This document shows positions 1 to 24,990 of a DNA stretch of 24,990 bases, in pieces (positions within the stretch are counted from its first letter, which is position 1; every line of letters starts with the position of its first letter). The notes beneath the pieces are model-generated. The model was given only the letters and a program-made list of their open reading frames with translations, did not search any database and was not told the origin of the DNA. The stretch comes from Patescibacteria group bacterium. GTDB lineage: Bacteria > Patescibacteriota > Minisyncoccia > JAHIHE01. The translations under genes were made by a program, and so were the position numbers. The stretch spans positions 1 through 24,990 of the forward strand of contig JAHIHE010000004.1 of NCBI GenBank assembly GCA_018899995.1. Reading direction: 5' to 3'.

Positions 1-8
1 AGCATCAA

Positions 9-61
9 ATCATCTAAAATGACACCAAGAGGCTCATTGATACATCATCTAAAATGACACC
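9..61 (+). repeat. Two identical 18-bp subterminal direct repeats (putative transposase-binding sites)
   Basis: ATCATCTAAAATGACACC at 9-26 and 44-61 (35-bp period). Degenerate inverted copies at 1335-1352 and 1372-1390. Confidence 0.8.
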
Positions 62-108
62 GAAATTTATGGTAGAATATAGGGTTAATTCTTAACCCCA
101 TACAAGCC

Positions 109-1389
109 ATGAATACAGAAGCCAGAAAACAATATATGGATACCTTAAGAGAAAGATATTTTAAAGGAATCAAAAAAGAAAAAGGAGAAATTCTAAATGA
201 GTATTGCAGAAATACAAAACAAGACAGAAAATATGCCATCAAAAAATTCAACTACAAGATAAAACCTAAAAGCAAAGAAGATAGAAAAAACAGAGCTTGT
301 TTTTATGATGGCAATGTTATCGTCGTTTTAGTTGAGATTTGGAAAATATTTGATTATCCTTGCGGACAAACCCCGTTAGAAATGCAATTTCTAACGGGGC
401 AAAGATTGGAAGAAATTTTAGGCGTGGAAGTTGAAAATTTGCGAGCGTGGAAAGAAATCGTTTGCTCGGATGAAATTGCGGAGAAATTAAAGAAAATGAA
501 ATCCGCCACCATTGATCGCCGGCTCAATCACGAAAAAGAAGTTTTAAAATTAAAAGAAAAGTATCGCAAGAAAAGTTCTTTTCTGCTTTCCACTATTCCG
601 GTTAAAACCAGCGCTGATTTTGATAGAAATATCGTTGGCAACGAACAAGTTGATTTTGTGGAAAGTTGCGGCGCTTCCGCTTCTGGAGAATATGTCAATA
701 ATCTGTCTATTTGCGATATTTTCAGCTCTTGGTGGGAAGGCGAAGCCATAATGGGAAAAGGCCAGCAAAGAGCGCTTTCAGGACTGGATAATTGCCGGAA
801 AAGAACTCCTTTTCCTTGGCGCGAATTTCATCCGGATAACGGAACTAATCTTTTGAATTTTGCGGTTTACGCTTACGCGGAAAAAGAAAGATTAAAGTTT
901 TCTCGCTCTCGGCCATATCATAAAAATGACAATTGTTTCATTGAACAAAAAAACTCTACGCACATCCGGCAAGTAATCGGGTATCTGCGGTATGACACAC
1001 AAGAAGAGTTGGATTGTCTGAATGATCTATACCGAAATGAATTAAGGTTGTACAAGAATTTTTTTCAGCCGGTGATTAAATTGAAAAACAAAGAAAGAAC
1101 AGGCGGACATATTAAGAGAAAATACGACCGGGCAAAAACTCCTTACCGCCGATTGATTGAATCCAATCAAATATCCGCCAAAGAAAAAGAAGCGCTGACG
1201 GCAATTTATCAATCGCTTAATCCGGCAGAATTAAAAAGAACGATTGATAAAAAACTGGATAATCTTTACAAAATTTATCAGAAGAAAAAAGGTCAAGAAA
1301 ATATCAATTTAACTAACAAATTAAATCCTTCTTTAGTATCATTTTCCAGGATAGCTCAAAAAGAGGTTTTGGGTGTCATGATTAAATGA
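109..1389 (+). CDS. DDE (integrase core, rve-like) transposase
   Basis: 426 aa. Acidic triad candidates in QVDFVESCG, HPDNGTN and FIEQKN; family motifs SATIDRRL and FSRSRPYHKNDN; N-terminal KKEKGEILNEYC helix. Confidence 0.85.
   Translation: MNTEARKQYMDTLRERYFKGIKKEKGEILNEYCRNTKQDRKYAIKKFNYKIKPKSKEDRKNRACFYDGNVIVVLVEIWKIFDYPCGQTPLEMQFLTGQRLEEILGVEVENLRAWKEIVCSDEIAEKLKKMKSATIDRRLNHEKEVLKLKEKYRKKSSFLLSTIPVKTSADFDRNIVGNEQVDFVESCGASASGEYVNNLSICDIFSSWWEGEAIMGKGQQRALSGLDNCRKRTPFPWREFHPDNGTNLLNFAVYAYAEKERLKFSRSRPYHKNDNCFIEQKNSTHIRQVIGYLRYDTQEELDCLNDLYRNELRLYKNFFQPVIKLKNKERTGGHIKRKYDRAKTPYRRLIESNQISAKEKEALTAIYQSLNPAELKRTIDKKLDNLYKIYQKKKGQENINLTNKLNPSLVSFSRIAQKEVLGVMIK
367..403. repeat. 29-bp perfect palindrome flanked by CAAA direct repeats, in frame inside the transposase
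   Basis: CAAA(367-370)-CCCCGTTAGAAAT-GCA-ATTTCTAACGGGG(371-399)-CAAA(400-403); 13-bp perfect stem. Confidence 0.9.
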
Positions 1390-1435
1390 TTTGACACGAC
1401 CCGTAATAATTCGGAAAAAAAGTTCGGGTATCATT

Positions 1436-1472
1436 CTTACAAACTTGAGAATATAAGGATATCGTGTATAAT
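1436..1472 (+). promoter_or_regulatory. Sigma70-type promoter overlapping a 22-bp operator-like repeat
   Basis: TTGAGA 1445-1450, 16-bp spacer, TATAAT 1467-1472. The repeat CTTACAAACTTGAGAATATAAG (1436-1457) covers the -35 box. Confidence 0.6.
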
Positions 1473-1478
1473 GTAGAT

Positions 1479-1763
1479 ATGGGAAAAATAAAAACGGCAA
1501 AACAAATGGAACGGCACCTCAAAGGGATGGCGAATCACTACCGCATTGAGATATTGCTTCTGGTTGCGGCGCGTGAAACAATAACCCTTGAAGGCATCGT
1601 AGAGGCGCTCAGAGCAAACGAGAAAACCATCGGCGAACACACAAGGCGGTTATATCAGGCGGGACTTATCAACAAAAAATACCGCGGCAAATTCGTGGAG
1701 CATACTTTATCGCCGTACGGGAAAATATTTGTCGGTTTCCTGAAATCATTTCAACGCACATGA
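1479..1763 (+). CDS. ArsR/SmtB-like winged-helix transcriptional regulator
   Basis: ANHYRIEILLL...EKTIGEHTRRLYQAGLI wHTH pattern. ATG 1479 is preferred because the GTG at 1464 lies inside the promoter. Confidence 0.75.
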   Translation: MGKIKTAKQMERHLKGMANHYRIEILLLVAARETITLEGIVEALRANEKTIGEHTRRLYQAGLINKKYRGKFVEHTLSPYGKIFVGFLKSFQRT

Positions 1764-1770
1764 CAACATC

Positions 1771-1792
1771 CTTACAAACTTAAGAATGTAAG
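1771..1792. repeat. Second copy of the 22-bp operator-like repeat, downstream of the ArsR gene
   Basis: CTTACAAACTTAAGAATGTAAG; 20/22 identical to 1436-1457; CTTAC-N12-GTAAG dyad. Confidence 0.75.
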
Positions 1793-1814
1793 TATGTTTG
1801 TAGAATAAAATTTC

Positions 1815-2304
1815 ATGCGCTTCATGCAAATCAACAACTTTTTCAAATTGGTGGTTGTGTTGGTTTTATATTCCATTTGGCAACTGTCGGCTAACGCGCC
1901 GGAGCGGGTAAAATTGTATTATTACAATCCCGAACTGGACAGAGACGAGTCGGACAATATTGCCTGCGGCAGAAAAGGGCTGGCGCCGGTTGAGAAAAAA
2001 ATTCCAATAACCAATACACCGATTCAAGACGCAATCAATCTTTTACTGAAGGGGAAAGAAAACCTGACTCAAACCGATAAAACTCAAGGAATTACCACCG
2101 AATATCCTTTGGAAGGGCTTGCGCTGAAAAAGAGCCTCGTTAAAAGATGGAGTTTTAACGCTTGAATTTGATGACCCCAAAAATAAAACCGTTGGCGGTT
2201 CCTGCCGGGTGGGCATTCTCTGGTTTCAGATTGAAGCAACAGCAAAACAATTTTCCGAAGTCCAGCAAGTCCGTTTCCTGCCGGAAGATATTTTTCAGCC
2301 GTAA
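1815..2304 (+). pseudogene. GerMN-domain protein split by a frameshift
   Basis: First frame (1815-2165) gives VKLYYYN...GITTEYPLEG. After the A5 run at 2127-2131 another frame gives RASLKDGVLTLEFDDPKNKTVGGSCRVGILWFQIEATAKQFSEVQQVRFLPEDIFQP-stop (2302-2304), a typical CPR GerMN C-terminus. Confidence 0.75.
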
Positions 2305-2361
2305 GCTACTTACTTGAACCCTTTCTGGGTTCTTTTTTTATCCGTCTTCACAGAAGATTAT

Positions 2362-2421
2362 TGTTATAATGCTACAAAGTATCATAGCAGTTATACTATG
2401 ATTCTTGGAAGAATCATAGTA
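2362..2421 (+). promoter_or_regulatory. Extended -10 promoter followed by a 28-bp palindrome upstream of serS
   Basis: TG-T-TATAAT 2362-2370. TACTATGATTCTT-GG-AAGAATCATAGTA at 2394-2421 has perfect 13-bp arms. Confidence 0.5.
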
Positions 2422-2525
2422 AGGGCAAATTTTTTGCCCTTACTTTATTTTGACACAATAATTTATTGTTGCTACCATTTAAATATATATCTTAATTATT
2501 ATACATAATACTTAATACCGAACCC

Positions 2526-3848
2526 ATGCTTGACATAAAATTCATCAGAGAAAGCCAAAAAGAGCTTAAAAAAGCCATTAAAAACAAAGGCATTGATTTG
2601 GATTTGGATAAACTTTTGGCGGTGGACGATAAACGAGTCGGCCTTCTTCGGGAAATTGAGAAGCTGAATGCAGAGAAAAATAACATTAACAATTTAATCA
2701 GAAGTGCTAAAACCGAAAAAGAGCGAAAAAAAATTATAGAAGATGGTAGAAAAATTAAAAATAAAATTGAAACGATCGAACCGAAATTTAAGAAAATCCA
2801 GCAGGAATTTGACTTGTTGATGGCAAAAGTTCCGATTATTCCTTCGCCGGATACGCCGATTGGAAAAAACGAGGCGGACAACGCGGAAATTTATCGCTGG
2901 GGCGAAAAACCAAAACTTGCTTTCAGTCCCAAAGACCATATTGAATTGGGAAAACAGCTTGATATTTTGGATATGGAGCGCGGCAAAAAAGTCGCCGGCT
3001 ACCGCGGATATTATCTTAAAAACGAAGGCGCGCAACTGGTAATGGCGATGATGATGTACGCTTTCAATAAAATGGTCAAACGCGGCTACATCCCGATGAT
3101 TCCGCCGACGCTTGTAAAAGGATTCTCTCTTTTCGGAACGGGATATTTCAAAGGTCTAAAATACGACGACAAAGTTGACGAACTTTACCAGATAGCGGGT
3201 TCTGACAAAGAGGCCGGCGGAGCAATCAGTAAAGAAAAAAAATTTTTAGTGGGCACGGCAGAGCCGTCCTTGCTCGCTTATTACGCAGGAGAGGTTTTAA
3301 AAGAGGAAAACCTGCCGCTTAAAATTTCCGGATACAGCCAGTGCTACCGGAGCGAAATAGGAAGTTACGGAAAAGACACCAAGGGCATATACCGCGTGCA
3401 CGAATTTATGAAAATTGAACAGGTGATAATTTGCAAAGCGGACATCAAAGAAGCGGAAAAATTGCAGGAAGAAATGCTTGGAATTTCCAAAGAAATTTTG
3501 GAGGAACTGGGTTTGCTTTATCGTCAGATAATAATCTGCGCCGGAGATTTAAGCCCGGGGAAATACCGGCAGTACGATCTTGAAGTGTATTCGGCCGCGA
3601 ATGATTGGTATCGCGAATGCGGCTCGGCAAGCATTTTTTTGGATTGGCAGGCGCGCCGGCTTAATGTGAAATATGCCGATAAAGAAGGCAAGAAAAAATA
3701 TGTTTATATGCTCAATAACACCGGCTTGGCCTCGCCGCGGATTTTAATCGCAATTTTGGAAAATTACCAGCAGGCGGACGGCTCGGTGAAAATCCCGAAG
3801 GTTTTGCGGGAATATATGGGAAAGGATATAATAAGACCGAGAAAATAA
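2526..3848 (+). CDS. serS: Seryl-tRNA synthetase
   Basis: MLDIKFIRE start, N-terminal coiled coil, GTAEP, motif 2 YRSEIGSYGKDTKGIYRVHEFMKIEQ, DWQARRL, motif 3 NNTGLASPRILIAILENYQQADGSV. Confidence 0.97.
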   Translation: MLDIKFIRESQKELKKAIKNKGIDLDLDKLLAVDDKRVGLLREIEKLNAEKNNINNLIRSAKTEKERKKIIEDGRKIKNKIETIEPKFKKIQQEFDLLMAKVPIIPSPDTPIGKNEADNAEIYRWGEKPKLAFSPKDHIELGKQLDILDMERGKKVAGYRGYYLKNEGAQLVMAMMMYAFNKMVKRGYIPMIPPTLVKGFSLFGTGYFKGLKYDDKVDELYQIAGSDKEAGGAISKEKKFLVGTAEPSLLAYYAGEVLKEENLPLKISGYSQCYRSEIGSYGKDTKGIYRVHEFMKIEQVIICKADIKEAEKLQEEMLGISKEILEELGLLYRQIIICAGDLSPGKYRQYDLEVYSAANDWYRECGSASIFLDWQARRLNVKYADKEGKKKYVYMLNNTGLASPRILIAILENYQQADGSVKIPKVLREYMGKDIIRPRK

Positions 3849-3885
3849 GACCCTTAAATTCTTAATAAACAACAATCTTCCAAAT

Positions 3886-4455
3886 ATGGAACAATTCGAA
3901 ACTTTTTTAAAAAATTACGGAAATGGTCTTTTCTGGATTCTAATACTGATAATTTTTGATGGATTATTCTTAAAGCGGCTGGTGAAGCGGCTAGTTAGGC
4001 TGATTATCAAATTTGATTATAGGAAAAGTGGCGCAAAAGAAAAACTGGAGGCGAAAATGAGAACGCTTGGCGGCGTAGTAGTCAATATGGGGAATATGTT
4101 GGTTTTATTTGCCATTATTTTGATTTTACTGCGGATATTCAAAGTTGACACGGGACCGGTTTTGGCAGGAGCCGGCATTATTGGATTGGTTATAGGATTT
4201 GGAACCCAATCGTTAATCAAGGACTTCGTGTCGGGACTTTTTATTTTAATAGAGAATCAATATAATGTCGGCGATCGGGTGAAAATCGGGACATTTGAGG
4301 GCGAGGTTAAAAAAATCACAATTCGTTCCACGATTTTAGAAGATAATGAAGGCAGGATTATCTACCTTCCCAATGGGACAATTACTACTGTCATAAATTA
4401 TTCGCAAGGAAAAACGGATCAGTCGGTCGTCCCCAAGCAGTTTCAATCAAAGTAG
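3886..4455 (+). CDS. Small-conductance mechanosensitive channel (MscS family, short form)
   Basis: LAGAGIIGLVIGFGTQSLIKDFVSGLFILIENQYNVGDRVKIG...GEVKKITIRSTIL...IYLPNG. Confidence 0.9.
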   Translation: MEQFETFLKNYGNGLFWILILIIFDGLFLKRLVKRLVRLIIKFDYRKSGAKEKLEAKMRTLGGVVVNMGNMLVLFAIILILLRIFKVDTGPVLAGAGIIGLVIGFGTQSLIKDFVSGLFILIENQYNVGDRVKIGTFEGEVKKITIRSTILEDNEGRIIYLPNGTITTVINYSQGKTDQSVVPKQFQSK

Positions 4456-4502
4456 ATGGTTTGGCGTTTTTGAAATCTAAAATCAATTTATAATTGATCA
4501 TA

Positions 4503-5483
4503 ATGATTTGGTTTTATGTCCTAATTTTTATAATCTCTTGCGTTTTACTTTATTTTGCCGGAGAATTTTTAGTTAAAGGACTTACGCGAATAGCCAAGTT
4601 CTTAGGTTGGAAAGAATTCGTAGTCGCGTTTCTGCTAATAGCTTTTGCAAGCTCATTGCCAAATCTCTCGCTTGGAGTTTCCTCGGCTTTGCATGGAGTT
4701 CCTCAGCTTTCTTTCGGCGATGTTTTGGGAAACAATATGATAGCTATGACTTTGGCCGTAGGTTTGGCGGCTTTCTTTTCCAGAGACGGAATCACAGGCA
4801 ACAGTCAAACGATTCAAACAACAGCGGTTTTCGTTTTAGTCTCCGCGATTCTGCCTTTGCTTTTAGTGGCGGATGGAATCCTTTCAAGGATTGACGGCGT
4901 TTTACTCATCTCTTTTTTTGGTTGTTATCTTTATTGGCTTTTTTCAAAAAAAGAAAGATTTTCACGAGTTTACAACAATGAGCGCGATACTCAACTTCAT
5001 TTTGGGATTTCAAACTTCTTTAAAGACATAAGCAGAGTATTACTTGGAGTAATTTTTGTAATAATCGCGGCTGAGGGAATTGTAAGATCGTCTGCTTTTT
5101 TTGCCTCCACTTTTAATTTGCCGCTGGTTTTAATCGGAATTTTTGTTACCGGAGCGGGAAACGCTTTGCCGGAGATATATTTTAGCATAGTTTTAGCCAA
5201 AAGGGGGCACAATTGGATGATTTTAGGCGGATTGATGGGCGCCGTTATAATACCCGCTACTTTGGTTTTAGGAATAGTTTCTTTGATACATCCAATTGAA
5301 ATTGCCAATTTTTCATACGGAATTATCGCAAGATTATTTTTAATTATCGCGTCTTTGTTCTTCTTTTTCTCGGTGTTAACTGGCAAAAAAATCACGAGGA
5401 AAGAAGCTCTGGTTTTGTTGGGAATTTATATTGTTTTTATCTTAACTGAAATCGCCATGGGGATATATGAGAATATTAAATAG
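4503..5483 (+). CDS. Sodium/calcium exchanger family (CaCA, YrbG-like) antiporter
   Basis: Two alpha repeats (AFASSLPN...GDVLGNNM and GAGNALPE...GGLMGAVI) and about 10 hydrophobic segments. Alternative TTG start at 4494. Confidence 0.88.
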   Translation: MIWFYVLIFIISCVLLYFAGEFLVKGLTRIAKFLGWKEFVVAFLLIAFASSLPNLSLGVSSALHGVPQLSFGDVLGNNMIAMTLAVGLAAFFSRDGITGNSQTIQTTAVFVLVSAILPLLLVADGILSRIDGVLLISFFGCYLYWLFSKKERFSRVYNNERDTQLHFGISNFFKDISRVLLGVIFVIIAAEGIVRSSAFFASTFNLPLVLIGIFVTGAGNALPEIYFSIVLAKRGHNWMILGGLMGAVIIPATLVLGIVSLIHPIEIANFSYGIIARLFLIIASLFFFFSVLTGKKITRKEALVLLGIYIVFILTEIAMGIYENIK

Positions 5484-5543
5484 CGCTTAAGCGGGAAAGG
5501 CGATAAAGCGAAAAGAGATGGTTCCAGTTGATTTGATAAATTT

Positions 5544-5578
5544 ATTAGAAATTAGAAATTAGAAATTAGAAATTATAA
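5544..5578. repeat. Heptamer tandem repeat (ATTAGAA)x4 plus one imperfect unit
   Basis: Units start at 5544, 5551, 5558 and 5565; ATTATAA at 5572; ends 2 bp before ATG 5581. Confidence 0.9.
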
Positions 5579-5580
5579 TT

Positions 5581-6915
5581 ATGCGCTTTATCTGCGATTT
5601 CCACATTCACTCCAAATACTCGCGGGCTACCAGCCGGCAGATGGAGCCGGAAACGCTTGCTTATTGGGCCGCCATCAAGGGAATAAATGTTTTAGGCGCC
5701 GGCGATTTTACTCACCCAGCGTGGGTGAAAGAGCTGAAGGAAAAACTGGAGCCGGCGGAAAAAGGGCTTTACAAATTAAAAGACCCGAATTTTAAGCCGA
5801 AAGAAAATTCCGAGTTTGGCGTTTCGCGCCAATCGCTGGAAAAGGCGCGGTTTGTTTTAACCGCGGAAATATCCAGCATTTATTCCAAAGCCGGAAAAGT
5901 CAGGCGCGCGCATAATGTTATTTTCGCGCCCGATTTTGAAACGGTTGAAAAAATTAATTCAAAATTGGAGCAAATCGGAAATTTAAAATCCGACGGACGG
6001 CCGATTTTGGGCCTTGACGCAAAAGAACTTTTAAAAATCATTTTGAGCGTTTCTCCGGCTGCGGTGATGGTTCCGGCTCACGCCTGGACGCCATGGTTCT
6101 CCGTTTTCGGCTCAAAATCCGGCTTTGATTCTTTGGAGGAATGTTTTGACGATTACGCTAAATACATTTTCGCGATAGAAACGGGATTATCAAGCGACCC
6201 GGGGATGAACTGGCGGCTTTCGGCCCTTGACAAAATAACCTTGATTTCCAATTCGGACGCGCATTCTCCGGCAAACCTCGGCCGCGAAGCCAATGTTTTT
6301 GAGGGAGAAAGCATTGATTATTATTCAATAATGAGCGCGCTGAAAAACAAGGGACATTCGGACACAACCAAAACAGCGCCTTTGAAATTTTCGTACACCA
6401 TAGAATTTTTTCCCGAAGAAGGAAAATATCATTACGACGGACACCGGCTTTGCAATGTTTCAATGGGTCCCGAAGAAACAAAAAAAGCGAAAGGAGTTTG
6501 TCCGGTGTGCCGAAAGCCGCTGACTATCGGAGTGATGTACAGGGTTGAAGAACTGGCTGACCGGCCTGTTGGCGGAAAGCCGGAGCGGGTAATTCCTTAC
6601 AAAAACCTGATTCCTTTGGAAGAAATTATCGCCGACGCGCTGGGGCTGGGAAAAATTTCCAAAGCGACAAGAGCGGAATACGTCAAACTGATTTGCGCTC
6701 TTGGAAGCGAGTTCAATATTTTGCTTGACGCGCCGATTGAAGAAATCGCCAAGCATAGCGAGCCGATTATCGCCGAAGGTGTAAAAAGGACGCGAGAGCA
6801 AAAAGCAAAAGTAGTTCCGGGCTTTGACGGCGAATACGGAAAAATTAAAATTTTTGAAGAAAGCGAGAGGGAAAAATTCAAGGAAGAAAAAAAAGAACGC
6901 CAAAAATTGTTTTAG
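5581..6915 (+). CDS. Endonuclease Q-like PHP-domain protein (homologous to the PHP domain found N-terminal to some UvrD/REP helicases)
   Basis: DFHIHSKYSRATS, GAGDFTHP, PAHAWTPW, IETGLSSD, SNSDAHS, GKYHYDGHRLC...CPVC zinc finger, PGFDGEYG. Confidence 0.85.
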   Translation: MRFICDFHIHSKYSRATSRQMEPETLAYWAAIKGINVLGAGDFTHPAWVKELKEKLEPAEKGLYKLKDPNFKPKENSEFGVSRQSLEKARFVLTAEISSIYSKAGKVRRAHNVIFAPDFETVEKINSKLEQIGNLKSDGRPILGLDAKELLKIILSVSPAAVMVPAHAWTPWFSVFGSKSGFDSLEECFDDYAKYIFAIETGLSSDPGMNWRLSALDKITLISNSDAHSPANLGREANVFEGESIDYYSIMSALKNKGHSDTTKTAPLKFSYTIEFFPEEGKYHYDGHRLCNVSMGPEETKKAKGVCPVCRKPLTIGVMYRVEELADRPVGGKPERVIPYKNLIPLEEIIADALGLGKISKATRAEYVKLICALGSEFNILLDAPIEEIAKHSEPIIAEGVKRTREQKAKVVPGFDGEYGKIKIFEESEREKFKEEKKERQKLF

Positions 6916-6922
6916 AAAGTTT

Positions 6923-7060
6923 GCCCTCATAGCTCAATGGATAGACCTGCCCGCCATTTGCCCTTAACCTTTTTTGAAGCTTTATCTGTGTTTAATTAGC
7001 TAAAATACGGAAATTCTAAAATAGAACGATAAGGCTTTGGCAGGCGGGGCAAGTCCCTTC
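6923..7060 (+). pseudogene. 5' half of a tRNA (Arg-like) interrupted by a 103-bp insert and truncated at the anticodon loop
   Basis: GCCCTCATAGCTCAATGGATAGA (6923-6945), insert 6946-7048, then GCAAGTCCCTTC (7049-7060). No T-arm or 3' acceptor strand follows. Confidence 0.6.
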
Positions 7061-7068
7061 AAATTAGT

Positions 7069-8613
7069 TTAATTTAAATTTTTGTCCTCGTAGTTCAACG
7101 GACAGAACACAAGCCTCCGGAGCTTGGGATGCAAGTTCGATTCTTGCCGAGGGCACCACGTAGGAAATTGCAAGGAGTTTTGGTTCGCCTCGCTTCGCTC
7201 GGCGACTAATTCGTATTCAATTTTGGGGGTAAAAACGAATTCACGATTTCGCAAAATATGGTTCGAGCCGATGTTTTTCAGAAATGTTGTCATTGCAGTC
7301 GGATTGGGAGAGGAAAGCAGATTAGCGGCTTGATTTAAGGATTTTACGAACTCACGAGCCGGTTCGAGCCAAGACAACCCTTTTGTCTCAAAGTCGGTGA
7401 TTTTTTCGGAAAGTGATATTTTTTGAGACAGCAAAGTTTGTTTTTTGGCGGCGTATTCTTCTGTGGATAAGGCGTCAGCGAGATAGATATCTAACAACTT
7501 TTGAAGTTTTGCCTCGACTTGCGCTAATTGTTCTTTCATAACACTAACCTCGCCTTGTGCGTCCTCTCTCGCTTTATCCTGCTCACTATCCAACGCCGCC
7601 AAAACCTTCTCGGTATCTTGGCTCGACAAAGAAACTTTTTGAAGGTAAGAAGTGATTTGCTCTGTTAGTGCTTCCTCTCGCAGATAATGCTTTTCTTGGC
7701 AAATACCTTTCTTTTTCGTGCAACGATAGTAGTTATGCCTTTTCTGACGCTCTCCGGTAATTGAACAACCACACGAGGCACACTTTAGTAATCCAAGAAA
7801 AGCAAAATGATGTTTTCTCACTTCTTGCACTTTTCCACGCTTCGCCATTATCTCTTGGCATTTATCAAAAAGTTTCTTTGAAATTAACGGCTCGTGTTTC
7901 CCCTCAAAAATTTCCCCTTTCCACTTCATCAAACCAAGATAGAAAATATTTTGTAGATTCTTTTGGATATTGGCGATGACAAGTGGTTTATTGAGATTTC
8001 CACGCAAACCATTTTCATTGCACCAATTTGCGAGAGAATGAAGCGTATGCCTTCCGGTGGCGTACAATTCAAACATTTTTCTAACTTCGGGAGATTTATC
8101 TGGGTCAATATCTATTCCACGAGTTTTTGGATTATTGATGTAGCCAACCGGAGCCCAGCCGGGCCATACGCCATTTCTGATTTTCTGTCGTAAACCTCGC
8201 TTCACATTCTCTCGCAAATTGTCTACAAAATATTTTGATTGGCCAAAAGCGATGTTGAGCATAAACAACCCTTGCGGTGTTGGCTCAAACCAGAAAGTGG
8301 GAAATTTGAGAGATTTAATCAAGCCGCGATCAACAAAGTGGATTATTTTTCCACCATCAACACTGTTCCTTGCCAATCTGTCCGGGTGCCACGAAATTAT
8401 TCCGTCCGCCTTGCCTTGTTCCAGAAATGACAACATTTCGGAGAACTTTGTTCGCCCAGGTTCTTTAGCAGTCTTTGCCTCACATAGCGAGGCGACAATT
8501 TCAAGTTTTTCTTTAGCGGCAAATTCTTTTAATTCAACAAGCTGGGCTTCAATACTTAAAACTTGCCTGTCATCTTTTTCTGTGCTCTTGCGAGTGTAGA
8601 TAATGTATTTCAT
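7069..8613 (-). CDS. Large serine recombinase (resolvase + recombinase + Zn-ribbon + coiled coil)
   Basis: Catalytic YTRKST, DRLARN, CASCG...YYRC zinc ribbon. The last ~30 codons (WCPRQESNL...) are the antisense of tRNA-Arg. Confidence 0.93.
   Translation of the reverse strand: MKYIIYTRKSTEKDDRQVLSIEAQLVELKEFAAKEKLEIVASLCEAKTAKEPGRTKFSEMLSFLEQGKADGIISWHPDRLARNSVDGGKIIHFVDRGLIKSLKFPTFWFEPTPQGLFMLNIAFGQSKYFVDNLRENVKRGLRQKIRNGVWPGWAPVGYINNPKTRGIDIDPDKSPEVRKMFELYATGRHTLHSLANWCNENGLRGNLNKPLVIANIQKNLQNIFYLGLMKWKGEIFEGKHEPLISKKLFDKCQEIMAKRGKVQEVRKHHFAFLGLLKCASCGCSITGERQKRHNYYRCTKKKGICQEKHYLREEALTEQITSYLQKVSLSSQDTEKVLAALDSEQDKAREDAQGEVSVMKEQLAQVEAKLQKLLDIYLADALSTEEYAAKKQTLLSQKISLSEKITDFETKGLSWLEPAREFVKSLNQAANLLSSPNPTAMTTFLKNIGSNHILRNREFVFTPKIEYELVAERSEANQNSLQFPTWCPRQESNLHPKLRRLVFCPLNYEDKNLN
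7084..7158 (+). tRNA. tRNA-Arg (anticodon CCG)
   Basis: Acceptor GTCCTCG/CGAGGGC, D-arm GTTC/GAAC, anticodon stem CAAGC/GCTTG with loop CTCCGGA (CCG at 7117-7119), T-arm GCAAG-TTCGATT-CTTGC, encoded ACCA. Confidence 0.95.
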
Positions 8614-8682
8614 ATTTTTTTCCTTTGGTTAATAATAATTTTGAAAAAATTTTCTTTTACTTTGAATTAAATTCAAAACAAA

Positions 8683-8910
8683 ACCGCCAACTGATTTTTT
8701 ACCCAAAATTCCTTACAATTTAATCGCCGAGCGAAGCGAGGCGAATCAACGAAATTTGACTTTTCCTTACTAGTGCTCTATTCTTAAAATAGTTCGAACG
8801 CATTTCGCCGCCTGCGGCGACGGCCAGCCCCCAAAATTTGAGTGGCTTCGCCGCGATCTTAAAAACTGCCAAAGAACCTGATAAAAATATCGGCTCGAAC
8901 CATATTTTTG
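8683..8910 (+). pseudogene. Fragments of a second, oppositely oriented serine recombinase gene
   Basis: 8724-8745 matches the reverse complement of 7184-7205 at 22/22 (AERSEAN). 8861-8880 matches rc 8457-8476 at 18/20 (KTAKEP). 8883-8908 matches rc 7253-7278 at 25/26 (KNIGSNHI). Confidence 0.8.
8773..8860 (+). repeat. 88-bp perfect inverted repeat, left copy
   Basis: Exact reverse complement of 10455-10542. The ORF track shows the same peptide, KIAAKPLKFWGLAVAAGGEMRSNYFKNRA, on opposite strands at both sites. Confidence 0.95.
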
Positions 8911-9034
8911 GAAAAGAAAATTTTTTCATATCTGATTCCGAATTAAGTTTCGGTTTTTTTATTTTTGAGCTATAATTTAGATAGATATGGCTAAAACAGA
9001 TAAACAGCACATTAACAAGAAAGGAGGGGGAACT

Positions 9035-10315
9035 ATGATCAGCAATATCCTGATTATCGGTAGTGGTGGAAGAGAGCATGCACTCGCATGGAAACTCGCT
9101 CAATCACCACGCATTGGCAAGTTGTATGTCGCGCCCGGAAATGGCGGCACTCGTGACATCGCTGAAAATATTGCGATTGAAGCCACAGACGCCAGGGGTT
9201 TGGCTCGTTTTGCCGAAAAGAATTCAATCAATCTAACAGTAGTCGGTCCTGACGACCCGCTTGCGTTTGGCGTAGTTGATGTTTTTCAATCTCATGGCTT
9301 ACGCATTTTCGGACCCACTCGTGTCGCGGCACAGATTGAGGCATCTAAAGCGTTTGCCAAACGACTTATGCGCGATAGCGATATTCCGACTGCGCCATTT
9401 CGGATATTTCGAAAGCATGAAAGTGCATTAGAATATGTTCGCAAACATGGGGCGCCGATTGTCGTCAAGGCGAGCGGATTGGCGCTTGGCAAAGGTGCCT
9501 ATCCTTGCAAAACACTCGCTAAAGCAGAGAAGGCTCTGGCAGAAATTATGCTTGAGCGCGCTTACAATCAAGCTGGCAACGAAGTCATCGTCGAGGAGTT
9601 TCTGAATGGGCAAGAAGTTTCAATTCACGCTCTCTGCGACGGCAAAACCTCAATCCTATTACCTACCGCGCAAGACCACAAGCCGATTTTCGACGGCGAC
9701 AAGGGCAAGAATACTGGCGGTATGGGAACAATCGCGCCCGTGCCCTGGGTTACGGATCAAACCTTGCGAGAAGTGAACGAGCAAATCGTTCGCCCGACAT
9801 TGCAAGCGCTTACGAAGAAAGGAAAGCCGTTTACTGGTTGTTTGTACCCCGGGCTAAAGATGACAGACGAGGGGCCGAAAGTGCTTGAATACAACGCAAG
9901 ATTTGGCGACCCTGAAACGCAAAGTTATATGCGACTTCTCAAAACAGATTTGCTTGATGTTTTAGACGCATGCGTTGACGGTAAACTCGCCGACCTTGCC
10001 GTTGAATGGAATTCCGGTTTCGCCGTTTGCGTTGTCCTCGCTTCGGGAGGATATCCGGGAAAGTACAAAAAGGAAATTCCGATATCAGGCATTACTGAAG
10101 CGGAGAAAATTCCCGGTGTCGTTGTTTTTCACGCTGGCACAATGTGTAGCGACCAACTTCGGACTTCCGGCGGACGCGTTCTCGGAGTTACAGCAATCGG
10201 TAAAACTCTTCAAAAAGCTCTTGATCGAGCGTACGAAGCAGTTCGCCAAATTAAGTTCAAGGATATGCAGTACCGAAAAGACATCGGTGCTAAAGCCATT
10301 GCTATGGGGTTCTAA
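9035..10315 (+). CDS. purD: Phosphoribosylamine--glycine ligase (GAR synthetase)
   Basis: IGSGGREHALAWKL, APGNGG, KASGLALGKG, QDHK...NTGGMG, EYNARFGDPETQ, TSGGRVL, YRKDIG. SD AAGGAGG at 9021-9027 favours ATG 9035. Confidence 0.97.
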   Translation: MISNILIIGSGGREHALAWKLAQSPRIGKLYVAPGNGGTRDIAENIAIEATDARGLARFAEKNSINLTVVGPDDPLAFGVVDVFQSHGLRIFGPTRVAAQIEASKAFAKRLMRDSDIPTAPFRIFRKHESALEYVRKHGAPIVVKASGLALGKGAYPCKTLAKAEKALAEIMLERAYNQAGNEVIVEEFLNGQEVSIHALCDGKTSILLPTAQDHKPIFDGDKGKNTGGMGTIAPVPWVTDQTLREVNEQIVRPTLQALTKKGKPFTGCLYPGLKMTDEGPKVLEYNARFGDPETQSYMRLLKTDLLDVLDACVDGKLADLAVEWNSGFAVCVVLASGGYPGKYKKEIPISGITEAEKIPGVVVFHAGTMCSDQLRTSGGRVLGVTAIGKTLQKALDRAYEAVRQIKFKDMQYRKDIGAKAIAMGF

Positions 10316-10341
10316 TTCCTTCGGGGATTAGAACCTTTTTT
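10308..10341 (+). terminator. Intrinsic terminator of purD
   Basis: GGTTCTAATTCC-TTCG-GGGATTAGAACC stem-loop followed by a T run. Confidence 0.75.
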
Positions 10342-10454
10342 CTTTTCCGAAAAAGAATTTGCCGCCAAAGCAGTAAATTTTTCAAGCTCATTTTTCTTGA
10401 AAAATTTACTGTAATGAGTTATGATTAACTCATTAGAAAAACTTGAAATTGTCA

Positions 10455-10542
10455 AAGATCGCGGCGAAGCCACTCAAATTTTGGGGGCTGGCCGTCGCCG
10501 CAGGCGGCGAAATGCGTTCGAACTATTTTAAGAATAGAGCAC
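10455..10542 (-). repeat. 88-bp perfect inverted repeat, right copy
   Basis: Reverse complement of 8773-8860; ends in GCAC (10539-10542). Confidence 0.95.
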
Positions 10543-10595
10543 AAATTGTAGGACATTGTATGGGGCGAAGCCTTAAATTGAGGTTCGCCACGGGA

Positions 10596-10697
10596 TCCCG
10601 GGATGAACCCGGGACAAGTAAACCCTTGCCCTGCGTTCATCGCAGGGCGTGGCGCCCCGCCCCATGATAAACACGGGGTAAACGTTCATCGCGGGGC
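10596..10697. repeat. Cluster of small GC-rich hairpins (REP-like)
   Basis: TCCCGGG-ATGAA-CCCGGGA (10596-10614); GCCCTGCG-TTCAT-CGCAGGGC (10628-10648); CCCCATG-ATAAA-CACGGGG (10660-10678), nested within GCCCCGC...GCGGGGC. Confidence 0.75.
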
Positions 10698-10715
10698 GAT
10701 TCTTGCCGAGGGCAC
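10697..10715 (+). repeat. Duplicated tRNA-Arg 3' end (att-like right boundary)
   Basis: Identical to 7138-7156 over 19 bp. Confidence 0.9.
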
Positions 10716-10782
10716 ACTAAAAAAATTTTCGATTTTCAATGACCAATTTTCAAACAATTTTTAATTTTTAAACAAAAATATT

Positions 10783-11280
10783 ATGAGCAGAACCCTTGGG
10801 GCTATAATCATACTGCTTGCGGCTTTCTGGGCGATTAACAATCCTTCTTCCGCGCCGGTTCTAAACAAATATTTGCCCGAGCCCGGAATTCTGCCGTCAA
10901 GCAAATTATACCCGGCAAAAATTCTTTACGAAGACATCCGCGCCATGCTTACTTTTGACAATCTGTCCAAAGTGAAATTGTATCTGGAGCTGGCGGACAA
11001 ACGCCTGGCGGAAATAAAAAAGCTTGAGGAAAAAGGTGATGTTAATCAAATCAAAGAAACCCTTCTGCGGTACCAAAAATTGACGGAAAAATCGCAGGAA
11101 ACGATAAATGCCGCGCGGGAGAAAACCAAAGAGTTTCAGGATAGCGCGAATAAAATCATTGACGAGGCGAAAAGCAAGGACGCAAGCACGCTTGCGGAAC
11201 TTTACGCGAAAACATCCGGAGAAATAAAAAACGCCATAAACGATTCGCTTGCTAAGATTATGAAATGGAGGACGAATTAG
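10783..11280 (+). CDS. DUF5667-like membrane-anchored helical protein
   Basis: N-terminal hydrophobic segment, then PGILPSSKLYPAK...LYLELADKRLAE, which resembles CPR DUF5667 from recall. Confidence 0.65.
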   Translation: MSRTLGAIIILLAAFWAINNPSSAPVLNKYLPEPGILPSSKLYPAKILYEDIRAMLTFDNLSKVKLYLELADKRLAEIKKLEEKGDVNQIKETLLRYQKLTEKSQETINAAREKTKEFQDSANKIIDEAKSKDASTLAELYAKTSGEIKNAINDSLAKIMKWRTN

Positions 11281-11302
11281 TGAAATAATATAAAATTAAC
11301 AT

Positions 11303-11488
11303 ATGTCTTTTTCCGAACAAGAAAAAATAAAAATCGTGAAAAGCGCTTTTCAAAAATTCGTTGACACTGTTTTAAAACTGCTTGCTGGGCAGAGGGCTTT
11401 ATTTGAGAAAATTATGAAACAAATTGAAGCGCGAAAAATCGCGGAGCATCGGGAGAAAATTAAGAATATTTTTAATTCTAATAAATAA
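11303..11488 (+). CDS. Small hypothetical protein
   Basis: 61-aa ORF, co-directional and closely spaced after 11280, with plausible composition. Confidence 0.55.
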   Translation: MSFSEQEKIKIVKSAFQKFVDTVLKLLAGQRALFEKIMKQIEARKIAEHREKIKNIFNSNK

Positions 11489-11521
11489 TAATTATTTTAA
11501 ATTTCAAAATTACTCCTTTAT

Positions 11522-11560
11522 GTCATTGCGAGGAGCCCAGCAGGGCGACGCGGCAATCTC
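11522..11560. repeat. CGTC-type REP-like element
   Basis: GTCATTGCGAGG...GACGCGGCAATCTC, the pattern of the GTCATTGCGAG/GCAATC family. Confidence 0.7.
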
Positions 11561-11645
11561 TAATTCTCAAAAGCGACACAAGAAGTCGCAATAACAAAAC
11601 AGATATAAATAATTTTAAAGTAATAATTAATTATAAAATAAAAAT

Positions 11646-12530
11646 ATGGCAGAAGAAAACAAAGAAGAAGAGTTAGAAAAAACAGTGGAACAAAAAGAAG
11701 CCCCCGTTTCTTTAGAGGGAGAACCGGAAAAAATAGAAACTTTGGATGAAGCTTTGGAAAAAGGCGAAAGAGGTAAAGAAGGAATAATAAATAAAGCGGT
11801 AAAAGAAATAGGCGACGAGAAAAAAACACTTGAAACCCACGGGGCTGATTCGGCACAAATTGGCGAATTTAATAAAGGCAGGAAAGAAGTTGAGGAGGGC
11901 GTTGCAGGGGCAGAAAAAGTTTATACCAAAGCAACCGAAGATTTAGGCGATAATAAAACAAAAACGAGGGATAAAATATTGCAAGAATTGGAAAAAATTA
12001 ATAACGAGATGGACAAGGGGTATAGAAACGGATTAGGGTTGCCGGAAACGGATAAACTTAAGAAACAAAGGGGGAAATTGCTTGATTTGCTTGGTGATAA
12101 AGATGAGAATATTGGCAGAGAAACAGGATATATAGGCAAGGGGCTGGGGCAGAAAGCGGAGAGCACAGAGGCAGGACATATAAAAGAAATTGCAGAAGAA
12201 CGACCGAATTCAGCCGTAAAAGAAGAGGTGCTTGTAAAAACAGAGGATAAGGCCGTAGAGGCGCGAACAATAAGCGAGAAAGCAAACAAGGAAATAAAAA
12301 AACTTCTTAAAGATCCGGCTTCCGAACTTTCTGTATTGATGAAGGCGGCCAATTTCAGGGAGGACTACATACAAAAATTAAAAGATGATTTAGAAAAAGC
12401 AAAAGTAAATAAGGTGGACAGGGAAGTGAGGGTAAAATTTTACGAAAAAAGTATAGCGGAACACGAAGCTACGCTGGAAAAACATAAAAAAAGAATAAAG
12501 GAAATCATAAGCAAGATAGAAGAAAAATAG
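11646..12530 (+). CDS. Hypothetical highly charged (Glu/Lys-rich) coiled-coil protein
   Basis: 294-aa ORF; no recognisable motif. Confidence 0.75.
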   Translation: MAEENKEEELEKTVEQKEAPVSLEGEPEKIETLDEALEKGERGKEGIINKAVKEIGDEKKTLETHGADSAQIGEFNKGRKEVEEGVAGAEKVYTKATEDLGDNKTKTRDKILQELEKINNEMDKGYRNGLGLPETDKLKKQRGKLLDLLGDKDENIGRETGYIGKGLGQKAESTEAGHIKEIAEERPNSAVKEEVLVKTEDKAVEARTISEKANKEIKKLLKDPASELSVLMKAANFREDYIQKLKDDLEKAKVNKVDREVRVKFYEKSIAEHEATLEKHKKRIKEIISKIEEK

Positions 12531-12563
12531 TAAGAAAATTGAAAACCGATTAGATGTTTTAAA

Positions 12564-13352
12564 ATGATGCGAAAAGAATTTTCAATGAGAATCAAAAAAA
12601 TATCGTCAAAAACGGATTACAGATGCCCGTATTTTAAAATCGTTAAAACCGGTTTTTCGATTCCCGGACAAAAGAAAACCGCTTATTGGTATCTTCTAAA
12701 GCGAGGCAACTATGTCTCTATTTTGGCAAAAGAAGGAAATTATCTTTATATGGTGGAATTATACAGATTTGCCATAGAGAAAAAATCACTGGAATTTCCG
12801 GCAGGGATTATTGAGAAAAACGAGACGCCGCGCGAGGCGGCAAAAAGAGAGCTGGAAGAGGAAACCGGCATTATCGCCAAAAAGCTTACTCTTTTGGATT
12901 GGTATTACGCTTTCATTGGAATGTCTGACTGCAAATCGTATGTTTTTTTGGCCGAGAATTTAAGTTTTAATAAACAAAAACTTGACAGAAGCGAGTTTGG
13001 AATGAAAATTAAAAAAGTAAAAATTTCCGATGTGGAGAATTTGGTACGAAAAGGAAAAATCAGGGGCGAGCACAACATAAACAGCTTTTATGTTTATAAG
13101 CTGAAAGGAAAAAAACTTATGCCTAAAAACGACCCAAACTGCAAGAATGGTTTAGATAAAAATATAATCAATAAAGAAGTTTTTGGCCGAGAAATTTCAC
13201 TTTGCCAAAAATTAAGCAATAAAAATAACGGCAAATGCGGCTGGGGCAAATGCATGGATTGCGGAGTAGTTCCACTTTTATACAAACTTCATAAAGGCAA
13301 GCTTTTGGAAGATAGTAAGGCGAAAAAAATCAAAGAAGAAATTTTTAAATAG
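12564..13352 (+). CDS. Nudix hydrolase with a C-terminal Cys-rich extension
   Basis: Nudix box GIIEKNETPREAAKRELEEETG; C-terminal CQKL...CGWGKCMDCG. Start could be ATG 12585. Confidence 0.85.
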   Translation: MMRKEFSMRIKKISSKTDYRCPYFKIVKTGFSIPGQKKTAYWYLLKRGNYVSILAKEGNYLYMVELYRFAIEKKSLEFPAGIIEKNETPREAAKRELEEETGIIAKKLTLLDWYYAFIGMSDCKSYVFLAENLSFNKQKLDRSEFGMKIKKVKISDVENLVRKGKIRGEHNINSFYVYKLKGKKLMPKNDPNCKNGLDKNIINKEVFGREISLCQKLSNKNNGKCGWGKCMDCGVVPLLYKLHKGKLLEDSKAKKIKEEIFK

Positions 13353-13419
13353 ATTTTACTTAAAAACAGTCTGTTGTTAAACTGTTTTCTCGGTAATTTC
13401 AATAATCAATCTATATATT

Positions 13420-13461
13420 TGCTATAATTTTAATAGTATGGTAATATGTATTATCATACTA
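13420..13461 (+). promoter_or_regulatory. Extended -10 promoter plus 28-bp palindrome (copy 1)
   Basis: TG-C-TATAAT 13420-13428; TAGTATGGTAATATGTATTATCATACTA 13434-13461. Confidence 0.8.
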
Positions 13462-13481
13462 TTAATTATTAAATAAAAAAT

Positions 13482-13934
13482 ATGTCTAAAGTTAATCCCA
13501 TGGCATTAGACTCAAAATCCAAGATGAAATATTTGGATTTGTTATGGACATCAATTGCGCAGTTGGAAACCAGAGACGAAGTCAAGCAATTTTTTAAGGA
13601 TCTTTTAAGCGAAAGCGAGGCGATAATGCTGGCGCGGCGGATTGAGGTTGCCAAGCGTTTACTGGAAGGTGAATCTTACGATGGTATTGCGGGGGAATTA
13701 AGGGTTGGCAAAGATACGATCGGACGGGTGCAGGGATGGCTTACTTCAGGTTTTGGCGGGTATGAAAAAGCAATTAGCGGCTTTAAAAAAGAATTGGATC
13801 GCCGCTTTGGCAAGTCAATGGTAGTTGATAAAAAAGAACCATATAGCTTCGGCTGGATTAAACAAAAATATCCCTTGCAATTTTTATTGTTTAATTTACT
13901 TTCCGGCGATAAAGATTCAAAGAATAAAAAATAG
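13482..13934 (+). CDS. TrpR-like (YerC/YecD family) DNA-binding protein
   Basis: FFKDLLSESEAIMLARRIEVAKRLLEGESYDGIAGELRVGKDTIGRV. Confidence 0.85.
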   Translation: MSKVNPMALDSKSKMKYLDLLWTSIAQLETRDEVKQFFKDLLSESEAIMLARRIEVAKRLLEGESYDGIAGELRVGKDTIGRVQGWLTSGFGGYEKAISGFKKELDRRFGKSMVVDKKEPYSFGWIKQKYPLQFLLFNLLSGDKDSKNKK

Positions 13935-13945
13935 ATATTTCGTGA

Positions 13946-13973
13946 TAGTATGGTAATATGTATTATCATACTA
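13946..13973. repeat. 28-bp palindrome (copy 2)
   Basis: Identical to 13434-13461; ends 10 bp before ATG 13984. Confidence 0.95.
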
Positions 13974-13983
13974 ACAAAAATTT

Positions 13984-14412
13984 ATGATCGAAAAAACTTT
14001 AGGAAATAAAAAAGTGTACGAATTATCTAAAGAAGAATGCGAGAAATTGCTAAAAGCTGCGGATGAGGCGATGAAAAACACTTTTCCAAAAAGCAACGAT
14101 GGTTTTGCCGTTGCTTTGATGACAAAATCGGGAAATATTTATATCGGCGTTTCGTATAAATCAGACACGGAAACGTTAACCATGCATTCTGAAGCTACGG
14201 CTTTAGCGCATGCCGCGATTCATGGCGAAAAAGAAATTGTGGCAATTACTGGACCGAATTGTCATATTTGCAAACAGCTTATTTATGAAAGCAGTTTGTG
14301 TTCGGGAATTGATATTGTTGTAGTAATTGAAGAGGATGGCAAAATAAAACAAATACCAATTTCAAAAACGATGCCTTATCCGTGGCCAAGGGAATGTATG
14401 AAAATACTTTGA
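13984..14412 (+). CDS. Cytidine deaminase-fold protein
   Basis: AVALMTKSGNIYIGV, HSE (HxE) and PNCHIC zinc ligands. Confidence 0.8.
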   Translation: MIEKTLGNKKVYELSKEECEKLLKAADEAMKNTFPKSNDGFAVALMTKSGNIYIGVSYKSDTETLTMHSEATALAHAAIHGEKEIVAITGPNCHICKQLIYESSLCSGIDIVVVIEEDGKIKQIPISKTMPYPWPRECMKIL

Positions 14413-14460
14413 TACTTGGGAGTATTAAAGTATTTAATTGAGAACATTTATACACGAAGA

Positions 14461-15297
14461 ATGAAAATCAAAGAAATTAAAGTAAAATCAATTATTGTAA
14501 AATCAAATCTACCCGAGGGGGATTTTGTCATAAACCCATATATCGGATGCCAGCACGGATGTAAATATTGCTATGCGAGATTTATGAAAAGATTTACAGG
14601 CCATACGGAACCTTGGGGCTTTTTTGTTGATGTAAAAATCAACGCTTCCGATTTAATCCCGGAAGATACAAATAAATACAAAGATAAATCCATAGTAATT
14701 AGTTCCGTTACTGATCCTTATCAGCCAATTGAAAGAAAATACAAGCTCACAAGAAAAATTCTTGAAAGACTTATACCTCTCCAGCCGCATTTGAGTTTGA
14801 TGACTAAATCAGATTTAGTAATTAGAGATGTTGATTTATTTAAACAATTTAAAGATTGTCTTGTTGCGTTTTCTTTATCGGTTTTAGATGATAAAACAAG
14901 AAAAGAAATAGAACCATTATCATCTTCTGTAGATAAAAGAATAAATGCTCTAAAAAATCTTCATAAAGCTAATATCCCAACAGCCCTTTTTATTTCACCA
15001 ATCTTTCCAGAAATAACCGATTGGAAAAAAATAATCAACAAAACAAAATCTTTTGTAGGTGAATATTGGTTTGAAAACCTAAACCTTTATTCGTCTATCA
15101 AAAACGGGATTTATAGATTTTTAAGGGAAAATAAACCTGAACTTGTGGAGAAATATAAAAAAATCTATTCAAAAGATAGCAATTATTGGAATATTGAAGA
15201 AAATAACATAAACGAATTCTGTAAAAAGAATAAACTTAATTGCAGAATTTATTTTCATCATAAAACCAACCATGTTCAGCAACCCCTTAAAAATTAA
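14461..15297 (+). CDS. Radical SAM protein, SplB/DNA-repair photolyase-like
   Basis: NPYIGCQHGCKYCYA (CxxxCxxC), SSVTDPYQPIE, MTKSDLVIRD. ATG 14461 chosen over the upstream TTG. Confidence 0.85.
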   Translation: MKIKEIKVKSIIVKSNLPEGDFVINPYIGCQHGCKYCYARFMKRFTGHTEPWGFFVDVKINASDLIPEDTNKYKDKSIVISSVTDPYQPIERKYKLTRKILERLIPLQPHLSLMTKSDLVIRDVDLFKQFKDCLVAFSLSVLDDKTRKEIEPLSSSVDKRINALKNLHKANIPTALFISPIFPEITDWKKIINKTKSFVGEYWFENLNLYSSIKNGIYRFLRENKPELVEKYKKIYSKDSNYWNIEENNINEFCKKNKLNCRIYFHHKTNHVQQPLKN

Positions 15298-16795
15298 AGT
15301 AATTGTTGACAAGAGTCATCTTTTTACCTTGGGCGAAAAAATGTATCGCGAAAGCATTGAGTTTGTGCGCGAGTTGATCAATAACGCTTACGACGCCGAC
15401 GCAACTCTGGTTTATATGACAATCAGCGATGATAAAATTACAGTGGAAGACAATGGCAGCGGCATCAATGAAAAAGGGCTGGAGCAATTTTTCACCATTG
15501 GCTCGGAAGAAAAAAGAATTAGGAATGTTTCTCCCCGCTTCGGCCGAAAAAGAATCGGGCAGTTTGGAATTGGCAAATTTTCGGCGCTTTCTATAGCGGA
15601 CCAATTCATTGTGCAGAGCGTTAGGGGTAAGTATAAATATTCAGTCGTATTTGACAGAAATGATTGGAAAAAATCCGAGAGCTGGGAATTGCCGATCAAG
15701 AAAGAAAAAACCATGCCTTTTGATAAGGAAGGCACAAAAGTGATTTTGAACAAATTAACAAAGAAAGTCAATGTGGCTGAAGTGGAAAAATATCTAAAGC
15801 AGTCCGTGCCTCTACGCGCTAGAAAATTCAGCATTTACTTAAACAACAAAAAAATAACAGCCAAAGTTATTACCGGCAAGGTTATTCCAATAAATATAAA
15901 AACAATGTATGGGTTGATTGAAGGGGAAATAGTTGTGGCGCTAAACGCTCAGGATGTTGACGAACCCGGCGTTGAATGCCGGGTTAAGCAGGTATTTATC
16001 AAGCGGGAGTTGTTTGGCCTTGAAAAAAAATATCATCAGGGGCTATCGCGGATTGCGGGGAGCGTGAACGCCGATTTTCTGCCGCTCATTTCCGCCCGCA
16101 GCGATTTTATTGTTGACAAGCCGGAGTATAAATTATTTTATCAGCTTTTGCAGACGGAATTAGACAAAGTTCTTCACGACCTAAAAAAGCAAAGCGATAC
16201 CAAAAATATTCAGAAAATTACCAAAGAGCTTCAGCAAATAATGAAGCAAATAAGAGAAGCATTAATACTTAATCCAGATTTTACGCCTCAAGGCATGGCC
16301 GTTACTCGTCTCAAGAAGGAAGGAAGAAAAAATATCGCGGCGGCCAGCGCCGATCTGACACCCGAATATCAGTCCGATTCTACCAGCAAAAAAGAACAAG
16401 AGAGTAAAAAGGCGAAAAAAGACGATGGGGAAAATAAAACCTCAGAAGCGGCGGACAAAACAGATAAAAAAGATAAATTAGAGGAAGATAAAATTAAAGT
16501 CAAGCCGCTGGTGATGAAAAAAATCAGACTGCAAAAGCTGGGTATTTCCTGCGGAATAGTCGGTCTGGGTGAAAAAGGTCCTGAAGTAATAAGCCAAGGC
16601 AATGCCGTCTATATCAATCAAGATCACCCGACTTATCAAAAATTATACAAGAAAAAAAATTCGCTTGGATTGCACTTACTGCGATTGATCACTCAAGAAG
16701 TTGTTCTAATGAAAAAACTCCGCATCACCGCCCGTGAAGCGTTTGAATGGCAAAGTAAGCTGTTAAAAGACGCGATTTGCGAAGCAAAGAAGTGA
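15272..16795 (+). CDS. GHKL (HSP90/MORC-like) ATPase
   Basis: N-box ELINNAYDADA, G1 EDNGSGI, G2 IGQFGIGKFS, GTKV; charged linker; C-terminal INQDHP. Overlaps the 3' end of the radical SAM gene. Confidence 0.85.
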   Translation: MFSNPLKIKVIVDKSHLFTLGEKMYRESIEFVRELINNAYDADATLVYMTISDDKITVEDNGSGINEKGLEQFFTIGSEEKRIRNVSPRFGRKRIGQFGIGKFSALSIADQFIVQSVRGKYKYSVVFDRNDWKKSESWELPIKKEKTMPFDKEGTKVILNKLTKKVNVAEVEKYLKQSVPLRARKFSIYLNNKKITAKVITGKVIPINIKTMYGLIEGEIVVALNAQDVDEPGVECRVKQVFIKRELFGLEKKYHQGLSRIAGSVNADFLPLISARSDFIVDKPEYKLFYQLLQTELDKVLHDLKKQSDTKNIQKITKELQQIMKQIREALILNPDFTPQGMAVTRLKKEGRKNIAAASADLTPEYQSDSTSKKEQESKKAKKDDGENKTSEAADKTDKKDKLEEDKIKVKPLVMKKIRLQKLGISCGIVGLGEKGPEVISQGNAVYINQDHPTYQKLYKKKNSLGLHLLRLITQEVVLMKKLRITAREAFEWQSKLLKDAICEAKK

Positions 16796-16846
16796 TTTTG
16801 CTTGGCTGTATTTGAGGTTGTGTCTTGTGTTCACTATGACGCTATG

Positions 16847-16874
16847 TGTTTTGTAATTTCAAAATTACAAAACA
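16847..16874. terminator. AT-rich perfect hairpin in a convergent intergenic region
   Basis: TGTTTTGTAATTT-CA-AAATTACAAAACA. Confidence 0.4.
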
Positions 16875-16882
16875 GTTTTAAG

Positions 16883-16910
16883 TAGTATGGTAATATGTAT
16901 TATCATACTA
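16883..16910. repeat. 28-bp palindrome (copy 3)
   Basis: Identical to copies 1 and 2; lies between two convergent 3' ends. Confidence 0.95.
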
Positions 16911-17045
16911 TTAGCTTTTAAAATAAATAATAAGATAAATAAACTGGTTTCTGAATTTAAAAAAAGAAAGTGAAAATTTAAAAATAGATGTCTCTAAAAA
17001 TTATTTAAATAAAACTAAATTAAAAAATAAAAAAAGCAGAAAGGA

Positions 17046-17282
17046 CTAATAATGTCTTTCTGCGTGAACAACTATTTCAGGTGTAAAACTATAGAGTCCG
17101 GTAATAATTTGCTTTGTTACTTTTAACACTTTTATTGCCGTATAGTTGCCAGATTTGATAGTTAGCGAAGGAAATTCTACCACATCCCCTTCTTTAAAAA
17201 AAACACTATCTGCTTCTGTTGTTATTTTTTCCGGTAAGTTTTCATCTCTTTTTATATCTATATAAATTTTTACCAGTACCAT
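17046..17282 (-). CDS. Small hypothetical protein
   Basis: 78 aa; GGAGGTG-like SD upstream; starts 14 bp after the elp3 stop. Confidence 0.6.
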   Translation of the reverse strand: MVLVKIYIDIKRDENLPEKITTEADSVFFKEGDVVEFPSLTIKSGNYTAIKVLKVTKQIITGLYSFTPEIVVHAERHY

Positions 17283-17296
17283 TTTTTCACCTCCAT

Positions 17297-19057
17297 TTAC
17301 AAAGACTTTACCATATATTCATCTTTTAGTCCATACCCCAGTTTTCGATAATAATCGCGGACTCCCACTCCGGAGATAACCGCGATTTTTTTTATTTTAA
17401 ATTCGTCACGCGCGATTCTTTCGGCTTCGGCGATTAATTGCTTGCCAAGTCCGATATGTTGGGCTGCTGTTTTTGATTTCTTCGCAATCGGCACGGTTTG
17501 GCCATAGGTATGCACTTCGCGGATAATCGCCGCGTTTTGTAAGGCGCCAATAAAATGTTTTTTAGAAGGCTTGTCCTCCGAAGCCCGAAAGGCGAAGGAG
17601 GGGATTCGTAGGCGCAAAAGCGCGAATAATTTATCTTTTTTAGTATCCTCAAAAGATAAAAATATTTCTTTTCCGCCAGACGCATTATAATTTCGCCTAA
17701 CAATTTTCAAACTTTTCACTTTAACTTTTTGCGCCCGAGGCGCATCCGCCTTTGGCGGAAACTTTTCACTTTTAACTTCTTTGATTTCTCGGCAGCGGAT
17801 ACAGCGGCAACGCAGAACATCTTGGCGTGTTTTTTGTTCAATAATTTGCCTAAGATTGGAAATCTTGCTTCCGGCAATAATGCTTTGTGCGGGAATATCG
17901 CGCACAAGCCGCATAATTCGGACATACGGTGGAATGCCTTTTTTAATGTCAATCAAAAGGTTAAGAAGTTTTTTGTCCGAATACGGCTTGTATTTGCCCC
18001 GTTTCCACCAATTGTAAAGCTTGGAATTTTTGACCACGACAGTCGGGTAAATTTTTAAAATGTCCGGCTGAAAATCGGGATTGGCGAATATTTCCTTAAA
18101 CATTTTTTTGTCGCGGACCATTGTCGCGCCGGGCAAGTTGGGCATCAAGTGATAGTTTATTTTAAACCCGGCATCTTTCAAAAGTTTTGTCGCACAAATT
18201 GTTTGGCTGACATTATGCCCGCGCCTGTTTAGTTTCAAAACATCATCGTAAATGCTTTGTACTCCCAGCTCAACGCGCGTTCCCCCAAGTTCGCGGAGTT
18301 TAAGAATTTCTTTTTCGTTTATATAATCCGGCCGAGTTTCAACGGTTATTCCCACAATTCTATGTTTCGCTTTTTCGTTCAGCTGCTGCGCTTTTTTTAG
18401 CGTTTGTGATTTAGAATTTGGGGTTTGTCCCTCGACTCCGCTCGGGATGGTGAGCATGTCAAACCATTTGGGATTTGTGATTTGCTTGCCCGCCATAGCT
18501 TTAGCGAAGGTGGGGGCTTTGGAATTTGCGGCAAAAGTATTTGCCGATTGATAGCATCTTTTAACAAACCACAACCGGTATTTATCAGGCAATGATCCGA
18601 ATGTTCCGCCGATAATTATTAGTTCTATCTTGTCAATTGGGTGTCCGGAATTTTCCAGCGCCTGAAGCCGCATTTTTACCTGTTTATACGGGTCAAATTT
18701 GTTTAAAATGGCGCGCATCACCGCCGGCTCGTTGGAAAGATAACTTTTTGGCATTCCTTTTTCCGTGGGGCAATAAAGGCATTTTCCCGGACAGCCAAAG
18801 TCCTTTGTAAGCACAGCAACCACAACTACGCCGGATTGGGAGCGGACTTTGCGCACTTTTAGCAGATTTTCAATGCTGGCGCTCCTTTTGGTTTCACCGT
18901 TTTTTATCATTGAATAATACGCTTTGAGGAGTATAATGTTTGTAGGGATTTTTACCTTATTTTTCTTGGAAAAATTTCGCTTCAATGCAGAAAGAGCATC
19001 AGGTGTGCTGATTTTTTCTTTGATAATTTCTTTGATAATTTGGCGGTTAATAGTCAT
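17297..19057 (-). CDS. elp3: Elp3-family radical SAM/GNAT tRNA wobble-uridine modification enzyme
   Basis: CPGKCLYCP, GGTF, ETRPD, ELGVQS, LKIYPT, CRCIRCRE, REVHTYG, QHIGLGKQL, ISGVGVRDYYRKLGY. Confidence 0.93.
   Translation of the reverse strand: MTINRQIIKEIIKEKISTPDALSALKRNFSKKNKVKIPTNIILLKAYYSMIKNGETKRSASIENLLKVRKVRSQSGVVVVAVLTKDFGCPGKCLYCPTEKGMPKSYLSNEPAVMRAILNKFDPYKQVKMRLQALENSGHPIDKIELIIIGGTFGSLPDKYRLWFVKRCYQSANTFAANSKAPTFAKAMAGKQITNPKWFDMLTIPSGVEGQTPNSKSQTLKKAQQLNEKAKHRIVGITVETRPDYINEKEILKLRELGGTRVELGVQSIYDDVLKLNRRGHNVSQTICATKLLKDAGFKINYHLMPNLPGATMVRDKKMFKEIFANPDFQPDILKIYPTVVVKNSKLYNWWKRGKYKPYSDKKLLNLLIDIKKGIPPYVRIMRLVRDIPAQSIIAGSKISNLRQIIEQKTRQDVLRCRCIRCREIKEVKSEKFPPKADAPRAQKVKVKSLKIVRRNYNASGGKEIFLSFEDTKKDKLFALLRLRIPSFAFRASEDKPSKKHFIGALQNAAIIREVHTYGQTVPIAKKSKTAAQHIGLGKQLIAEAERIARDEFKIKKIAVISGVGVRDYYRKLGYGLKDEYMVKSL
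17570..17602 (-). repeat. 33-bp in-frame palindromic insert in elp3 (PSFAFRASEDK)
   Basis: Minus strand CCCTCCTTCGCCTTTCGGGCTTCGGAGGACAAG; removing it restores RLRI-PSKK. Confidence 0.8.
17730..17759 (-). repeat. 30-bp double-hairpin insert in elp3
   Basis: TGCGCC-CGA-GGCGCA abutting TCCGCC-TTT-GGCGGA, flanked by 14-bp direct repeats AAACTTTTCACTTT (17709, 17759). Confidence 0.8.
18428..18514 (-). repeat. Two palindromic inserts embedded in CAAAT-heptamer repeats in elp3
   Basis: 18428-18466 (minus TGGTTTGACATGCTCACCATCCCGAGCGGAGTCGAGGGA) and 18485-18514 (minus CCCACCTTCGCTAAAGCTATGGCGGGCAAG). Confidence 0.75.
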
Positions 19058-19128
19058 TATTGTTTGATAGCAATGTTTTAATTTTTTGTTTGTTGGATTA
19101 TTTCATTTACTATTATTCTGCCTTTCTA

Positions 19129-19241
19129 TTTTACGTCACCGGCGGTCGTCGCGCTCCTGCGGCGCGCCGCCGCCTACGCTCTCGGCAGTAAAAGTCCTTA
19201 CGGACACCAAGCTTTTACCGCCTGCGAGAGTTGCCGTAAAA
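19129..19241. other. GC-rich multi-hairpin element between divergent elp3 and methyltransferase genes
   Basis: Outer TTTTACG/CGTAAAA; CTCTCG/CGAGAG; GCAGTAAAAG/CTTTTACCGC; inner TCC-TTAC-GGA; plus a GGCGG...CCGCC hairpin. Confidence 0.6.
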
Positions 19242-19288
19242 TATAAAGGCAGAATTTACAATTTCCGTGTTTTTAAATAAATTGCTTT

Positions 19289-20056
19289 ATGAATCTTGAA
19301 TACGCAAAATGCTTAATGGAAAAAACCAAGCGGGACTATGACGAAATTGCCGAGGAATTTTCCGCTACTCGAAAAACAATGTGGCCCGAACTTGCTGATT
19401 TAGACAAATATGTGAAAGCGGGCGATAAAGTTTTGGATATCGGATGCGGCAACGGCCGGCTTTTTGGTTATCTCTTGGAAAGAGTTAAAAACTTTTCCTA
19501 TGTCGGAATTGATGTTTCGGAAAAACTGATAGATATTGCCAAAGGTTTTACTTGGAGGTTGATCCTCCAAGAGGATGCCCAACCTCCAAGCGTTGATTTT
19601 AAAGTTTTTAACGGAATTAATATTCCGTATCCGACTAACAGTTTTGACGCAGTATTTTGTCTGGCGACTTTGCCGCATTTGCCATGCGAAGAACTGCGCC
19701 TTAAATTCCTGCAAAACATCAAAAAAGCGGTTAAGCCCGGCGGTTTGCTGATTATAACTTGCTGGAATCTTTGGCAATTTAAGTTTATATCAAATCAGAT
19801 TAAAATGATAGCCAATTTTATCACAGATAAGATTTCGGGCAAGGGCCGATACGGTTGGGGCGATTTTTACATTCCTTGGCGCAAGCGCGACGGGAAAATA
19901 ATCCACCGATATTACCATTCATTCACGCAAAAGGAGCTTAGCTCCTTATTGAAAAAATCCGGCTGGGAAATAAAGGAATTGGGTTACAAAAAGCGACATA
20001 ACGCGAAAAATTTTAATCTTTTCGCGGTGGCTTGCCCCGTATCAATTCTTAAATAA
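19289..20056 (+). CDS. Class I SAM-dependent methyltransferase
   Basis: VLDIGCGNGRL motif I, YVGIDVS, FDAVFCLATLPHL, VKPGGLLIITCW. Confidence 0.9.
   Translation: MNLEYAKCLMEKTKRDYDEIAEEFSATRKTMWPELADLDKYVKAGDKVLDIGCGNGRLFGYLLERVKNFSYVGIDVSEKLIDIAKGFTWRLILQEDAQPPSVDFKVFNGINIPYPTNSFDAVFCLATLPHLPCEELRLKFLQNIKKAVKPGGLLIITCWNLWQFKFISNQIKMIANFITDKISGKGRYGWGDFYIPWRKRDGKIIHRYYHSFTQKELSSLLKKSGWEIKELGYKKRHNAKNFNLFAVACPVSILK
19551..19590. repeat. Nested palindrome inside the methyltransferase ORF
   Basis: CTTGGAGGTTG / CAACCTCCAAG (11-bp perfect stem) enclosing ATCCTC-CAA-GAGGAT. Confidence 0.8.
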
Positions 20057-20262
20057 ATCTTGCCTATAGGTATTAAAAATAGCCGATAGGCGATACCGAG
20101 GGAGATAATTTTTTATTAAATAATCTTGTTTCGGAATTTGATATGGGGCGGGAAAGCCGGTGGTGGCGAGAAAGTCGTAATAAATTTGTAAAATTAACAG
20201 GCCAGAGATCGCCTTTAAACCCTTTAAAATAAAGGTTTTTTGCGTTTTTGGGGCAAGGGGGC

Positions 20263-20290
20263 GTGACAGATTCTGTGAATATGCTATACT
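20263..20290 (+). promoter_or_regulatory. Putative sigma70 promoter reading into the structured repeat array
   Basis: GTGACA 20263-20268, 16-bp spacer, extended -10 TG-C-TATACT (20282-20290). Confidence 0.45.
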
Positions 20291-20388
20291 GGGGAGTTCT
20301 GAAAATGAGAAAGTAAATGCAGTTGGCGATAAGCACAATTATAAAAAGAGAGGAAAGAATGTCCAGCCACGTTCATTCTTTCCCTCTT

Positions 20389-20461
20389 AATTCTCCAAGT
20401 TTATCTTAATTAAAAAGGTAATCTTAGAAAAGCTTTTAAGAAAAAATCTTGAAGGCCTAAA
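20389..20461 (+). repeat. Structured two-hairpin repeat, copy 1
   Basis: AATTCTCCAAG...TTAGAAAA-GCTTTTAAGA/TCTTGAAGGC-CTAAA. Confidence 0.85.
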
Positions 20462-20642
20462 TTGCACATTGAAAAATATAAAAAACCACCCCCATTCATT
20501 TTTATTTTTTCCTTGTCGGGTTTTGGCGCAAAGAGGCTAAAAAAGTTTTGGCCTTCCCGCGCCGAGACTCGACTGGATTTTTTCAGTTTTTTAGTTGAGT
20601 TCTTGGCGAAACTGATTGTAAAAAAAATTGGAGGGAAAAAAT

Positions 20643-21038
20643 ATGAAAAATATCAGAAAAAGGTTTGAAAGACTGATAAGAATTTGCACCAATAATGTCG
20701 GCTGCAAATTCAGCCAGGAATATACAAGACTGGCTATGCAGTCTGAAGAAAACTTCAAGGTAGCTCTTGAAGTAAAAGAAGAGTGGAACAAGTGTCACAG
20801 GATAGACTTCAGGCTTCCAGATACGGAATGTATGAAATACGTCCTGGGATACACGTCTTCCTGGATAGCGAAGGAAGATGTTAAATTCCTTCGAATTGAA
20901 AAAAGGTGTGCACCCGATTGGGGGACGTATGAAGGCGGCGAGTATGAAGTCGCCGTCTATGAAGTAAACGGGGAAGAAAAAATGGCCACCGATTGGGACC
21001 CCGAAACTATGAGACCACTCCCGATGGGGTGCTCATAA
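20643..21038 (+). CDS. Hypothetical protein (cargo between repeats 1 and 2)
   Basis: GGAGG SD at 20630-20634 before ATG 20643; no recognisable motif. Confidence 0.7.
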   Translation: MKNIRKRFERLIRICTNNVGCKFSQEYTRLAMQSEENFKVALEVKEEWNKCHRIDFRLPDTECMKYVLGYTSSWIAKEDVKFLRIEKRCAPDWGTYEGGEYEVAVYEVNGEEKMATDWDPETMRPLPMGCS

Positions 21039-21107
21039 AAAGTAAAAAGGTTGTCTGGCAAGCACTTGCCGGGCATGGGAAAGTACCTTAAATCTAAAAT
21101 CTTTCCC

Positions 21108-21179
21108 AATTTTTCCAAGTTTATCTTAAATGAAAGGTAAATTTAGAAAAGCTTTTAAGAAAAAACTTGAAAGCCTCAA
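21108..21179 (+). repeat. Structured two-hairpin repeat, copy 2
   Basis: AATTTTTCCAAGTTTATCTT...AAGGTAAATTTAGAAAA-GCTTTTAAG/CTTGAAAGC-CTCAA. Confidence 0.85.
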
Positions 21180-21345
21180 GTCTTCAAATCGCGGAAACGC
21201 GAAGAGAAGCATGCACATTGATAAAAAGGAAAGGTTATTAAAGGGTTTATCTTCGGGGTAATTTTGGTCGCTAATTTTAACGGCCAGAATTACCCTGAAG
21301 ATCGCCAAAAGTTTTGGTTGAATTGGAGGGGATGGAGGAAAAGAT

Positions 21346-22014
21346 ATGAAACACATAATAATTTCAGACAAATGGCAGTTTGGAACAGACCCGTTCCCGG
21401 CGTACAGGTGTAGTCTGGTTTATGGCCGGAATCAGAGAGACCGCGAGTTTCTGCCAACAAACGGAATTACTCCAACCGAGTTTGCCGTTTTTAAAAGCGG
21501 CCATGAGAAACAGGGTCCCGAATACAAGGGTACACTTGACGGAGCCCGGAAGGTGGCCGATGAATGGAATAAGGATCATCCGAAAGGGACATATGCTCAG
21601 GCGTATGTAACACACCATGGTGTTTTGCCCGAGAATAAATTTTGTGTCATCAAGACACAAGAAAAAGGCACCATTCTTGCAGTGTCCGGAGAAGACAAGA
21701 CAAATAGATGCCTGCTGTTTGTCGGATGCGCTGGTGGATTCCGTGGTGGAGTATCTGTCTTAACAGACGGAACCACAGGAACAATCCTAATCAAATGTTC
21801 CGCAGGCAACGCCTGCGAAAGTAGTGTTGAGGCCATTGCGATACTCGCGATTGGCCAGTCAATTGCGTTCCATACCAGCGGACGCCGAACCAATGAGGTA
21901 TACCAATACCTCTGGAACGGAAAAGAAGTGGAAAAGAAGCACTACTCCAAAGCCGAATGGGACAGTCGTTCTGTGGCAATAGCGCCACAAACTGCAAAGG
22001 CAGAAGTTCTTTAA
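21346..22014 (+). CDS. Hypothetical protein (cargo)
   Basis: 222 aa; GGAGG SD upstream; visibly more GC-rich than the flanks. Confidence 0.8.
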   Translation: MKHIIISDKWQFGTDPFPAYRCSLVYGRNQRDREFLPTNGITPTEFAVFKSGHEKQGPEYKGTLDGARKVADEWNKDHPKGTYAQAYVTHHGVLPENKFCVIKTQEKGTILAVSGEDKTNRCLLFVGCAGGFRGGVSVLTDGTTGTILIKCSAGNACESSVEAIAILAIGQSIAFHTSGRRTNEVYQYLWNGKEVEKKHYSKAEWDSRSVAIAPQTAKAEVL

Positions 22015-22146
22015 AAAAGAACTTCTAAATAAATTTTTAACCTTTCCTTTTTTCCTTCGAATTCATTTTGAATGCAAAGTGGATTCAAAGGAGGAAATTT
22101 GTTCTTTTCAAAAAAATAATAGCAGGGAGAAAATTGATTGCTTTTC

Positions 22147-22234
22147 TGTCAGAGGCGTAAAGCGCCGAATGACCTTTCACGAATGCGAGGGGTCGCACAT
22201 TCGTGCGGGATTCTTCGCTTCGCTCAGAATGACA
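22147..22234. repeat. CGTC-type REP pair (TGTCA...TGACA)
   Basis: Right half GGATTCTTCGCTTCGCTCAGAATGAC; central CACGAATG/CATTCGTG hairpin. Confidence 0.7.
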
Positions 22235-22315
22235 ATTATAAAAAACGGTCAGTTTTATCCCTGCTATAAAGAAAATTAGAAAAGAAACGCGGGGAGAAGG
22301 AATAAGTGATTAGAA

Positions 22316-23173
22316 ATGGTAGAATACAGATTTTTACAGTTGGACCCGCGGTCCAAAGAACAGACGGAAATCTTTATGGGGATTGAGGTTACAATCCCGA
22401 ATGTGGAAATAACATCGGGAATAAATCTCGATCATCACGGGAAAGATGATACAGCCGAAACCCCAGCGGCTTGCGAGCAGGCGCTTCAGGCGGAGTTACC
22501 GCCAGAAGACGCAACGATAGCCACGGTCCGAACCGACCAGGACAGTATTACCGCAATGGCGGTAATAGCTAACCGGGCGATCGGGCGAAAAGTGGACGAA
22601 TTAGTCGTCAGGGCAGTCGGTCTTATGGACCGGTATGGTCCCAAGGTTGAAGAGCAGCTCCGCCATGATTTGGTGGTAGCGATAGCCCGGAAGGCGGCGG
22701 ATTTCAAGGTTCCGCTTGACCAGCGAGTGGCTTTTGTCCAAGCTTGCTTGGATGGAACCTATAATCCCGAGGAAATTGCTTTACTTGTTGAAGCGCGGAA
22801 TCGAGAGTTTGAGGGGTCCCGGAAGGCAAGTCAGGTCAAAACGGCCGCCGGTGGCAGAATTGCGGTAGTTGTGTCAACGCACCGTTTTGCAACTAATCTG
22901 GGCTACGAAGTAGCGCCAGTAGTGGTTGCAACGAATCCGTCTATGCCGGTGATTGGCGAAAGTGGAAAGCCCGTAGGAGAAACCTATCTCAAGCACACAG
23001 TTTGCAGATGGGATTCAAATGTTCCGGTTGATCTTGAAGGAGCTTTGAAAGAGTTTCAAAGCATTGAACCGGGCTGGGGCGGCAGAGGCGATATCTTCGG
23101 CTCGCCACAAGGCGTGTCGTCAAAGCTTACCACCGAACAAGTGGTAGGAATGGTGGAGAAATATCTCCACTAA
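22316..23173 (+). CDS. Hypothetical protein with DHH-like phosphoesterase motifs
   Basis: NLDHHG, DQDS and C-terminal GWGGRGDIFGSP; family assignment uncertain. Confidence 0.55.
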   Translation: MVEYRFLQLDPRSKEQTEIFMGIEVTIPNVEITSGINLDHHGKDDTAETPAACEQALQAELPPEDATIATVRTDQDSITAMAVIANRAIGRKVDELVVRAVGLMDRYGPKVEEQLRHDLVVAIARKAADFKVPLDQRVAFVQACLDGTYNPEEIALLVEARNREFEGSRKASQVKTAAGGRIAVVVSTHRFATNLGYEVAPVVVATNPSMPVIGESGKPVGETYLKHTVCRWDSNVPVDLEGALKEFQSIEPGWGGRGDIFGSPQGVSSKLTTEQVVGMVEKYLH

Positions 23174-23288
23174 AGAGAAAGGACGGACTTAATCCATCCA
23201 AAAGCACTTTTGGAGCAGAAAGATAAAATGAAATGAAGGAAGTTTTGCGAAAGCGAAATTTCCCGATTATCTTGTTTTTCTGCTCCTC

Positions 23289-23359
23289 AATTTTTCTAAG
23301 TTCGTAAAATTTTTTGCGGATTTAGAAAAGCTCTCAAGAAAAAAGCTTGAAAGCCTAAA
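23289..23359 (+). repeat. Structured two-hairpin repeat, copy 3
   Basis: AATTTTTCTAAGTTCGTAAAA...TTTTGCGGATTTAGAAAA-GCTCTCAAG/CTTGAAAGC-CTAAA. Confidence 0.85.
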
Positions 23360-23377
23360 AATGTTCTTTTTAAAATA

Positions 23378-23800
23378 TTATTTTTTGAAGCGATTCAGAA
23401 ATTGCCGCGGAGTAAGAACTGGAATATTTTGAAAAGATTTTAGTTTCAGCAGATGTTTGTCGCCTGAGATAATAAAATCAGCTTCGGAATTTAGGGCGCA
23501 ATCCAAGATTATATTATCCGATGGATCATCTTTGATAATTTTTAATGGTTTTTCTGATGAGGAAAAAATTAAACAATCATTTATAATTGCTTTGATTATT
23601 TTTTCTGCCGTTAAGTTAATTTTTAGCAGAGGAATAGCAAATTTTGGATAATTTAAAACGCGAGTTATTTCTTGGATTATTTGAAGATTGATAGATACTG
23701 TAATTTGATTTTTCCGGAATAAAGCATAAAGAGATTCTAATTCTTTGTTTCGCCAAATAAGCATTGAAATAAAAATATTTGTGTCAAAAACAACCCTCAT
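23378..23800 (-). CDS. PIN-domain toxin (COG1569-like)
   Basis: MRVVFDTNIFIS, DDPSDNIILDCAL, DFIISGDKHLL. Start moved to ATG 23800. Confidence 0.9.
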   Translation of the reverse strand: MRVVFDTNIFISMLIWRNKELESLYALFRKNQITVSINLQIIQEITRVLNYPKFAIPLLKINLTAEKIIKAIINDCLIFSSSEKPLKIIKDDPSDNIILDCALNSEADFIISGDKHLLKLKSFQNIPVLTPRQFLNRFKK

Positions 23801-23804
23801 AAAA

Positions 23805-24026
23805 TTATTTAGGCTTATTTCGCGCCCAACAAATAGCATCTCGAATATCTTTTTTGGAAATCAATTTTCCAAGCTTAAGAAGATCGGGGCGTAAATTTTT
23901 TAATGAAGGTTCTTGAATTTTTTTAACGATAATAGTATCTTTTGATTCTCTAATAATCACTTTTTTCCCTATCCATTCTTTTGGTAAAACAATGCTTTGT
24001 CCAGTAAATTTAGTTTGATAATTCAT
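23805..24026 (-). CDS. Putative antitoxin (AbrB-like swapped-hairpin N-terminus)
   Basis: 73 aa immediately upstream of the PIN gene; IVLPKEWIGKKVII. Confidence 0.7.
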   Translation of the reverse strand: MNYQTKFTGQSIVLPKEWIGKKVIIRESKDTIIVKKIQEPSLKNLRPDLLKLGKLISKKDIRDAICWARNKPK

Positions 24027-24054
24027 AAATTTTTAATTATTTTCTTATAAATTT

Positions 24055-24082
24055 ATTATACTCTCTTAAAATCCAGTGTCAA
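24055..24082 (-). promoter_or_regulatory. Consensus promoter of the first TA pair
   Basis: Minus strand TTGACA (24082-24077), 16 bp, TATAAT (24060-24055). The -35 box overlaps the left edge of repeat copy 4. Confidence 0.75.
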
Positions 24083-24151
24083 TTTTCCAAGCTTATAAAC
24101 TCGTTGTAAGTTTAGAAAAGCCCCTGAATTAAAAAGATTCGGAGGCCTAAA
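24081..24151 (+). repeat. Structured two-hairpin repeat, copy 4
   Basis: AATTTTCCAAGCTTATAA...TTGTAAGTTTAGAAAA-GCCCCTGAAT/ATTCGGAGGC-CTAAA. Confidence 0.85.
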
Positions 24152-24253
24152 GTCCTCAATTCATTAGAAATAATGATAAGAGGCAAGCACATTTATAAAG
24201 GAAAGAGGGTTTTTCTCAAAAAAGAGAATCAGCCACGCCCTCTTTCCCCTCCT

Positions 24254-24413
24254 AATTTTTTCCAAGTTTGTCTTTAAATGTCATGCTGAATTTATTTCAG
24301 CATCTATAAAAGATTCTGAAACAAGTTCAGGATGACAACAAGAAAGGTAAATTTAGAAAAGCCCCCAAATAACTTATGAATTATAACAAATAACTCATAA
24401 CGAAATTGGAGGC
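24254..24413 (+). repeat. Structured two-hairpin repeat, copy 5 (both loops expanded)
   Basis: AATTTTTTCCAAGTTTGTCTTT...[59-bp REP]...AAAGGTAAATTTAGAAAA-GCCCCCAA...TTGGAGGC. Confidence 0.8.
24279..24337. repeat. CGTC-type REP pair inserted in repeat copy 5
   Basis: TGTCATGCTGAATTTATTTCAGCATCT...AGATTCTGAAACAAGTTCAGGATGACA. Confidence 0.8.
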
Positions 24414-24492
24414 GAGATCGCAAAAGGCTCCACACGGAGTATGGAGCCAACGGTAATATAATAAATGTTCTTTATAAAACAAATCACAAAAC

Positions 24493-24864
24493 TCAAATTG
24501 ATTTAACGGAGATCTCTTTAATTTTCTGAAAATGTTTTAAATTGCGAGTGGCTAGAACGCAATCAAGATAATAGCAGGTGGAAGCGATTAAAGCGTCAGC
24601 GATATTTGTCCGATATTTTTTATAGAAATCAGCCGCTTTTCCAGCGACCTGCGAAGTAATATTGATTGAAGGAAAAATAGACAGAAGCCGTTTTATTTCT
24701 ATACTTTCTTTTTTGGAAAACTTTCCGCACAGAACTTCATACTCAGTGATCACAGAAATAAAAGCGGAAAGCTTTCCTTTCTCAATTTCCTCTAAAAACA
24801 GCCCTGCTTTCGCATCGCCTCGCAAGTGATCAATTAAAATATTCGTATCAACAAGATAGCGCAT
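24493..24864 (-). CDS. VapC-like PIN-domain toxin
   Basis: MRYLVDTNILID, SVITEYEV, ADALIASTC, LATRNLKHF. Confidence 0.9.
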   Translation of the reverse strand: MRYLVDTNILIDHLRGDAKAGLFLEEIEKGKLSAFISVITEYEVLCGKFSKKESIEIKRLLSIFPSINITSQVAGKAADFYKKYRTNIADALIASTCYYLDCVLATRNLKHFQKIKEISVKSI

Positions 24865-24868
24865 AATA

Positions 24869-24990
24869 TTATTTTATTCTTTTAAATCTTTCTTTCCACC
24901 CTTTCCTCAATGAATTTTCAAAACTGATTCCTTTTAAAAATTTCTTGCCTAAAATTCCGCTAGTTTCTCCGATAATTGAAATATCTTCAG
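24869..24990 (-). CDS. Putative antitoxin, 3' part only (5' end outside window)
   Basis: Open frame ...GILGKKFLKGISFENSLRKGWKERFKRIK-stop ending 4 bp before the PIN start. Confidence 0.6.
   Translation of the reverse strand, partial: EDISIIGETSGILGKKFLKGISFENSLRKGWKERFKRIK

Follow-up and report, generated by a model that had tools for sequence, protein, structure and literature searches.

Within a contig of a Patescibacteria bacterium, the gene purD lies between two 88-nucleotide sequences that are exact inverted copies of each other, and the adjacent DNA contains a recombinase gene and a tRNA gene. The arrangement raises the question of whether purD is a segment that can be inverted, a cassette captured by a mobile element, or the product of a faulty assembly. 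The window analyzed here is the whole stretch of 24,990 nucleotides from contig JAHIHE010000004.1 of assembly GCA_018899995.1. An earlier note on this DNA suggested that the repeat is the element-side arm of an attachment site, that the island contains an additional internal site of the same kind, and that purD could be an invertible or a separately captured cassette. We consider it probable, at approximately 0.75, that the segment from 7153/7157 to 10538/10542 is one integrated large serine recombinase element, composed of two modules and positioned at the 3′ end of a tRNA gene, and that purD is captured cargo and not a switch.

The inverted repeat enclosing purD

A repeat search identified positions 8773–8860 and 10455–10542 as inverted arms of 88 nucleotides, which are 100% complementary and spaced by 1594 nucleotides, in agreement with the exact inverted copies described in the earlier note. 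A perfect inverted repeat of this length is beyond chance. The arms had been claimed to enclose only purD, its promoter region, and its terminator. The open reading frame of purD, which encodes phosphoribosylamine-glycine ligase, extends over 8987–10315 on the forward strand and contains the Pfam domains GARS_N, GARS_A, and GARS_C. It is accompanied by an upstream region and by an intrinsic terminator on the same strand (10306–10337) with a 14-base-pair stem and a run of T, and no other real gene is found between the arms. The true start codon of purD is likely the ATG at position 9035, which is located behind a GGAGG sequence. The tetranucleotide GCAC/GTGC is found at all four of the junctions that had been named (7153–7156, 8773–8776, 10539–10542, and 10712–10715). 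However, the four sites do not form one set of equals: three belong to the element containing the recombinase and purD, two as its ends and one internally, and the fourth belongs to a separate mini-element.

The earlier note had counted an assembly artefact against its own proposal. The source genome is a metagenome bin of 164 contigs, and Logan contigs, built with k = 31, break within the 88-nucleotide arms; both points are compatible with mis-joining in the metagenome assembly as the origin of the repeat. However, every junction flank is covered without mismatch by contigs from four runs of four studies. Paired arms are present in 35 independent assemblies, with a median arm-to-arm identity of 99%, and the same architecture recurs in dozens of independent assemblies, which include other copies of purD. 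An artefact is therefore exceedingly improbable. Joints supported by fewer than 31 nucleotides on one side (8878 to 10438, 8907 to 10496, 8929 to 10435, and 8474/8864) were left out; they probably derive from related elements of other organisms.

Element ends and the unoccupied site

The integration target is the gene of tRNA-Arg(CCG) on the forward strand (7084–7158), which was identified by ARAGORN, matches the Rfam tRNA family with 63 bits, and provides the left half of attB. A contig from a groundwater metagenome (run X6) matches positions 6500–7152 without mismatch and then continues from position 10539 onward, with GCAC as the sole sequence shared by the two sides. A 31-mer graph is incapable of making such a join by accident, and therefore the recombinase and purD modules are present or absent as one unit. 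The ends of the element are the GCAC core at the end of the tRNA (7153–7156, J1) and the GCAC core at 10539–10542 (J3), both given for the forward strand. The contig could represent an ancestral unoccupied allele instead of a product of excision, and no circular junction is seen in the metagenome contigs. A genome of the same genus (G001) contains the tRNA-Arg(CCG) gene together with both flanking genes, and the recombinase and purD are absent from it. The comparison with the empty tRNA-Arg locus of relatives, which the earlier note had recommended, thus reveals the site without the insert.

The insertion is precise, with a short identical core and a matching unoccupied site. In locus L050 the junctions have just two nucleotides, GT/AC, in common. 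This narrower core places the two-nucleotide crossover within the tRNA at A73-C74 (AC), a position in keeping with a serine recombinase.

The 19 base pairs at the 3′ end of the tRNA-Arg gene (7138–7156) are repeated directly at 10697–10715 (direct repeat D8). The repeat bounds a mini-element of 173 base pairs (10543–10715, forward strand), which contains M3, a GC-rich and structured sequence with a fold z of −5. Since M3 stays behind in the empty-site contig from run X6, the mini-element is outside the recombinase–purD element. Copies of M3, followed by copies of the tRNA 3′ end, are located behind five other tRNAs in this genome.

Recombinase and attachment sites

The recombinase gene (7069–8613, reverse strand) encodes a protein of 514 amino acids, in which the Pfam domains Resolvase (PF00239, 1e-20), Recombinase (PF07508, 4e-15), and Zn_ribbon_recom (PF13408, 2e-8) follow one another in the order characteristic of large serine recombinases. 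The closest solved structures in a PDB search are those of the A118 and SPbeta integrases, with E about 1e-7. The last ~28 codons of the gene (7156 to 7069) correspond to the antisense strand of the tRNA. No open reading frame in the 3.4-kb element stands out as a candidate for a directionality factor.

The 3′ end of the recombinase gene adjoining the tRNA (7157–7260, reverse strand) is the P arm, which constitutes the element-side half-site and is 96–100% identical to the P arms of loci L028, L029, and L048. A second P arm, M2 (8640–8776, forward strand), repeats the recombinase 3′ end in inverted form; it was recognized as inverted repeat I2, by tblastn, and by BLAST of the modules. The identity of M2 to the P arm of its own element is 72% over 85 nucleotides, and tblastn aligns the two with 67% identity over 27 amino acids. 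The earlier note had reported matches to the recombinase end on both sides of the 88-nucleotide repeat. On the left side, at 8695–8776, the match is indeed a decayed inverted recombinase 3′ end. By contrast, the residues MSYNL to the right of position 10542 were rejected as a third remnant of this end, because the empty-site contig shows that this is pre-insertion DNA downstream of the tRNA.

The 88-nucleotide repeat, named X, combines a half-site of the P′ type with GC-rich hairpins. Its proximal copy (8773–8860, forward strand) starts with the GTGC core J2 (8773–8776, forward strand) and carries the motif TTCGAAC at +18 from the core; the distal copy occupies 10455–10542 on the reverse strand. 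Counted outward from the core, the tRNA targets have the T-loop motif (T/C)CGAAC at +13 and the X arms have it at +18; each of these positions holds for 16 of 18 loci. The displacement of the motif is 5 base pairs in 15 of the 18 loci, and also in the window. For the LI integrase, Rutherford et al. (2013, PMC3783163) showed that the motif of the zinc-ribbon domain is positioned 5 base pairs nearer to the center in attB sites than in attP sites. The same shift indicates that the tRNA provides a half-site of the attB type, and that X, which mimics the T arm, is a half-site of the P type. On this assignment, the arm at the right end of the element is the distal X, and its junction with the recombinase 3′ end after excision would be attP. 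The sequence M2-GTGC-X at 8773 then represents this attP in an internal and inverted copy. The geometry of the motifs thus supports both the assignment of the repeat as an element-side arm and the presence of an extra internal att-like site in the island.

Two other interpretations of X' were considered, as a coding continuation of an N-terminal fragment of the recombinase (amino acids 42–70) and as a decayed tRNA. Both were rejected, because the motif spacing and the junction pattern are those of an attP-type arm. When positions 6500–11500 were searched against Rfam, the tRNA was the sole match, and X and M3 corresponded to no known RNA family.

Borders of the cargo

Two conserved modules border the cargo on the inner sides of the X arms. 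The B module, the left border (8861–8930, forward strand; inverted repeats I8, I3, and I11), contains fragments of the recombinase gene (nucleotides 138–157 and 1335–1361) and an A/T-rich palindromic box, and is 91–96% identical in other elements. The A module, the right border (10351–10454, forward strand; inverted repeats I5, I6, and I12), is a fragment of the recombinase gene (nucleotides 84–120) split by a 64-nucleotide double-hairpin insert (10371–10434). The fold z of the insert region is −9.5.

A family of elements in Patescibacteria

A search of genome contigs identified at least 429 relatives of the recombinase, of which the best 80 have amino-acid identities of 60–89% and come from many lineages of Patescibacteria. 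Among these best 80 of at least 429, the recombinase 3′ end adjoins a tRNA gene in 48 of the 58 loci that could be scored, and the tRNAs are of many specificities. Two pairs of inverted repeats, arranged back to back, are present in 35 loci from the same set of the best 80. The first pair, of ~100 base pairs, frames the recombinase gene and is made up of the 3′ end of that gene plus an inverted copy of it; the second pair (X), of ~90–105 base pairs, frames a slot of 0.64–2.1 kb. The pairs overlap by 4–6 nucleotides at the junction of M2, core, and X, and this junction is the same in all loci of the family. Elements of this family occur in hundreds of Patescibacteria genomes and are common among ultra-small groundwater bacteria.

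Upstream of the recombinase, the modules most often follow one another as X, A, cargo, B, X', and M2 (X+ A- B- X-). None of the 58 loci has modules downstream of the recombinase, and every informative locus of the family has its cargo in one and the same orientation to the recombinase module. The cargo itself is unrelated in nearly every locus and includes methyltransferases, an HD protein with NUDIX, radical SAM proteins, HisG, NAD(P)H-hydrate dehydratase with SDR, PsbP-like proteins, and hypothetical proteins. A single pair (L029/L064) shares DNA among 36 cargo slots. An uninterrupted X–X' palindrome, which would correspond to an empty slot, is not found beside the recombinase in any of the 80 loci.

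Within one element the arms of both pairs have a median identity of 99%, and the X pair is perfect in 16 of 35 loci; the arms of different elements are 57–71% alike. The high identity within elements and the low identity between them indicate that the arms evolve in concert, and gene conversion presumably maintains their identity.

The copy in the window departs from this pattern, as its recombinase-framing repeat pair is 72% identical, whereas the value elsewhere in the family is ~99%. Over its last 100 nucleotides, the recombinase gene matches that of L028/L029 with 100% identity. M2, X, and B resemble those of L039/L041 (88–95%), and M2 is 91–92% like the arms of these two loci. Sliding identity along the recombinase gene reveals a mosaic, in which the 5′ 300 nucleotides resemble the purD lineage and the remainder resembles L028/L029. 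The mosaic gene and the different affinities of its tail and of the M2, X, and B sequences imply that the 3′ part of the recombinase has been exchanged. The divergence of M2 suggests that the internal attP copy may no longer be matched to the enzyme of its own element, and that it is perhaps defunct here.

purD as captured cargo

The GC content of purD is 49%, compared with 40% for the genome, and purD is not found in the three other genomes of the same taxonomic family. Among 400 genomes of the phylum, which include the unpublished genome G185 on which no claim rests, the best relative of the protein belongs to another class (G067) and is 93% identical, and the next is 63% identical. A block of 1539 nucleotides in G067 corresponds to positions 8912–10450 of the window with 91.6% DNA identity. 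It includes the 64-nucleotide insert of the A module, which is also found in metagenome contigs. The cassette of G067 adjoins tRNA-Arg(CCT) and has neither a recombinase nor X arms. Metagenome contigs contain the frame M2-X-B-purD-A-X' behind tRNA-Leu, Lys, Arg, and Ile, with amino-acid identities of 75–95%. By comparison, none of the purD homologues from the same order (57–58% identity) is located in a recombinase slot. The purD cassette has thus moved horizontally. The proposal of a separately captured cassette is supported by its occurrence in another class and behind other tRNAs, together with the unrelated genes in the slots of other elements.

Reduced forms of the element, which represent stages of decay, are found among these metagenome contigs. 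In L141, the recombinase is cut to amino acids 1–54 plus 446–493, with the same B1-B2 junction as in the B module, and in L146 the recombinase module is reduced to the P arm. Several cassettes follow each other in a row on G002:C31, with A-hairpin-B units between them, and solo A-X' modules are located on C21 and C147.

We propose that a large serine recombinase, probably the one encoded by the element, inserts the element at the 3′ ends of tRNA genes, with a crossover at A73-C74 within GCAC. The first module is the recombinase gene, whose last ~100 nucleotides make up the P arm and whose upstream region contains the inverted P-arm copy M2. The second module is a cargo slot framed by the two inverted copies of X, which form the 88-base-pair repeat. 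The distal X is the real right end of the element, and the proximal X with M2 at GTGC 8773 forms an internal inverted copy of the joined ends. Both pairs of inverted repeats arise from this attP-like copy. The purD cassette, bounded by the A and B modules and equipped with its own ribosome-binding site and terminator, has been captured into the slot.

Switch, separate elements, or one integrated element

The invertible cassette suggested in the earlier note is highly improbable. It would be a switch, phase-variable or regulatory, in which the recombinase or RecA turns around the 1.6-kb segment with purD between the X arms. The segment is flanked by the perfect, inverted, core-bearing arms of 88 nucleotides that a switch would use, and the arms are homogenized within every element, which requires some interaction between them. 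Furthermore, the recombinase module is flipped relative to purD in metagenome contig L156, and L154 looks like a deletion derivative of the flipped form. However, L156 may be a repeat-induced chimera or misassembly, and the purD unit next to the P arm has the same orientation in ~10 independent purD contigs, so that among these contigs and the informative family loci one cargo orientation is found. The Logan contigs do not bear on orientation, as they break within the arms and inversion of the segment generates no new 31-mers. The complete purD gene, its GGAGG ribosome-binding site, and its terminator are all inside the arms, and flipping purD would therefore change nothing in its expression. 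In addition, large serine integrases normally do not recombine two sites of the attP type (PMC3783163).

It is also unlikely that the locus consists of two independent elements side by side, of which the purD unit would be non-autonomous, terminated by the 88-base-pair inverted repeats, and mobilized in trans. Such an arrangement is in line with the recombinase-free cassette units of G067, the G002:C31 array, and the solo modules on C21 and C147, and with the different sub-lineage affinities of the recombinase and cargo modules in the window. However, the modules share core nucleotides, 35 loci across the phylum have them together with order and orientation unchanged, and both are missing from the empty site. 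The copies without a recombinase can readily be derived by deletion, with L141, L146, and L154 as intermediate stages. A single integrated element with purD as its cargo best accounts for these observations.

A tentative extension of the single-element interpretation, which we regard as possible but doubtful, is that the double inverted-repeat frame is a working serine-recombinase gene-cassette platform of Patescibacteria, analogous to integrons. Through the internal inverted attP and the A and B borders, cassettes such as purD could be swapped between elements and stacked beside tRNA genes in arrays that lack a recombinase. Pairing of the arms, either as a cruciform or within single-stranded DNA that competent cells take up, may in addition rebuild a duplex attachment site. 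Such pairing would explain the ~99% identity of the arms without flipping of the cargo.

Comparison with known systems

The logic of the enzyme and its sites is already known from large serine integrases. The element shares the three-domain architecture and the precise two-nucleotide crossover with the phage integrases A118/LI, SPbeta SprA, phiC31, and Bxb1, and the 5-base-pair shift of the motif between target-side and element-side half-sites with the LI model of attB and attP. Unlike the phage systems, it belongs to a family that targets the 3′ ends of many tRNA genes, and its P arm is formed by the last ~100 nucleotides of the recombinase gene. The arms are ~100 base pairs long, the internal inverted copy of attP is always present, and the elements are 3–4 kb in size with one cargo gene. 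No phage genes are evident, and the sequence matches to solved integrases are weak, at E about 1e-7.

Tn4451/Tn4453, with the recombinase TnpX, and Tn5397, with TndX, are small elements that carry cargo and that a large serine recombinase moves in and out at a dinucleotide core; the purD element would resemble them in these respects. Neither tRNA targeting nor paired 100-base-pair inverted repeats nor a swappable one-gene slot is known from these transposons.

Integron cassettes and CALINs resemble the cargo modules in being one-gene units with conserved borders and highly variable content, and the recombinase-less arrays next to a fixed site in G002:C31 and G067 are CALIN-like. However, integrons use the tyrosine recombinase IntI, whereas the recombinase found here is a serine enzyme. 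The borders A and B are fragments of the recombinase gene, and the cassettes bring their own expression signals.

The inversion systems Hin, Gin, and Cin and the FLP system of the yeast 2-micron plasmid likewise have a recombinase gene beside segments framed by inverted repeats that contain its sites. By contrast, the elements described here have the cargo in a single observed orientation, a recombinase that is of the large integrase type and not a small invertase, and no gene or promoter whose function depends on orientation.

Archaeal integrases of the SSV type are tyrosine recombinases with attP inside the integrase gene, which is split in two on integration. The purD element resembles them in that the attachment site is within the recombinase open reading frame and integration alters the end of the gene, here the last ~28 codons (7069–7156). 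However, the tail of the recombinase is replaced and the gene is not split. The papers found in a literature search describe neither this family nor any of four of its features: the targeting of tRNA ends, a P arm inside the recombinase gene, an obligatory internal inverted attP, and a swappable one-gene slot.

Implications for gene gain in Patescibacteria

Patescibacteria have tiny genomes and a patchy metabolism, and how they gain genes is little understood. The element family is a compact vehicle that places single metabolic genes at the ends of tRNA genes across the phylum; purD is the example in the window, and HisG, methyltransferases, NUDIX/HD proteins, and radical SAM enzymes are examples elsewhere. 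The copy described here adds a natural and precise empty site, a cassette with 92% DNA identity between classes, and stages of decay that lead to arrays without a recombinase. The recombinases would recognize the universal T arm of tRNA with a clear attB/attP geometry, which would make them testable, and possibly useful, integrases.

Organization of cassettes and composite loci

The recombinase gene of the window (7157-8660) is mosaic: it combines sequence from two sub-lineages, and the changeover lies near nucleotides 300-600 of the gene. The module that borders the purD cargo on its right, A, is interrupted by a 64-nucleotide insert (10371-10434), which forms two perfect hairpins with a fold z-score of -9.5. 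Several metagenome contigs carry this insert too, as does the similar purD cassette of a genome from another class (G067). The insert is reminiscent of the small inserted palindromes that the earlier note had described elsewhere in the window.

Cassettes of the family also occur in a row that lacks a recombinase. The row at locus L013 (G002:C31, 6287-9830) is located behind a tRNA-Arg(TCG) gene and consists of three cassettes, one encoding a PsbP-like protein and two with unknown products, which are joined by units composed of A, a hairpin, and the left border module B. Immediately 3' of the tRNA gene, two P arms, the segments corresponding to the 3' end of the recombinase gene, are collapsed to a 32-nucleotide palindrome, and one of the cassette junctions is interrupted by a fragment of a DDE transposase. 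The metagenome contig L156 contains a mirror-image composite (1390-3302), in which the recombinase gene is positioned between two units of P arm, inverted-repeat arm X, module B, and cargo. The cargo on one side of the recombinase is purD, and that on the other side is different. The composite is either a real symmetric arrangement or a repeat-induced chimera.

The genome of the window contains a match to SAICAR synthase (purC; contig C70, 1695-2429), and a search of the genome for AICARFT/IMPCHase (purH) gave no match. Therefore, the purine pathway that purD joins is incomplete.

Sequences flanking the element

A GC-rich, strongly structured segment of about 120 nucleotides (10583-10715) has a fold z-score of -5, includes several hairpins resembling T-arms, and has no match in Rfam. 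Other copies in the genome are located at C91:4182-4302, C20:890-941, C18:865-916, C58:2524-2571, and C21:5844-5920. Each copy, including that of the window, is positioned directly downstream of a tRNA gene, and the segment is often followed by a 19-21-nucleotide copy of a tRNA 3' end. Possibly, the segment is a mini integrative element; alternatively, it could be an RNA of an unknown kind. An AT-rich motif of about 50 nucleotides (10720-10772) is located upstream of the DUF5667 gene. At least 14 other contigs of the genome carry copies that are 80-88% identical, and the motif may be a shared promoter or leader.

Target range of the recombinase family

At two loci of the family, L033 (around 5706) and L055 (around 7461), the recombinase 3' end adjoins non-tRNA sequence with a T-loop motif at +17. 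These junctions may be attP-type junctions of circular or tandem forms. A P arm remnant in the genome of the window (C83:2160-2310) adjoins the 3' end of the tmRNA gene, which indicates that the family targets tmRNA genes as well as those of tRNAs.

Follow-up and report, generated by a model that had tools for sequence, protein, structure and literature searches.

The 28-bp palindrome TAGTATGGTAATATGTATTATCATACTA, present in three exact copies in the window (the whole 24,990-nt stretch of Patescibacteria DNA analysed here), probably binds a 150-aa TrpR/HisR-like protein whose gene lies between copies 1 and 2, an assignment drawn from sequence comparison to which we give a probability of about 60%. 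Gene blocks that vary from one relative to another are also bordered by these sites. In the proposed mechanism, a Patescibacteria-specific TrpR/HisR branch has "type-A" members whose cognate site would be the 28-mer, and the YerC-like protein, presumably as a dimer or higher oligomer, would bind it. The window belongs to a 1.02-Mb groundwater Patescibacteria genome (G000; C-numbers denote contigs), and its features are collected in Table 1.

Table 1. Features around the three palindromes, in window coordinates.
Feature	Position	Strand	Basis or remark
Extended -10-like box TGCTATAAT	13420..13428	+	Read from sequence; putative yerC promoter
Palindrome copy 1, type A	13434..13461	+	Exact match; presumed autoregulatory operator
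YerC/TrpR-like HTH protein, 150 aa	13482..13934	+	PF01371
Palindrome copy 2, type A	13946..13973	+	Exact match
Cytidine/dCMP deaminase-like gene, 142 aa	13984..14412	+	PF00383; public assemblies also call the gene
Type-G palindrome, centre CTTGGGAG	14402..14435	+	Overlaps deaminase stop, upstream of radical SAM start
SplB-like radical SAM gene, 278 aa	14461..15297	+	PF04055, PF20903; start from public gene calls
GHKL ATPase (HATPase_c_3), 507 aa	15272..16795	+	Overlaps end of radical SAM gene
Terminator-like hairpin, 12-bp stem, then AGUUUUAAG	16847..16874	+	RNA fold
Palindrome copy 3, type A	16883..16910	+	Exact match; putative stranded distal copy
TAAAAT, putative -10-like box	16919..16924	+	9 nt downstream of copy 3
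Convergent 78-aa ORF and 586-aa ELP3-like radical SAM gene	17046..19057	-	Conserved right flank

All three copies match without a mismatch on the + strand, and no 28-mer match, even with three mismatches allowed, occurred in 100 dinucleotide-preserving shuffles. The first-pass annotation had described three identical 28-bp palindromes with 13-bp arms and one mismatch; the exact count is indeed three with none expected by chance, and the arms differ only at G8 versus T21 around a 2-nt centre. Copy 1 precedes copy 2 by 512 bp, which in turn precedes copy 3 by 2937 bp. The symmetry of copy 1 extends to 17-bp arms (13430-13465), and the copy stands 5 nt downstream of TGCTATAAT and 20 nt upstream of the yerC-like ATG. 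Since the box lies only 5 nt upstream, copy 1 would cover approximately +1 to +28 of the yerC transcript, where binding just past the extended -10 box could result in autorepression. Copy 2 lies in the 49-nt gap between yerC and the deaminase gene, where 11 nt separate it from the yerC stop and 10 nt from the deaminase ATG, and may gate the deaminase/radical SAM/GHKL ATPase block, either as an operator overlapping a promoter or as a roadblock to read-through from the yerC promoter.

The three-gene block contains a second, different palindrome (type G) between its deaminase and radical SAM genes, which also flanks yerC in G021:C50 and G016:C19 and is kept at the deaminase/radical SAM junction of G026 with its centre flipped. 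The GHKL ATPase has a paralogue on C117 and orthologues in G026 and G003, and the ELP3-like radical SAM gene of the right flank is syntenic with G003:C60. The RNA fold of 16835-16945, which takes in the terminator-like hairpin, reaches -24.9 kcal/mol (z = -4.7). As had been described before, copy 3 lies between two convergent 3' ends, 87 nt past the ATPase stop (16795) and 135 nt from the stop of the 78-aa ORF (17046). A hidden gene, tRNA or known RNA behind copy 3 was considered and rejected, as searches of the downstream sequence turned up neither a gene or gene remnant nor a tRNA or Rfam match. In paralogous or orthologous blocks, the equivalent of copy 3 precedes a gene for an alpha/beta hydrolase, an Mrr endonuclease or an APH kinase; because no gene follows it here, unlike these equivalents, copy 3 would be a stranded distal copy, probably left over at a rearrangement junction beyond the terminator-like hairpin of the block. 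It may nevertheless have a role, either auxiliary or as the promoter of a short or antisense transcript, and the spacing of TAAAAT from it equals that seen at C117:2536 and G003:C33, where a palindrome is joined to TATAAT as a module.

The YerC-like protein matches PF01371 (Trp_repressor) at residues 18-98 with 52.1 bits (cut-off 27), and a profile of ten homologues matches PDB entries 3FRW, 3KOR and 3G1C over residues 11-105 with E values of 1e-15 to 1e-17. Its recognition helix reads VGKDTIGRVQG. The protein exceeds the single domain of ~100 aa that characterizes the TrpR/HisR family by a conserved C-terminal extension of ~45 aa (residues ~106-150, PYSFGW.KQKYPL.FLLFNL), for which PDB and Pfam returned no match and which is of low confidence in the AF2 model (pLDDT of the model, 57.8). 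Members of the TrpR/HisR family are validated binders of palindromic operators and frequently autoregulate (PMC9413887). A palindrome stands at the putative promoter of the protein itself, but measures 26-28 bp against the ~18-20 bp of family operators, and 18-25% of sites are in convergent gaps.

That the palindrome is an operator of the YerC/TrpR-like protein, as had been suggested, is well supported computationally by two observations: yerC genes are bracketed by their own type of palindrome, and this type varies with the recognition helix. Three full yerC paralogues are encoded in G000, each with its own palindrome type on both sides, together with fragments that lie at contig ends (C74 and C120) and are followed by a further type. 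The same bracketing was found at 16 further loci in distant Patescibacteria, and loci whose next gene is convergent have the downstream copy as well. Equal recognition helices go with equal palindromes even at 67% overall protein identity, whereas paralogues that are 78% identical but have other helices have other palindromes. Across 19 loci, palindrome similarity correlated with the recognition helix at a partial rho of 0.30 (permutation p 0.0015); the remainder of the protein gave 0.06. It is this co-variation that speaks for sequence-specific DNA binding, which in TrpR/HisR repressors is modulated by a co-repressor.

A genome-wide search for the 28-mer, which the first-pass annotation had put forward, revealed a dispersed rather than a local element, with ~16 near-identical type-A copies in G000 and ~38 copies of the wider palindrome superfamily. 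With up to three mismatches, 19 matches were obtained in the 1.02 Mb compared with none for the reversed control, and the motif also occurs in 16 of 41 relatives. About 15 of the 21 type A/B sites sit 4-60 nt upstream of a start codon, four sites form an array between successive genes on C117, and the site centre follows the sense of the flanking genes at 29 of 33 sites. Convergent, promoter-less gaps, which make up 17% of intergenic bases, hold 7 of 28 sites in G000 and 8 of 44 overall, a share of 18-25% that amounts to no depletion. An apparent tendency of sites to hug the upstream stop codon disappeared under a stricter gene threshold (19 versus 18). Further palindrome families are also multi-copy in G000.

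The genes adjacent to sites encode Nudix, MazG, HD, deaminase, radical SAM, GHKL, RecQ, RarA, glycosylase and cell-wall proteins, and the only amino-acid gene is that for prephenate dehydratase (C149:13674), unlike the trp or his biosynthesis and transport genes that make up a TrpR/HisR regulon. The window would be one part of a genome-wide set in which ~16 type-A sites precede accessory genes for DNA repair, nucleotide sanitation and the cell wall. The idea that this set replaces the SOS system was considered and rejected, given a LexA-like protein at the start of C5 and a recA gene with no such palindrome upstream. Of the 16 relatives that carry type A-D sites, 10 yielded no TrpR-family gene in protein, Pfam and profile searches, among them G023 (99% complete, ~7 sites) and G026 (98% complete, ~13 sites); yerC pseudogenes are found in G005 and G016, while an apparent yerC remnant in G023 was a false positive, lying antisense within a long unrelated ORF. 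The ten yerC-less relatives with sites, the polarity and the undepleted convergent gaps are left unexplained by an operator, and polarity is not predicted by a symmetric one. The length of 26-28 bp also exceeds that of the 20-bp HisR and TrpR operators.

It had further been suggested that the palindrome also serves for insertion or recombination, with cargo units between its copies. This suggestion is supported only in part and indirectly, by differing cargo and by insertions; no dedicated recombinase and no population variant was detected. The syntenic locus of G003 carries a Nudix gene in place of the 2.9-kb block, and the block recurs in G026, palindrome-bounded, among other neighbours. The comparison of relatives that had been envisaged thus yielded different cargo in G003 and no clean empty site. 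On C117, the paralogous radical SAM/ATPase junction contains an inserted segment made up of a palindrome and a promoter, and a palindrome-plus-TATAAT promoter module precedes four different genes. The DegT aminotransferase gene has received in-frame palindrome insertions, in G003 three in tandem and of three different types, and the palindrome within DegT is maintained at synonymous codon positions. Near-identical population contigs, retrieved by exact-protein look-ups from both flanks, have one fixed arrangement; Logan contigs starting in copy 1 or ending at copy 3 were dismissed as variants, as a shared 31-mer breaks the assembly graph there. When G001:C30 and G000:C130 were compared for presence or absence of a yerC unit, C130 stopped 180 nt past the last shared gene. 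It might be imagined, though we think it unlikely, that the palindromes, some with a portable promoter, self-propagate with YerC-like proteins into intergenic and coding positions, preferably beside existing palindromes, and serve as junctions for gain, loss and reshuffling of repair and nucleotide-sanitation blocks, with the HTH protein controlling or promoting the process. Equally tentative is the idea that such a self-propagating regulator-site system would place REP/RAYT- or integron-like logic on a repressor fold, without a known recombinase.

A related account, to which we give about as little credit, dispenses with the operator as the primary function and treats the palindromes as mobile or recombinogenic REP-like or RPE-like elements copied into intergenic and coding DNA, the YerC-like protein being an element-associated binding factor, comparable to RAYT but of the HTH type, with only secondary effects on transcription. 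For such an element, the cognate palindrome would be expected on both sides of yerC irrespective of the neighbours, even convergent ones, as is observed, but the flanked protein is merely an HTH protein, and a RAYT-type partner was rejected, as no Y1/HUH transposase (PF01797) was found in G000. The spread over intergenic classes looks random, although most copies are near start codons and polar relative to genes. Insertion as such is illustrated by the types stacked at one spot of the G003 DegT gene and by the segment at the C117 junction, the sites remain in yerC-less genomes, and G005 and G016 have yerC pseudogenes; on the other side, no target-site duplication was seen at the palindromes, and the arrangement is fixed over population contigs of several samples. 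The copy number is low (16-38), even though the other multi-copy palindrome families in G000 would suit an element of this kind.

Two further explanations take the protein out of the centre. The palindrome could act as a hairpin in sense-strand RNA (or in single-stranded DNA), for example to direct processing, stabilisation or termination between genes, with the protein being irrelevant or binding the RNA, which we hold to be improbable. All copies fold into 12-13-bp hairpins far below shuffled sequences (z -3.7 to -6.5), and the single arm mismatch corresponds to a G-U pair in the sense strand but to mismatched A-C in the antisense strand, in keeping with the sense polarity; nevertheless, A-C combinations also occur, and the type-G centre is flipped between orthologous positions. 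Sites at 3' ends and in convergent gaps would suit termination, but U-runs are inconsistent and a separate terminator-like hairpin precedes copy 3. Same-type copies are moreover identical in sequence and not only in structure, their types match the recognition helix, and no Rfam family was matched. Less credible still is a site for site-specific recombination, Xer/dif-like (11-6-11) or attC-like, inserting and excising circular gene cassettes. The 28 bp are divisible into 11-bp arms and an asymmetric 6-bp centre, direct copies flank cargo that differs between G000 and G003, and the C117 array places four sites between successive genes. The sole Xer-like tyrosine recombinase of G000, however, is encoded on C67, unlinked to the sites, and C3:15477-15508 is a much better dif candidate; with at least 16 copies of the 28-mer in addition, Xer/dif was rejected as the main reading. 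No integrase adjoins any site-bearing contig, the integron integrase context is absent, no joined or empty palindrome sites were found, and the site co-varies with an HTH protein instead of a recombinase.

Taken as the cognate site of the YerC-like protein, the palindrome offers a concrete protein-site pairing with a candidate specificity code, in which the recognition helix would correspond to the inner arm, and a candidate regulon that covers DNA repair, the nucleotide pool and the cell wall. Regulator bracketing, polarity, the occurrence in promoter-less gaps, in-frame copies within genes, the portable promoter module and persistence without the regulator go beyond an ordinary operator. If the palindromes do drive block gain and loss, they would represent a new route of accessory-gene reshuffling in very small genomes. 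To our knowledge, gene regulation in uncultivated ultra-small Patescibacteria is almost unexplored, and no paper in the literature searched describes a YerC-like/palindrome system.

Among known systems, Acinetobacter pdif modules and integron cassettes are alike in that short conserved sites delimit gene blocks, whose combinations vary between genomes. They differ from the sites described here, which have no linked recombinase, alternating XerC/XerD orientation or attC architecture and for which no excision products were seen; dif itself is a single site per replicon, in contrast to the 16 or more copies of the 28-mer. An integron is recognized by IntI and attI beside an attC cassette array, an arrangement absent here, and attC sites are conserved chiefly in structure, whereas the sites here are conserved in sequence. 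Rickettsia palindromic elements share the in-frame insertion of a palindrome retained in a conserved enzyme gene, but measure ~100-150 bp, compared with a 28-bp element that is tied to a DNA-binding protein and mostly intergenic. REP sequences with their RAYT genes (REPtrons) are likewise short, dispersed, polar extragenic palindromes with an associated gene between two copies, and each paralogue is tied to its own palindrome family, as here. In REPtrons, however, the flanked gene encodes a Y1/HUH transposase instead of an HTH protein, and copies number hundreds instead of tens, many of the present ones being just upstream of start codons.

HisR (B. subtilis YerC and orthologues) and E. coli TrpR (PMC9413887) share with the window protein the PF01371 domain and the resemblance to 3FRW, 3KOR and 3G1C, as well as a palindrome at what is probably the regulator's own promoter, in line with autoregulation, and a lineage-specific motif that changes with the protein. 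HisR has fewer than 100 aa and the window protein has 150 aa with its conserved extension, and the sites are longer than 20 bp and lack his and trp targets. In contrast to HisR and TrpR, several paralogues with distinct site types occur per genome, the gene is bracketed on both sides, and sites are also located in convergent gaps and in frame within genes.

An exact-match search located the 28-mer TAGTATGGTAATATGTATTATCATACTA, with 0 mismatches, at three places in the window, confirming the coordinates and spacings of the first-pass annotation; shuffles of the window contained 0 matches even at <=3 mismatches. The element has a TG centre and 13-bp arms with a single mismatch, G8 opposite T21. 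Within the three-gene block described earlier between copies 2 and 3, a distinct palindrome at the deaminase/radical SAM (rSAM) junction had been overlooked. Copy 1 starts 5 nt 3' of TGCTATAAT, and so would span the transcript start of yerC, the TrpR-family gene between copies 1 and 2, in the classic geometry of autorepression. Between yerC and the deaminase gene lie 49 nt, most of them occupied by copy 2.

Genes, repeats and other features of the window
Feature	Position	Remark
Palindrome CCCCGTTAGAAATGCAATTTCTAACGGGG	371-399	unrelated, multi-copy
Palindrome TACTATGATTCTTGGAAGAATCATAGTA	2394-2421 (and 2418-2444)	same superfamily as the 28-mer
tRNA-Arg	7084-7158	
Segment of ~6 kb after tRNA-Arg	7159-13117	missing at the syntenic locus of G003
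28-mer, copy 1	13434-13461	type A, + strand
TrpR-family protein (yerC)	13482-13934	150 aa
28-mer, copy 2	13946-13973	type A, + strand
Cytidine/dCMP deaminase-like protein	13984-14412	
Type-G palindrome	14402-14435	overlaps deaminase stop, directly before rSAM gene
SplB-like radical SAM protein	14461-15297	
GHKL ATPase	15272-16795	
Terminator-like hairpin with U-run	16847-16874	separate, upstream of copy 3
28-mer, copy 3	16883-16910	type A, + strand
Segment 3' of copy 3	16911-17045	no ORF, tRNA, Rfam match or gene remnant
78-aa ORF and 586-aa ELP3-like radical SAM gene		beyond GHKL ATPase, convergent

A genome-wide search, as proposed with the first description, revealed that the element is dispersed across the source genome G000 (1.02 Mb, 164 contigs, 39.7% GC, 96% complete; the window is contig C160), with 19 matches at <=3 mismatches, both strands counted, versus 0 for the reversed control. 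Allowing greater divergence gave ~21 sites of two main types, A (AGTATGGTAATATGTATTAYCATACT) and B (CACTATGATAATATGAATTATCATAGTG), and a palindrome survey extended these to a superfamily of ~38 sites sharing outer arms (T[AT]TG[AG]T ... A[CT]CA[AT]A) with variable inner arms. A start codon follows about 15 of the 21 type A/B sites at a distance of 4-60 nt. Of the 28 superfamily sites classified in G000, 7 fall in convergent gaps, as do 8 of 44 across all loci; such gaps make up about the same share of intergenic DNA (17%). Non-promoter copies are not peculiar to the window: in G021:C50 and at two other loci, convergent 3' ends enclose the downstream bracket copy of yerC. On G000:C92, a type-A palindrome (2700-2727) follows a 380-aa reverse transcriptase gene (RVT_1, 1502-2644) by 55 nt, in the convergent gap facing murJ.

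Three full yerC-like genes are encoded in G000 (C160, C100 and C19), and C74 and C120 each end in a C-terminal fragment of such a gene. Type A brackets yerC on C160 and C100, GCTATGATGCT...AGCATCATAGC brackets the C19 gene, and a further type, CACTATGATACATCCATGTATCATAGTG, comes after the two fragments. In relatives and at 16 further distant Patescibacteria loci, yerC is likewise flanked on both sides by one palindrome, which varies from locus to locus. Three proteins with the recognition helix VGKDTIGRVQ, including one of only 67% overall identity, pair with type A, VGTDTISRVQQ pairs with ACTTTGATACTTGGGAGTTTCAAAGT in two genomes, and 78%-identical paralogues with differing helices have differing palindromes. 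Across 19 pairs, palindrome similarity correlated with helix similarity when the rest of the protein was controlled for (partial rho 0.30, permutation p 0.0015), versus 0.06 for the converse partial correlation. Most likely, at a probability of 0.6, the palindrome serves as operator for the YerC-like regulator that it brackets, within a genome-wide system of several paralogues.

The genes adjoining sites in G000 comprise two yerC paralogues, the deaminase/rSAM/GHKL block and a paralogous rSAM-remnant/GHKL pair on C117, four Nudix hydrolases, an HD 5'-deoxynucleotidase, an HhH-GPD glycosylase, FemAB, LD-carboxypeptidase, an alpha/beta hydrolase, prephenate dehydratase, DUF711, an N6 DNA methylase and a reverse transcriptase. 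In relatives they include RecQ (twice), RarA/MgsA, a 5'-3' exonuclease, an AlkD-like enzyme, Mrr, MazG, SNF2, KilA-N and nucleotide kinases. The shared theme is DNA repair and nucleotide-pool hygiene, with some cell-wall enzymes. Identity with the SOS system was ruled out, as C5 opens with the gene of a LexA-like protein and no such site precedes recA; that protein (G000:C5:3-515, …IPVLGEANCGEA…GNSM…) has its N-terminal DNA-binding domain cut off by the contig start.

The operator model is unable to explain the polarity of the sites or sites without a TrpR-family gene. The asymmetric centre stands in gene sense at 29 of 33 sites in co-directional gaps (p ~1e-5, overstated since the copies are related). 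Type A-D sites occur in 16 relatives, and in 10 of these, protein, Pfam and profile searches detected no TrpR-family gene; the 10 include near-complete genomes in which 7-13 sites are well kept. This apparent absence is qualified by the location of yerC at the end of contigs in both G000 and G003, where it is possibly under-assembled, and by possible contig sharing or mis-binning of G026:C80. A palindrome acting as an RNA hairpin would explain the polarity as well as a G-U reading of the arm mismatch; it leaves unaccounted for the sequence identity within types, the match between palindrome and recognition helix, and a type-G site whose centre is flipped at the orthologous position. That site, at the deaminase/rSAM junction, is kept in G026 with CTCCCAAG versus CTTGGGAG as its centre; type-G palindromes also bracket yerC in G021:C50 and G016:C19, yet G000 yielded no type-G yerC. 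The G026:C80 contig (L055) matches G000:C117:1-559 with 100% identity over 559 nt, the genomes being assigned to different families, which could point to contig sharing, to mis-binning or to a very recent transfer; its overlap extends the C117 array to the order alpha/beta hydrolase gene, palindrome, RecQ.

The earlier proposal that the palindrome doubles as an insertion or recombination site is partly supported by sequence comparison. On G003:C60, from the same family, tRNA-Arg, yerC and the convergent 586-aa gene are syntenic with the window, and a 182-aa Nudix gene, not the 2.9-kb block with copy 3, lies between the downstream palindrome of yerC and the 586-aa gene. The block recurs in G026, of another family, at 77.7% nucleotide identity, again palindrome-bounded, with a type-G site at the identical inner junction and unrelated neighbours. 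The rSAM and GHKL genes directly abut in the window, where they overlap, and in G026, whereas on C117 they are separated by ~230 nt that carry a type-A palindrome and a TATAAT box together with a palindrome of another family. Within the DegT aminotransferase gene of G000, G001 and G003, a type-B palindrome is read in frame (HYDNMNYH), with the synonymous positions inside it kept; it is absent in G002 and all more distant orthologues. The G003 gene carries three different superfamily palindromes in tandem, one being the type flanking G003's own yerC. These stacked copies (L071, G003:C28) add 42 residues at one loop relative to G000, and G000 and G001 have only the first. Pseudogenes of yerC occur in G005 and G016. 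As a side observation, G003:C60 (L023) lacks the ~6 kb that follow tRNA-Arg in the window and carries there a 77-aa ORF, homologous to the C-terminal portion of the 262-aa Nudix ORF in the window; this amounts to a tRNA-adjacent indel with a rearranged Nudix gene.

These comparisons furnished different cargo between palindromes, as the first-pass annotation had anticipated, but neither a clean empty site nor a mechanism. Against a dedicated, active recombination system stand a lone Xer-like recombinase unlinked to the sites, the lack of a Y1 transposase in G000, the missing empty site, and one identical arrangement, free of population variants, in every near-identical contig from independent samples. 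A better dif candidate, G000:C3:15477-15508 (CAATGTCGCATAATGTAGGTTATGCGACATTG; 11-6-11 geometry, dif-like inner arms), is probably where the one Xer-like recombinase (C67:19319-19795) resolves chromosome dimers.

Copy 3 lies outside the block's transcription unit, since the terminator-like hairpin precedes it. A TAAAAT box lies 9 nt downstream, at the spacing of a recurrent palindrome, TATAAT and leader module, so that copy 3 may give rise to a short or antisense transcript. This portable module (palindrome, ~9 nt, -10-like box, then ATGGCTTRGRATAAAGGAAAA) heads four different, unrelated genes in three genomes, at G000:C117:2536, twice in L053 (G026:C6) and in L064 (G003:C33:5054); two copies run on into a TCCCTCATTCGCGCGAATGGG hairpin. 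In the paralogous or orthologous arrangements, the counterpart of copy 3 behind the GHKL gene has a further gene after it: one for an Mrr endonuclease in G026, one for an APH kinase in G003 and, on C117 with its continuation, an alpha/beta hydrolase gene ahead of RecQ. The favoured reading of copy 3 is a distal copy left stranded at a junction of gene-block gain and loss.

G000 is unusually rich in repeated palindromes. TACTATGATTCTTGGAAGAATCATAGTA has a second site at C161:6187 and a variant at C12:264, and is immediately followed by a GC-containing terminator-like hairpin. CCCCGTTAGAAATGCAATTTCTAACGGGG recurs in at least 12 other places. At least 15 copies belong to a second family, CCGCCTTCGGCGGRYCCGCCGAAGGCGG, and ACTTGGAAACCWGGTTTCCAAGT is likewise present many times, in part as tandem copies. 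The canonical parS sequence TGTTTCACGTGAAACA occurs four times within 1.6 kb (G000:C21:3211, 3908, 4279 and 4796).

The domain of the window protein is TrpR/HisR-like, and HisR proteins are validated palindrome-binding repressors with frequent autoregulation (PMC9413887). They differ in having <100 aa, 20-bp sites and control of his genes, whereas the window protein has 150 aa and its putative site 28 bp. No description of such a system was found in the literature searched; apparently undescribed, the regulator and its palindromes fall within the TrpR/HisR kind of repressor and operator.

Follow-up and report, generated by a model that had tools for sequence, protein, structure and literature searches.

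The window, the whole 24,990 nt stretch of DNA that was analysed, is best read as the first part of a hypervariable cassette island on the chromosome of a Paceibacteria (CPR) member, an uncultured, ultra-small groundwater bacterium. The non-coding junctions between its genes would be composite terminator/promoter/leader modules, resembling the promoter-early stem-loops (PeSLs) of phages, and not domains of one giant RNA; we give this joint reading a probability of about 0.5. The data support that the junction hairpins are selected to pair on one strand, which is the + strand for most of the array.

Cargo of the proposed cassette island

The island carries unrelated orphan genes on the + strand, among which inverted toxin-antitoxin pairs are interspersed:

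20643..21038, + strand: cassette ORF1, 131 aa, no family matches
21346..22014, + strand: cassette ORF2, 222 aa, no family matches
22316..23173, + strand: cassette ORF3, 285 aa, no Pfam matches
23378..24026, - strand: inverted toxin-antitoxin cassette, PIN toxin at 23378-23839, partner of 73 aa at 23805-24026
24055..24082, - strand: predicted promoter of the first inverted cassette, a perfect TTGACA-16-TATAAT
24410..24990, - strand: second inverted PIN cassette, toxin at 24493-24864, partner gene truncated by the contig end

ORF2 shares 31% identity with an ORF of genome G011 that sits immediately behind a repeat of the kind described below, and most look-alike clusters of ORF3 are of phage origin. 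Alongside orphan genes, toxin-antitoxin pairs are numerous in the cargo of such arrays. Different cargo was found in G016 and G018 at what is apparently the same chromosomal locus. The second inverted PIN cassette is 91% identical in nucleotide sequence to a cassette of G026, a genome of a different family; the left edge of this homology coincides with the 3' end of the second hairpin (H2) of the repeat, and the right side runs off the contig end.

A conserved repeat with two hairpins

The junctions contain a conserved repeat of ~80 nt, termed REP here, which folds into two hairpins (H1 and H2) and has no counterpart in Rfam; it does not derive from a dif-like site. The following copies were detected with the covariance model R1:

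20384..20465, + strand: REP copy 1 with H1 (TTTTCCAAG...TTAGAAAA) and H2 (GCTTTTAAG...CTTGAAGGC), 75 bits
21104..21184, + strand: REP copy 2, 90.8 bits
22046..22120, + strand: degenerate REP copy, its H1 being the hairpin 22059-22086 of the first-pass annotation, 28.9 bits (E 0.0055)
23285..23364, + strand: REP copy 3, 82.8 bits
24076..24156, + strand: REP copy 4, 78 bits
24251..24421, + strand: REP copy 5, both loops carrying long inserts, 35.2 bits

For copy 5, other groundwater runs show alternative loop inserts, and the spacing of the conserved half-sites varies among copies between about 10 and more than 100 nt. REPs are present in 21 of 61 related genomes as strictly co-oriented arrays (15 of 15 same-contig groups), solitary copies also occur outside arrays, and viral contigs yielded none. 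They follow co-oriented ORFs, lying at a median of about 70 nt downstream of the stop codon, usually with a hairpin and T-run in between. The hairpin before the REP reached -12.2 kcal/mol behind co-oriented genes versus -6.3 behind inverted genes (p 0.03). In G026, REP polarity is unchanged even with inverted cassettes on both sides. REP subtypes are mixed across genomes and not homogenised, with 12 label changes against a minimum of 4 and a mean of 17 after shuffling.

Pairing of the REP stems was analysed in an alignment of 42 mutually related copies from about 18 genomes that had been fitted to the model. Here 96.1% of the cells were paired, compared with 86.5% in shuffles, none of 500 of which scored as high. 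Compensatory changes were found in 13 of 20 pairs (slid controls at most 60%), and G-U cells outnumbered unpaired ones by 115 to 32. Both hairpins are maintained by such changes over four families. A 44-copy alignment contained 122 G.T versus 19 A.C oppositions; in nearly all of its copies, and in the full-length copies of the window, stem 1 carries a C x A mismatch. With RNA parameters the sense strand had a lower minimum free energy than the antisense strand (-24.9 vs -20.3, p 6e-5), a difference that shrank to -11.9 vs -11.1 with DNA parameters.

Modules accompanying the REP

Further elements precede or follow the REP copies:

20263..20290, + strand: promoter-like site GTGACA-16-TATACT with TG upstream, pointing into the array
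20347..20387, + strand: hp0 of copy 1, its 5' arm rich in purines and its 3' arm rich in pyrimidines, immediately before the REP T-run
20493..20594, + strand: module B, a conserved ~100-nt leader upstream of ORF1
21077..21107, + strand: hp0 of copy 2 (GGGAAAG...CTTTCCC), followed by AATTTTT
21185..21235, + strand: module C with a CGCG-GAAA-CGCG hairpin (21190-21201)
21249..21302, + strand: leader hairpin 2, 22 bp with 3 G-U, 44 nt upstream of ORF2
22119..22267, no strand assigned: insert of about 150 nt with a 10-bp inverted repeat at its ends
23212..23286, + strand: hp0 of copy 3, composite and long, enclosing the hairpin 23238-23263 (GAAA loop)
23347..23376, + strand: outward promoter-like box, its -35 TTGAAA being the 3' arm of H2 and its -10 TAAAAT lying within the GTTCTTTTTAAAAT motif
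24157..24250, + strand: spacer without ORF, comprising a GAAA hairpin (24162-24175), a GCAAGCACATT motif and hp0 of copy 5 (24200-24247)
24426..24448, - strand: module D, a hairpin followed by TTTT that would act as intrinsic terminator for the second inverted toxin-antitoxin cassette

Most REPs behind a co-oriented ORF are preceded by an hp0-type hairpin, and that of copy 3 is itself a repeated module with further copies on contig C161 and in G026. A gap of 2-8 nt separates hp0 from the T-run, more than in textbook intrinsic terminators. Promoter-like boxes were judged by eye to be good in about a third to a half of REP copies, several of those in G026 reading TTGAAG-16-TAAAAT. On the minus strand, the -35 of the promoter at 24055..24082 directly adjoins REP copy 4 at its 5' edge. 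The site at 20263..20290, already proposed as a + strand promoter in the first-pass annotation, holds up as a consensus match (10 of 12 positions).

In module B, a single-stranded, C/U-rich 5' part is followed by a 25-pair hairpin and then by a short hairpin with T-run. The long stem contains up to 7 G-U in 25 pairs, and all variable pairs switch between Watson-Crick and G-U. Copies in G026 are 76-83% identical and lie upstream of unrelated ORFs; all copies together precede such ORFs in two families. In relatives, another hairpin is substituted at the place of the module C hairpin, and the ORF-less spacer at 24157..24250 has an 83% match in a G016 spacer. Leader hairpin 2 had no homologue among the loci compared. 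Module D recurs in G026, G023 and G018. The insert at 22119..22267 contains a 24-nt segment with very high depth in groundwater metagenomes.

Strand asymmetry of pairing and folding

Three leader hairpins that the first-pass annotation had listed among its examples were recovered exactly: 20516-20529/20559-20572, the outer stem of the module B hairpin (14 bp, 11 Watson-Crick and 3 G.T), 21249-21270/21281-21302 (22 bp, 19 Watson-Crick and 3 G.T) and 22059-22070/22075-22086 (12 bp, 10 Watson-Crick and 2 G.T). The claim made there, that G-U on the + strand accounts for all non-Watson-Crick pairs, went too far. In a strand-symmetric stem search, in which G.T and A.C were treated as equivalent, a manual tally of the window gave about 31 G.T and 19 A.C, the C x A mismatch of REP stem 1 included, which is not significant for the window alone; the wobble pair of module D belongs to the minus strand. 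A G-U excess above chance does exist for the family: intergenic DNA of 10 arrays from 6 genomes yielded 184 G.T and 100 A.C (binomial p 7e-7, the copies being related), compared with 524 and 487 in shuffled controls and a composition ratio of 1.06. Stems outside the REP also showed it (106 vs 52). Hairpins behind inverted cassettes, among them predicted terminators of the module D type, with the canonical hairpin plus TTTT, in four genomes, had G.T on the strand that is sense for the gene (20 vs 9).

Folding z-scores of both strands were calculated for five spacers with RNA parameters and 60 dinucleotide shuffles. Values of -7.5, -6.6, -6.5, -8.1 and -9.2 were obtained for the plus strand and -2.1, -6.0, -6.6, -3.9 and -7.4 for the minus strand, so both strands beat shuffled sequence in all five. 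The plus strand was clearly the better folder in three spacers (20340-20642, 23174-23377 and 24027-24492), whereas the scores were about equal in 21039-21345 and 22015-22315. For 24027-24492 the z-score favoured the plus strand (-9.2 vs -7.4), whereas absolute energy was lower for the minus strand (-141.4 vs -129.5 kcal/mol). Taken together, selection for pairing on one strand is supported by the REP covariation and the G-U and A-C counts, the restriction of module B variation to Watson-Crick and G-U pairs, and the lower sense-strand energies. RNA is favoured over single-stranded DNA as the folding form, since wobble polarity tracks local gene direction and the asymmetry is nearly lost under DNA energy parameters.

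GAAA loops do cap stems at 21194-21197 (CGCG/CGCG) and 24167-24170 (CATTA/TAATG) and within 23238-23263, as had been noted; their value as a hallmark of RNA was not borne out. GNRA loops were not enriched (8 sense vs 5 antisense among 130 four-base loops), nor were GAAA loops; these were also not conserved in homologues, the C161 counterpart of the one near 23250 reading AAAA.

Proposed function of the junctions

The earlier proposal of a single long structured + strand transcript with ORFs between its domains does not fit these results. The structures appear to be discrete modular junction elements that recur in other genomes before or behind unrelated genes, and many of them look like transcription boundaries, given the hairpin and T-run before the REP and the -35/-10-like box leaving it. 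The inverted cassettes within the array have their own predicted promoter and a predicted terminator with minus-strand wobble.

We propose that hp0 with its T-run would end the transcript of the upstream gene, that the REP would form the next part of a modular, co-oriented, non-coding junction, and that a promoter-like box with its -35 inside the second hairpin would serve the downstream cassette. Optional leader modules would follow, such as module B with its C/U-rich, anti-Shine-Dalgarno-like stretch, 25-pair hairpin and T-run before the next ribosome-binding site. The hairpins would fold in RNA from the locally transcribed strand, which would explain why + strand units have their G-U on the plus strand and inverted cassettes have theirs on the minus strand. 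Every junction would thus insulate and probably control one cassette, and its repetition may offer homology for gain, loss and exchange of cassettes. What the data show are the structures with their covariation and wobble polarity, the co-orientation, and the spread together with differing cargo; transcription, termination, promoter activity and shuffling are here predicted from the sequence. Several observations count against this proposal: the fixed REP polarity between two inverted cassettes in G026, which a pure terminator would not need, the long hp0-to-T-run gap, and the good box in just a part of the copies. In addition, H1 and H2 lie between the predicted terminator and the predicted promoter, and since the clearest sense-strand signal thus comes from a gap predicted to be untranscribed, single-stranded DNA or read-through RNA would fit better there.

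This position also suits an alternative that we consider unlikely, though worth keeping in view, namely that the REP, alone or with hp0, is an attC-like recombination site folding from single-stranded DNA in an integrase-distal, integron-like cassette store whose recombinase is encoded elsewhere. Strict co-orientation regardless of gene orientation would agree with it, as would a hairpin whose base is conserved and contains a fixed mismatch, whose stem covaries and whose loop is of very variable length, the orphan and toxin-antitoxin cargo, the intermixed REP subtypes and the inter-family cassette with its left edge at the end of H2; the right edge of that cassette, however, lies beyond the contig end. 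The genome of the window (G000) has no integron integrase (best score 94 bits, cut-off 265), the tyrosine recombinases of five array-bearing relatives are all on other contigs, the array-flanking ORFs tested in G026, G024, G016 and G023 include no recombinase, and no integrase was found near any array examined. RYYYAAC/GTTRRRY core motifs were not found by reading, and there are two hairpins instead of one. Both the near loss of the sense/antisense energy gap with DNA parameters and the reversal of wobble polarity in inverted cassettes speak against folding as DNA.

That the repeats are functionless selfish or neutral palindromes (REP/BIME- or MITE-like), accumulated in a gene-poor, recombination-prone island, appears quite improbable. 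Loop inserts differing among metagenome populations and the solitary copies point in this direction, but no Y1/RAYT-type transposase was found in the repeat-bearing genomes G000, G001, G008 and G010, copies on the same contig are all co-oriented at fixed positions relative to genes, and compensatory changes preserve both hairpins across four families. Even less credence is given to plain double-stranded palindromes (operators, for instance, or inverted repeats bound by proteins) without a single-stranded form and with a G-U pattern due to chance. Folding of both strands and the non-significant tally of the window would be in line with this; the family-level asymmetry against shuffles near 1:1 and the one-sided changes in the REP and in module B are not, and the widely varying half-site spacing makes a poor fit to a duplex binding site.

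Comparison with known systems

Enterobacterial REP/BIME elements are extragenic imperfect palindromes that for the most part lie immediately downstream of genes; they are transcribed, and their folding takes place in the 3' region of the mRNA. The elements described here are likewise imperfect extragenic palindromes mostly right behind genes, but they are much longer and modular, they are clustered in co-oriented arrays in one kind of island instead of being dispersed, and the genome has no RAYT gene. With sedentary chromosomal integrons and CALINs (attC arrays) they share co-oriented hairpin repeats on the 3' side of cassettes, a conserved hairpin base bearing a variable loop, orphan and toxin-antitoxin cassettes and the horizontal spread of one cassette; they differ in the absence of IntI and of the R'/R'' core consensus, in having two hairpins plus extra modules and in their RNA-like wobble pattern.

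PeSLs, composite terminator/promoter motifs of the hyperplastic regions of T4-type phages (PMC2839356, PMC4122927), mediate modular shuffling in T4-like phages (PMC4122927) and seem to be the closest analogue. The host here is a cellular CPR chromosome and not a phage, and viral contigs gave no copies; the junction is larger and modular, with hp0, two covarying hairpins and leader modules, its promoter and terminator activities are predictions, and inverted toxin-antitoxin cassettes occur within the array. In both cases, short conserved junctions pair a stem-loop with a promoter (a predicted one here) and lie as exchange points (putative ones here) between unrelated orphan ORFs of a hypervariable region, and the cargo of the window includes an ORF family found mainly in phages.

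Spacers of the array share a two-hairpin repeat

The window represents an entire contig (24,990 bp) of a 1.02 Mb genome in 164 contigs. It carries seryl-tRNA synthetase and purD and is therefore chromosomal; the public sequencing runs containing its DNA are groundwater metagenomes. The intergenic spacers of the array are assembled from conserved modules, the core of which is an ~80-nt repeat of two hairpins, H1 and H2 (REP). The array stretch further harbors two inverted PIN toxin-antitoxin cassettes.

Features of the array stretch; promoters and terminators are pattern matches.
20384-20465: REP, full copy
20643-21038, plus strand: ORF1, without family match
21104-21184: REP, full copy
21346-22014, plus strand: ORF2, without family match
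22046-22120: REP, degenerate copy
22316-23173, plus strand: ORF3, without family match
23285-23364: REP, full copy
23347-23376, plus strand: promoter-like site leaving H2
24076-24156: REP, full copy
24082-24055, minus strand: predicted promoter of an inverted cassette, perfect TTGACA-16-TATAAT
24251-24421: REP copy with long inserts in both loops
24426-24448, minus strand: candidate intrinsic terminator (module D), hairpin followed by TTTT; copies in three related genomes (G026, G023 and G018)

An Rfam scan of the whole window (E up to 1) gave no curated-model match for the repeat or any other element of the stretch, apart from a sub-threshold match of a microRNA model at 21236-21319 (25 bits, gathering score 94), which was taken as chance. 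With a REP covariance model, the repeat was detected in 21 of 61 related genomes, nearly all belonging to one order, in four families. Across 42 copies, which are kin and whose alignment was fitted to the model, 96.1% of the cells paired, whereas the shuffles gave 86.5% and none of the 500 was as high. There were 115 G-U and 32 unpaired cells, and compensatory changes were obtained at 13 of 20 pairs; slid controls did not exceed 60%. A conserved C x A mismatch within H1 was excluded from the pair count. All 15 REP groups sharing a contig are co-oriented, with one site per cassette on the 3' side of the ORF, at a median of ~70 nt downstream of the stop codon of the co-oriented ORF; ORF calls in related genomes follow a simple longest-ORF criterion.

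Different 37-nt inserts were present in the H1 loop of copy 5 (24305/24306) in two other groundwater runs, and REP loops are therefore polymorphic between populations. In the degenerate copy, the expected H2 is replaced by an ~150-nt insert (22119-22267) with a 10-bp inverted repeat at its edges (ATAGCAGGGA / TCCCTGCTAT). Within it, summed contig depth at 22219 reached ~94-162 in three of four groundwater runs, compared to a few to a few tens of depth units in neighboring bins; as many contigs break at 22210-22233, this segment looks like a short repeat common to many organisms. On the minus strand of contig C139 of the same genome, 3406-3494 and 2405-2445 seem to hold the other end of the array: there the final REP keeps H1, whereas H2 is replaced by a hairpin with T-run and a TATAAT box in front of core genes, and a mini-version of H1 lies just before a rodA/ftsW-like gene. 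Look-alike clusters of ORF3 in a protein atlas are hypothetical proteins, mostly of tailed phages, and DHH/DHHA1 phosphoesterases occur among the structure neighbors of its best match, which is a lead only. Methyltransferase homologues in metagenomes had identities of at most 43% and no repeat near them.

Strand asymmetry of the stems

The first-pass annotation had read the plus strand of 20263-24176 as a long structured transcript or folded single-stranded DNA, based on G-U bias and GAAA loops. Its three named stems are exact (14 bp with 3 G.T, 22 bp with 3 G.T and 12 bp with 2 G.T), and the GAAA loops and a GTGACA-16-TATACT site are present as described. That every non-Watson-Crick pair is G-U, however, was true for the stems as originally delimited and not for an unbiased search across the window, which yielded ~31 G.T and 19 A.C and is suggestive, not significant. 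As this search of intergenic DNA scored G.T and A.C equally, neither strand was favored. Applied to ten arrays from six genomes it gave 184 G.T vs 100 A.C, and 106 vs 52 for stems outside REP, compared to 524 vs 487 in the shuffled control (ratio expected from base composition, 1.06). REP itself showed 122 G.T and 19 A.C in a set of 44 copies.

Folding was compared on both strands using RNA parameters, which gave z-scores of -6.5 to -9.2 for the plus and -2.1 to -7.4 for the minus strand over five spacers. In three of the five the plus strand was clearly better, while in the other two the strands were about equal; spacer 24027-24492 had the better z-score on the plus strand, yet the lower absolute energy on the minus strand. 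The proposal that GNRA loops mark functional RNA here was not borne out: 8 sense and 5 antisense cases among 130 four-base loops are no significant enrichment, and the homologous copy on contig C161 has AAAA in place of the GAAA loop near 23250. Given the pair counts, shuffles, z-scores and loop counts taken together, the strand-asymmetry signal is real but moderate.

Leader modules and candidate terminators and promoters

The hairpin at 20516-20572 proved to form the outer stem of the leader module B (20493-20594), another conserved element. Four copies of it occur in the related genome G026 (76-83% identical), each located after a REP and before an unrelated ORF. Its hairpin comprises 25 pairs with up to 7 G-U, all variable pairs alternate between Watson-Crick and G-U, and it could not form on the opposite strand. 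Upstream of it lies a C/U-rich stretch (CACTCCTT in G026), which is predicted to be able to pair with the downstream ribosome-binding site; downstream follow a short hairpin and a T-run. A minus-strand Shine-Dalgarno sequence and ATG beside module B prompted us to consider REP as a coding repeat, but no consistently open frame was found in 44 copies. Module C also recurs, with an exchangeable hairpin, as does a motif 3' of H2 (GCACATTGAAA / GTTCWTTNAAAA), while leader hairpin 2 (21249-21302) had no homologue among the loci compared.

A further recurring module, hp0, is a hairpin with a purine-rich 5' arm and a T-run immediately 5' of REP; by pattern match, a hairpin with T-run precedes most REP copies. 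It is a candidate intrinsic terminator, which fits the hairpin and T-run pattern but with a 2-8 nt spacer. The 61 nt 5' of REP had -12.2 kcal/mol after co-oriented ORFs and -6.3 after inverted genes (p 0.03). At the other end of REP, the 3' arm of H2 (TTGAAA or TTGAAG) and a TAAAAT-like box 16-18 nt later form a plus-strand promoter-like site in part of the copies only (TTGAAG-16-TAAAAT in G026). H2 was also considered as a minus-strand terminator; the geometry of a stem followed by TTTTCT suits this, but its wobble pairs are on the plus strand (42 vs 3). A promoter-like TGGACA-16-TATAAT (11/12 matches) at 20338-20365 on the minus strand, within the loop of the hairpin before REP copy 1, faces out of the array, in the direction of a questionable ORF of 87-98 aa.

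The inverted cassettes are toxin-antitoxin pairs, in G026 five modules (RelE/HigB-like, HicAB, HEPN with nucleotidyltransferase, and two PIN). Each has its own predicted promoter, which directly adjoins the following REP at that repeat's 5' edge. Hairpins 3' of their stop codons, module D among them, contain 20 G.T vs 9 A.C on the sense strand of the cassette, which is the minus strand of the array.

RNA or single-stranded DNA

As the inverted cassettes carry wobble pairs on their own sense strand, polarity goes with the direction of local transcription rather than with a single fixed strand of the DNA. With RNA parameters, the minimum free energy of REP was -24.9 kcal/mol for the sense and -20.3 for the antisense strand (p 6e-5), and with DNA parameters the gap narrowed to -11.9 and -11.1. 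This parameter dependence, the polarity that follows the gene and the G-U-rich module B favor hairpins that would fold as RNA rather than as single-stranded DNA. Two points count against RNA: REP polarity is unchanged between inverted cassettes, and if hp0 terminates and a promoter starts in H2, H1 and H2 would fall in an untranscribed gap.

Cassette exchange and recombinases

The second PIN cassette (24410-24990) shares 91% nucleotide and 94% toxin protein identity with a locus of G026, a member of another family (L031, 3895-4479), which suggests recent horizontal transfer of this single cassette. On its left side the homology stops at the 3' end of H2; its right edge is cut off by the end of the contig. 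Two relatives, G016 and G018, have arrays that appear to adjoin the same conserved gene cluster, yet carry different cargo, and REP subtypes are mixed across genomes, with 12 label changes on a short alignment (4 at minimum; mean of 17 after shuffling). Contigs from four groundwater DNA runs contained repeat polymorphism and no clean cassette indel, and a collection-wide genome pattern scan returned mostly chance matches.

No integron integrase was found in the genome of the window, where the best TIGR02249 match reached 94 bits (cut-off 265) and the matches, on contigs C67 and C65, are Xer-like. Matches to PF00589 (tyrosine recombinases) in five relatives lie on contigs other than those of the arrays, and the array-flanking ORFs tested in four relatives included no recombinase. 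A large serine recombinase gene (7069-8613; Resolvase, Recombinase and zinc-ribbon domains) is located 12 kb upstream of the array and overlaps an opposite-strand tRNA gene (7084-7155); no link to the array was found. In two relatives, a gene of the CCA-adding/poly(A) polymerase family is located next to or within the array (L032, 14270-16222; L035, 2972-4591), which may reflect only a shared chromosomal locus.

Interpretation and comparison with known systems

We define two structured non-coding families absent from Rfam, the ~80-nt two-hairpin junction and the ~100-nt leader, and both mark hypervariable cassette islands in at least four families of Paceibacteria. In our preferred reading, to which we assign a probability of about 0.5, the junctions would act in RNA as composite terminator/promoter/leader units, and the repeated junction would also serve as homology for exchanging cassettes. 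In CPR bacteria, whose genomes are tiny, gene regulation and the acquisition of accessory genes are poorly understood; terminator/promoter/leader units would be a first entry point to the architecture of transcription units in this lineage. Recombination sites would instead point to a system resembling integrons but lacking a dedicated integrase close by. Under either reading, the covariance model offers a means of locating such islands together with their cargo. In the literature searched, arrays of this type were not described for CPR bacteria, and nothing relevant came up on integrons or attC in CPR, Patescibacteria or Parcubacteria.

The main rival, an attC-like folded site used by a distant recombinase, is tentatively possible. 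Integrons and CALINs likewise have co-oriented sites, one per cassette, on the 3' side of the ORF. An integrase of the IntI type, with the insert specific to integrons, was not found adjacent to the array (a CALIN does not need one), and where attC carries RYYYAAC / GTTRRRY cores at the foot of a single imperfect hairpin, the conserved bases of REP are TTTTCCAAG and TTTAGAAAAGC, with no AAC/GTT pair. Integron membership thus fails on integrase and core motifs. It is doubtful that REP is the recombination site of an undescribed CPR cassette-capture system that works without a neighboring integrase and transfers orphan genes and toxin-antitoxin pairs from family to family; in such a system, the folding of the sense strand would stem from an intermediate made of single-stranded DNA or RNA. 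That the repeats are selfish palindromes is unlikely: REP/BIME elements with RAYT are likewise repeated hairpins, but are dispersed and accompanied by a Y1 gene, whereas the copies here are clustered and co-oriented. PF01797 had no match in four REP-bearing genomes (G000, the genome of the window, and G001, G008 and G010), and a RAYT/Y1 transposase was rejected as driver. Plain duplex palindromes are highly improbable. Xer/dif stacks (IMEX-like) use a repeat built from dif; the genome's best dif-like site (minus strand of contig C107, near 782; ACACATAA GTATAA TTATGTTAACT) is unlike REP, and a dif/Xer origin was rejected, although the test is weak in a lineage for which dif has not been defined.

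The nearest described counterpart of the preferred terminator/promoter/leader units is the promoter-early stem-loop (PeSL) of T4-type phages (PMC4122927). Membership fails on the host: PeSL resides in T4-type phages, whereas the repeats lie in a cell chromosome, and of 25 pattern matches in the viral contigs tested none was confirmed by the covariance model. PeSL marks exchange edges among orphan ORFs; here, the observations are different cargo at an apparently shared locus in G016 and G018 and one shared cassette edge at the end of H2. PeSL joins a stem-loop terminator to a promoter, and in the arrays pattern matches place a hairpin with T-run before most copies and a -35/-10-like box after H2 in some. 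The pattern of intrinsic terminators, a G+C-containing hairpin directly before a sense T-run, is likewise found among these predicted elements, most clearly in module D and its copies. Terminator/promoter/leader units would be a cellular counterpart of the shuffling PeSL motifs of phages.

Follow-up and report, generated by a model that had tools for sequence, protein, structure and literature searches.

A covarying two-hairpin repeat delimits polar arrays of accessory gene cassettes in an order of Patescibacteria

Bacteria of the candidate phyla radiation (CPR, or Patescibacteria) have tiny genomes with few recognisable mobile elements, and their acquisition of accessory and defence genes is poorly understood. 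Near the end of a 24,990-nt stretch of DNA from one of them (contig JAHIHE010000004.1 of assembly GCA_018899995.1; here called the window), a repeated, foldable element lies between unrelated genes, and the initial annotation of this locus offered two readings of it: a non-canonical cassette system or a multicopy structured RNA. Which of these is it? We show that the element is structured, keeps to one strand within polar arrays, is spread across the order of its host and lies where gene content changes between genomes. It ends, on the downstream side, each unit of an array of accessory cassettes, which are either forward orphan genes or inverted toxin-antitoxin (TA) pairs. The host is an ultra-small groundwater bacterium of a Paceibacteria-type CPR order.

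The repeat unit, about 72 nt long, consists of a long hairpin (hairpin 1) and a second, GC-closed hairpin (hairpin 2), and an A-rich box that we call the D-module (TGCACATTGAAAAA) often lies 3' of the two. Hairpin 1 is conserved at its base (TTTTTCCAAG / TTTAGAAAA) and variable at its top. The folded palindrome is imperfect: its base is conserved, its centre varies and some of its bases stay unpaired. Its stem of 17-20 bp includes a conserved G·U pair and a recurrent C·A mismatch; across copies its loop takes insertions of 10-200 nt, and small palindromes are found inserted in repeat loops. The blocks conserved in all modules are short (10-12 nt). The ends of the unit are inverted copies of one motif (TTTTTCCAAG at the start, CATTGAAAAA in the D-module), and solo copies of the repeat also exist. 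A covariance model of the repeat (R1) places four of the five copies in the window on the plus strand, with E values of about 1e-10 to 1e-18, and the fifth was found with a broader model (R2) only. The features of the array are as follows.

20263-20290, plus strand: head promoter directed at the array (GTGACA and TATACT 16 nt apart, TG in front of the -10); 10 of 12 positions match, extended -10
20331-20348, plus strand: head D-module (AAGCACAATTATAAAAAG), not preceded by hairpin 1 or 2, by direct reading
20350-20386, plus strand: hairpin 0 of copy 1, with a purine-rich 5' arm and a pyrimidine-rich 3' arm
20388-20463, plus strand: repeat copy 1, hairpins 1 and 2 (R1 61 bits, E 3e-10; fold)
20462-20477, plus strand: D-module 3' of copy 1 (TTGCACATTGAAAAAT)
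20515-20573, plus strand: leader hairpin of cassette 1 (about 25 bp, several G·U pairs; consensus fold)
20643-21038, plus strand: cassette 1 ORF, 131 aa as called, an orphan with no family match
21108-21181, plus strand: repeat copy 2 (R1 85.8 bits, E 9e-16)
21189-21204: GAAA-capped hairpin between hairpin 2 of copy 2 and its D-module
21211-21227, plus strand: D-module 3' of copy 2
21346-22014, plus strand: cassette 2 ORF, 222 aa, orphan
about 22102-22286, plus strand: tentative degenerate repeat between ORF2 and ORF3 (one-mismatch core at 22276)
22316-23173, plus strand: cassette 3 ORF, 285 aa, orphan
23289-23361, plus strand: repeat copy 3 (R1 92.4 bits)
23378-24026, minus strand: inverted TA cassette 1 (PIN_3 toxin 23378-23839, antitoxin 23805-24026)
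24055-24082, minus strand: promoter of TA cassette 1 (TTGACA, 16 nt, TATAAT; 12/12 consensus)
24080-24153, plus strand: repeat copy 4 (R1 83.3 bits)
24154-24253, plus strand: 'empty' unit without an ORF, comprising a GAAA-capped hairpin, a D-module (24185-24199) and hairpin 0
24255-24418, plus strand: repeat copy 5, with palindromic insertions in both loops (R2 34.7 bits, identical to L048:12910-13073; fold)
24426-24448, minus strand: hairpin 3, the intrinsic terminator of TA cassette 2 (GGCTCCA..TGGAGCC, then TTTTG)
about 24463-24479: D-module after hairpin 3
24493-24990, minus strand: inverted TA cassette 2 (VapC/PIN toxin 24493-24864; antitoxin past the window end)

All five copies in the initial annotation lie where it had placed them, on the plus strand; four have about the length given there (~70 nt), but copy 5 is about 160 nt long because of the insertions in both of its loops. 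They share the frame that had been described, AATTTT(C/T)(C/T)AAG-stem-TTAGAAAA-GC-stem-GC, and the exact string TTAGAAAAGC has five matches in the window, all inside the array and on the plus strand only. The compensatory changes reported for the two stems are real and extend to 85 copies, but stem 1 is longer than supposed, as the conserved flanks TTTTCCAAG and yTTAGAAAA pair mutually and give a hairpin 1 of about 17 bp. Two ORFs thought to share one interval are, tentatively, split by the degenerate copy at ~22102-22286. This copy has an outer stem (TTCTTTTC/GAAAAGAA) followed by TTAGAAAAGA, a large structured insertion and no hairpin 2; its fold has a z score of -7.05, and a weak R1 match lies nearby. 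The 'empty' unit, given as ~170 bp, measures 173 nt from start to start, leaving about 100 nt between copies. Attention had also been drawn to the sequence beyond position 24990: on a longer contig of the same species a further repeat follows the second TA pair (L048:13806-13988), just past the end of the window. No recombinase linked to an array was found.

Of the order's 32 genomes, 22 carry the repeat, and it is absent from all of about 146 genomes from the rest of the class; the family is thus order-specific. At all 20 loci with at least two copies, every copy lies on the same strand. In 56 of 75 cases the gene upstream of a copy points the same way as the copy, lying a median of about 75 nt away; single cassette genes run with the array strand, and TA pairs are inverted. 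Arrays hold 3 to 9 sites spaced 0.2-5 kb apart, and a genome has at most about 10 copies, clustered and co-oriented. The organism occurs in many groundwater samples, and an identical array was found on ten contigs of this species from different samples.

Gene gains and losses between related genomes map to the repeat, as the initial annotation had expected of a cassette system. Relative to the window, genome G026 has one extra cassette, and a single locus holds different cassettes in G016, G026, G018 and G017. A TA cassette present in G010 and absent from the congeneric G008 starts directly after hairpin 2, and in G022 a solo gene has been inserted, together with its module, between core genes that are otherwise neighbours; neither the G022 indel nor that of G010/G008 showed a target duplication. 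The G010 insertion has no second site, and a junction in G024 holds a half-site scar. Boundaries are also seen at TA cassette 2, whose DNA is 90.6% identical to that of a cassette in G026, a member of another family: the homology begins at 24410, where hairpin 2 has its 3' end, spans the following hairpin 1 and breaks off inside the 5' arm of the next hairpin 2. Within one array, modules and leaders are 92-95% identical, which provides homology for recombination.

Individual parts of the array recur elsewhere in the order. A 31%-identical relative of the cassette 2 ORF adjoins a repeat in G011, and a 32%-identical relative of the cassette 3 ORF is a cassette in the G024 array. At equivalent array positions, G026 carries a 45-52%-identical counterpart of TA cassette 1 and a homologous empty unit. 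The module of about 90 nt upstream of copy 3 (23200-23288) is also found on contig C161 and in G026, behind unrelated ORFs, and the hairpin 3 module begins unrelated inverted TA cassettes in other genomes too. The -35 element of the TA cassette 1 promoter overlaps the first bases of copy 4, and this junction (gtc followed by AATT) is also present in G026 and G023.

We examined covariation in 85 distinct copies from about 20 genomes. Of the 1712 cells scored, 93.7% are paired and 288 have changes on both sides; the covariation score was reached by 0 of 500 shuffles, and every slid control scored far lower. In Rfam, nothing but a tRNA-Arg reached gathering score in the window, and positions 20000-24990 had no credible match at E values up to 10. 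The suggestion of a structured RNA is thus upheld in so far as the element is structured, covaries and matches no Rfam family. Wobble pairs in the repeat alignment are G·U or U·G in 178 cases against 48 for A·C or C·A, and GAAA tetraloops number 13 in sense and 1 in antisense (other A3G loops, 3-4). For the leader hairpin, seven copies from three genera give a consensus fold with 5-7 G·U pairs, and intergenic folds have z scores of -7 and -10. Together, the G·U pairs, the GAAA loops and the G·U-rich leader hairpin indicate folding of an RNA type on the sense strand. Being strand-specific, the G·U pairs and the GAAA loops suit an RNA better than a recombination site in DNA. Against this, folded single-stranded DNA also tolerates G·T pairs.

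Given RNA-type signals in an element that delimits cassettes, the repeat is probably both a structured RNA and a cassette boundary, and not an analogue of the integron attC site. Our preferred reading, held with somewhat less than even confidence, is that the repeats may punctuate the array at the RNA level and also be the places where cassettes recombine, in the manner of the promoter-early stem-loops (PeSLs) of phages. We infer the transcription, processing and recombination route of the array as follows. The repeat would act within a sense-strand transcript as punctuation between cassettes; hairpins 1 and 2 would give a message its stable 3' end or mark it for processing, perhaps by a double-strand RNase, and the next message would begin at the A-rich D-module and leader hairpin. 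Punctuation of this kind would insulate each cassette and let it be expressed on a platform that starts at a strong promoter. The modules would also be the sites of cassette gain, loss and swap because the same module flanks every cassette, and the route may be general recombination between modules after DNA uptake rather than an integron integrase.

A strong head promoter of the type in the window also heads the arrays in G026 and G016 and a mini-array on contig C61 of the same genome; the window's promoter is kept at the equivalent locus, after a methyltransferase gene, in the array-free genome G003. Perfect consensus promoters belong to the inverted TA cassettes and are missing from forward cassettes. 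Transcription need not run through a whole array, since G026 has a strong terminator between the head promoter and the first cassette. The repeat presents a sense hairpin of about two helical turns, with internal distortions and between cistrons, as expected of an RNase III-type site. Intercistronic RNase III processing hairpins are known from the early region of phage T7, and REP/BIME elements are 3' stabiliser hairpins of enterobacterial operons; such hairpins define message ends and protect the upstream message. Like them, the present repeats are long hairpins with internal mismatches, placed between cistrons in sense orientation. They have no sequence relation to these elements, however, and differ in that they also follow inverted cassettes, that they are tied to a variable accessory array and that their cleavage is only predicted.

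PeSL cassettes occur in hyperplastic regions of T4-type phages. Short conserved regulatory modules with a stem-loop lie there on either side of orphan genes unrelated to one another, in regions that are hypervariable; it is at the modules that relatives differ by insertion, deletion or replacement, and there is no dedicated recombinase (PMC2839356, PMC4122927), all as found here. A PeSL also contains a strong sigma-70 promoter and a stem-loop that ends transcription, and exchange between neighbouring PeSLs yields circular DNA. The differences are that the host here is a cellular CPR chromosome and not a phage, that no strong promoter is recognisable inside the module, and that the module has two covarying hairpins with conserved stem sequence. 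Several observations count against RNA punctuation. The module also stands after inverted TA cassettes, where it ends no sense message; the conserved stem base and variable top recall attC; the conserved blocks of 10-12 nt are too short for RecA-type exchange between dissimilar modules; and no trans-acting factor that reads the TTTTTCCAAG/TTTAGAAAA stem was found.

The strongest alternative, which we nevertheless regard as unlikely, is that recombination takes place at folded DNA formed by hairpin 1, alone or together with hairpin 2, as a functional attC analogue in a capture system other than an integron, served by an enzyme encoded elsewhere (a single Xer-type recombinase, a short tyrosine recombinase or an unrecognised protein). 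The likeness to sedentary chromosomal integrons and to CALINs, which are attC clusters lacking an integrase, is considerable: arrays are polar, with mostly single-gene and mostly orphan cassettes; at the array-3' end of each cassette, whatever its gene orientation, lies a single folded imperfect palindrome whose base is conserved and whose top varies, with an insertion-tolerant loop and a recurrent C·A mismatch; polarity is perfect; TA cassettes are inverted with their own promoters; and the head consists of a promoter and a partial site (the D-module). One locus varies in cassette content between relatives, cassette indels are located at the site, and the TA cassette shared by two families at 90% identity is bounded by hairpin 2 copies. 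As in CALINs, at least two same-strand sites lie close together and delimit cassettes.

The enzyme and the site sequence argue the other way. No IntI was found in any genome searched. The genome's own matches to TIGR02249 reach 94 and 75 bits, where the cut-off is 265, and skip model positions 180-237; being below the cut-off and lacking the IntI-specific insert, these recombinases do not qualify as integron integrases. PF00589 has no match on the array contigs of G016, G024, G026 and G023, one of which is 98 kb long. Across the order there is one Xer-like copy per genome and a short class of tyrosine recombinase that is uncorrelated with the repeat, and Y1 transposases do not co-vary with it either (both present in 18 genomes, repeat only in 4, Y1 only in 7, neither in 3). 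The AAC/GTT core (R'' RYYYAAC, R' GTTRRRY) is absent; the flanks read YTTTTCCAAG and ATTTAGAAAA, and at the AAC/GTT position 60 of the 85 copies have a G·T pair. A canonical integron was thus rightly excluded at the outset for want of an integrase and a core. The proposed non-canonical cassette system fares less evenly: the repeat does delimit polar arrays in many related genomes, but no recombinase linked to arrays or co-varying with the repeat was found in the order. Unlike integrons and CALINs, moreover, the unit here includes a second hairpin and an A-rich box, many cassettes have a long conserved leader, the spacer GAAA loops and G·U-rich hairpins point to RNA-type folding of the sense (top) strand, and there is no sign of recent cassette movement within the species, whose ten contigs hold the same array. 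The G010 insertion lacking a second site and the G024 half-site scar also speak against site-specific capture. We similarly doubt the broader proposal that the order runs its own gene-capture platform, a counterpart of the integron, in which the TTTTTCCAAG/TTTAGAAAA hairpin and second hairpin would be the site, an off-array non-IntI recombinase, possibly the sole Xer-type one, would act on it, and the site would double as RNA punctuation. In the literature on integrons in Patescibacteria and the candidate phyla radiation, we found no paper describing such arrays.

It is improbable that the unit is a composite terminator plus promoter copied with each gene, in which hairpin 0 and its T-run would be the terminator of the preceding gene, the next gene would start from a -35 in the 3' arm of hairpin 2 and a -10 in the D-module, and hairpins 1 and 2 would themselves be without function. 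Hairpin 0 does occur in nearly every forward cassette, preceding most copies, ends just before a T-run and differs in sequence from copy to copy; it is terminator-like, yet a simple terminator scan does not call it, given its long loops and the spacer before the T-run. A subset of copies has TTGAAG/TTGAAA, 16-18 nt and AAAAAT/TAAAAT at a fixed offset, but as a promoter this arrangement is weak, and it scores highest in only about 5 of 76 copies. The D-module lies downstream of hairpin 2 in 33 of 75 cases, against 3 of 75 upstream, but it also follows real promoters, as at the head of C61, and elsewhere stands directly before ribosome-binding sites. The covariation of hairpins 1 and 2 would be left unexplained.

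Least probable is a selfish non-autonomous mobile repeat (of MITE or REP/REPIN type) in a permissive accessory region and with no cassette role: the inverted motif copies that bound the unit, the short conserved inverted arms that form an intergenic hairpin as in REP/REPIN-RAYT systems, the solo copies, the palindromes inserted in loops and the frequency of Y1 (IS200-type) transposase genes in the order would suit it, but copies are few, clustered and strictly co-oriented, diverge by compensatory changes instead of being near-identical and lack target duplications, Y1 does not track the repeat, and the host genome has no RAYT (Y1 transposase).

The repeat and its covariance model, with 21 base pairs, give a defined, searchable marker of a variable gene platform, present in two thirds of the order's genomes at chromosomal loci that are conserved while their content varies from genus to genus. 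An element acting in RNA would represent a new order-wide class of inter-cistronic signal and imply a reader protein not yet known; one acting in DNA would represent an integron-like system whose site and enzyme are both new. Under either reading, cassette exchange in these uncultured bacteria becomes testable through metatranscriptomes and long reads from groundwater samples.

All five copies that the initial annotation had recognised were recovered on the forward strand where it had put them, and each folds into two adjacent hairpins (hairpins 1 and 2), which together form an element of about 72 nt. The window is an entire 24,990-bp contig of a CPR genome (1.02 Mb, 164 contigs). As a degenerate copy separates the genes of cassettes 2 and 3 (ORF2 and ORF3) and a further copy lies beyond the window end, every gene unit is bracketed by copies, as follows.

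20388-20463, 21108-21181, 23289-23361 and 24080-24153, + strand: copies 1 to 4, by covariance model and fold
about 24255-24418, + strand: copy 5, with the same base as the others and palindromic insertions enlarging both loops
about 22102-22286: degenerate extra copy between ORF2 and ORF3 (tentative assignment)
just past the window end, after the second inverted toxin-antitoxin (TA) cassette, TA2: further copy, seen on a 31-kb contig of the same species

The original observation is thus confirmed and extended. Its first stem is real but was drawn too short, as the sequences taken for a fixed frame themselves pair: in hairpin 1, TTTTCCAAG pairs with yTTAGAAAA around a variable inner stem, for a total of about 17 bp, in which a C·A mismatch recurs and one G·U pair is conserved. 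The stem of hairpin 2 has 9-10 bp and both starts and ends with GC. Most copies are preceded by another hairpin (hairpin 0), with a purine-rich 5' arm (GGAG...) and a pyrimidine-rich 3' arm (...CTCC), which differs in sequence in each copy and stops just 5' of the T-run opening hairpin 1. An A-rich box, the D-module (consensus TG(C/T)(A/T)C(A/T)TTGAAAAA), usually follows hairpin 2 by 6-15 nt and is an imperfect inverted copy of TTTTTCCAAG; it lies within 110 nt downstream of 33 of 75 copies versus 3 of 75 upstream, against a background of about 0.017 per 110 nt. After it comes either a ribosome-binding site directly or a leader of about 100 nt built around a hairpin of 25 bp, in which 5-7 pairs are G·U. 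Seven copies of the leader, from three genera, precede the start codons of unrelated forward cassettes, each following a D-module; they are 88-95% identical within one array and gave no Rfam match. Inverted TA cassettes, read in the array direction, open with their own terminator (hairpin 3) and a D-module, and close with a promoter of perfect consensus (TTGACA-16/17-TATAAT), its -35 box reaching into the start of the next hairpin 1. Hairpin 1 loops carry two recurrent palindromic insertions common to several genera, TCCTTCG...CTCAGGATGACAA and ...GTTTATAAAGT...GTAAAG...TTTATAAAG...; in groundwater runs, window positions 22204-22242 have a read depth far above their surroundings, and this repeat is therefore shared with other organisms. 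Positions in the window and on contigs of the order (L numbers) are as follows.

window 20482-20588 (core hairpin 20515-20573); L042 3497-3614, 5040-5170, 6746-6851, 7364-7483; L039 14862-14968, 18535-18635: leader
window 24278-24340, 22190-22245; L042 2941-3034, 4627-4721, 3614-3735; L039 14967-15096, 13709-13821: loop palindromes

Repeats were searched for with regular expressions and a covariance model. The first model, built from three copies, recovered the other copies at E-values of 1e-10 to 1e-18, along with eight more places in the same genome. We then assessed covariation over 21 base pairs in 85 distinct copies from about 20 genomes. Standard pairs fill 93.7% of pair cells versus 81.5% in shuffles, changes on both sides occur in 15 of the 21 pairs (288 cells), and sliding the partner by one column lowers pairing to 60-65%. 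The covariation is strong, its score being reached by none of 500 shuffles; the alignment was fitted to the model and hence favours the structure, but the margin is nonetheless large. A set of 49 copies gave a similar outcome. The element matches no Rfam family, either at the gathering threshold or at E up to 10, and belongs to no known RNA family.

Of the order's 32 genomes, 22 carry the element (19 if only the 26 good-quality genomes are counted), and a sample of about 146 genomes from elsewhere in the class gave no match at E <= 1e-4. Hosts named by contig database matches are Paceibacterota, Parcubacteria or Patescibacteria MAGs; a pattern scan of 596 Gb of genome contigs was too loose, nearly all of its 117 matches being chance hits in unrelated taxa. 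Arrays of 3 to 9 copies occur in five other genomes (G016 contig 6, G024 contig 31, G026 contig 27, G023 contig 50 and G018 contig 64). At each of the 20 loci with two or more copies, all of them share one strand. In 56 of 75 cases the 5' neighbouring gene runs in the same direction as the element, ending a median of about 75 nt before it; the exceptions are mostly overlapping small gene pairs (PIN, HEPN/nucleotidyltransferase) in inverted orientation. Because each locus keeps to one strand although some gene pairs are inverted, the orientation of the element follows the array and not the neighbouring gene.

Among non-Watson-Crick cells, G·U/U·G outnumber A·C/C·A by 178 to 48, which identifies the array-sense strand as the folding strand, although G·T pairs are tolerated in folded DNA too. 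GAAA-capped hairpins in the spacers number 13 in sense versus 1 in antisense, compared with 3-4 for other loops of the same composition, and the leader hairpin is rich in G·U pairs. Together these features are evidence for sense-strand folding of the RNA type. A strong promoter with an extended -10 lies upstream of the arrays in the window, C61 (another contig of the same genome), G016 and G026, and no consensus promoter was found for forward cassettes. Hairpin 0, in a consensus scan, is not a canonical terminator, so that read-through is plausible. A caveat is that G026 has a strong terminator between head promoter and first cassette. We favour, tentatively and at somewhat less than an even chance, a reading in which the elements would punctuate, as RNA, an accessory-gene array that is polar and headed by a promoter, with the repeated modules (elements plus neighbouring boxes) also serving as places of cassette recombination. 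Of the two possibilities first raised, the element thus probably combines parts of each, a structured RNA that also marks cassette boundaries; attC-like cassette capture is kept as a rival.

That rival, a site-specific system of attC type with an unlinked enzyme, is a serious one, though we consider it less likely. Gene content changes at the element, as either reading would allow. The arrays of G016 and G026 have a common head flank (a divergent TrmB-type regulator, a giant protein and the promoter region), and those of G016, G018 and G017 a common tail flank (a convergent trypsin-like protease), yet these four share almost no cassettes. Between the window and G026, which belongs to a different family, the order TA1 (the first inverted TA cassette), module, empty unit, module, TA2 is conserved, and G026 has an additional module-bounded cassette of 52 aa. 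TA2 is 90.6% identical in DNA and 94% in protein between the two; the homology starts where one hairpin 2 finishes at its 3' side, spans the next hairpin 1 and breaks off in the 5' arm of the following hairpin 2. Such near-identity between families points to recent horizontal transfer. In G010 a TA cassette, also found after a module in G026, stands right after hairpin 2 and is missing in the congener G008; in G022 a single orphan gene, accompanied by a D-module and hairpins 0, 1 and 2, separates two core genes that are direct neighbours in G025 and G014. At the locus of the window's array, downstream of the methyltransferase gene, G002 of the same family lacks an array, and G003 retains the head promoter. 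Logan unitigs of four groundwater runs, placed on the window, end at the repeats; their joints derive from other copies of the family and so bear on neither rearrangements nor circles.

Three observations count against ongoing mobility: ten contigs of the window species, from several assemblies and samples, carry identical cassettes (exact-protein look-up for strain variants returned identical arrays only); the G010 insertion has no second module; and one G024 junction has half a hairpin 1. This orphan 5' half (TTTTTTCCAAGTTCGCAAATATTC; L041, the same G024 contig 31, about 1955-1985) directly precedes a complete module and looks like the scar of imprecise recombination. Around more distant TA2 toxin relatives in metagenomes, no element flanks were found except weak matches on one contig.

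The copies are not attC sites of an integron. No array-linked enzyme was found for the non-canonical cassette system first suggested: tyrosine recombinases are missing from the array contigs. The Xer-like enzyme, present once in each genome of the order, is absent from all of these contigs, including one of 98 kb. In the window's own genome, proteins matching the model for integron integrases score far under its cut-off, and the matches leave out the segment specific to IntI. Six genomes also have a shorter type of tyrosine recombinase (about 276 aa, range about 244-278); three of them lack the repeat, with which this type shows no correlation, and its genes may be part of a different mobile element. 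The divergent gene at the array heads of G026 and G016, considered as a recombinase, encodes the TrmB-type regulator. The large serine recombinase of the window was rejected as the array enzyme, being 12 kb away beside tRNA-Arg; nothing equivalent lies near other arrays, and the enzyme probably served to integrate an element at this tRNA.

window 24410-24990; L042 3895-4479, - strand: TA2, VapC/PIN toxin-antitoxin cassette
G000 C67:19283-19811, at the contig end; G003 C69, G025 C11, G013 C26, G017 C89: short tyrosine recombinase, usually near contig ends
window 7069-8613, - strand: large serine recombinase (Resolvase, Recombinase and Zn-ribbon domains), its 3' end overlapping tRNA-Arg(CCG) at 7084-7158 (+)

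A plain terminator/promoter repeat is improbable. The D-module was rejected as a -35 or -10 box: most copies have no partner hexamer at the right spacing, and it also occurs downstream of real promoters and immediately ahead of ribosome-binding sites. Promoters in and around the arrays are as follows.

window 20263-20290; L048 (a longer contig of the window species) 13965-13995; L042 8212-8245 (-); L039 about 19584 (-); L279 about 4420-4450: head-type promoter TTGACAG, N17, TGcTA[GT]ACT, recurring at array heads
window 20338-20365, - strand: near-consensus promoter TGGACA, 16 nt, TATAAT, inside the head D-module and hairpin 0

The minus-strand promoter is directed back at the head promoter and at a frame of 87 aa (20073-20336) that had not been called. 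In G026 the head promoter would drive about 200 nt up to the terminator, possibly a small RNA. In the window species a head-type promoter, sharing about 90% identity with the one at the G026 array head, also follows the last repeat and abuts a remnant of an IS630-type (DDE_3) transposase.

A selfish repeat is the least probable reading: IS200-type Y1 transposase-like genes occur in 25 of the 32 genomes (up to 6 copies) independently of the repeat, with none in the window's own genome or its congener, and a weak Y1 match beside the G023 array was not reproduced by genome search, the family not tracking the repeat. For the tentatively preferred reading, RNA punctuation of a polar accessory-gene array, the closest published analogue is the promoter-early stem-loop (PeSL) cassettes of T4-type phages (PMC2839356; PMC4122927).

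Follow-up and report, generated by a model that had tools for sequence, protein, structure and literature searches.

A variable hairpin beside a repeated core marks where forward-facing genes end in an integron-like array of gene cassettes

In the 24,990-nt stretch of DNA analysed here (the window), five copies of a repeat lie in the same orientation between small genes, and four of them are preceded by a stem whose sequence changes from copy to copy. An earlier note described this stem, here called P0, as an upstream module of the repeat, forming with it a unit of about 170 nt that might act as a ligand-binding cis-regulatory RNA. Whether P0 belongs to the repeat or to the gene that ends in front of it, and what it might do there, is the question addressed below. 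The features are collected in Table 1.

Table 1. Features of the cassette array, by position in the window.
Feature	Position	Strand	Details
Array-head promoter	20263..20290	+	GTGACA, 16-nt spacer, TATACT; TG before second hexamer
Junction motif GCACAAT	20333..20339	+	before copy-1 P0; first AAGCAC
P0 of copy 1	20347..20388	+	perfect stem GGAAAGAATG/CATTCTTTCC, extending to AGAGAGG/CCCTCT; mini-module family
Core copy 1 (P1, P2)	20386..20464	+	covariance model 79.9 bits
Junction motif GCACATT	20464..20470	+	after core 1
Hairpin TGTCTGGCAA-GCAC-TTGCCGGGCA	21052..21075	+	trailer 3' of gene A; contains second AAGCAC
P0 of copy 2	21076..21108	+	stem TGGGAAAG/CTTTCCCA
Core copy 2	21106..21183	+	covariance model 80.4 bits
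Junction motif GCACATT	21213..21219	+	after core 2 and GAAA-capped hairpin
CCAAAA-GCAC-TTTTGG	23196..23211	+	third AAGCAC; junction motif GCACTTT immediately 5' of P0
P0 of copy 3	23212..23286	+	branched hairpin, outer stem GGAGCAGAAAGA/TCTTTCTGCTCC
Core copy 3	23287..23362	+	covariance model 91.3 bits
Promoter of reverse-facing PIN toxin-antitoxin cassette	24055..24082	-	TTGACA, 16-nt spacer, TATAAT; 12/12
Core copy 4	24079..24154	+	without P0; covariance model 77.3 bits
Junction motif GCACATT	24187..24193	+	downstream of copy 4, upstream of copy 5; fourth AAGCAC
P0 of copy 5	24200..24247	+	stem GGAAAGAGGG/CCCTCTTTCC; ORF-less mini-module between two cores
Core copy 5	24253..24418	+	insertions in both loops; partial model match 24.6 bits

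The constant part of the repeat, the core, folds on the plus strand into two hairpins, P1 and P2, and a covariance model search recovered same-strand arrays of it in 25 of 101 related genomes. Its alignment is paired in 95% of cells, with double changes in 18 of 22 pairs and none of 500 shuffles as good, and its signal is specific to the plus strand (44 vs 11, p = 3e-7), where conserved G-U pairs occur. An Rfam scan of positions 20000-24990 at E<=1 returned only a chance miRNA match (E = 0.41).

We located every string of the earlier note where it had been placed, including the stem arms (20352/20374, 21077/21101, 23212/23277 and 24200/24238), AAGCAC (20331, 21060, 23202 and 24185), GCACATT (20464, 21213 and 24187) and an 8-mer common to two copies, CAGCCACG (20364 and 24230). 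Each copy was scored by its longest perfect stem with a 3' arm ending at most 12 nt from the repeat edge and compared with 200 dinucleotide shuffles. Copies 1, 2, 3 and 5 gave stems of 10, 8, 10 and 10 bp, as against shuffled means of 4.6-5.5 bp (p = 0.005-0.01 for each), so that all four exceed the kind of shuffled control that the earlier note had proposed at p<=0.01. Copy 4, correctly described as lacking the stem, had no anchored one (p = 0.6). Folding-energy z-scores of P0 against shuffles were modest, mostly -1 to -3. The variable stems are confirmed as real, and their position is kept in related ultra-small groundwater bacteria.

The survey of relatives covered 55 units, of which 49 were left after setting aside six that lie behind reverse-facing toxin-antitoxin operons. 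A hairpin that closes no more than 5 nt from the core edge and has a purine-rich 5' arm was present in 29 of the 49, compared with 9.5% of 1497 random positions. The polarity of the arms was pronounced: among 39 edge hairpins the 5' arm was purine-rich in 29 and pyrimidine-rich in 2, vs 21% and 19% in controls. The closing of P0 is always separated by 0-5 nt from the YAA at the start of the core; P0 occurs only beside the core and is not a sequence family repeated across the genome. Its layout runs from a junction motif (GYWCWTT), often through a T-run, into an inverted repeat of Watson-Crick pairs whose base is GGAR/YUCC, followed by YAA and the core-opening U-run. Folding did not favour either strand (15 units vs 14), and 8% of its pairs were G-U.

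These comparisons qualify the proposal that structure rather than sequence is under selection, since the hairpin keeps its position across genera while its sequence changes, but the sequence is constrained as well. The stems do vary between copies, as had been noted, but not freely: the base is GGAR/YUCC, and copies 1 and 5 are paralogous, both deriving from one mini-module, which accounts for their common 8-mer. P0 sequences fall into a few families common to several genomes, with some compensatory changes (GGGAAAG/CTTTCCC vs GGGAGA/TCTCCC; GGAAAGAATG/CATTCTTTCC vs GGAAAGAGGG/CCCTCTTTCC vs GGAAAGAGAGAAT/ATTCTCTCTTT). The copy-3 family is found in G000:C161, G026, G023 and the metagenome contig L059, and modules homologous to the copy-5 mini-module in G026 and L059.

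The presence of P0 depended on the cassette upstream. It was absent from all six units with a reverse-facing toxin-antitoxin operon upstream, which instead carry a consensus minus-strand promoter (TTGAC[AT], 16-17-nt spacer, TATAAT). In the window, the PIN cassette promoter stands where P0 would otherwise be, with the core edge TCAA completing its -35 box. Near-identical cores in G026 begin exactly at CAATTTTTCC, whether after P0 or after a promoter. Homologues without the stem, which the earlier note would have counted against it, do exist (29 of 49 units have P0 and six of six behind reverse operons do not). Because it is missing behind reverse-facing cassettes, P0 accompanies the ends of forward genes; it is no upstream module of the repeat. 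It thus marks where such genes end, on their downstream side, in an array of gene cassettes that resembles an integron. What is directly observed is its position, arm polarity and conservation, that its presence depends on which way the upstream cassette faces, and that it is separate from the core.

The AAGCAC hexamer, in turn, is not part of the stem. It occurs eight times on the plus strand of the 25-kb window, four times at ~50-85 nt upstream of a repeat copy, so it does precede four copies as claimed; it is not specific to the stems, since it is the junction motif, which stands at the end of the preceding unit as well. AAGCAC and GCACATT are the same junction motif. In the window, the distance from GCAC to the following P0 is 4-11 nt, and GCAC recurs 2-6 nt beyond P2 or P3; among relatives it was upstream of only 9 of 29 P0 hairpins. 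Distances from junction to junction were 131, 151, 159 and 280 nt, so the proposed unit of fixed length does not hold, and the 174-nt period of copies 4 to 5 reflects an ORF-less unit. The trailer hairpin behind gene A is kept in the G026 and G016 trailers, the G026 homologues being terminator-like in a terminator scan when read on the minus strand, and L059 has GCACATTTGGAGCAG and GTACATTTGGAGCAG at the place equivalent to 23196..23211. As a promoter box the junction motif was rejected: by eye, the spacing to a partner hexamer was inconsistent, and copy 3 alone gave TTGAAA, 18 nt, TAAAAT. A CIRCE-like operator, considered because groES lies beside one array, was rejected on its arm order.

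The arrays carry toxin-antitoxin and defence-type genes, and their ORFs are flanked by long conserved leaders and trailers. The head promoter of the window recurs as the same TGCTATACTGG promoter in G003, behind the orthologous methyltransferase, and upstream of cores in G002:C18 and G002:C22. No promoter-like site scoring at least 9/12 was found in the window before the forward genes A, B and C. A pattern scan of metagenomes gave only five loci, one of which (L059) is a rich array; the contigs obtained from four public DNA runs were fragmented, their joints proved to be other copies of the core, and they offered no cassette breakpoint that could be used.

We put the probability at about 40% that P0 serves promoterless cassettes as an insulator or RNA 3'-end hairpin. 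P0 would be the closing hairpin of the trailer behind forward, promoterless genes in a promoter-headed array, acting on the transcript from the head promoter. There it may set or shield the 3' end of every forward message and keep neighbouring cassettes insulated from one another, as a leaky, probably bidirectional stop or stabiliser and not as a full terminator. The equal folding of both strands fits such a two-way block, and P0 is not the ordinary terminator type of the genome, given that a genome-wide listing found G-containing purine-armed stems of at least 8 bp with TTTTTCC after them only at cores (C160, C96). The modest folding-energy scores count against this reading, as do the long loops and the gaps before the T-run, and a terminator scan flagged no outer P0 stem. 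We infer this RNA-level role; the equal strand folding, the direct junction motifs and the ORF-less units fit a role at the DNA level equally well, and a simple 3'-end hairpin does not explain the purine-first polarity or the GGAR/YUCC base.

At the DNA level, P0 and the junction motif might together form a variable, structure-defined arm of a recombination site, the counterpart of integron attC/attI or of an IS200/IS605-type left-end hairpin, with cassettes inserted and excised at the motif by a recombinase encoded elsewhere. We regard this as doubtful, though much of the layout suits it: sites on one strand, forward cassettes that lack a promoter-like site, self-sufficient reverse toxin-antitoxin cassettes, and a junction motif ~35-40 nt beyond the head promoter. 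Direct junction motifs stand on both sides of ORF segments and of P0 plus core, and ORF-less units of core, junction motif, P0 and core (copies 4 to 5; L059 at 1205) resemble empty sites. One and the same core variant is found next to different cassettes, with the join directly 3' of the motif; one PIN cassette shows 90.6-91.8% identity across bacterial families, as against 69-75% for flanking genes; and C139 has a single toxin-antitoxin cassette between two cores. The lack of strand asymmetry in P0 and its few G-U pairs point the same way. However, no tyrosine or serine recombinase gene, and specifically no integron integrase or large serine recombinase, was found on the array contigs examined, PF00589 matches in G000, G016, G023, G024 and G026 all being on other contigs. 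A PF01797 search for Y1 (HUH) transposases gave no match in G000, and a RAYT-like protein was absent from eight core-bearing genomes and present in six without the core. RYYYAAC/GTTRRRY boxes were absent by eye, the two junction motifs are direct repeats and therefore cannot pair, and no palindromic arms surround the motif; moreover, P0 is missing at reverse cassettes and is therefore not an obligatory part of the site. The wider proposal, that junction motif, P0 and core are the attachment site of a previously undescribed cassette capture system of ultra-small (CPR-type) bacteria, is a shade more doubtful still; such a system would have a head promoter and no adjacent integrase, P0 would be a structure-read, sequence-free arm marking forward cassettes, and crossover would take place at the junction motif.

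The transcript could also be cut at two junction motifs to release P0, P1, P2 and an optional tail hairpin as one non-coding RNA of 130-280 nt, close to the 170-nt unit of the earlier note, which would punctuate the polycistronic RNA in the manner of mitochondrial tRNAs or of the RNase III sites in phage T7. The motifs bracket P0 and core in four window units and several L059 units, and both the close spacing of P0 to the YAA and the strong, plus-strand core covariation are as expected of such an RNA. We nevertheless consider it unlikely: behind reverse cassettes the core is intact although both P0 and the left junction motif are lacking, cores occur at C139 where there is no forward gene, P0 lacks the plus-strand signature of the core, and no Rfam family matches. 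Nothing favoured the ligand-binding regulatory RNA suggested earlier, which the lack of an Rfam match and of strand asymmetry in P0 likewise count against. GNRA and UUCG loops were not taken as proof of RNA because d(GCGAAAGC) is a very stable DNA hairpin too. A translational device, in which a Shine-Dalgarno-like 5' arm (GGAG, GAGG) is masked by an anti-Shine-Dalgarno-like 3' arm (CUCC) and controls a tiny loop ORF or the next gene, is very improbable. Nearly all 5' arms do contain GGAG, GAGG or AGGA, copy 1 has GAGG, 5 nt and an ATG (16 codons), and the copy-3 family retains ATGAAATGA. Yet a Shine-Dalgarno motif followed by ATG was found in 6 of 29 units vs 3.8 expected, so a tiny ORF in the loop was rejected as not enriched; reading frames and stop positions vary between copies, and the next real start codon in the window lies ~250-300 nt downstream of P0.

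A full-text search of the literature found no description of such cassette arrays in these tiny groundwater bacteria. With the core as constant repeat, the motif as junction and P0 as cargo end, the parts supply a grammar by which such arrays can be searched for, show exactly where recombination breakpoints or RNA ends should be sought, and define a clean set of mutants (P0 arms, junction motif, core).

Among known systems, intrinsic and bidirectional terminators resemble P0 in having a hairpin right behind the gene and then a T-run, an A-rich 5' flank (as in the mini-module type) and equal stability on both strands. An intrinsic terminator combines a G+C-rich stem and a loop of 3-8 nt with a U-tract that begins 0-2 nt beyond the stem; in contrast, P0 has an A/G-rich stem and loops of 12-55 nt or branches, with a 3-8-nt gap to the T-run in three of four window copies (1, 3 and 5) and the T-run itself paired in P1. 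Genuine terminators in this DNA are canonical, as behind purD (10310-10345) and in some reverse cassettes, which carry their own (GGCTCCA...TGGAGCC plus TTTTG). REP/BIME hairpins and phage T7 RNase III sites are repeated intergenic elements within polycistronic transcripts, where they fix or protect the 3' ends of mRNAs, and P0 is, on this general comparison, likewise a repeated intercistronic hairpin. Unlike REP/BIME, it has no REP tetranucleotide tags, RAYT association or genome-wide repeat family; unlike IS200/IS605 PATE or REP-RAYT systems, it has no Y1 transposase in G000 and none co-distributed. Integron arrays differ in that the array here has no adjacent IntI gene, no consistently pairing RYYYAAC/GTTRRRY boxes by eye, flanking motifs that are direct and not inverted (GCACWTT on either side), and ORFs with long, conserved leader and trailer segments; attC is one bulged hairpin, whereas the site here consists of two to four separate ones. 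The likeness to integron arrays, including those without an integrase (CALINs), lies in same-orientation structured sites between small accessory genes, forward cassettes without promoter-like sites behind one head promoter, reverse toxin-antitoxin cassettes with promoters of their own, ORF-less units, and a site structure that is kept better than its sequence.

The earlier note had placed all of its named strings correctly and had described a variable stem just upstream of the repeat core, here termed P0. The longest perfect stem with its 3' arm ending no more than 12 nt from the repeat edge was scored against 200 dinucleotide shuffles. This gave stems of 10, 8, 10 and 10 bp at copies 1, 2, 3 and 5, as compared to means of 4.6-5.5 bp in shuffled sequence (p = 0.005-0.01 for each). 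Copy 4, already described as lacking the stem, had none anchored at the repeat edge by the same score (p = 0.6). The P0 of copy 1 also contains a minus-strand promoter-like site, directed away from the array and followed by no convincing gene.

The occurrence of P0 was surveyed in 55 units from about 20 genomes and one metagenome contig, counting hairpins of -6 kcal/mol or better that close at most 5 nt from the core edge and have a 5' arm of at least 70% purine. P0 was present by this definition in 29 of the 49 units without a minus-strand promoter, while such hairpins occurred at 9.5% of 1497 random positions in the same loci (binomial p about 1e-17, which is overstated because related genomes are not independent). 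It was missing in all six units whose upstream neighbor is a reverse-facing toxin-antitoxin operon. In those six, a minus-strand promoter, TTGAC[AT] with a 16-17-nt spacer and TATAAT, replaces P0, its -35 box being completed by the core edge TCAA. Furthermore, genome G026 has two near-identical cores whose homology starts exactly at CAATTTTTCC, one preceded by P0 and the other by a minus-strand promoter. P0 therefore lies outside the repeat, and the proposal that it is an upstream module of the repeat did not hold; it is a separate, closing element of forward-gene trailers.

The suggestion that structure rather than sequence is selected was borne out for structure, but the sequence is also constrained. 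Of 39 edge hairpins, 29 had a purine-rich and 2 a pyrimidine-rich 5' arm (controls, 21% and 19%), and the stem base is nearly always GGAG, GGGA or GGAA with CUCC, UCCC or UUCC. G-U accounts for 39 of 489 P0 pairs. Several genomes have P0 families in common. The copy-2 type comes with a conserved trailer, AAAGGT followed by a GCAC-bearing hairpin and GGGAAAG...CTTTCCC, which recurs behind unrelated ORFs in G026 and G016 and shows a compensatory A-T to G-C change (GGGAAAG/CTTTCCC vs GGGAGA/TCTCCC). The copy-3 type, a branched hairpin, recurs on contig C161 of the source genome (G000), in G026 and G023, and on metagenome contig L059. Copies 1 and 5 share CAGCCACG because both are paralogues of one mini-module of roughly 60-75 nt, ATGCACTTTAT-AAAAGG-AAAGAG...CTCTTTCC-CCTCCTAA, which G026 also has and of which L059 contains four copies; its inner pairs covary.

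AAGCAC, which the earlier note had assigned to the same upstream module, does stand just upstream of four copies (four of its eight occurrences on the window + strand), but it is the junction motif also found behind cores. Behind cores the motif reads G-Y-W-C-W-T-T with an A-run after it (GCACATTGAAAA, GTTCTTTAAAA, GTACATTGAAA); by a strict pattern, 26 of 55 cores have it no more than 140 nt away, and several further variants were recognized by eye. The four upstream sites (GCACAAT, GCACTTG, GCACTTT, GCACATT) match GYWCWTT or deviate at one position, and the site upstream of copy 5 is the motif that closes copy 4. Elsewhere it directly precedes P0, as in GAGCACTTTT followed by GGAGAG (G017), GCACATTTGGAGCAG and GTACATTTGGAGCAG (L059) and AGCACATTAAA... 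(G008). Of 29 P0 hairpins, 9 have GCAC in the 45 nt upstream, about 2 being expected; it is thus enriched, not obligatory. The full unit has no fixed length of about 170 nt: from one junction to the next, the window shows 131, 151, 159 and 280 nt.

Features of the array, in window coordinates.
Feature	Position	Strand	Sequence or score
Core hairpin P1			TTTTC-C-AAGTTTATC...GGTAAATTT-A-GAAAA
Core hairpin P2			GCTTTTAAG...CTTGAAAGC
Array-head promoter	20263-20290		GTGACA, 16-nt spacer, TGcTATACT
Promoter-like site in copy-1 P0	20338-20365	-	TGGACA, 16-nt spacer, TATAAT; 11 of 12
Structured leader	20493-20627		CATTCATTTT..GTCGGGTTTTGGCG..GGCTAAA..TTTTGGCC..GCGCCGAGACTCGAC
Gene B-C hairpin	22120-22275		GCAGGGAGAAAAT...TCCCTGC
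16-mer, second occurrence	23866-23881		CAATTTTCCAAGCTTA
16-mer, left edge of core copy 4	24081-24096		CAATTTTCCAAGCTTA
Promoter at core copy 4	24082-24055	-	12 of 12
P1 loop carrying an insert	24278-24340		
PIN cassette	24410-24990

Each core copy in the window consists of two adjacent hairpins, P1 then P2. Four copies served to build a covariance model, which found more on contigs C161, C139, C96 and C61 of the same genome and matches in 25 of 101 related genomes, chiefly one family within the same order, arranged as same-strand arrays (e.g., G024:C31, G026:C27, G016:C6, G023:C50). Across 57 distinct sequences 95% of cells were paired, with two-sided changes in 18 of 22 pairs, counts that lean towards structure, since the model itself guided the alignment. 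None of 500 shuffles equaled this covariation, and sliding the partner columns lowered pairing to 29-63%. Of 55 units, 44 had the more stable core fold on the + strand (mean -5.8 kcal/mol, p = 3e-7), and an Rfam scan found no family matching the core. The P1 loop is a hotspot of varied 40-130-nt inserts (e.g., GTCATTCTGAATTTAGTTCAGAATC), also seen in L042 and L059; an insert there is the sole difference between otherwise identical G026 and L059 cores. The second occurrence of the 16-mer at copy 4 lies inside the adjacent cassette's antitoxin gene.

The window is the entire contig, and the array continues past its end; its far end appears to be on C161. Promoters of the array-head type occur in G003, behind the orthologous methyltransferase, and in G002:C18 and G002:C22, where cores follow. 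In G000 and G002:C18 a motif resembling the junction motif comes about 30-40 nt past the promoter. The forward-facing genes A, B and C had no promoter-like site matching at least 9 of 12 positions. Each reverse cassette examined had a consensus promoter, and in some a canonical terminator was also present on the minus strand (GGCTCCA...TGGAGCC plus TTTTG). The leader before forward genes is a conserved, long nested hairpin without an Rfam match; G026, G016 and L059 have copies of it, 76-86% identical, in front of unrelated ORFs. The hairpin between genes B and C is interrupted by a roughly 90-nt insert holding TTCGCTTCGCTCAGAATGAC and is intact, without insert, in L059 (2283-2330); public metagenome contigs stack and end at 22200-22245, which fits a widespread small repeat.

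At the RNA level, P0 may serve promoterless forward cassettes as a 3'-end or insulator hairpin, with a probability of about 0.4. P0 would be read within the transcript started at the head promoter, would be leaky enough for expression of downstream cassettes, and would be symmetric enough to stop antisense transcription. In contrast to the core, P0 favors neither strand: the + strand fold is the more stable one in 15 units, the minus-strand fold in 14. This symmetry also suits the main rival, which we consider unlikely, namely that junction motif and P0 form an arm of a recombination site. The direct orientation of the junction motifs and the 'core - junction motif - P0 - core' units without an ORF suit it too. 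Against it speak the missing recombinase, no tyrosine or serine recombinase gene being present on any array contig examined, and the absence of P0 at reverse cassettes. The two readings are compatible. G000 has no Y1 transposase match, and a RAYT-like gene that adjoins one array shows no co-occurrence with the repeat across genomes.

P0 failed as a canonical terminator, and a masked tiny ORF within it found no support. A genome-wide listing showed stems with G-containing purine arms and a following TTTTTCC at cores only.

One core variant is joined to differing cassettes right after the junction motif, indicating cassette swapping; the fragmented public DNA contigs compared with the array showed no cassette breakpoints. 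Arrays in G016:C6 and G018:C64 end beside homologous genes, which suggests that arrays occupy fixed chromosomal hotspots. Another array end (L045, G016:C1:89000-97000) lies about 260 nt upstream of groES-groEL. At L010 (G000:C139:3400-4250), a lone reverse toxin-antitoxin cassette stands between two cores, the second of which keeps P1 and has unrelated sequence in place of P2; in G002, the orthologue of the gene downstream is preceded by the conserved head promoter, a single core and a single small forward ORF. The reverse-facing PIN toxin-antitoxin cassette is 90.6-91.8% identical to its copies in G026 and L059, with flanking housekeeping DNA at 69-75%, and was probably exchanged recently. 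The relatives' cargo includes PIN toxin-antitoxin pairs, a viperin-like radical-SAM enzyme with a SAVED protein, a GNAT acetyltransferase and DEAH helicases, and two more reverse pairs look, judging by sequence alone, like HEPN/nucleotidyltransferase and HicAB-type modules.
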